DNA of 64,000 nt from Anolis carolinensis (Eukaryota): the NCBI RefSeq assembly GCF_035594765.1, contig NC_085846.1, positions 51,633,190 to 51,697,189 on the forward strand, given 5' to 3'. Of this stretch, positions 1 through 64,000 are shown piece after piece. Below the pieces are notes generated by a model. That model saw nothing but the letters and a program-made list of their open reading frames with translations. It was not told the DNA's origin and did not search any database. The first letter of the stretch is position 1; each line of letters opens with the position of its first letter. A program made the translations under genes and the position numbers.

Positions 1-71
1 ATATACCCTTAGCTGTATGCTTCAACATACATTCACTGTGTGCCTTTTGTGGCCACCACCGCCTCAAGTTA

Positions 72-389
72 CAGTAGAGTCTCACTTATCCAATACTCGC
101 TTATCCAACGTTCTGGATTATTCAACGCATTTTTGTAGTCAATGTTTTCAATATATCGTGATATTTTGATGCTAAATTTGTAAATACAGTAATTACAACA
201 TTACTGCGTATTGAACGGCTTTTTCTGTCAGATTTGTTGTAAAACATGATGTTTTGGTGCTTCATTTGAAAAATCATAACCTAATTTGATGTTTAATAGG
301 CTTTTCCTTAATCCTTCCTTATTATCCAAGATAATCGCTTATCCAAGCTTCTGCCAGCCCGTTTAGCTTAGATAAGTGAGACTCTACTG
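72..389. mobile_element. Tc/mariner (Tigger/pogo-like) MITE
   Basis: Terminal inverted repeats CAGTAGAGTCTCACTTATC...GATAAGTGAGACTCTACTG, flanked by TA on both sides (70-71, 390-391); no ORF. Confidence 0.85.
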
Positions 390-1407
390 TATCTTCAAAC
401 TGTATTACAGGCAGTCTCCAAGTTACGAACAAGATAGGTTCTGTAGGTTTGTTCTTAAGTTGAATTTCTATGTACGTTGGAACAGGTATATATCAAATGT
501 AACTCCAGCTATATATATATATATATATAAATGTTATGTTAGTTTGTCGAGTTAAGAAAAAAACCACTGGAGCAAATGCCACCAAATTTGGCCATAATAC
601 ACCAATATCCAAGGTATGACCTCCACTCAAAAAAACCTAAACAAATAATCAGGAATGAACATAAATCCCCCCCCCCCAAAACCAAGAATAAGTAACAGCG
701 CATGTGCAAAAGCCCCCCCCCCCATGTGACAGAAAGAAAAACTCACCAACCATCTGTAATGAACTGGCCATCCCTGCTGGTGCCATGAGGCCCAGCCATG
801 GAGTCAGGCTGTGGCTCGGACACACACTGTAGAACAGATGCAGTTAGGCCCCACTTTTACTCAATTTGCCCTTAGCAAAGATGGCGACCACCCAGTTGCT
901 TTCCTTCTTCCCCTCTCCATAGGGAAAGGCTCGTGTATGCCCTTAAGCAAGATGGCAGCCGGCTGCCCTTGCCTCTTTGCAGCTGCTGTGGGTGTGCTCC
1001 TGTTAAGGCTTCACCTGAGAAACTCACCCCCTGTCCCTTTTGGGCCAGGCCTCTTCTTCTGGACTTTGATCATCTTGGGCCCTGCATTGGCCAACAGAGC
1101 GATGTTCTTCACCTCAGTGGCCAGGACCATGGTGAGTAGCAGAACTCCCAGTTCCAATTGCCAAGGGAAGACATTTGGGAAGAGATTTCCTGCCGCGCCT
1201 TGCCTAAAACAACCCCCTCTCTCCCACTTTGACCTTTGCAGAACCAAAGTTAGCCTAGCAACTTTGAAGACTGCATCTTAAGACCTCTTTGATGGCTTTG
1301 ATGGAGTTGTCGTTTTCCTAGGCCTGTAGCCTCTTCTGCCCAAGACTGCAGGTAGAATAGAATACAGTCCAAACTTTTCATGTTGGGTGACATGCCAGGG
1401 GCTACAT

Positions 1408-1761
1408 CAGGCAACGGCAAACTTGGGTCCTCCAGGTGTTTTGGACTGAAACTCCCGGGCCCGGGCTGTGGCACAGGCGGGAGAGCACGCCAGCTGCAAT
1501 TAAGTGCAATGAATCACTCTGACCAGGAGGTCATGAGTTTGAGCCCCGCTCGGAGCCTATGTTTGTTTGTCTTTGTTCTATGTTAAAAGGCATTGAATGT
1601 TTGCCTATATGTGTAATGTGATCCGCCCTGAGGGGTGAGAAGGGCGGAATATAAATGCTGTAAATAAATAAATAAATAAACTTCCACAATTCCTAACAAA
1701 CTAGGCTAGGAATTGTGGGAGCTAATGTCCAAAACACCTGGAGGGCCCAAGTTGGCCCATG
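1408..1761. mobile_element. hAT-like fold-back MITE interrupted by a SINE
   Basis: Long inverted arms aacttggg.cctccaggtgttttggac / gtccaaaacacctggagggcccaagtt; CAGGC start. Confidence 0.65.
1457..1680 (+). mobile_element. tRNA-headed SINE with L2-type 3' tail (internally deleted copy)
   Basis: Head ggccgggctgtggc..cagg and tail gatccgccctgag...gagaagggcggaatataaat(aaat)n match the longer copy at 28610-29102. Confidence 0.8.
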
Positions 1762-1807
1762 TTTCCTGTCTGGAATAGTATATGTATGTATACATACACA
1801 CACATAT

Positions 1808-2136
1808 AAAAAGGTAAAGGTTTCCCCTGACGTTAAGTCCAGTCATGTCTGACTCTGGGGGTTGGTGCTCATCTCCATTTCTAAGCCGAAGAGCCGGCGT
1901 TGTCCGTAGACACCTCCAAGGTCATGTGGCTGGCATGACTGCATGGAGCGCCGTTACCTTCCCGCCGGAGCGGTACCTATTGATCTACTCACATTTGCAT
2001 GTTTTCGAACTGCTAGGTTGGCAGGAGCTGGAGCTTACAGTGGGCGCTCAAGCCGCTCTCAGGATTTGAACCTGGGACCTTTCGGTCTGCAAGTTCAGCA
2101 GCTCAGTGCTTTAACACACTTCGCCACCGGGGCTCC
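1808..2136 (-). mobile_element. Sauria SINE
   Basis: Minus-strand head GGAGCCCCGGTGGCGAAGTGTGTTAAAGC and (ACCTTT)n tail; flanking duplication tatacatacacaca..tata; near-identical to three other copies in the window. Confidence 0.92.
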
Positions 2137-2172
2137 TATACATACACACATATAGTATAACATAAATGTATC

Positions 2173-2220
2173 GTATAGAATCATAGAATCATAGAATAGT
2201 AGAGTTGGATGAGACCTCCA
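2173..2220 (-). mobile_element. CR1 3' terminal remnant
   Basis: (ATTCTATG)n CR1 tail plus ccaactcta on the minus strand. Confidence 0.7.
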
Positions 2221-2619
2221 TATAATCTTGACCTGTTAAAGATTGTGAGAATTGAAGTCCAAAACACCTGGAGGGCCCAAAACGGGAATTCCAGACAGGA
2301 AATAATCAGAGCCAGCAAACACCTCCCAATACAGGATTCCCCCAGACAGTAAGCAACCAGACCTTGACGCTTCAAGGCTATTCAATGCTAATCAAGGAGA
2401 TCAATTGCAACATTAACATCTGCCACAAGCAGACAAGAGTTCTTTCTACCACCATGGACATTCCACAGATATATAAACCCCTTTGTTACCCAGCTTGATT
2501 AGTGCTGAATAGCCTGACAGCTTCAAAGCCTGGCTGCTTCACATTACTTTATTTTCCATACCACCAGGCTAAACCACAGCAATGCGTGGCCGGGTACAGC
2601 TAGTGTATATTAGCTTGTG

Positions 2620-3100
2620 TGTGTGTTTCCTATCCAATTTGTCATCGATCCACTTCTTTGGGCTTCATGTAAATCTACCATTTGCCAAAATATACAATCC
2701 CGTGCTTTTCTGTTTCTGGCCAAATATCTTAACCATTGGTTTGCCCCATCGAATACAAGTTCTGCCCAAGGGCCGATTGTGGTCTCTTGGTATCCAGTTC
2801 ATTAGCCAACACGTCCATCGGTTGTCTTTTTTTCATGCTATATGCCCTGTCCATCTCTTGCCTCATAGATTTCATTGACCATGTACCCCACGTACCCAGG
2901 TTCTTTGATGCAGCTTTTTATTGCTGACTTTATCCTTCACCACACATCCTTCTTTCCATTGCTCTCTGAGTCACTGCCAGTTTTTCCTCCTTTAACTTTG
3001 TTGTTGCTCATGTATCGGATGCCTATAATATTGCTGGTAAAACCATAGTGTTGAAGGTATCTGCTCTAACTTTTTAGCACTGTCTGGTTTTGATTAAATG
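2620..3100 (-). mobile_element. RTE-clade LINE 3' fragment (degenerate)
   Basis: Minus-strand translation with stops and shifts gives FNTMVLPAIL..., QRAMERRM, RWTGHIA, DNRWT..L.NWIPRDHNRPLGR..IRW, typical of RTE ORF C-termini. Confidence 0.75.
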
Positions 3101-3106
3101 CCACCA

Positions 3107-3116
3107 TACACACACA

Positions 3117-3187
<71 letters not shown>
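3107..3187. repeat. Compound (CA)n(GA)n microsatellite
   Basis: Directly visible. Confidence 0.98.
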
Positions 3188-3188
<1 letters not shown>

Positions 3189-4676
3189 ATATAGCTTTGA
3201 GTAGCATAAGGAAGGGTTAACACCCTTGTGGTGTTTGTTTTGCTGTCTGTGCTCCTCTTCAGAAGATATAACCTCACTTTCTGTCCCTGTGATAATTAGA
3301 TTTTGAAAAATTTAGCTTGTTGTGGAAACAAGGATTGGTAAGAAAGCTTGAATTGAGACACCTTTTCCCTATGATAACTCTTCCAGGAGTGAATTTCCCT
3401 TCTGAGGGATAGATTTCTCTCATTTCCTATTGTCTCAACCCCATTATTAACTATGTGTCATTTGTAAGATGGATATTTGTAACTCGGGGACTGCCTGTAT
3501 ATGATCATTGTAGAAGGATGGATTCAGTCAAAAAAGCTACAGCCCTGTTTACAAGGCTGTTAATAACAGGGTATCTTGGAGGTCTTTTTCATAGAATTAC
3601 TGTAAGTTAAAGTCAAACTGAGGGCAATTAACAACAAGATGTGTGCTAAAGAAACCTGTATTTAGTTTTTTGGCCAAAGACAAACTGCGGGTTAAAGAAG
3701 GGGAAAGGAGAAAAGAAATAATTAAAATTCGGTGAGCTTTTTGCTCGAAAAATAGGTAGTTAGCTACTACAGTCAGTACTGAGAAAACTTTTCCCTAAGT
3801 CTCTTGCAGTAGCATCTGCTGCAATTCTGTTGTGTTTGTCACTTGTGTGGGCTGAGCATGATGAATTATGTGTTTCCAAAAACTCGAGACTACTGACAAG
3901 AAATCTGGCCTTGGGACATTGTTTATTTCCTATAAAATTCCCTGCTTCGTGTTTGTCAATCAAACATGCACCAACAAATCACCAGACTGAATACTGATGC
4001 ATTACCTAATCTTTCACAGGCCATTTTTGCAGTGTCACTGTCATATGCTAACAAGAATAAGAATACCTTCATCCATATTCATCATGGCTTCACAAGTCCT
4101 AGTCTAAAATCCTGAGATAATAGCTGTCTCTGACATAATATGGACCCCCCACAATAAGGTAGTTGTGGCTAGATTCACAGAAACAATGGAAGAGAATTGG
4201 TTATGTTTGCAGAAGTTATGTGAATGAAGATATTTTCTAGTGACTGACACATTCACTACCTAATAGGTTCATAATCATTATAAACATTGTGAAAGCAGGG
4301 CTGGCAGGGCCAATAGCCAGGAGGAGACAGGCTGCCTCAGGTGACACTTTTCAGTGTAACACATAGAGTGAGCAAGTTCTCCAGTATTAACATTTTATTT
4401 TTGAGGGAAATACTATTTGGATTTTCTGCCTCAGGCATCAAAATATAATGGCTGTATCTGTATGAAAAGCTAGATCCTGTAGAATGCCAAATACTAGTTT
4501 AAGCCCGTAGCATTTGGATACAGCTAGACCTCTAAGGGGGTGAGATAACAGTTAAGAGAGCAAAGGAAGAAAGACCAAGCCTGGGTTCTTTCTTGATTGC
4601 AACTCAGGTTACAGGAGTTGGAGCCTTATCACAAGGGGCAGAAGAAGCATCCAAGGAAGTTGCCTATGCCCTATGT

Positions 4677-5040
4677 CAGTGATGGCCAACCTATGACACG
4701 CCTGTCAGCACTGACACGCCTAGCCATTTTTGCTGACACGCTGCTGCATGCAGATTGATTGGATGACTAATGTCTTTTGTGGCCAAATTTGGTGAGATTT
4801 GGTCCAGTGGTTTTGTTGTTTAATCCATGGGAATTATGCACATTACACACACACACATACACACACATATCATTCTATTATTATTCTATTATTATTGTAG
4901 TATATTATTACTATTATATTATTATTATATTATTCATTATTCATGACTACATTGAAACTACAATAGAGAGAAATCAGCGTGGAAATTGCAAGAGGTACCA
5001 TTGATTGTTGTACATGGAAATAATGGTAGTAAATAGTTGA
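4677..5040 (+). mobile_element. hAT (Charlie-type) non-autonomous element, left end, chimeric interior
   Basis: Starts CAGTGATGGCCAACCTATGACACG with repeated TGACACG subterminal motifs; interior matches other repeats in this window; right TIR not found. Confidence 0.6.
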
Positions 5041-6449
5041 CACTCCATGGGTGAAGTGGGGTGGCAGCATGGTAAGACACTGCTGCTGCCAACATGGAAG
5101 ATGATCTGTGTTCCCTTCAGCAGAGTGGCAACGCTTTGCCACATGGGATGGGAAAGCATTAGGTGGTGGCCGGAGCACGAGGATTGCCCCGCTGCTATCC
5201 TGATGCTGCCCAGATTTGCAAAGGAGGCTGGAGAATCACGACGCTGGACCTCATCCATGAGGTGAGGTCCTGAAACACACAGGACATTACCTCAGTCATG
5301 GAAAGACCCTGAAAAGACACACAAAGCCTCCTCCAGACTAAAAGGTGAAGGCAGAAATATTGCTCCCCACTCTTATTTAATCTCTGAATTAGCTTCAGAA
5401 GCAAAATGGGATTGGGATAGGTGTAATGACAACGGTGTCCAACTTGATAATGTTATATGTCTTTTCAACAATAAGTAGATTGTTAGTTAGGGACAATGGT
5501 CTTTCAGCTGAATGCCAACCTGGGCACATTAGTAAGTGCTATCAGCAATATGAAAAATGCCAATGACTGATGTGAATAATCTTCATGAACACTGCATCCC
5601 CATACTCTGCAGGCAAAGCCTGCCATTAGGAGTCTCACATCTTAGGAGCACTTACATTAATAGCGTGAAAATGTCAAATAGTTATCTTCCAGGTGTGAGC
5701 TAGTATGTCCATGTTATATTATACATTTTGGTATATCCATTTGATGCAGGATACAAATCTAATGATTGTTGATTATGATGCACTTCTGTGGAGAAAAGGC
5801 AGGCTTATTTTTAGGCTACTATATGTCTTAAAACAGTACCACTTTCTGGTATCATTTTATAATTGTCATTGAAGGGCTGTTGATAATATATATAACTATG
5901 AACTATTTCATCTACATGAGCACAAAAAGGCATCACCTATTGGTCTGTCCCATTTTTTTCAGAAGAAGATATTTTTTGCAAGCTTGTTTATAAACTACTT
6001 TTTAATACTTATGGATAATAATTTTGTTTGCCATAGTGTTTACTGGAATTTACCAGAATTTCCACTTTTCTTCATATTGAAGATGAAAATAATTTGAAAA
6101 GAATCTACACTCACCACTTAGGTCAGTTTAGAACCAGTTTGGGAGAAACTGACATGTCTGGAACAGGTTCAAGGTCAAAAAGGTGGTTACATTAATCATA
6201 GAAGGTGACCTCAAACTGATTCCAGAATCCATAGTATTTTTTCCATTTCTAGATGAGATTCAGAACACCCTGGAGGCATACATTAGAAAACAAAAGAGGA
6301 AAATGATAGTCATGAAGTTAATCAATTACCACTCCCAGGGGTCAGTATGTCCCTCTGCTGTCCAGCTATGTCCTCGGGGTGCTTTTCAGCATCCTGCCCA
6401 CCCCTTGATCTGAATTTTATAAAGCGTTCCAGTGCAAGTGGGTTTATAC

Positions 6450-7050
6450 TAGGCTTGTGCATTTCAGCTAAACCTTGATCCATTTCTGCTGGCTGGATAC
6501 TGGTAAACCCTCATGTTTTCGCACGCCTCCAGAAAACAGGTGCGCGGCTGGATAGAGTTTTGGACTGCAGCTGAAAAATATGGTTAGATGCAGCCCATTG
6601 GTGGCAATGGGAGGGGGGCTCCCCAGGCTCCCCTTCACATCATTTTATGCAATTGCATGGTTTGTCCTTATATCTTTCATTAAGATTTGGATTAAGACTT
6701 CAGAGTTAAGATACCATTCTTTCTGCAATCCTTTCCCTTGGTCTGTAGAGGAGACTGGGATTTAATGCTTTGTTAAAGCTGCTTCTACTCTAGAGGAGAC
6801 AGGCAGCAGCACTCTCTCTCTCCCTGCATGCAGCTTTTCATTAAAGCATTTTAAGGAGGCTTTCCACTTCCCACGGGGAATGAAGAGTGATGACCTGGAG
6901 CTATTCTACCCTGGGCTTCCTTTTAAAAACCCTCTCTATTCCCTTGATTTGCACTATAGGCCCTGCCTGTCTTTCACCCCTTCATGCCTTTTTGTTTCAG
7001 GTTTAATGCTTCCTTAAAGCTGTTTCTACTTTCTACTCTAGAGAAGTGGT
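6450..7050. mobile_element. Fragment of TAGGC-terminus hAT-like non-autonomous element
   Basis: Starts TAGGCTTGTGCA as at 21316; internal ccattggtggcaatggga shared with about 33087. Confidence 0.5.
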
Positions 7051-8084
7051 AATTAAATACATTGAAGCCAGGATGCAACTGTGATGCTGAATAGGGGAGG
7101 AGGAACTGTAATTGGCTGCCACATGATCCAATTACAGACGGGAAAATGTGATGGCTGGGCCCTTGCCATGACGGCCACCTGATAGAGCCAAAGAACCCAG
7201 TTTGGCCGAAGTAAAATAGCTAAAATGGATCCATACACAGATCTAGTTTCTACAATGTGCTTTGCATTCTGGGAAGCCAAATTCACTATGCAATGTACTG
7301 CAGTTTGATTGAAGGCTTGCTGAAGTGCGTTACTGGGGCCATTACAGACTCTTCTGTGACTTTGCTTGATGTGCTTTAAACCTTTTAATTTGCACTGCAG
7401 AACACTTTGGTGGTATGCAGTTCGTGACCACCAAAGTTTGAAATTGACTTCAGGCTGTATTAACTGGTCAATGTAGATGTATCCTATGACAATTTAAATA
7501 TGGGATAATTTAGAGCTGAAAGATGTGTCCATCAAAGGTTAATTATTAAAAGTCTGTGTTTTTAACTCTTGCATATTCACCAGGTACTGCTGAATTAGGT
7601 ATGTGGCCTCTCTTTTCCTGAAACCCTCCCCATCTTTAGCAACTACATCGCAGTGAGATACATAGCTTTCTCTATGACTTAGGCAGTACAAATGTGACAC
7701 AGGCGTGATTTTGTCTTAGTTCATTTTTAGAAGAATTATCCCAAATACACAGTGTTCTATATCCAGGCTGGAAAGCACTTGAGGTTTAAAAGTAAAAAGG
7801 ATCTTAATGAAGGGAAAGCAGAAGTAACAGATTTTCCCATCATCTTTTTTTTACTTGCATCAGCTTGAAAACTAAACTGCTTTTATTGTATATGTTCTCT
7901 CCACTCCATATATTTCTGATGGTGGTGTGTAGAAAAAAAGATGGGGAATGAGGGTCAGTCAAAATGATGAGCCAGTTCATCTGAATCAGTTTTACTGAAG
8001 ACAACGAATGATGGAATTCTTAATGTGTGGCATCTTCCCCAAACAGTGATCTGTATTATTTGGCCATTTGTGTTGTTTCCTCTA

Positions 8085-9148
8085 ATAACAACAACAACAA
8101 CTTTATTTTTGTATCCTGCCCCATCTCCCCGGAGGGACTCGGGGTGGCTCACATGGGGAGAAAGCCTGGTACATAATAAAATACAGTATCAATACGTTTT
8201 AAAAAAGAACACATAAAACAAGCATATAAAACAAGCATATAAACAGTAAAACATATAAACAGTAGACAGATCACTGTTAGAGTATTCGATGGGGTCATGC
8301 GTTAAAATATATGTGTGTGCAGTCATTCCAATCTCTGGAGCTGGGCCAATAAGTACAGTAGATAGGGATGGGTGGGAACATTGCAGAGGAATAGCATCCA
8401 GTATGCCTGCTCAATCGAACGCACACTGAAATAACCCGGTTTTCAACTCTTTTCAGAATGTGGCTAGAGTTGAAGCTGATCTAATTTCCCTCAGAAGGGT
8501 GTTCCAGAGCCGGGGGGCCACCGAAAAGAAGGCTCTTTCCCTAGTCCCCACCAGCCGTGTTTCAGACGGTGGCAGGAGCGGGAGAAGGGCCTCCCCGGCA
8601 GATCTCAAGGTTCTTACAGGTTTGTAGTAAGAGATGTGATCACAAAGATAAGCCAGACCCGAATCATTTAGGGCTTTATAGGTAATGACCAGCACCTTGA
8701 ATTGGGCCCGGAAGGTTATCAGCAGCCAGTGGAGTTGTTTCAATAGGAGGGCTGTCAGTTCCCTATAATTTTCTCCCGTTAACAACCTGGCTGTAGACCA
8801 TTGAACCAACTGAAGTTTCTGGGCCGTCTTCAAAGTCAGCCCCATGTAGCGTGTATTGCAGTAATCCAACCTAGAGGTGACTAAGGCATGGACCACTGTG
8901 GCCATGTCAGGCTTCTTGAGGTACGGTCGCAGTTGGTGCACAAGGTTTATTTGTGCAAATGTCCTCCCGGTCACCACCGACACCTGAGCATCAAGTGTCA
9001 GTGCTGAGTCCAGGAGGACACCCAAACTGTGGACTTGCACCTTTAGGGAGAGTGTAACCCCGTCAAGCACAGGTTGCCAACCAATACCCCGATCAACCGC
9101 ACAACTGACCAGGAGGACCTCTGTCTTGTCTGAATTAAGCTTCAGCCA
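8085..9148 (-). mobile_element. L2 LINE, 5'-truncated 3' fragment
   Basis: ORF 8453-9070 is homologous to the C-terminus of the 13200-15230 L2 ORF (VHALVTSRLDYCN, LKQLHWL, AFFSVAPRLWN); L2 3' stem and (TTG)n tail. Confidence 0.92.
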
Positions 9149-9529
9149 TATCTACCCTCACCAATGGCAACCAGTGATATGAAATTGGAGGTAGATCATC
9201 ATAGCTGAATCTGCTTCAGTGAAATGAGAATAAAGTGAGAACTTACAAGGTGTCGGCTTTCAGTAGCCATTTTGTCAAAAAACATGTCTTAGTATTACCT
9301 AGTGATGTAATTTCAAATGATTTCCATATGGAACTCATATCTTGAGAAGCAGCCCTAAATCCCAATGATATGTCTGAATACAATTATCTTGAACTGCAAA
9401 AGCATTGCATACCAGTAAACGCCAATTTTTTTTTTCCGGCTGTAGTCTGGCAGTCAGTCTTTCCTGTCAGCATTCTAGGTATAAGTTTGATTTCCACCTC
9501 ATATTTATCTTCCCTACCTGCTTTGTCTA

Positions 9530-9680
9530 TTTGATGTATGTTCTATTTTGATACGTTCTATGTTGTTTTAACTGTTTGATTTTATGATGTTATGTGATTT
9601 GTATTGGGCTTGTCCCCATGTGAGCTGCTCCGAGTCCCCGTTGGGGAGATGGAGGCGGCATACAAAAATAAAGTTGTTGC

Positions 9681-9735
<55 letters not shown>
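9530..9735 (+). mobile_element. L2 3' tail fragment with (ATT)n microsatellite
   Basis: gtgagctgctccgagtcccc..ggggagatggaggcggcatacaaaaataaa followed by (ATT)n. Confidence 0.8.
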
Positions 9736-9738
<3 letters not shown>

Positions 9739-10499
9739 ATTTTATACCTACTACATAACAACGAAGAACAGCTATTCAGCATGAGTAAACTAAATACAGC
9801 CTCCAAGTGTACACAAAGAAAACAATAACAGAGATTATTATTCTAGTAGCATACTATATTTTACCTTAGTAAAATATACAGCATCTCTAATTTTGTCATG
9901 CCAACACTACTTTGAATTCCATTTGACATGCTCGCATACTGGAGACGGCAGTGATTTTTCAAAATGCTTCTGTAGCATCAACTCAAACACAACATTCAAA
10001 ACCGCTTTAAAACATTACATTGATGACAGTGATGATTTTGCACAAGAATTCACCAAGAAATTCAATCTTTTAATAAGCAGACTTTTAAGAATTTTTCTCT
10101 TTTTCTTTCTTACATTTCCTGCTGTTCTTTTCCAGGTCATTTCAAAGATTGTGTTTGACTTGAACTAACCTCTTCCATTGATCCAAATGATGAAAGCCTT
10201 ATCCTTATGGGAGAGGAAAATCAAGAATGTCTGGGCTCCATTTCTTATCCTAACCAGAAATAAGTTGCACTCATCTCTCAATATCTATGCATAGAATTTT
10301 GCTTAGAAATTACTCCAGTCACATGCTTGCTTGTACTTAAATGTACTTTAATTAAATAAAATAGTTAAGGATTTTCAAACAGACACTGAAAGCAAATGGC
10401 ATTTTATTACATTTTAATAGAAATTTCAGGTTTATTTTCTTCCTCAAAGTTGCTTCTCATGTTATATTTTCATCAATGTCCTCAAATAAAAGAGCAAAG

Positions 10500-10930
10500 T
10501 AATCTTCCTAGTTTGAATTCCTTGCTCTGTGCTCTAGTCTTTAGAGCAGCAAAAAGCAATCTTGCTCCTTTCTCAATATGACATCCTCTATAATGTTTTA
10601 AAAGGGCTATCATGTTCCCTCTCTGCTTTCTCTCTCTCCAAACTAAACAGAAAAAACTTCCTTAGATGAACCTCATAGAATGTAAGTTCCAGACTTTTTA
10701 CTATTTTGGCTACCCTTCTCTGTACATGTTCTAATTTGTTAATATGCTTGAATTGTGGTACCCAGAAATGGACACATTATTCCAGGCACTGTTTGACGAA
10801 AGCAGAATAAAGTGGTAGTATTACTTGCTTCAATTTAAACACTATACACCTATTGATGTAGCCTTGATTCACCTTGGATTTTTCAGCCATTGCATCACAC
10901 TGTTGATTCATGTTCAGCTTACGGTCTTCT
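10500..10930 (-). mobile_element. Old CR1 fragment
   Basis: Minus strand aligns by eye with the CR1 ORF2 3' region at 12410-12900 (aacatgaatcaaca.tgtga, ctggaat...tgtgtcca.ttctggg). Confidence 0.75.
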
Positions 10931-11029
10931 AGGGTTTAGACGAGATGCTTCTCAGGTTTGCAGATAACACCAAATTGGGAGAGATAGCTAATGTTCCAGA
11001 AGACAGGATCACAATTCAAGATGAGCTTA

Positions 11030-12329
11030 AAAACCTGCACCCAGGGGAGGGGACATTTACAGGGCTCTCCCACTCCTCATTTCTGGAGCTATCCTCATCA
11101 AATTTGGTACAGTGGGAGAACACTTTCAACACTCTTAGCTGAACAAATTGCAGAACATTTCCTATATCCTACGATTTTTGGCGAATTTTCATAACTTTTT
11201 ATAATACACTATTTTTTTAATATTTGAAGAAACCTGTTCCTGGTTTGAAAGTCTTATTTCCTGTTCAATTGGGTTTTTATCACTGTGAAATGGACCAGTG
11301 ACCATGCCAAGCAATGCTCTGGCAAGGCAGGCAAAGAAACTTTGAAATCTAGAAATTCCTTTGTTATATTTTTAAGCAAGAAGGGCACTGGAAATCAATG
11401 GTGTCTCTGGCTATGTGATCCCACAAGCCTCAAAGGCAATGCCTTGCCTTCCTTTGGTAATGTACCTGTGAGCAACCTGGCCAATGCCCTGGCAAGGAGT
11501 GCCAAAAACTTTGAAAACTATAAATTCTCTTGATATATTTGTAAGCAAGAAGGACACTGGAAATCAATGGTGTCTCTGGCTATGTGATCCCACAAGCCTG
11601 AAAGGCAATGCCTTCTTAATGAAATAGACTAGTGATTCTGCAAAGGTATGCTATAATCCAGCAAGAACTATTCTTAACAAAATTGAAAGCTAGATAATTT
11701 TTTTTAATAATATGGAAAAAAATAAAAATAACCCTGGAATTCACAGCTCTAAATAGCTGAGCGCTACCCAAAGTTAACACACTCACAAGAGAAGGAACTA
11801 GCAACTAAACCCTAACCCTTTCTCCAAACCCTTCTGTGGGAACAGCCAGACCAGGCCCCTTCACCCTCTCTCTCCCTCCAGACACGAGGCTTGCTTGCTC
11901 TCCGCAGCAACGGAGACCAGACCATTACCCTCTCTGCGCAAAACCCAGCCCAGAATGGCTCACCTGGGCTACACACCGGGCTTGTATGGCAATCTTCCAT
12001 GTGGACACAGAGGACGTTAGCCCCCACCTTTGCGTCCATCGTGGAAGCTTCTGATTGGCTGGGGAGCAGCAGCCATGTTAGGCTGCGCTAAGCTCCCATT
12101 CAAGGTAGGTTGAAAAAACATTTTTTTAATATTTTAAAAAATATATTTAAAAAATTTTGGGGGAAAAAATACCGAAACATTAAGAGACAATTAGAGAATG
12201 GGCCAACGTTGGTTCAAATTACATTGCCGGTTGCGCCATGAGACAACGTCTCGGAATGCGTATCAAAAAGCGAGAACAATCCAAAATAAATCCGATATAA
12301 GATTCAAAACAATTTTTTGGACATGTCTA
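11030..12329. mobile_element. Truncated TAGGC/TAGAC-terminus hAT-like element with internal 169-bp tandem duplication (about 11300-11614)
   Basis: Ends ggacatgtcta (compare gcacatgccta at 22878); shares subterminal blocks with 21316-22878; gtgtctctgg recurs at 11401 and 11570. Confidence 0.55.
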
Positions 12330-12490
12330 ATAAACAGATGCAGGATGGTGATGCCTTGTTAAACAACAGATATGTGAAAAAGATTGTGGTGTCTTCATGG
12401 ACAACATAGAACATGAATCAACAATGTGACACAGCAACTAAAAAGCCAATAGGATTTTGGGCTGCATCAAAAGGAGTATAGTGTCTAGAT

Positions 12491-12611
12491 GTGTGGGTCC
12501 CCAGATGTTTTGGCCTTCAATTTCCAGAAATTCTAACAGCTGGTAAACTGGCTGGGATTTCTGGGAGTTGTAGGCCAAAACACCTGGGGACCCACAGTGT
12601 GAGAACCATTG
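12491..12611. mobile_element. SPIN-type hAT fold-back MITE (left TIR lost)
   Basis: Inverted arms tgtgggtccccag.tgttttggcct / aggccaaaacacctggggacccaca; right end gagaaccattg; flanks gtctagat / ttgtagat. Confidence 0.7.
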
Positions 12612-12908
12612 TTGTAGATCAAGGGAAGTCATGATGTCCTTTTATTTTGCTTTTGTCAGGCCTCACCTGGAATGCTGTGTCCAATTCTGGGCACAACAGT
12701 TTAAAAGAGATATTAATAAGATAGAATATGTCCAGAGGAGGTGTGACTAAAATGATTAAAGACCATTCCCTATGAGGAGCAGTTTAAAGAGTTAGTTATA
12801 TTTAGCCCTGAAGCAGAGAAGGGTGAGAGGAGACATGATCATGATGTATAAATATTTGAAAGGCTGTCATAAGGAAAAAGAAGCAGGCTTGTTTTCTTCT
12901 GCCCTATA

Positions 12909-12939
<31 letters not shown>

Positions 12940-13199
12940 TTTATATACCGCTCTTTTCCCCCAGGGGGACCCAGAGCGGTCTTACATAATGGCAAGATTA
13001 ATGCCACATATAATACAAAATATAGTAAAACAAACAATCATAAAAACACACTTAAAACCAATATTATACCCCATTTAAAACAGTAAAGCACTGTGTGGCC
13101 ATTACAACAGGGCCAGTAGCATTGGGCCAAAAGTCAGAGCCAGTCTGTATTCAATTACACATTAATCCAGCGAATACATCAGATTATATCGACCGTATC

Positions 13200-15230
13200 T
13201 TAGGATGGGCCAAAAGCTTGGTCCCACATCCAGGTCTTCAGCTGCTTCCTAAAAGACATGAGTGAGGGGGCTTCCCTAATCTCCCTTGGCAAGGAGTTCC
13301 ACAGCCGCGGAGCCACCACCGAAAAAGCCCTGTCCCTCGTTCCAGCCAAATGCACCTGTGACGGCGGCGGGACCGAGAGCAGGGCCTCACTGGAAGATCT
13401 TAATCTGCGGGGCGGCTCATAGGGGGAGATACATTCGGAGAGGTAAGTTGGACCAGAGCCGTTTAAGGTTTTGTAGGCCAAAGCCAGCACTTTAAATTGT
13501 GCCCGGAAGCTAACAGGCAGCCAGTGGAGCTGCTTCAACAGAGGAGTTGTATGCTCCCTGTACGGCGCTCCAGTTAATAACCTGGCTGCGGAACGTTGGA
13601 CTAGTTCCAGCTTCCGAACAGTCTTTGAAGGCAACCCCACGTAGAGCGCATTGCAATAGTCCAAACGAGATGTAACCAGAGCGTGGACCACCGTGGCCAT
13701 GTCAGGCTTCCCAAGGTATGGGCGCAGTTGGCGCACAAGTTTGAGTTGTGCGAAGGCCCCCCTGGCCACCGCCGAAACCTGGGGTTCCAGGCTCAGCGAT
13801 GAGTCCAGGAGGACACCCAAACTGCGAACCTGCGCCTTCAGGGGGAGTGCGACCCCATCCAGCACAGGCTGTAACCCTATACCCTGTTCGGCCTTACGAC
13901 TGACCAGGAGGACCTCTGTCTTGTCTGGATTCAACTTCAATTTGTTCGCCCTCATCCAGTCCGACACAGCAGCCAGGCACCGGTTCAGGATCTGGACGGC
14001 CTCCTTGGAAGCTGGAGAAAAGGAGTGATAGAGCTGGACATCATCTGCGTACAGATGACACCGAACTCCAAAACTCCGGATGATCTCACCCAGCGGCTTC
14101 ATGTAGATGTTAAACAACAAAGGGGACAGTACTGAACCCTGTGGGACTCCACAAGACAACGGTTGTGGAGCCGAACAGCTGTCCCCTATCAACACCTTCT
14201 GGGTACGGTCCTCAAGGAAGGACTGGAGCCACTGCAATGCAGTTCCCCCAAGGCCCATTCCCACGAGGCGACCCAGAAGGATACCGTGGTCTACGGTATC
14301 GAAGGCTGCTGAGAGATCCAGGAGAACCAGCAGGGACACACTCCCCCTGTCGAGCTCTCTGCGGAGATCATCCACCAAGGAGACCAAGGCCGTCTCAGTT
14401 CCATGCGCCGGTCTGAAGCCAGACTGTGCCGGATCCAGATAATCAGTTGCTTCCAAGAATCCCTGGAGTTGCGAGGCAACCACGCGTTCCACAACCTTGC
14501 CCAAAAAGGGGAGATTGGAAACAGGCCGAAAGTTATTCCAATTAGTGGGGTCAAGTGATGGCTTCTTCAACAGCGGTTTTATTACGGCTTGTTTGAGGCC
14601 GGCTGGAAGTCTGCCTTCCCGGAGGGAGGCGTTCACCACCACTCTTACCCACTCGACCAACCCCCCTCTGGCTTCTTTAACCAGCCAGGATGGGCAGGGG
14701 TCTAGGATGCATGTGGTCGCTCTCGCTTCTCCAAGGACCTTGTCCACATCCTCGGGTTGCACAGATTGAAATGAATCCATCAAAATAGGACAAGCAGGTG
14801 CTCTTGCTACATCTTCGGAGATTGCATCAACTGTGTTGTCAAGCTCGGAACGAATCAAAGCGATTTTCTTTGAAAAGAACTGGGAAAAAGCTTCACATTT
14901 CTCTGCCACATCATCTGTGGGCGCAGTTTGAGGGGTGTTGTTAAGCAGCCCTCTGACAGTTCTAAAAAGCTCGGCAGGACGGTTTTTGGCTGCCTCAATT
15001 CTAGAACTATAATAGGTTTTTTTTACAGCAGCCATTGCTTTGCAATATATTTTCCTTTGGGCTTTAACCCGTTCTAAATTTGATTCGCTCCGTCGCTTTC
15101 GCCACACACGCTCTAGACGCCTCGTCTCGCGCTTCATCGCTGCCAACTCCCCGGAGAACCAGGGCGCTAGTTTAGCTCTGCGCATTGCGAGGGGCCGCTC
15201 TGGAGCGATCGTGTCTATTGCCCTGGCCAT
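13200..15230 (-). CDS. L2 ORF2 reverse transcriptase portion (frame open from about 15272)
   Basis: 676 aa with RT motifs FRPVSNLPFLGK, QSGFR, LLDLSAAFDTVDH, GVPQGSVLSP, YADD, KLNPDKTE. Confidence 0.95.
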   Translation of the reverse strand: MARAIDTIAPERPLAMRRAKLAPWFSGELAAMKRETRRLERVWRKRRSESNLERVKAQRKIYCKAMAAVKKTYYSSRIEAAKNRPAELFRTVRGLLNNTPQTAPTDDVAEKCEAFSQFFSKKIALIRSELDNTVDAISEDVARAPACPILMDSFQSVQPEDVDKVLGEARATTCILDPCPSWLVKEARGGLVEWVRVVVNASLREGRLPAGLKQAVIKPLLKKPSLDPTNWNNFRPVSNLPFLGKVVERVVASQLQGFLEATDYLDPAQSGFRPAHGTETALVSLVDDLRRELDRGSVSLLVLLDLSAAFDTVDHGILLGRLVGMGLGGTALQWLQSFLEDRTQKVLIGDSCSAPQPLSCGVPQGSVLSPLLFNIYMKPLGEIIRSFGVRCHLYADDVQLYHSFSPASKEAVQILNRCLAAVSDWMRANKLKLNPDKTEVLLVSRKAEQGIGLQPVLDGVALPLKAQVRSLGVLLDSSLSLEPQVSAVARGAFAQLKLVRQLRPYLGKPDMATVVHALVTSRLDYCNALYVGLPSKTVRKLELVQRSAARLLTGAPYREHTTPLLKQLHWLPVSFRAQFKVLALAYKTLNGSGPTYLSECISPYEPPRRLRSSSEALLSVPPPSQVHLAGTRDRAFSVVAPRLWNSLPREIREAPSLMSFRKQLKTWMWDQAFGPS

Positions 15231-15271
15231 CTCCCCATTGTAGAGAGTGACCAGAGCATCAACAGAATCAC

Positions 15272-16570
15272 CTACCCAATCACATCCCCAAGAGCCATCA
15301 GGAATCCATTTGGATCCATAAGCCTCCTGGGGCGGACCATCTTAATGGGTCCACCACCCCCGCGGAGGTTAGGGGTTGCAGTAATTCTAAACTTGACCAA
15401 GTGGTGGTCAGTCCATGACAGTGGGACTAACGAGAGCTCTTCCACACCACCACCATTCTCCCATCCCTGGCAAAATACCAAGTCCAATGTATGTCCAGCA
15501 CAGTGGGTAGGGCCAGAAATCACTTGGGACAGTCCCATGGTTGCCATGGTATCCATGAAAACCTGAGCCGCTCCCGACAGGGTGGTCTCTGCATGTATGT
15601 TGAAGTCTCCCAGCACAAGAAGCCGCTGAGACTCCAACACCAAGCTCGAGATCACCCTGGCTAGCTCAGTCAGGGAGTTTGTAGTGTTGCGGGGTGGACG
15701 GTACACTACAAATATCCCTATACTGTCCCGGTCTCCTACCCGCAGGTGGACGCTTTCAAATGAGGTAGATTGCGGGATGAGGCATCTGGTCACGGGGATA
15801 GAATCCCTATAGATTATTGCAACCCCACCTCCCCTCCCTCCGGATCTTGGCTGGTGCTGAACAGAGTAACCTGGAGGACAGAGCTGAGTGAGGTTAGGCC
15901 CACCCGACTCGTCCAACCAGGTTTCTGTTATACAAGCCAGGTCTGCTCGCTCTTCTAATATCAGATCACTTATAGTGGTTGTTTTCCCATTAACTGATCT
16001 GGCATTCAACAGCACCAGCTTTAATCCATCAGGTCCGCCATCCCGGATACCCAGACTCACCTTGTCAGGAGACCCTTTTGGAATACGTTTTGGAACTAAT
16101 AATGATCTCTGAAAGTCCCTAGGCCCAATTAACACATTTGGTCTCCTTTTCCCGTACCTCCCTTTTCCTATAACCGTCCCAATGGCGACTCCATGGCTGG
16201 CAGAACTCCCCCCATCCTCTGCACATCCCCCACTCTCCTCCCCTGACCATTGTTTAGCTGGGTCAGCCTGACTGGGCCAATTGAACAAGCCAGATGGTGG
16301 CACTTCCCACCCTCTTCCCACCCCCCTTACATAGTCTCCAAAACCCTCCAACACTCCCCCCTCCCCTTTTACATTCACATCCACGTTCCAATTACTGAAA
16401 GTGACCTGTGCAGAGGAATGGGAGATATTGTAAAAGCAGAATCCTAGTAACAGTTGGAGGCTATAAAGTGCACAGTACATAAGTAACAATAAAACTAAGG
16501 GGCTGGAGGAGCCAATCCTATATCTAAAGTGCCTATCTGTTAAATACATTGAATAAATTTCTATTGCCAA
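15272..16570 (-). CDS. L2 ORF2 N-terminal extension + apurinic-like endonuclease; out of frame with RT
   Basis: APE motifs LNARS, ITETWL, GGGVA, VYRPP, GDFN, LDLVF, WTDH; ends at TAG 15274-15272 where the RT frame takes over. Confidence 0.92.
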   Translation of the reverse strand: MAIEIYSMYLTDRHFRYRIGSSSPLVLLLLMYCALYSLQLLLGFCFYNISHSSAQVTFSNWNVDVNVKGEGGVLEGFGDYVRGVGRGWEVPPSGLFNWPSQADPAKQWSGEESGGCAEDGGSSASHGVAIGTVIGKGRYGKRRPNVLIGPRDFQRSLLVPKRIPKGSPDKVSLGIRDGGPDGLKLVLLNARSVNGKTTTISDLILEERADLACITETWLDESGGPNLTQLCPPGYSVQHQPRSGGRGGGVAIIYRDSIPVTRCLIPQSTSFESVHLRVGDRDSIGIFVVYRPPRNTTNSLTELARVISSLVLESQRLLVLGDFNIHAETTLSGAAQVFMDTMATMGLSQVISGPTHCAGHTLDLVFCQGWENGGGVEELSLVPLSWTDHHLVKFRITATPNLRGGGGPIKMVRPRRLMDPNGFLMALGDVIG

Positions 16571-17074
16571 AAAACCAATCTGGTTCCGGAGGGCAGTCCC
16601 GATCAGTGATTACAACACTACCACATTTTAACATTAGGTTAGCAGCCACACAGGATTTTTAGCAGCTATACAGTACTGCTCTCAACTTCCCAGTCACAAG
16701 AGGATTGACGGCTCAGTTTAACAAAGACAAATTAAGGGTCCAACCAAATTTAGATTAAATTCTGGCAATGGGTCTAACCCCAGAAGTCAGCCAGTGGTGG
16801 TAATAGCTATGGTATGGGCCCAGCCCAGAAATTCCCAAAGTCTCAATCCCTTGACAGGCTGCCAGATGCAAAAAGATGTGATAAGATGTGAACAGCTGAA
16901 GATGAGCCCAAGGACAAACCAGTAGGCCACTCTTCGTAGCAGGCCGAGGGGCAGAGGGAATGGTAGGGCTGAGAACGCGAATATTTTAAAGCCAGCTGCT
17001 CTGCCTTCTTCTCCAGAATGTTTATGTAGTTTATGTAGTTTTAAAAGTTTTCCCCTCTCTCTTTCCTCCTTACA

Positions 17075-17420
17075 CCAGCAGAAGCAGGGCTGGGGGTGTG
17101 CTGGCAAGCAGCGATGGTAACAGCAAGAAGTGAGCAGCAGGCAGGTGTTTTAAGGCCTCCTCCTCCACCACCCTCTTCTTTTCCTCCTTTCCTCCTCACA
17201 CGAGCAGAAGCAGGGCTGGGGGTGTGGCAGCAGGACTCACTTCTTGTGTGCTGGTAGCAGCGATGGTAACAACAAGAAGTGAGCAGCAGGCAGGTGTTTT
17301 AAGGCCTCCTCCTCCACCACCCTCTTCTTTTCCTCCTTTCCTCCTCATACGAGCAGAAGCAGGGCTGGGGGTGTGGCAGCAGGACTCACTTCTTGTGTGC
17401 TGGTAGCAGCGATGGTAACA
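17075..17420. repeat. Tandem array (126-149 bp unit, about 2.5 copies) at the L2 5' end
   Basis: c.agcagaagcagggctgggggtgtg recurs at 17075, 17201 and 17350. Confidence 0.95.
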
Positions 17421-18042
17421 GGACTTGGGGCAATAGGTTCAAATTACAGGAATTGAGATTCCACCTGAACATTAGAAAGAACTTCTTGACTGTAAGAGCT
17501 GTTCAATAGTGGAACTCTCTGCCTCGGAGTGTGGTGGAAGTTCTTTCTTTGGAGGCTTTTAAACAGAAGCTGGATGGCCATCTGTCAGGGGTGCTTTGAT
17601 TGTGCTTTTCCTGTATGGCAGGGGGTTGGACTAGATGGCCCATGTAGTCTCTTCCAACTCTATTATTCTATGATTCTATGATGGAAAGAACCTGTGATGC
17701 GGCTGGAACTGTTCCTTACAAGTTTGGTCATCTAGGGCCTCGTGTAACTAATTCTTAATAGTCTGTGTTTGAAGTCCAGCTTTGTGACTATTAAGTTATG
17801 GCTGTCACTTCTTTTTTTTACTGAAATGGTCTTCTTTACCACCAGCAGTGCTCACAGGTACAACATGGCACATTTCATTTCAAGAATAGCTGCCAGTGCA
17901 AATAGGGCATGATTTCATTATAATCCAATTTTAAGCATATATGAACATTTACAAATTCCCTCAGAAAAAAGGGTGCAATTGCATAAGTTCAAACACAGGT
18001 TAAAAAGTGAAACAAACACATTTTCTGCCCCAATGTGTTATT

Positions 18043-18342
18043 AGCCCCGGTGGCGAAGTGTGTTAAAGCACTGAGCTGGAGACCGAAAGGTCCCAGGTTC
18101 AATCCCCGGGAGCGGCGTGAGCGGCCGCTGTTAGCTCCAGCTCCTGCCAACCTAGCAGATGCCAATGTGAGTAGAGCAATAGACACTGCTCCAGCAGGAA
18201 GGTAACGGTGCTCCATGCAGTACCATGACCTTGGAGGTGTCTATGGACAACGCCGGCTCTTCGGCTTAGAAATGGAGATGAGCACCAACCCCCAGAGTCA
18301 GACATGACTGGACTTAACGTCAGGGGAAACCTTTACCTTTTT
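18043..18342 (+). mobile_element. Sauria SINE
   Basis: Head agccccggtggcgaagtgtgttaaagc; tail acctttaccttt. Confidence 0.92.
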
Positions 18343-19271
18343 ACTATACTATAAGATTGCAATATGGTGCATATTTATCTATGAGTTGCAGAGTAGGTAT
18401 GTACAGTAGTGCACTGTAGGCAATTTGATTGTTCTAGAGCCAACACAGGCTGAAGAATTTTGCATACAATGTTTCTTTCTATTCAGCATTTATGTCTATT
18501 GATGGTAAATAAGGAGTTCACCTTGTCCTAGAGCTATTCTGTTCCAAGAATGAAAAATGTGAAATTTCCAGTATAAGAAGTGGCTATGAATTATATATGG
18601 TTTCCATTATGGCTGAGCAACATTAAAAAGCACTCTGGAGAACAAGAGAGTTACTGTTTGTTGGGTATGAAAAGAGAAGTAGTGCCCTGCATAACTTTTG
18701 CCCTAACAATGGATAACATACTATTTAAGATCTTAGTAAGTGGTACATTTTGCATTCTGAAAGAAAAATACCAGATGCACAACTTGAGATCTGCATTATA
18801 TTAGCAAGAAAACAAAATGCTTTTCTTCTATATTTCCAGCTGAGATAGCTGTTTACTGCCTCACAGACCAAGAAACAGATCTGACAACTAATCAAACAGT
18901 CTAATTTACCCAAGATTATAGCTGTAATTATGGGAAGCCTAGATCTGTAGGAAAATCAGGCACAGTCACAACAGTAGCATCATGAGGTGCCTGCATTTTA
19001 AAGAATGGCTCCTTAATTTGCTTATGTTTTCTTAATACATTCTGTTTTTAGGAAAATAAGGGGGAATGTAATAGCATTGCCACTATTGTTCAACATTGCT
19101 ATTATTCTAAATGATTATCAAGACTCTGAACCTCAGCAGTAGTGGCTGATGGTTCCCATAGCTGAGCCCATGCATGCATTCTAGGTTTTCCAATATAATT
19201 AAAGGAACTTCCCAAGGTACTGAATCTACTGAAGAATAGTATTTAGTATCTTAGAGGCCTACCTTGAAGCC

Positions 19272-19530
19272 GGAGCCCCCAATGACATAGTGGACTAAAG
19301 CCTCGTGACTTGAAGGTTGGGTTGCTGACCTGAAAGCTGCCAGGTTCGAATCCCACTCGGGGATGAGCTCCCTCTATCAGCTCCAGCTCCATGTGGGGAC
19401 ATGAGAGAAGCCTCCAACAAGGATGGTAAAAACATTAAAACATCCGGGCGTCCCCTGGGCAATGTCCTTGCAGACGGCCAATTCTCTCACTCCAGAAGCG
19501 ACTAAAAAAAAAACACACAAAAAAACAACA
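19272..19530 (+). mobile_element. tRNA-derived SINE (third family; tail probably Vingi/Ingi-type)
   Basis: B-box ggttcgaatccc; A-rich tail; 11-bp TSD acct(t/c)gaagcc at 19261-19271 and 19531-19541; second copy at 25331-25598. The partner LINE is an inference. Confidence 0.85.
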
Positions 19531-21315
19531 ACCTCGAAGCCTGGGCAAAAACCTGTAGTGGATTCATAATCCTGTTGACATGGGAGTGGCCAACCACTAC
19601 TGCAGCTCACCAAAGCAAAAATTTCCTTAGCCATAAATGCATGCATGTTTAGCAATATCTCAACAGGCAAAAGATAGCTTATGTTGTTCATTATTGCTGC
19701 TCTTTCTATTAATCTATTTCTCTGTTCTTCCAATATATGCCACAAACCTTTATCTTACAATTCCAGAGTGATGGGAGAGAAGGGAGAGAGACTGAAACAT
19801 ACTTGCCAAATTATTTTCTTTTACTACTACTAGGGTAGCAACTTACCTTTTCAACACAAGTTAAACCAAAAGTTCAGCTTGTAAAGATAGATGTAAGAAC
19901 TGCAATGACACACTGAAACCATATCTGAAAAGTGGTAGGTCAATGCTCTTGGTCATACTGCTGCTTCAGTGTGTCATGTTCGTTTTTCTTGAAAAATAAC
20001 TTTCTGGGGTCCGGAAAAAGGGAGAATACATATTTGGCTTCCATGTTTGAAAACATGTACTCCTCCCCTGAAAGTACAGTGTTTTTCATGTTTCCTGAAT
20101 CTTATTAATATGATCTCTGCCTCCCACTCTCACTGCTCCTGACTCAAGGGCACATTGTGTATCATCAGTTGTCCAGACTAAATAAGGCTAAACTCTAAAC
20201 CTTCCAATGCCTCCATGTTCTGATCTACTATAACAGTCTCCTTCCTAATTAACAAATTCAACCACTTTCTGTGAGATGAGCAGCCATGCTGGCAATGAAA
20301 GTGGCTATAAATAAATGTAGTCATTAGGGATGCAGCCTGCCATTACTGATTTCCATTATTTATGAATTCCTGTAAGTCATTCCCTTTTGAAGCAGTGCCA
20401 CCTGTCACTACCCTCACAGCAAGAGAGAGGGGAGAGAGAGAAAAAAGAGAGGCAAAGTCAGGTTCAACCATCTCTATAAAGTGAACAACATATTGTCTTG
20501 AGTGGACATTTCCTCAATGGATAGGAGAAAAATGTAATTAATCTCTTATTTATCAATTATATGTCATTCATCTGTTGTATCTTGCTCTGAGCAATTGGCA
20601 CGCTGTTTCTAAAATTAGTTTGGTTTGTGTAAATTTCTTCCTTGGAGGGCTTTGCTCTGAGTCAGTCTCTGTTTTTGAGTTAAGTTCTGCTTCTAATCAA
20701 TTTTTCCAGAGAGTTTCACCCAAGTCAGGAGAAGGTCAAGTGCCTTTGCTGAACTATGAAATAGATCAGGAACCCAGCTGTGCTAAGTAACAGATGCTTC
20801 TAACTCCTAGTGTAACAGAATAACTAGGCTTTATGTTATGGGGATTTATGTAAAAACATTAGTGTAGTGTTCTTGAGGACTGTGTCTTTTCCAGTTACAT
20901 TTGTATGCATATTTTCAAGGTATGAAGAATTCTGTGTACAAATAAAAGGCACTACAGAGGTAACAATGCAGAGATGATGGCTCCCAAAATAGGCATCAGG
21001 GCTGACCTGGGGAAAGGGTAACTTCTCCTGGGTTGGTGTATGTAAATTCCATAAAACAATCATCACAGAACTATAGACAACGTAAATTAAAGAATATAAT
21101 AGCAAAATAAATGAAGATAATGTTTGCAGTCAAAATGGATAACAAAACAACAATAATAATGCCACTGCTTACAACCAATAAGATAACATACATAGCATAG
21201 TGCCAAAAGTAGTGTGAGGTATATAACAGGAAAATCAAACTATTAGAAACTATCTCAGAAAATAATGTAACAAAGAAAATGACTACAGAATGAATGACTA
21301 CATAGCAGAACATAG

Positions 21316-22878
21316 TAGGCTTGTGCAATTTGTTCATATGCTCATTAAATTCAGATCTAATTTGGTTCTAAAGCACTTTTGAAGTGAGTTCCGACCCACC
21401 TGCTCACTGCCTTCACAATATTAAGAATTTGAATCAAAAGGCACCTTCGTTTCCTCTGTCTTGGATGTCTTCGGATGTAGCTATGACCAAGCCCGGCTGA
21501 GAGATGAAGCCAAACATGTTGGCATGCCTCTCAGCCAATCAGGGCTGACAGAGGAGGGTGGGAGAGGCGGGGGCATCATTCTTGTAGACTTTAAAAATAT
21601 TGTTTTAAAAAACTTTGGAAATTCCCCAAAAAATCAGTGGATGGGTGAAACATTATGAAACTTGATAGGCAAAGAATGATAAATATATTCTGCAATTGTA
21701 TCAATTTTCACCCCAATAGCTTTAAAAATGAGGGAGAACTGAGCCTCTGAATTTATTTAATTGGAAGTGAGAAGCCATATGCCTGCACTAAACTACATTT
21801 CCCAGAAAGCATTGGGCTGGAGCAGAAGTTTCCCCAATAGTAAGAGTGACGGAGTATGCCTGCTTTAAAACTACAATTCCCAAATGTCCCAGTTCCTCTC
21901 TCCTCTTAACATTCCCCACCCCCTTTTGCCATCACTCTTTCCTTATTAATAACATTGACCATCTTGGCAAAACTTTCATCTGTGAATTCTTGAAAGGTAT
22001 GAGAAATGTAGAGAGAGACAGAGGGGGAGAGGGAGGGAGAGAAAGAGAGGTTTGAGAGTTGGACTCCGATTGTGGCTTGATTCCCCACTCAGCCATGGAA
22101 TCCCACTGGGTGATCTTGGGCAAATCACACACTCTCAGCCCCAAGAAACCCAATCAAACAGGAAATTACACTTTCAAACCAGGAACAGATTTCCTTATTC
22201 AGAGGCTGATAGCCAATCTGTCAGGAGTGGTTAGATGGTGTGATATGATTTCTGTTCCTGGTTGATAAATGTCATTTCCTAATTGGTTATGTCATAAAAA
22301 TATGGCAAAACATTATTACATTGCCAGAACTTTGTCTTTGTGCAAGGGACATCATCCTATAAATAGCACATTATGTTTTGTTGAGTCTCCACCAATTTAA
22401 CAAAGCTTCAGCCACAAAAACAAAGTTTCTGAAGTAGAACAATGACTTTCACAGTAAAAAAAAAAACCCCAATGAAACGGAATAACACTTTCAAATCAGG
22501 AACAAATTTTTGTTATTATTTTAAAAAAAATTATAAATACTTTAAATATTCACCAAAAATCTGAGGATAAATTAAACCTTATGAAATTTGGTGAGCTAAC
22601 AGTGGTCAATGTGCTCTACCACTGTAGCAAGTTTCATCAGGATAGCTCAAAAAATGAGGGAGAGAGAAGCCCCTCAAATTTCCCCATTGACAGTAATGTT
22701 TTCCTTCATGCGCAAGGGCGTCTTCCATTAACGAAGTACATGCGAATATTTGAAAGTTTCAGAAAATTTTGAACTTTTTGCCTTCAAAATTTTGAAATGA
22801 CTTTAGAAATGAAGCACCAGTGTCCCCTACTTTCGAACAGAGTTTAAGACCATTTCTTTTCTGGATTGCACATGCCTA
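21316..22878. mobile_element. Complete non-autonomous hAT element
   Basis: TIR TAGGCTTGTGCAAT / ATTGCACATGCCTA; 8-bp TSD gaacatag (21308-21315) / gaacgtag (22879-22886). Confidence 0.85.
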
Positions 22879-22889
22879 GAACGTAGTAT

Positions 22890-23480
22890 TCTAAATTTGA
22901 AGAAATTGAAGTAAATTCTGAAAACTACTGTGTTTACTACTGCAGCTGTGAGGGTGACTACGTGCACTCTAGACTCTTGCCCTTCTTGGCTAATAAAACT
23001 TGCCAGTGGGGGATTGGCGAATTGGTTTGTGAGGATTATAAATGCCTCACTGAACCAGGCACATTTTCCATCTGCCCTGAAACAGACATTGGTGGGACAG
23101 ATCCTGAAAAAAGTTTCCTGTGATCCTTCGGTATTAAACAGCTACTGGCCAATTTCCAACCTCCCCTTCCTGGGCAAGGTTCTGGAGTGAGTGGTTGCTT
23201 CTCACCTCCAGGGATTCCTGACTGAGACCGATAATCTGGATTCGTCGAAGTCTGGCTTCAGACCTGGTCGCAGAATGGAGACGGCTTTGGTTGCCTTGGT
23301 AGATGACCTCTGCAGAGAGCTAGACGGGGGAGTGTCTCCCTGTTGGTTCTCTTGGACATCTCAGTAGCTTTCGATACCATAGACCATGGTATCCTTCTGG
23401 GACTGCTCTCCAGAATGGGTATTAGGATGTTGTCTTGCAATGGCTCCACTCTTTCCTGGAGGATCGTTCCCAGTTGATGA
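22890..23480 (+). mobile_element. Degenerate L2 RT fragment
   Basis: TTCTLDSCPSWL, PISNLPFLGKVLE, LLDISVAFDTIDHG, with stops and frameshifts. Confidence 0.88.
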
Positions 23481-24030
23481 GTCCATCAATGTTTGTGATG
23501 AGGTCCATGGTCAGTGTATGCTCATAGAAAGCAGTATACACTGGCCATATAATTCAGTTTCAAACTGTATAATATAGCAGTGTAGATGCGGCCTCTCTCA
23601 GATAGTATTATTGCTTTCTGCAAGCAAAGAGAGTTTTTTTTTCATGCCCAGGTGTGGTGGTGGTGAGTTCTGGCTGCCCCCGAGGAGAGTAGATGAATGG
23701 TGCCTTGTAACTTGTATTGCCTCACCGGGTTGAAAATGCAGACATATCAATTTGTCACAGTGGGCTATTATATCTTGGTAATAGGCCATTTATTTACAAC
23801 TTGTTGATATTGTGTCATAAAGTATTGAATAAGCATCCATGAGCCAGCTGCTGATAAATGATTACCAAAGAATGACTACAAATATACGTGTTTTATTTGG
23901 ACCATGTTCCATCTGTTGTGGCTGTGAAGTCATCACTTGATGCCATTGTCCTTAAATAGTGAATGTACTGATTATGACTTTCTCAAATGTTGTAATTTTA
24001 AGAGCACAAACTGAAGCACTAAAGTCTAAA

Positions 24031-24362
24031 GGTAAAGGTAAAGCTTTCCCCTGACATTAAGTCCAGTCGTTTCCGACTCTGGGGGTTGGTGCTCATCTCC
24101 ATTTCTAAGCCGAAGAGCTGCCGTTGTCTGTAGACACCTCCAAAGTCATGTGGCCGACATGACTGCATGGAACACCGTTACCTTCCCACGAGAGTAGTAC
24201 CTATTGATCTACTCACATTGGCATGTTTTCGAACTGCTAGGTTGGCAGAAGCTGGAGCTAACAGTGGGCGCTCACTCCGCTCCCCGAATTTGAACCTGGG
24301 ACCTTTTGGTCTGCAAGTTCAGCAGCTTAGCGCTTTAACACACTGAGCCACCTGAGGCTCCT
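24031..24362 (-). mobile_element. Sauria SINE
   Basis: Matches other copies; TSD cactaaagtctaaa at 24017-24030 and 24363-24376. Confidence 0.92.
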
Positions 24363-24408
24363 CACTAAAGTCTAAACACAGTTAAAATATTGGTATTTTA
24401 AAGGATCC

Positions 24409-25323
24409 TGTTACGAGTCAGACGCCAGCCAATATAACTAACTCACTTTATTGCAAAAACAACACAAAAGAGCCTAGAAAACAACCAAAAAGGGCTCAAA
24501 ACACTTTCTCTTCAGTGTGTGTAATAACAATGTCCAAAAAGAACTCAAAAACGGGATATAATTCGGATTATCCTGGGAAATAATCCGGATTAAAACAAAC
24601 TACGCCGAAACGGCTGGAAACTCACTCCACCTACTTGTTGGAGCTTAGCAAACAGGAAAGCTATCAGAAACAACCCGCAGCAACCAGCGGCCACACCGTG
24701 CCCTGAAAGTCATTGTGAAGCCAAATCCGCGTCGAAGAGGAGATGTCACAGCCGCCACATCCGGTCTGCGTCGTTAGGGAGCACCGAATCCCAGTCCAAG
24801 GTCAACACAAAGAGCCAAAGCGATGGAGGCAAGCCGGCAGGTCCCAAAGCAGTCTTCCAAATATGTCTTCTGAAATAGAGATCCCGAAAGTGCCCAACAA
24901 ACACCTTGCCGATAGCAAGGTTACATTAGCAACAAACTTACTTTTTGCTGCAAATCCTCATCGGAGCTGGAGTCGCCCAACGCCCCAGCTGCTGCCCTTC
25001 TACGATCTCTCCAGCCAGTCCACCTTCTATCCAAACCCATAAGTCCCCAGGATCCAGCTGTATCTTCGCTGTGCCATCCCTCAAATGTACCACTGCTTGT
25101 GGGTTCCTCAAAAATATCCCGGATCTCTTGAACCTTAGTCCAATCCATCTCTTCACTCCCAGAGTCTGGCATCCCATCCTCCTGACTCCCAGCCCCATAA
25201 TCCCCTTCAAAACCCTCAAAGGAATAATCATCAGTGGGTTCCATAAGTATTTCCCGGATTTTCTACATTTGTTGCTCTTCATTGGAGTCTTGCTCACGAG
25301 TAGTTTTCCTGCCTCTTCTAACA
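24409..25323 (-). mobile_element. Solo LTR (probably Gypsy/Ty3-like), 915 bp
   Basis: TGTTA...TAACA inverted termini; minus-strand AATAAA at 24452-24447 near the end; CpG-rich; no adjacent PBS or PPT. A matching TSD was not found. Confidence 0.75.
24921..25322 (-). pseudogene. LTR-encoded acidic reading frame with two FxG[F/W] motifs (one internal TAG at 25265-25263; ATG-started part 25244-24921)
   Basis: Frame reads VRRGRKTTREQDSNEEQQM*KIREILMEPTDDYSFEGF...KVQEIRDIFEEPTSSGTFEGW...DSSSDED from LTR base 2. Confidence 0.55.
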
Positions 25324-25330
25324 CAACTAG

Positions 25331-25598
25331 TTTTTTTTTTCGTGTCAGGAGCAACTGGAGTTGCTTCTGGAGTGAGAGAATTGGCCATCTGCAAGGACAT
25401 TGCCCAGGGGACGCCCGGATGTTTTGATGTTTTATCATCCTTGTGGGAGGCTTCTCTCATGTCCCCGCATGGAGCTGGAGCTGAAATAGGGAGCTCATCC
25501 ACACTCTCCCTGGCTGGGATTCGAACCTGGCAGCTTTCAGGTCAGCAACCCAACCTTCAAGTCACGAGGCTTTTATCCCATTGGCCACCGGAGGCTCC
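25331..25598 (-). mobile_element. tRNA-derived SINE, same family as 19272-19530
   Basis: Reverse-complement match; ends ctcctgacacg(A)n on the minus strand. Confidence 0.88.
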
Positions 25599-25604
25599 GG
25601 AGCC

Positions 25605-26285
25605 TCTTAGGCACTTAGGCAGAAAAAATGAAATGCAAATATATAAAATGTGGGATGCCTCGCTCAACAGAAGTACATGTGAAAAAAGATCTTGGGAGTC
25701 CTTGTGGACAAGAAGTTAAACATAAGGTAACAATGCGATGTGGCAGCTAAAAATTCCAATGGGATTTTGGTCAGCATAAATAGGAGTATGGTGTCTAGAT
25801 CAGCATTTCTCTACCTGGTCTTGGGAACCCTGGGGAGAGTCGCAAGGGGGGTGTCAGAGTGGTTGCCAAAGACCATCAGAAAACACATATTTCTTATGGT
25901 CTTAGGAACCCCTTTGGCAGTAAAGACTGAAGATCTCTTCGCCTGCTCTTCTCTTCCTTTTTGGAACAGACAGCGAATCCCCCCACCAAAAGAATTCAAA
26001 TTTGGGCATATCAGGTATTTGTGCCAAATTTAATCTAGTGAATGAATATACATCATGCATATCAGATATTTACATTATGATTCCTAACAGTAGCAAAATT
26101 ACAGTTATGAAGTAGCAATGAAAATAATTTTATGGTTGGGGGTCACCACATCATGAGAAACTGTATTAAGGGGTTGGGGCATTAGAAAGGTTGAGAATCA
26201 TTGGTATAGATCCAGGGAAGTCATGACACCCCACTATTCTGCCTTGGTCAGATCACACCTGGAATACTGTGTCTAATTCTGGGCT
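25605..26285 (+). mobile_element. CR1 ORF2 fragment interrupted by SPIN MITE
   Basis: Colinear with CR1 at 12330-12700 (gaaaaagat.ttgg.gtc, taggagtat.gtgtctagat|ccagggaagtcatg). Confidence 0.85.
25801..26203 (+). mobile_element. SPIN (Space Invader) hAT MITE
   Basis: 3' part atatcagatatttacattatgattc.taacagtagcaaaattacagttatgaagtagcaa.gaaaataattttatggttgggggtcaccac is the SPIN/URR1 signature as I recall it; 8-bp TSD gtctagat / gtatagat. Confidence 0.88.
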
Positions 26286-27935
26286 ATTTATTTATTCATT
26301 TATGTATAGAGTATTAAGCGCTGTTTGTAATCCTGTTTTTCTTCACTGCAAATCTGCATCAAAAATAATTGCCCTGCCAATCATGCAGCAATGATCAGTT
26401 ATGAAGGCAGTTTAGCAACTACAAACAGCAACTAGAAAACACCAGCAAATGCAAAATAGAACATAACATTTCAGATAATTGAACAGTAACAGGTTAATAT
26501 GCATAGCAGATGTGTTAGAGAATATACAAATTTATCAAAGGGACAGATGGTGAGAAATGTCTTGCAAACCATCTACTGGATTCCTGGAAATATAATTATT
26601 CTCATTTATATATGGGATGATTTTTAAAAAAATTAACTCTAGGGGGCAAAATTGAATTTTGGGTCAGATATCAGGTGCACAGCGGGATGTTGCAAAATAT
26701 TCTCATAAATAACCAACCTAAATCTAGTGCTGGGATTCAGACTAAAAGCCCTTGGAATGTCCATTACTCACAAGACTTGGGCTGGACCCTCAGTTTTCAT
26801 GGTTTTGGTGGGCTCGTTTTTAGGCACATCTCAAAGTTATCAATTAAACTAGTAGTTAACTGCCGTATGATTTTCAATGTGTAATTGATTTGTTGCTACA
26901 ACTTCTGAAGATATTGCAGTCTTTTTTAATGAGTTAGTTAGCTTTCTCCTTTCCTTTCAGTCATCATTATGCTGGGGCTCACTTTCTACTCTATATTGCA
27001 CCCACATTATGGCTAGAAGCAAGTAGACTGGATCAAATGTTCCTTATCCCATCTACCAAAGTAGATAAGAAGGAATAATCCCCTTAGTTCAACTTGACAT
27101 GGGGACATCCCCTTTATCTAAGTTTCTGTCTTAATATTCCAATAGGAAAATATGTCCTCCCTCCGCACTCTATCTCCCTCTCTCTCTGAGTATGTGTATG
27201 AACAAATGTATAGGCAGTCATCAGGTTACAAACAAGATAGGTTCTATAGATTTGTTTCTTAAGTCAGAACAGGTACATTTTTAAGTGTTCCTCCAGGCAT
27301 TATTTTTAGTTTTGGATAACATAGGGAAGGGCTAACACTCCTGTAAGTCTCAGGTTTTAAATACCTGGGAGTACCCTTCCACTGTACTAGAAGCAAGAAA
27401 GTCCATGAAAAGTATGCAGCAGAGACAGTGTAAAAGTGCTCATCCACCATCTTAAGATATCTCAAGGTGGGAGGAGACCACTTTATACTGACGGCACTTA
27501 AGCTCTTCAAAGCTAAACAAATGGCACAAATGCTGTATGGAACCCAGCTTGGCCCCTTTTCAAATTATGCCCCACTAGAGCATGTTCAATCAAAATTCCT
27601 AAGATTGGCTCTACAGGCTCCCTGATTTGTCTCTAATTCCACCCTGCAATTGGAGACAGGTTTTGTGAACATGGAGGCGAGAGTATGGAAAGCCATTCTG
27701 TCCTTCTCACCACATGGTCTTGCCCCCTAACTATAAGGGATGACTTCCAGTCCACATGGACTAAAACAGTGGCAGGAAAGATCACAACACTAGGTTTCTT
27801 CCAAGAACAATTGCTAAGCATGGGATGGGACCAAGCCAAGGATCTCATTAAGCAACGAATCCTGGACATAGAGTGCCAATTGGACTTAGCCTGCATCCCA
27901 GCCTTTATCATTAGTGAAGGTAATAGATACTTCAC

Positions 27936-28380
27936 GAGAGAGAGGGCCTTCTTGTCCGTGGCTCCCCGACTCTGGAACTCCCTCCCTAGGGAGATCACGT
28001 TGGCACCCTCTCTATTCTCCTTTAAGAAACTTGGATGCTTAGGTTGGCCTTTGGAGAGACAGCTATTGGATGACCAGCCTCATTATAATTCTATTCTGAA
28101 TTTTACTAGGTCCCTCTTATCTGGGTATTTTAATCTAAGATTCTATCTTTATATTGCTGCTGCAGTCCCCCCACCTATGAAATTTGACTGAATTGTATTT
28201 GTGGTTGTTTGATATTATTACTGTTGTATTAACTTTTGTTTTATTACCTTATTGTGTTTTAACCTTTGTATATTGTGCTAATGTATTTGTGTTGTTACTT
28301 TTGCAACAATGTGAGCTGCCCTGAGTCCCCATGAGGAGATGGTGGCAGGGTATAAATAAAGTTTTATTATTATTATTATT
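27936..28380 (+). mobile_element. L2 3' fragment nested in RTE-X
   Basis: ERAFLSVAPRLWNSLPREI, L2 3' stem and (ATT)n tail; flanks atacttcac / atattcac. Confidence 0.88.
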
Positions 28381-28609
28381 ATATTCACCACCTCCATAGC
28401 TATCTAACAAATCTGGAGGTGCCTAAACACCGAAGGGCTTTTACCCTGGCAAGATGCCATGCCCTCCCATTGGCTGTATTGGAGGGGAAGTATCCGAAGA
28501 CCCCCTTCAAGGAGATATTATGCCCCTATGAATCCGGACACATAGAAATAACTAAGCACATGCTCTCTTCTATGCACATTTTACAGAGACCTTAGAACTA
28601 ATCTCACTA

Positions 28610-29102
28610 TTATTTATTTATTTATTTATTTATTTATAGTATTTATATTCCGCCCTTCTCACCCCGAAGGGGACTCAGGGCGGATCACATTATGTACATA
28701 TAGGGCAAGCATTCAATGCCCATAAACACATCGAACCGAGATAGAGACAACAGACAGACAGATGCAGAGGCAATGTAACCTTCTCCTGAGGGGATGTTCG
28801 ATTCTTGCCACAGGGAGGAGCATCTGCTTCATCATCCACTCTGATGGCACTTCCTCACTTCCTCATTCCAACGTTGTAAATTAGTTAAACTTGCCTCCCA
28901 ACTTTTATAAGTGGTACCTTATTTCCTACTTGATAGATGCAACTATCTTTCGGGTTGCTAGGTCAGCAACGAGCAGGGGCTATATTTTATTTTTAATTGA
29001 CGGTTGCACACCCCGCCATGGGCTGGCCTCGAACTCGTGACCTCTTGGTCAGAGTGATTTATTGCAGCAGCTGTTTACCAGCCTGCACCACAGCCCGGCC
29101 CC
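28610..29102 (-). mobile_element. Full-length tRNA-headed SINE with L2-type tail nested in RTE-X
   Basis: B-box gagttcgaggcc on the minus strand; L2-like stem and (TAAA)n tail; cacta duplicated on both sides. Confidence 0.85.
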
Positions 29103-30744
29103 CACTACACCATGACTGCTTAAATATCCAGAATGCACTGAAAAATATTACTCCACCCTGCTGCTTTTGGACTCTAGCACTACAATAACTTACAGTGCTG
29201 CTAAGTTTTGTGCTGCAGCACTTAAAATTGGATGGATGAAAATCGACCCTGCTAGGCAACACTCGGTTGAGAATGTAACTAGAGCAATTTGTTACAGCTG
29301 AAATACTACTAGACTTGTAATGCGCCCCTCCCTCCCCCTTTAGTGCTCCTCCCCAGTGCTTTGACCCCTCCTATCAGCCCCCCCCCCCCACCCCTTGGTT
29401 CCAAACATGATACATTAACCTGTATTTTTAAACTATTATTTCAAACTGTTTTCTACTCTGTCCTTTTATAACTGCTTCATTAGGGAACTGCGTTTCCCCT
29501 TCCCAGGGCATTTGTGCCCCACTTTGTGCTAGTCATGGACCATAACAAAGAAAAATTGAAGACTCCTGTAAGGTTTGTTTTGCTATCTGTGCCCATATTC
29601 AGAAGATTTCACTTCACTTTTTGTCCCTGTGACAGCTGGGTTTTGAAAAATTACAGTTGTTGTGGAAACAAGGAAACAAGCTTTAGTAGAGATACCTTTT
29701 CCCCATGATAACTCTTACAAAAGTGGATTTCCCTTCCAAGAGGTAGATTTTCTTTCACTTCCTGTTGTCTCACTCCTGGTTGTAACTATCATCCGGATCT
29801 AAGTCGGATGTTTATAACTCATGGACTGCCCGTAGCAGGTGTTAATTGTTTTTGATAACTGCCCTGCTCAGTTCTTGCAAACTCAGGGCCGTGGCTTCCT
29901 TCATTGAGTCTGTCCACTTGGAATGAAATCCCACTCTATTCCTACTGCACTTAACCCACAGACTGCATTAATTCCCTGGCCATTTTTATACCCCTCTGCT
30001 GCCACTACTGAAAGATTGTGGTGTGATGGCCAAAACACTACATCCAGCCGATTTTCAGTGTTTTAGAGGGAAAATGGAAACTGTGATTCTCCTCTAAAAT
30101 TGTGTGTTGTGTCTACACGGCTTCTTTTACTAGCAACATTGTGTTATAACATTGTTTCTGCAAACTAGAATGCTTCCCCAACCTCATTACTTCTGGCTTG
30201 TCCGTCAAGTGATATGGGGGAAGGAAGGCTCAAAGCAGAATCCAGGGACTGATACTGGCCCTCAGAGACACTAAACAAAACCATTCTGATCACTGAAGAC
30301 AGCCCTTACATTCCCAGCACTTGGAAAATCTAACACATAGCTGCTTTAAAGATTAAAACAATTTTCCTTAACTTTAGGTCCATCATTTGACACCAAATAC
30401 TTATAAATATTAAATTTTACTAACCTTAAGGCAGCTGTGATAGCAGCCCAGTAGACTGTACTGTGAATTCATTTGTATCCATTCTGCAACATTATTACAA
30501 TTGCAAATAACTCAGATATTTATTAGTGCTTGTAGAGTATACCTCGTTATACATCATGTCATGTAGGCTTGAATTATTAATATTTTATTTGACAATTTTA
30601 GCCCACTAACATTACTAGGAAAATAAACTGGCAAGCCACACTATGCAAATGATCCCTAGCCAGTCATTAGCAGTAAAACATTTGAGTCATGCTACATTTT
30701 CACTGTGTACACTGTCTGTTATAGTGCTCAAACCCAACAGAAAG

Positions 30745-31150
30745 GCCTTTCTCGCCCCAGCAAGATGGTGTATGTAAAAGAGTGAACCGGGCAATCCGGA
30801 AAATCTATAAGGGGGGGGGTATGGGCTCATACATATAACATGATATATCGTATGCCAACCGGGAGTATTACCAAGCTGACGGAATTCATATGTCCAATCT
30901 GGGCAATAACCACTTTCTGGCCTGCTTATAGGCAGGTATCCCTCCAGCTGCTGAGAGCTTGGTGGAGGAAGATGCCTGCCCCAATCTGTGGCATAAACAG
31001 TAAAGATATTGAATTCGGAGCACAGACTAGGTGCCCATTTGGATAGGCCAGGAAATATAAACTGGCCACATTATGTAAATAAAAAAGGGGGTAGGCAAAA
31101 CAGGGGGCCCTGGAATTGGGAAGCAGAAATTGATAATTGGAAATTATCCT
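30745..31150 (+). pseudogene. Retroelement-derived SGNH hydrolase/esterase C-terminal remnant
   Basis: Frame from 30761 reads QDGVCKRVNRAIRKIYKGGGMGSYI*HDISYANREYYQADGIHMSNLGNNHFLACL*AG and contains the DGxH block. Confidence 0.6.
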
Positions 31151-31157
31151 CACCAAG

Positions 31158-31385
31158 TTTATTTATTTATTTACAGTATTTATATTCTGCCCTTCTCACC
31201 CCGAAGGGGACTCAGGGCGGATTACAATGAACACATATATGGCAAACATTCAATGCCAACAGACAAACAACATACAGTATAGACAGACACAGAGGCATTT
31301 AACATTTTTCCAGCTTCACGATTCTGGCCACAAGGGGAGCTATTGCTTCACCATCCACTAGTGGCTGTACTTCCTCATTACTTTC
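31158..31385 (-). mobile_element. 3' half of L2-tailed SINE
   Basis: Matches 28610-28870. Confidence 0.8.
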
Positions 31386-31589
31386 CTCTTAATGTTAGTA
31401 CCCCTGAACAACAGAAGGAGATGACTAATTTTAAGGCTGCTCTACAGTGTATATTGAAAAGTGTTTGTTGCCTGTGGCTCCTTGAATCCATAACTGCTAC
31501 TTCTAGATGGAGACTAGAGCAGCAGTGGCAGAAAATTCAGAGTGATTCCAATCAGAAACAAAGATCTATCTGAAGGCCTATGACAGTAT

Positions 31590-32175
31590 GTACTCCCGGA
31601 CTTAGCATTGAAGCTGGAGGCTCAGGTTTCCATAGTGGCCAAGAGACACATTTAAAATTCACATACCAATGCATCAATGCATTAGTTCTGGCCACAGTGT
31701 TACATGCCTTAGTTACATCTTGTCTGGATTACTATAACACAATCTACTTGGGGCTGCCTTTGAAATGTTCAGAAATGCTCATCCAAAGAGCTGTAGCCAG
31801 ATTGTTGACTGGGGCTGACTACAAGGAGCAGACAACCCTCCTGTTGCAACAGCTCTACTGGCTGCCAATTTGTTTCTAAGCATAATTCAAAATATTGGTT
31901 ATGACATATAAAACCCCATATGGCATACGTCCAGGCTATTTGGAAGATCGTTCCTCCTGATACGGACCTACCTAGGCTCTGAGATCCTCCCGAGTGGCCC
32001 TTTTTTCAGTCCCACCACCATTGCTAGAACAGTTAGTGGGGATGCAAGAGAGGGTCTTCTCGGTAGCTACCCCTCATCTCTGAAACGCCATTCCCAGAGG
32101 CTACAATACCCCCCTCCCTGTTATCCTTCTAGTGACAGGCTAAAATGTATTTATTCAGGCAGGTTTTTAAATAAA
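31590..32175 (+). mobile_element. Degenerate L2 3' fragment
   Basis: LATVLHALVTSCLDYYN...LLQQLYWLP, followed by decayed C-terminal motifs. Confidence 0.85.
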
Positions 32176-32899
32176 GTTTTAAAGAGTGAGCTGGGTGTGT
32201 GCTGAAGAATATTTGATTACTTTAGCTGTTTTTGTAAGTCAGTTAGAAAAGAAGAGGTAAAGGATAGGATAGGAAGGCTAGTCTCAAAGGCATGAGTCTG
32301 AGAAACTTGACATCCTTTTCAGAAAAAACTTCTGCCACAGTGACATGAGATACAACAGAAATATCCTGGCAAGTGACGTAAAAGAACTTCAAACCTACAG
32401 CATCTCTGCTGTAACTAAGGAACAGGAATTTCAGACTAGTCTGAAGCAGACTTAATACCTGGGCTCTTTTGTGTGACTCTTTCATCTGGCAAACCCTTTA
32501 TTTGAATTAGACAAGGCAATATAGTGTTATAAAATGTGGCACCAGACCGTGAAAAGAAAAGGCTTTTACTTTTGAGTATGTCTAACCCGTGTAAAAATCG
32601 CTTAACTTCTCTCTTTCTTTTTCATTTCCTGGTTTCTAGATGACTTGTTCAACTTCAGAAATAGGAATATCTGCATATATGATATAACCATCAGCAGACC
32701 CATAGTCACACAAAAAATTCAGTGTGTGTATTTGTGAATTTTTTTTATTTTTAGCAAGTTATGAAGAGTAGGTTCATAACACAAAATAATTTAAATTCTA
32801 TGACTCATTCTATATTTTATATAGGCTTAAGTGAATCAAATTTCTATTTTAGGTACAATGTTTCAAGTCTAAAACATCTAGTGGTTATAAAAGAATGCC

Positions 32900-35800
32900 A
32901 CAATACCTGTTGGAAGCACTTGAAAACTGTGTCAATTAGTTGTGTGCATTTGTATGGAATCGCTATTTGTTTTGTTTCATTTCATTCGCTTTGTCCCATT
33001 TTTGTTTTCGTTTACTGCTTCTGAAAATGGGGCTTCTATCTGAATGGGAGTTTTGTCCCACGTTCGAAAGAATAAAAATTTTCAGACCATTGGTGGCAAT
33101 GGGAAGGCTTCCAAGGCTTGCCCTCCCATCAGTTTTAGGGCTAGAGGGGTGAAAATCTTCATACATGGAGCGCCATGTATGAAGCCCACCAACTTTTAAA
33201 AGGTTTTCTAAACAGAGAAGGTAGAAGCCCTACAATTTTTTCTTTTGAAAAATATTTGTTTTGGTTTTAAAAAAAAAACATTACCCAGGGGGAAGAAAAA
33301 AGGGGGTTTTAAACAAAGAATTAAGATAAAAGATTTAAAGATTTTAAAATCTTACAGTACAGCAAATAGAAGCTACAGAGATCCAGTTCTTTTCCCTAAC
33401 CCCCGAAGCCTCGTGCGCACTCCACAGCCAAACCCCACCCACCCCACCCCTTAAAAAATCTCTGCCCCCTTCTCTTCAAAGAATAAAAAATAGACACCAA
33501 GCTAGCCAAGTTTGGGAAAAAAATTAATACAAACAAATCTCTTTCCCAAGCTGCAAGGTAAGGGAGGAAGGCAAGACAAGAAGTAAGGCAACAAGGCAGC
33601 AAGCAAGCAAGCACACTAGCACAGAGACTGAGTGAGCAAACCAGGCAGCCAGCCAGCACCAACAAATGACGCACCCACAATGGGTGCTTTGGGTGTGGTT
33701 ACCCCATTAAGTATCCTGGCAACATCACAGTTTCCTTGGCCTCTGATTGGCCAAAAGCCCCAAGCATCACATCCTCCTTCTCTGATGCATGAGGAAGAAC
33801 TCCCTGAGCTGCATGAGGAAAGCCACATGGCCCAAAACCCAAACAAAAAATGGAAACTGTGCAACTTTCTCTTTTGTTTCACCTTTCGTTTCATCCAAAA
33901 AGGGGCTCTTTCATTTTGTGCCATCTGAATGGATGGTACAAAACAAATACCTGAATGAAACAAATGGAACAAATACCGCCCACACCTCTAATGTCAATAT
34001 CAGGCTCCATTGATAAACTTCAGTGGAAAGAATGCAAGTACAGTAAATATTTCTTGCTCCATTGTGCATGTATGTTTTCAAATATTCAGGAGTTGAAAAC
34101 AACCTTTTCTTTGTAGCTGTTGACATTGGCAATGCTGCAGAAATCTGAAGAAGTTTCTTCACATTTGGAAAATAGCTGTCTATCACAGAATACGGTTCCA
34201 GTGCATTTGATGATTTTTCTGCTGTTGTAATCTTTTCCCATTTTCTAAACCACAAGCCAGATTTTTCCATCAGTATGTCAGTATCTTCAAGGCACTCATT
34301 GTAACGTTCTATGCACTTGTTCAAGTTGGATTTTAAATGGCCACACTTGTAGTTCCTGAACGACTTCTATGTGCCTTCTAAAACTTTTTTGAAGCTGACT
34401 ACAGAAAAAGTTCAGAAATGGGATGTACACATTTAGTCTATAACATGCCATTGGTTGTGTTGAAACTTCCTAGATGTTACTTTTACAAGTCTGCCTTGAA
34501 CAGATCAGAGGAATCCTAACTTCTCCACCCATAGACACCACCACTGAACTTGTTGTGTCAAAGATCTCCTGAAATTCTTTCACAAATTCTGTTTACATCT
34601 CCCTGGCCTTTTCTAAGAGACTGTCAACATGTTGCAGTCTACAGAAAATGTCTGTATCTACTCTTTGTAATGTTTGGCTAAACAGAAGGGATTGTGACAA
34701 AAGCTTTCTTAGGATGTGTATGGTTACTACAAATTCAGCATTCAGAACAGATCAAAGAAGGTGTCCAGCTTGGGAAGAAGACTCACTGTTGTATACTTTT
34801 AGTTCTTGTGTTCTCACCACCACACTGTACAGTTCAATAAAACATAAAACTGTACCATGTTGCTCAACCCAACAGGTTTCATAAAACGGCAACAAGATGT
34901 TTGCTCTTTATTCAGTGAAACAGTCTTATATTTTTCAACAGTTCCAGTCTGATGGATGATGCTATGAAGAAATTGTACACAGATGATATTGTTCCTTGGC
35001 AGTTCCTGACAGGTGGAACATTGCAAGTCTTTGTTAAGGCTAGGTTTAGTAAGTGAGCATTGCAGTGGATGTAGACAGCCATTGGATACTTTTGTGATAT
35101 AATTGCTTGTGCACCACTAATATGACCACTCATCCTGTCCACACAAGTATTGCAAGTTCAGCCCAATTTTTCCAGTATTTTAAAAATAATGCCTTCAAGT
35201 CCTCCACCTGTTATGTCACATATCTTCACAAAGCCTATCAAGTCTTTTCTTATCCATGCAGCTTTAACATCAACATACCTTACAGAGAGCAATAATTGTT
35301 CTGAGGTACTCACATCCAAAGTTTCATGTGCCAAAACAGAGAAACTTTGTGATGCATTGCATCTTCCAAACAATTTTGGACTATCTTGTCACCACAAATG
35401 TCTTTAAGTTCATGTATTTGAGGACTAGTATACTGGACATTCATAGCTGCAGCTTCAAGATGACTTTTCAGATCAGTATCTCCTTAGCTGGAATGAGATC
35501 TCAACAAGGCCCTGAAATTACCATCATTGTGCAAGGTCATTCACAAGTAATAGATCCTGAACCATTGCTCCCTCTTAAAACCAGTTCTTGTTGGCCACAA
35601 AACACAATAGTTTCCACAATTAGCAGAAGTTCCTTTCTGTTTTCTTCTTTCTTCTTCTTCCTTTTATCATGATGGTGGGTTACATCAAGAGGTTTTCCAC
35701 TGTGAATTAGCAAGAAGTTTTCAATCAAGCACAAGTTGTTCTGATGGTACTCTGTTTTTCTGTGCCCATTAAAGACTTGTATTGCATCTTTCCATTGCAC

Positions 35801-36080
35801 AAATTGTTTAGCAACCAATGCAACAAGCTTCTAATGACCACCTTTACTCCCAACTTCTCCAAACACCACACAGTATACCTTGTACATGAAATTAATAGGC
35901 TAACCAGGGAAATCTGTTGAAACAGTTGGGTTGAAAATTTAGATGTCTCTTCTTATCCACAGGAAATACAGATCCTGGCAATGGAGTCCATAGTTTTTTC
36001 ACTAATTGAGCTTTCATTTGGTCATCAAAAACAGTCATATCCATATAAGATCCAAGGTCTAAGAATGACACAGCTTCTTT
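32900..36080 (-). pseudogene. Decayed hAT transposase (Tip100 / THAP12-ZMYM1-like)
   Basis: Ordered fragments: FPWLAY; WKDAIQVFNGHRKTEYH; NRKELLLIVETIVFCGQQELVLRG; FSVLAHETLDVSTSEQLLLSVRYVD; YIHCNAHLLNLAL; TCWVEQH; dimerisation domain FPNVKKLLQISAALPMSTAT..RLFS. Many stops and frameshifts. Confidence 0.9.
32937..33990. mobile_element. Non-autonomous hAT element inserted in the transposase 3' end
   Basis: Imperfect TIR TAGTTGTGTG / CACACCTCTA; 8-bp TSD gtgtcaat (32929-32936) / atgtcaat (33991-33998). Confidence 0.75.
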
Positions 36081-36089
36081 TCTTTGAAC

Positions 36090-36305
36090 GTCAAATCAAA
36101 ATGTTTATTACGGTCATAGACCAGCATAAGTGAGGTGCAGTCTCATAGAAGCATTGCACATTAAAATCTAAAAGGCTAAAAAACGAAGGTATGTTGAAGG
36201 CTAAAAGACAAAACTATTTAGAGAAGGGAAGGGATTAGAAAGGAATGGAGAGGGAGGGAGATTGATGGAGGGATAGGAGCATTCTGGGGACAAGTCTAGG
36301 GGACT
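36090..36305 (-). mobile_element. Short LINE 3' end related to the RTE-X-like element
   Basis: Minus strand ends tgctggtctatgaccgtaataaa..tttgatttgac, resembling tgctagtcatggaccataacaaag at 29527-29550. Confidence 0.55.
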
Positions 36306-61892: not shown

Positions 61893-63966
61893 CTTTTTAA
61901 ATATAATTTTTATTTACTTTTAATATTTTACATCGACATGTGGAGGGGGAGGGGAAGGCATGGGGGTGAGAAGGGTAAAAAAGGTGGGGAAAGGGTAGAG
62001 AAGAGAGTAAGAGGTGAGTTGGGGGTAGAGGGAGTATTTAATTGTCTTTATTTAAGTCTTGTTTCTTCTTTTGCACTTTCTATCTCCTTTACTGCCATCA
62101 TTTCCTTTTGCTGTGTTGTCAGATGGTACTTCTGTTTTGTCTCTCTCGTCTTATTGGAGATTTCTTCTTATTTCTTCTCCTGTTTCATATATTCCTTTAG
62201 TGTCCAGTCTGTCTCTTTCATCGGTTTTCCTTGGTGTTTCTTTAGTAGATATGTTAGTCTGTCCATGTTTCTTATTTCCCATATCTTCTTTATCCACTGT
62301 TCCTTTGGCGGCGTTTCCTTGTGTCTCCGCAAAAACTATTCTTGTGATCATCACGATGTGATTTAATATTATTTCCTCATTCCTACTAATTTCTAGATCA
62401 GTTATTCCTAGCAGATAAAGCTCTAGTTACATTTGGAATTTTCTGTTCATTATCTTCTGGCATTCCTCGTGTATTTCTCTCCAATATTTCTTTGTCTTGT
62501 TATAAGACCACCACATGTGGTAAAATGATCCAGTACATTCTTGGCATTTCCAACATTTTGTCTCAATTTTCTTACTATATTGTCCCAATTTATTTTTGAG
62601 TAATGTACTGCCTGTACATCATCTTATAGTGGTTTTCTTTCAAGTCCATGGCATATGAAAATTTTATTTTCCTATTCCAAATTGTTTCCCACTCCTCATA
62701 ATTGATTGGTCTTCCTATGTTTCGAGCCCGTTGAATCATGCATTCTTTGATTTGTTCCATCTCTGTAGTCTACTCAAGCAATTTTTTGCATATCTTGGCA
62801 ATTATATTTCTTTCCTTCTCAAATTTTTTATCCCAATATGTTCCTTTTTCCATGAAACCTCGGTATTTGTCTTTGTTGTATTTTTTCTTTTATTTGTCTG
62901 TACTGAAACCATGTGATGTCTTCTTTCTTTTCTTGATTAGTAATTCCTCATACCCTGTTTCCCTGAAAATAAGACATCCCAAAAAAATAAGACCTAGTAG
63001 AAGTTTTGCTGAATTGCTAAATATAAGGCCTCCCCCGAAAGTAAGACCTAGCAAAGTTTTTGTTTGGAAGCATGCCCAGCGCCTGCCAAACAGAACACCA
63101 GAGCATGCAGAATTGGTAAATGTACATACCAGTTGTACATGGAAATAATGGTAGTAACCAGAAATTCTTGATAGGATTCACAGTTTGTCTGGTTATGCTG
63201 ATTTGTGATGACAACTACTGTACAGTATATAATAAATGTTCATTTTTTTGTTCAACAATAAATGTGAATTCTTCTTCATGGAAAAATAAGACATCCCCTG
63301 AAAATAAGACCTAGCACATCTTTGGGAGCAAAAATTAATATAAGACACTGTCTTATTTTCGGGGAAACACGGTAGGTAGTTCATTTTGTCTTCCCTGCCA
63401 CTTTTCTCTGGAGCGCTTTGAATGGTGAGACCCACAGTGGTATTTTGGGAAACATTTGTAATTTGTATCTCTCCCATACTTTGATTTGTGTACTCTTTAA
63501 TTTTAGTTTCTTTAGCTCCTTTAGTTCCTTTCTCCCATTCTAGTTACCACTGGAGTCCACTCTTTTCTCCCACAGCCGATGGCGCTCACATACCTCCTTC
63601 TTTGCCTCTTTCTGATAGCCTTTCTCCATCCCAAAGTCCGCTTTCTCATCTCTTCCCTCTCTCCCCTCTTGTGGTTTAAAATGCAGGGGTCGGTGGTTTC
63701 ATCAGGCTATCTGCCTGACACGCTCACTCACGGCCCACTTTGCCTGGGGAGGGAAGGTCTTGTACCGGACCCTTCTGGTGGCTCTCTTTTTAGAAGAGAC
63801 CCCCCATTTGGGTCTTCAGTGACCCCCCCCCCCGGCTTTGCAGTCTCTGTCACTTTGTTTTGTGACTGGGAGGGAGCCTTGGCTCTACCCAGCTGATGTG
63901 ATTGAGCTGACTCACCAAGAGGAGCCTCAGTGAGTCCGTCTCCGCCATTTGCCTGCACCCAGAAGT
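61893..63966 (-). mobile_element. Internally deleted L1 (5' end joined to ORF2 C-terminus) with 16-bp TSD
   Basis: TSD gcttatgaattcatct at 61877-61892 and 63967-63982. 5' end ACTTCTGG...AAATGGCG. ORF2 remnants VWERYKLQMFPKIPLWVSP and CWKCQECTGSFYHMWW. A-rich 3' end. Confidence 0.8.
62953..63372 (-). mobile_element. Tc2/pogo-like MITE, copy 3 (420 bp), nested in L1
   Basis: Reverse complement of 47383-47802; TA TSD; L1 ORF2 frame continues across it. Confidence 0.92.
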
Positions 63967-64000
63967 GCTTATGAATTCATCTTGAATAAACTGAGTGAAG

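What the first reader, a model, noticed from the sequence alone, without database searches (positions are those of the whole stretch)
24921..25322. Solo LTR encodes two tandem LEDGF/p75-binding-like (IBM/TIM) motifs: candidate retrotransposon chromatin-tethering module
Seen in the sequence: on the minus strand one frame runs from LTR base 2 to 24921 with a single TAG. It contains KIREILMEPTDDYSFEGF (25262-25209) and, 45 codons later, EIRDIFEEPTSSGTFEGW (25127-25074), embedded in D/E/S-rich linkers. Established knowledge: TFIIS-N-terminal-domain interacting motifs (IBM/TIM of CDCA7L/JPO2, MLL1, POGZ, IWS1) consist of an amphipathic helix, an acidic CK2-phosphorylated linker and FxGF. They bind LEDGF/p75, HRP2 and related domains, and LEDGF targets lentiviral integration. 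From memory, JPO2 motif 1 is EVADIFNAPSDDEEFVGF, which has the same spacing as both LTR motifs; this should be verified. Inference: because the frame is open at the LTR edge, it may be the tail of Pol/integrase reading through the PPT into the 3' LTR, or an LTR-borne peptide. Either way the element may mimic host TIMs to steer integration towards transcribed chromatin. I am not aware of this being described for vertebrate LTR retrotransposons.
Basis: partly seen in the sequence, partly recalled or inferred. Interest (0 to 1): 0.85.

Follow-up and report, generated by a model that had tools for sequence, protein, structure and literature searches.

The report
Lizard retrotransposon integrase tail mimics LEDGF-binders
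This stretch is a dead solo copy of a lizard retrotransposon end-repeat whose reading frame, in intact sister elements, is the tail of the integrase; the tail sits where relatives have a chromodomain and carries a conserved short motif that likely docks on LEDGF/HRP2, the host proteins HIV uses to insert into active genes.

Summary
In detail: both motifs and the TAG are at the stated coordinates. The LTR edge was misplaced: this copy is a truncated solo LTR (24409-25331) of an Anolis Ty3/Gypsy chromovirus-lineage family, and its TAG is private (0 of 33 other LTRs). In young sister families Pol reads through the polypurine tract into the 3' LTR in this same frame (26 of 27 junctions in phase), giving a ~140-residue integrase tail where relatives carry a chromodomain. 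Motif 1 is under purifying selection across families (differences by codon position 38/10/117). The best PDB match of a sister-family motif is the LEDGF-JPO2 motif-1 structure 6EMO (E 0.056). Co-folding with anole LEDGF gave weak support only (0.43 vs control 0.01). Against: the window family's three own junctions are all decayed and out of phase, motif 2 is less canonical and lineage-restricted, and binding and insertion bias are untested. A separate Podarcis lineage has two similar motifs behind a retained chromodomain. Verdict: a real coding integrase tail; likely a TIM mimic; gene-body targeting plausible but unshown. Not found in print.

The parts
24409..25331 (-). Solo LTR remnant of an Anolis Ty3/Gypsy (chromovirus-lineage) family, sense on the minus strand; the first 31 nt are lost and it has internal deletions (923 nt vs about 1,080-1,520 nt in other copies)
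   Evidence: 1,078 first-look candidates genome-wide; median pairwise identity of 33 copies 90%
24921..25331 (-). Fossil of the LTR-encoded C-terminal tail of Pol/integrase (same phase as the read-through frame of sister families)
25263..25265 (-). Private stop codon in this copy
   Evidence: 0 of 33 other complete LTRs have a stop at this codon or the next; at the codon before, 32 sense and 1 gap
25209..25262 (-). TIM/IBM-like motif 1 (amphipathic helix, 8-residue acidic linker, FEGF), shared by all families of the clade except L108
25074..25127 (-). TIM-like motif 2 (helix, S/T-rich 8-residue linker, FEGW), found only in the window's sub-lineage
24447..24452 (-). AATAAA near the LTR 3' end, likely the poly(A) signal; orients the LTR and puts the frame in U3
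   Evidence: sequence; function inferred
25332..25600 (.). Poly(T)-tailed SINE abutting the truncated LTR end (Sauria-SINE-like; name recalled)
   Evidence: inverted copy at 19270-19503 (I12/I17/I18)

Best explanation
The frame is the fossil, in a dead solo LTR, of an integrase C-terminal tail that intact sister elements encode by reading Pol through the polypurine tract into the 3' LTR, and its conserved helix-acidic-FxGF motif likely binds the TFIIS-N-terminal domain of LEDGF or HRP2, which would tether the integration complex to H3K36-methylated, transcribed chromatin in place of the lost chromodomain. Shown: the read-through in sister families, the absence of a chromodomain, purifying selection on the motif. 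Inferred: read-through in the window's own family, retention of the tail on mature integrase. Predicted: binding. Untested: insertion bias.
For: Read-through: 26 of 27 sister junctions have the LTR's first base at one fixed distance from the integrase GPY/F region, putting LTR base 2 in the Pol frame; 20 of 27 are open up to the motif; elements with 100%-identical LTRs carry a 1,214-codon Pol ending about 140 codons inside the LTR. Pfam: protease-RT-RNase H-integrase-Tf2-type SH3, no chromodomain, whereas 5 of the 9 homologues returned (Podarcis and unnamed records) carry PF00385 there. Own-family integrases group with the sister families (SH-aLRT 92, quick tree). Selection: motif 1 differences by codon position 38/10/117 over 200 codon pairs among five family representatives; A1 vs A2 (both two-motif) pN 0.06, pS 0.64; 6 synonymous and 0 replacement differences between A1 and A2 in motif 1 vs 23 and 34 outside the motifs; shared indels are multiples of three in 3 of 3 cases in the frame vs 1 of 19 in the rest of the LTR (Fisher p 0.0026). 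Likeness: top hit among 177,635 PDB sequences for a family-C motif is LEDGF IBD-JPO2 M1, 6EMO (E 0.056); second hit with a 14-sequence profile (E 0.1). The review PMC9987994 says all known LEDGF/HRP2 TND partners carry FxGF. Co-fold of anole LEDGF 401-488 with a natural family-A1 motif-1 peptide: weak support, 0.43 vs best control 0.01, runs agree in at least 77% of contacts, partner pLDDT at least 63; the mark was reached by 51 of 78 solved and 2 of 108 mismatched pairs, at 0.60 or under by only 5 of the 78 and by all 4 passing mismatches; a like complex is solved, so it may be memory. Similar paired motifs recur in a separately placed Podarcis lineage behind a retained chromodomain (P0008, P0282, P0283, P0187).
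Against: All 3 internal-bearing copies of the window's family found (of 5 matches, the other two belong to other families) are out of phase at the junction, each by a different lesion, and have many other breaks, so read-through is not seen in this family itself. Within-family shared substitutions give omega 0.66, not significant (p 0.15). PDB E-values are not significant, and the window's own 113-residue peptide did not retrieve any TIM structure; the profile's top hit was unrelated. Motif 1 of this family has L where JPO2 has F; motif 2 ends FEGW, has a weakly acidic linker, 5 replacement vs 7 synonymous differences and is absent from families B and C. The divergent family L108 reads through in frame but lacks FxGF, and read-through tails also occur in chromodomain-bearing families without any TIM, so read-through alone implies nothing about targeting. 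U3 sequence also has DNA-level constraints. No binding, expression or insertion-site data.
Confidence: 0.5

Rival explanations
1. The tail is a real integrase extension and the motif binds LEDGF/HRP2 or another TND protein (TFIIS, ELOA, MED26, IWS1, PNUTS), but the job is nuclear retention, protection from degradation or help to the element's own transcription, with little effect on where it inserts.
For: TIMs bind many TNDs with graded selectivity (PMC9987994). The 1,393 junctions of families B and C look evenly spread at coarse scale: the first 100 listed cover 132 Mb, 7.2% of sites in 7.1% of the genome. The co-fold cannot tell family members apart.
Against: The tail occupies the position of the chromovirus targeting domain (plant CR motif precedent, PMC3059260); coarse evenness says nothing on genes versus intergenic DNA.
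Confidence: 0.2
2. The conserved part is a bipartite nuclear-localisation signal with an acidic spacer (as on Ty1 integrase; recalled) or a ligand of some other acidic-aromatic-peptide reader; the likeness to JPO2 is coincidence.
For: Two basic clusters about 13 residues apart precede the motif in all families and are themselves conserved (pN 0.03-0.28). PDB E-values are above 0.05. L108 keeps the basic clusters but not FxGF.
Against: An NLS does not need the invariant FEGF nor the i, i+3, i+4 hydrophobic helix at the JPO2 spacing; the motif was duplicated in this sub-lineage and recurs in pairs in Podarcis elements without the basic clusters in front; co-fold controls scored 0.00-0.01. The two roles can coexist.
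Confidence: 0.22
3. In the window's own family the frame had already been uncoupled from Pol and was either a relic carried along in a non-autonomous derivative or a separate short protein from the ATG at LTR base 8.
For: 3 of 3 own-family junctions are out of phase; the ATG is in frame in nearly all complete copies; solo LTRs vastly outnumber internal-bearing copies.
Against: The three lesions differ from each other and lie in copies with many other breaks; purifying selection acted between A1 and A2; U3 lies upstream of the LTR's own start of transcription (inferred), so a stand-alone protein lacks an obvious mRNA.
Confidence: 0.08

Closest known systems
Host TND-interacting motifs / IBD-binding motifs (JPO2/CDCA7L motif 1, PDB 6EMO; IWS1 6EMR; KMT2A 6EMQ; POGZ 6EMP)
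   Same: Helix, 8-residue acidic linker, FxGF at the JPO2 M1 spacing; tandem TIMs are known in JPO2, SPT6, LEO1, IWS1 (PMC9987994).
   Different: Encoded by a mobile element inside its LTR; binding not measured; motif 2 ends in W. POGZ is a transposase-derived host protein with such a motif (entry title), the nearest precedent from a transposon.
Chromoviruses (Ty3/Gypsy, Tf2/sushi-like) with an integrase chromodomain
   Same: Gag with Ty3-type capsid and zinc knuckle, Pol order PR-RT-RH-IN, GPY/F and Tf2-type SH3 domain; closest relatives carry PF00385.
   Different: No chromodomain; integrase continues about 140-160 codons into the 3' LTR with an acidic motif-bearing tail.
Plant centromeric retrotransposons, CRM group A (CR motif)
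   Same: Chromodomain position filled by an unrelated targeting sequence encoded in the 3' LTR by read-through (PMC3059260 passages).
   Different: Different clade and host; CR motif targets centromeres and its partner is unidentified in that paper; no sequence likeness was tested here.
Lentiviral integrase-LEDGF/HRP2 tethering
   Same: Same proposed host domain and outcome, insertion in transcribed gene bodies (PMC9987994).
   Different: Lentiviral integrase binds through folded domains (own knowledge), not a linear TIM; non-lentiviral retroviral integrases did not bind LEDGF (PMC1802576, abstract start in listing).

Membership tests
Solo LTR of an LTR retrotransposon | TG...CA ends, target-site duplication, linked to an internal region elsewhere | tested here: met
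   Family copies: TG...CA and 5-bp TSD exact in 24 of 32; PPT and integrase upstream in L049/L057. The window copy itself lacks one end and its TSD.
Ty3/Gypsy (Metaviridae) | Pol order protease-RT-RNase H-integrase, Ty3-type Gag | tested here: met
   on sister element L095; own-family L057 matches it at 58-82% in pieces
Chromovirus lineage | GPY/F motif and Tf2-type SH3 after the integrase core; grouping with chromodomain-bearing elements | tested here: met
   PF24626; clade of 19 rows with chromodomain-bearing squamate elements, support 97 (quick tree)
Chromovirus lineage | Chromodomain at the integrase C-terminus | tested here: not met
   no PF00385 in P0001 at E up to 0.1; present in relatives
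TIM / IBM | Short amphipathic helix anchored by F/V/L/I | tested here: met
   sequence pattern conserved in natural copies; helix itself not measured
TIM / IBM | Acidic linker of 8-16 residues with S/T | tested here: met
   motif 1: 8 residues, 4 of them D/E in most copies; motif 2: 8 residues but only 2 D/E (range from PMC9987994)
TIM / IBM | FxGF (needed for LEDGF/HRP2) | tested here: met
   motif 1 FEGF invariant in the 14 aligned peptides; motif 2 has FEGW, a variant
TIM / IBM | CK2 phosphorylation of the linker | not testable with these tools
   S/T followed by acidic residues in motif 1 of most copies; not in motif 2
TIM / IBM | Binds a TND | tested here: inconclusive
   co-fold weak support, 0.43 vs 0.01, like complex solved
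Integrase targeting domain | Biases insertion to a chromatin class | not testable with these tools
   no gene annotation or ChIP data held for G000

The most novel reading that the evidence does not exclude
Squamate chromoviruses use the stretch behind the integrase SH3 domain, often the 3' LTR itself, as a swappable cassette of host-mimicking chromatin motifs: one Anolis lineage traded its heterochromatin-reading chromodomain for LEDGF/HRP2-binding TIMs and so inserts, like HIV but through a linear motif, into transcribed gene bodies; a Podarcis lineage gained TIMs separately; another Anolis family carries an HMGN-like nucleosome motif there instead.
Probability: 0.35. Interest if true: 0.9.

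Novelty: new variant of a known kind. Interest (0 to 1): 0.74.

Why it matters
LEDGF tethering of integration is documented for lentiviruses; for LTR retrotransposons it has been proposed in flies without interaction data (PMC10018349 passages). A conserved JPO2-like motif on the integrase of a vertebrate Gypsy element with over a thousand young copies would be the first concrete retrotransposon ligand for the TND, and a case of convergent mimicry of a host motif. It is directly testable: short peptides against a small domain, and one genome holding both TIM-bearing and chromodomain-bearing young families for a side-by-side insertion-site comparison. It would also mean that many vertebrate 'solo LTRs' are fossils of protein-coding tails.

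Tried and rejected
PBS-based pattern search for full-length own-family elements: 9 matches, none with an internal region. PPT-based search: 17 rows at 11 places, 1 with integrase. Within-family dN/dS: uninformative, as expected for post-insertion decay. Pfam found nothing in the LTR frame. PDB search with the window's whole peptide: only unrelated hits; with the tail of the chromodomain family: none. ESM Atlas with the tail: no usable hit, which shows neither absence nor novelty. Library-wide phmmer found the tail itself only in 2 records, both of this Anolis clade by sequence; among 159 proteins examined, 156 with a GPY/F motif, the pattern hit 6, of which P0153 and P0214 were set aside as unconvincing or chimeric. 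Sequencing runs: no RNA holder listed; all 20 holders are one organism. The careful tree did not finish; the quick tree was used and no one-clade test was run, so separate origins are suggested, not shown. The origin of P0187 stays unknown (unnamed Logan record). Earlier findings of the scan: nothing. Tesina et al. 2015 was not held. The Passer paper had no mention of such a motif. A gene-versus-intergenic test from flanking DNA was considered and dropped as underpowered without annotation.

Full report
What is in the window. The minus-strand frame 25322-24921 has 134 codons, one internal TAG and both motifs at the coordinates given. A search of the window's genome found 1,078 candidate copies, 40 scored. 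Aligning 30 of them fixes the element at window 24409-25331. In the other copies it runs 31 nt further to a TG...CA end with 5-bp target duplications (exact in 24 of 32). The TAG is private: 33 of 33 other complete LTRs have a sense codon there. Many complete copies are open from base 2 for about 156-162 codons (17 of 33, plus one of 173). A pattern for helix, acidic linker and [FY]xG[FW], written after seeing the motifs, hits only these two places in 127,996 six-frame residues of the window and 4 of 20,000 shuffles. Protein names returned by searches place the genome in Anolis carolinensis. The window copy itself, a solo LTR without its ATG and with a stop, encodes nothing; Pfam on 111 of the window's 139 long frames found only a LINE.

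What the LTR belongs to. A purine-tract pattern found one copy with a Gypsy integrase upstream. Searching with that junction returned sister families. In 26 of 27 sister loci the LTR starts at one fixed distance from the integrase GPY/F region, which puts LTR base 2 in the Pol frame, and 20 of 27 are open through the motif. Full-length sisters are 6.3 kb with LTR pairs up to 100% identical and a 1,214-codon Pol that ends about 140 codons inside the 3' LTR; families B and C have 1,393 exact PPT-LTR junctions. Pfam gives Ty3-type Gag and PR-RT-RH-IN-SH3 (Tf2 type) with no chromodomain, while 5 of 9 homologues returned carry a chromodomain at that place. In a quick tree of the RNase H-integrase region, own-family integrases group with the sisters (support 92) inside a squamate chromovirus clade (the careful search did not finish). 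For the window's own family only three junctions were recovered; all are out of phase, each by a different lesion, in copies with many other breaks. Read-through in this family is therefore inferred.

Selection. Within the family, substitutions are mostly neutral decay: shared variants give omega 0.66 (p 0.15), though with 0 shared stops against 2-5 in control frames. Shared indels are multiples of three in 3 of 3 cases in the frame and 1 of 19 outside (p 0.0026; most loci were picked by likeness to the frame, a bias to note). Between families, using the 39 copies with unbroken frames, motif 1 differs at codon positions 1/2/3 in 38/10/117 of 200 codon pairs; dN/dS over the whole tail is 0.22-0.40 for the nine distant pairs and 0.62 for the close pair B1-B2; between the two two-motif subfamilies motif 1 has pN 0.06 and pS 0.64, or 6 synonymous and 0 replacement differences against 23 and 34 outside the motifs; motif 2 has 7 and 5 (A2 has only 3 copies). 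So the tail was protein-coding, also in the window's own lineage, and motif 1 is its most constrained part.

Is it a TIM? The review PMC9987994 (parts 1-2 of 6 and passages read) defines TIMs as an obligate helix anchored by F/V/L/I, an acidic linker of 8-16 residues and an optional FxGF that all known LEDGF and HRP2 partners carry. Motif 1 meets these. Co-folding anole LEDGF residues 401-488 with a natural A1 motif-1 peptide gave weak support: 0.43 against 0.01 for the best of 3 controls, at least 77% contact agreement, partner pLDDT at least 63; that mark was reached by 51 of 78 solved and 2 of 108 mismatched pairs, at 0.60 or under by only 5 of the 78 and all 4 passing mismatches; peptides are untested and a like complex is solved. 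Motif 2 is weaker: FEGW, two acidic residues, absent from families B and C, which keep only its helix.

Wider picture. Podarcis elements P0008, P0282, P0283 and unnamed P0187 keep the chromodomain and carry two similar motifs between it and the PPT; the quick tree places them apart from the Anolis clade, which suggests, without a one-clade test, separate gains. A divergent Anolis family (L108) reads through in frame but lacks FxGF. Another young Anolis family keeps the chromodomain and its LTR-encoded tail usually ends in RRSARIA, close to the HMGN nucleosome motif RRSARLSA (PMC12487698 passages). Read-through tails are thus common in this clade and carry different motifs.

Mechanism. Most likely Pol is translated into U3 of the 3' LTR, integrase keeps a disordered tail with basic clusters (possibly an import signal) and one or two TIMs, and the TIM docks on LEDGF or HRP2 bound to H3K36-methylated nucleosomes, placing the integration complex in transcribed chromatin. 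Shown: read-through in sisters, loss of the chromodomain, selection. Inferred: read-through in this family, tail retention. Predicted: binding (about 0.65). Untested: insertion bias (about 0.4 overall).

What is known. LTR-encoded targeting domains at the chromodomain position are described for plant CRM group A elements (PMC3059260 passages). Ty3 tethers to TFIIIB through a chromodomain-like region (bioRxiv 10.1101/2021.07.27.453949 passages). Fly LTR elements prefer H3K36me3 regions and a LEDGF-like tether was proposed without interaction data (PMC10018349 passages). The TND review names only lentiviral integrases under viral mimicry and has no mention of transposons. Searches (listings and abstract starts) showed no report of a TIM/IBM in a retrotransposon integrase; subscription papers and repeat-library notes are not covered, and no supplements were read.

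Verdict. A real, selected, LTR-encoded integrase tail with a JPO2-like motif in a vertebrate Gypsy clade; a new variant of integrase targeting tails if binding holds. Interest 0.74.

Noticed in passing
L109-L120, integrase to 3' LTR: A second young, high-copy Anolis chromovirus family keeps its chromodomain and also reads Pol into the LTR; the tail ends in RRSARIA in most of the 12 loci (RRSLRIA or similar in others), resembling the HMGN acidic-patch motif. Podarcis P0004 has RRSARL near its end.
   Followed up: partly
P0008, P0282, P0283, P0187: Podarcis (and one unnamed) Gypsy Pols with a chromodomain followed by two TIM-like motifs upstream of the PPT: heterochromatin reader and active-chromatin motif on one integrase.
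   Followed up: partly
L108:1322-1954: Divergent family with integrase in frame with the LTR tail; helix and acidic stretch present, FxGF absent.
   Followed up: partly
L057:6359-6994: An LTR of the chromodomain family is nested in the 5' LTR of the own-family element and happens to continue its frame.
   Followed up: no
L094:1322-5764: In this copy gag and pol lie in one 1,480-codon frame, while other copies have overlapping gag and pol frames.
   Followed up: no
L095, just inside the 5' LTR: No TGG-type primer-binding site follows the LTR; priming may be tRNA-independent as in Tf1-like elements (recalled).
   Followed up: no
L100:1501-2049: Intronless PSIP1 (LEDGF) copy with a stop inside the TND, likely a processed pseudogene.
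   Followed up: partly
P0133: A RefSeq 'uncharacterized' Anolis gene model is a chimera of LINE-like sequence and this LTR tail.
   Followed up: no
window 13203-16609, minus strand: LINE with long open endonuclease and reverse-transcriptase frames.
   Followed up: no
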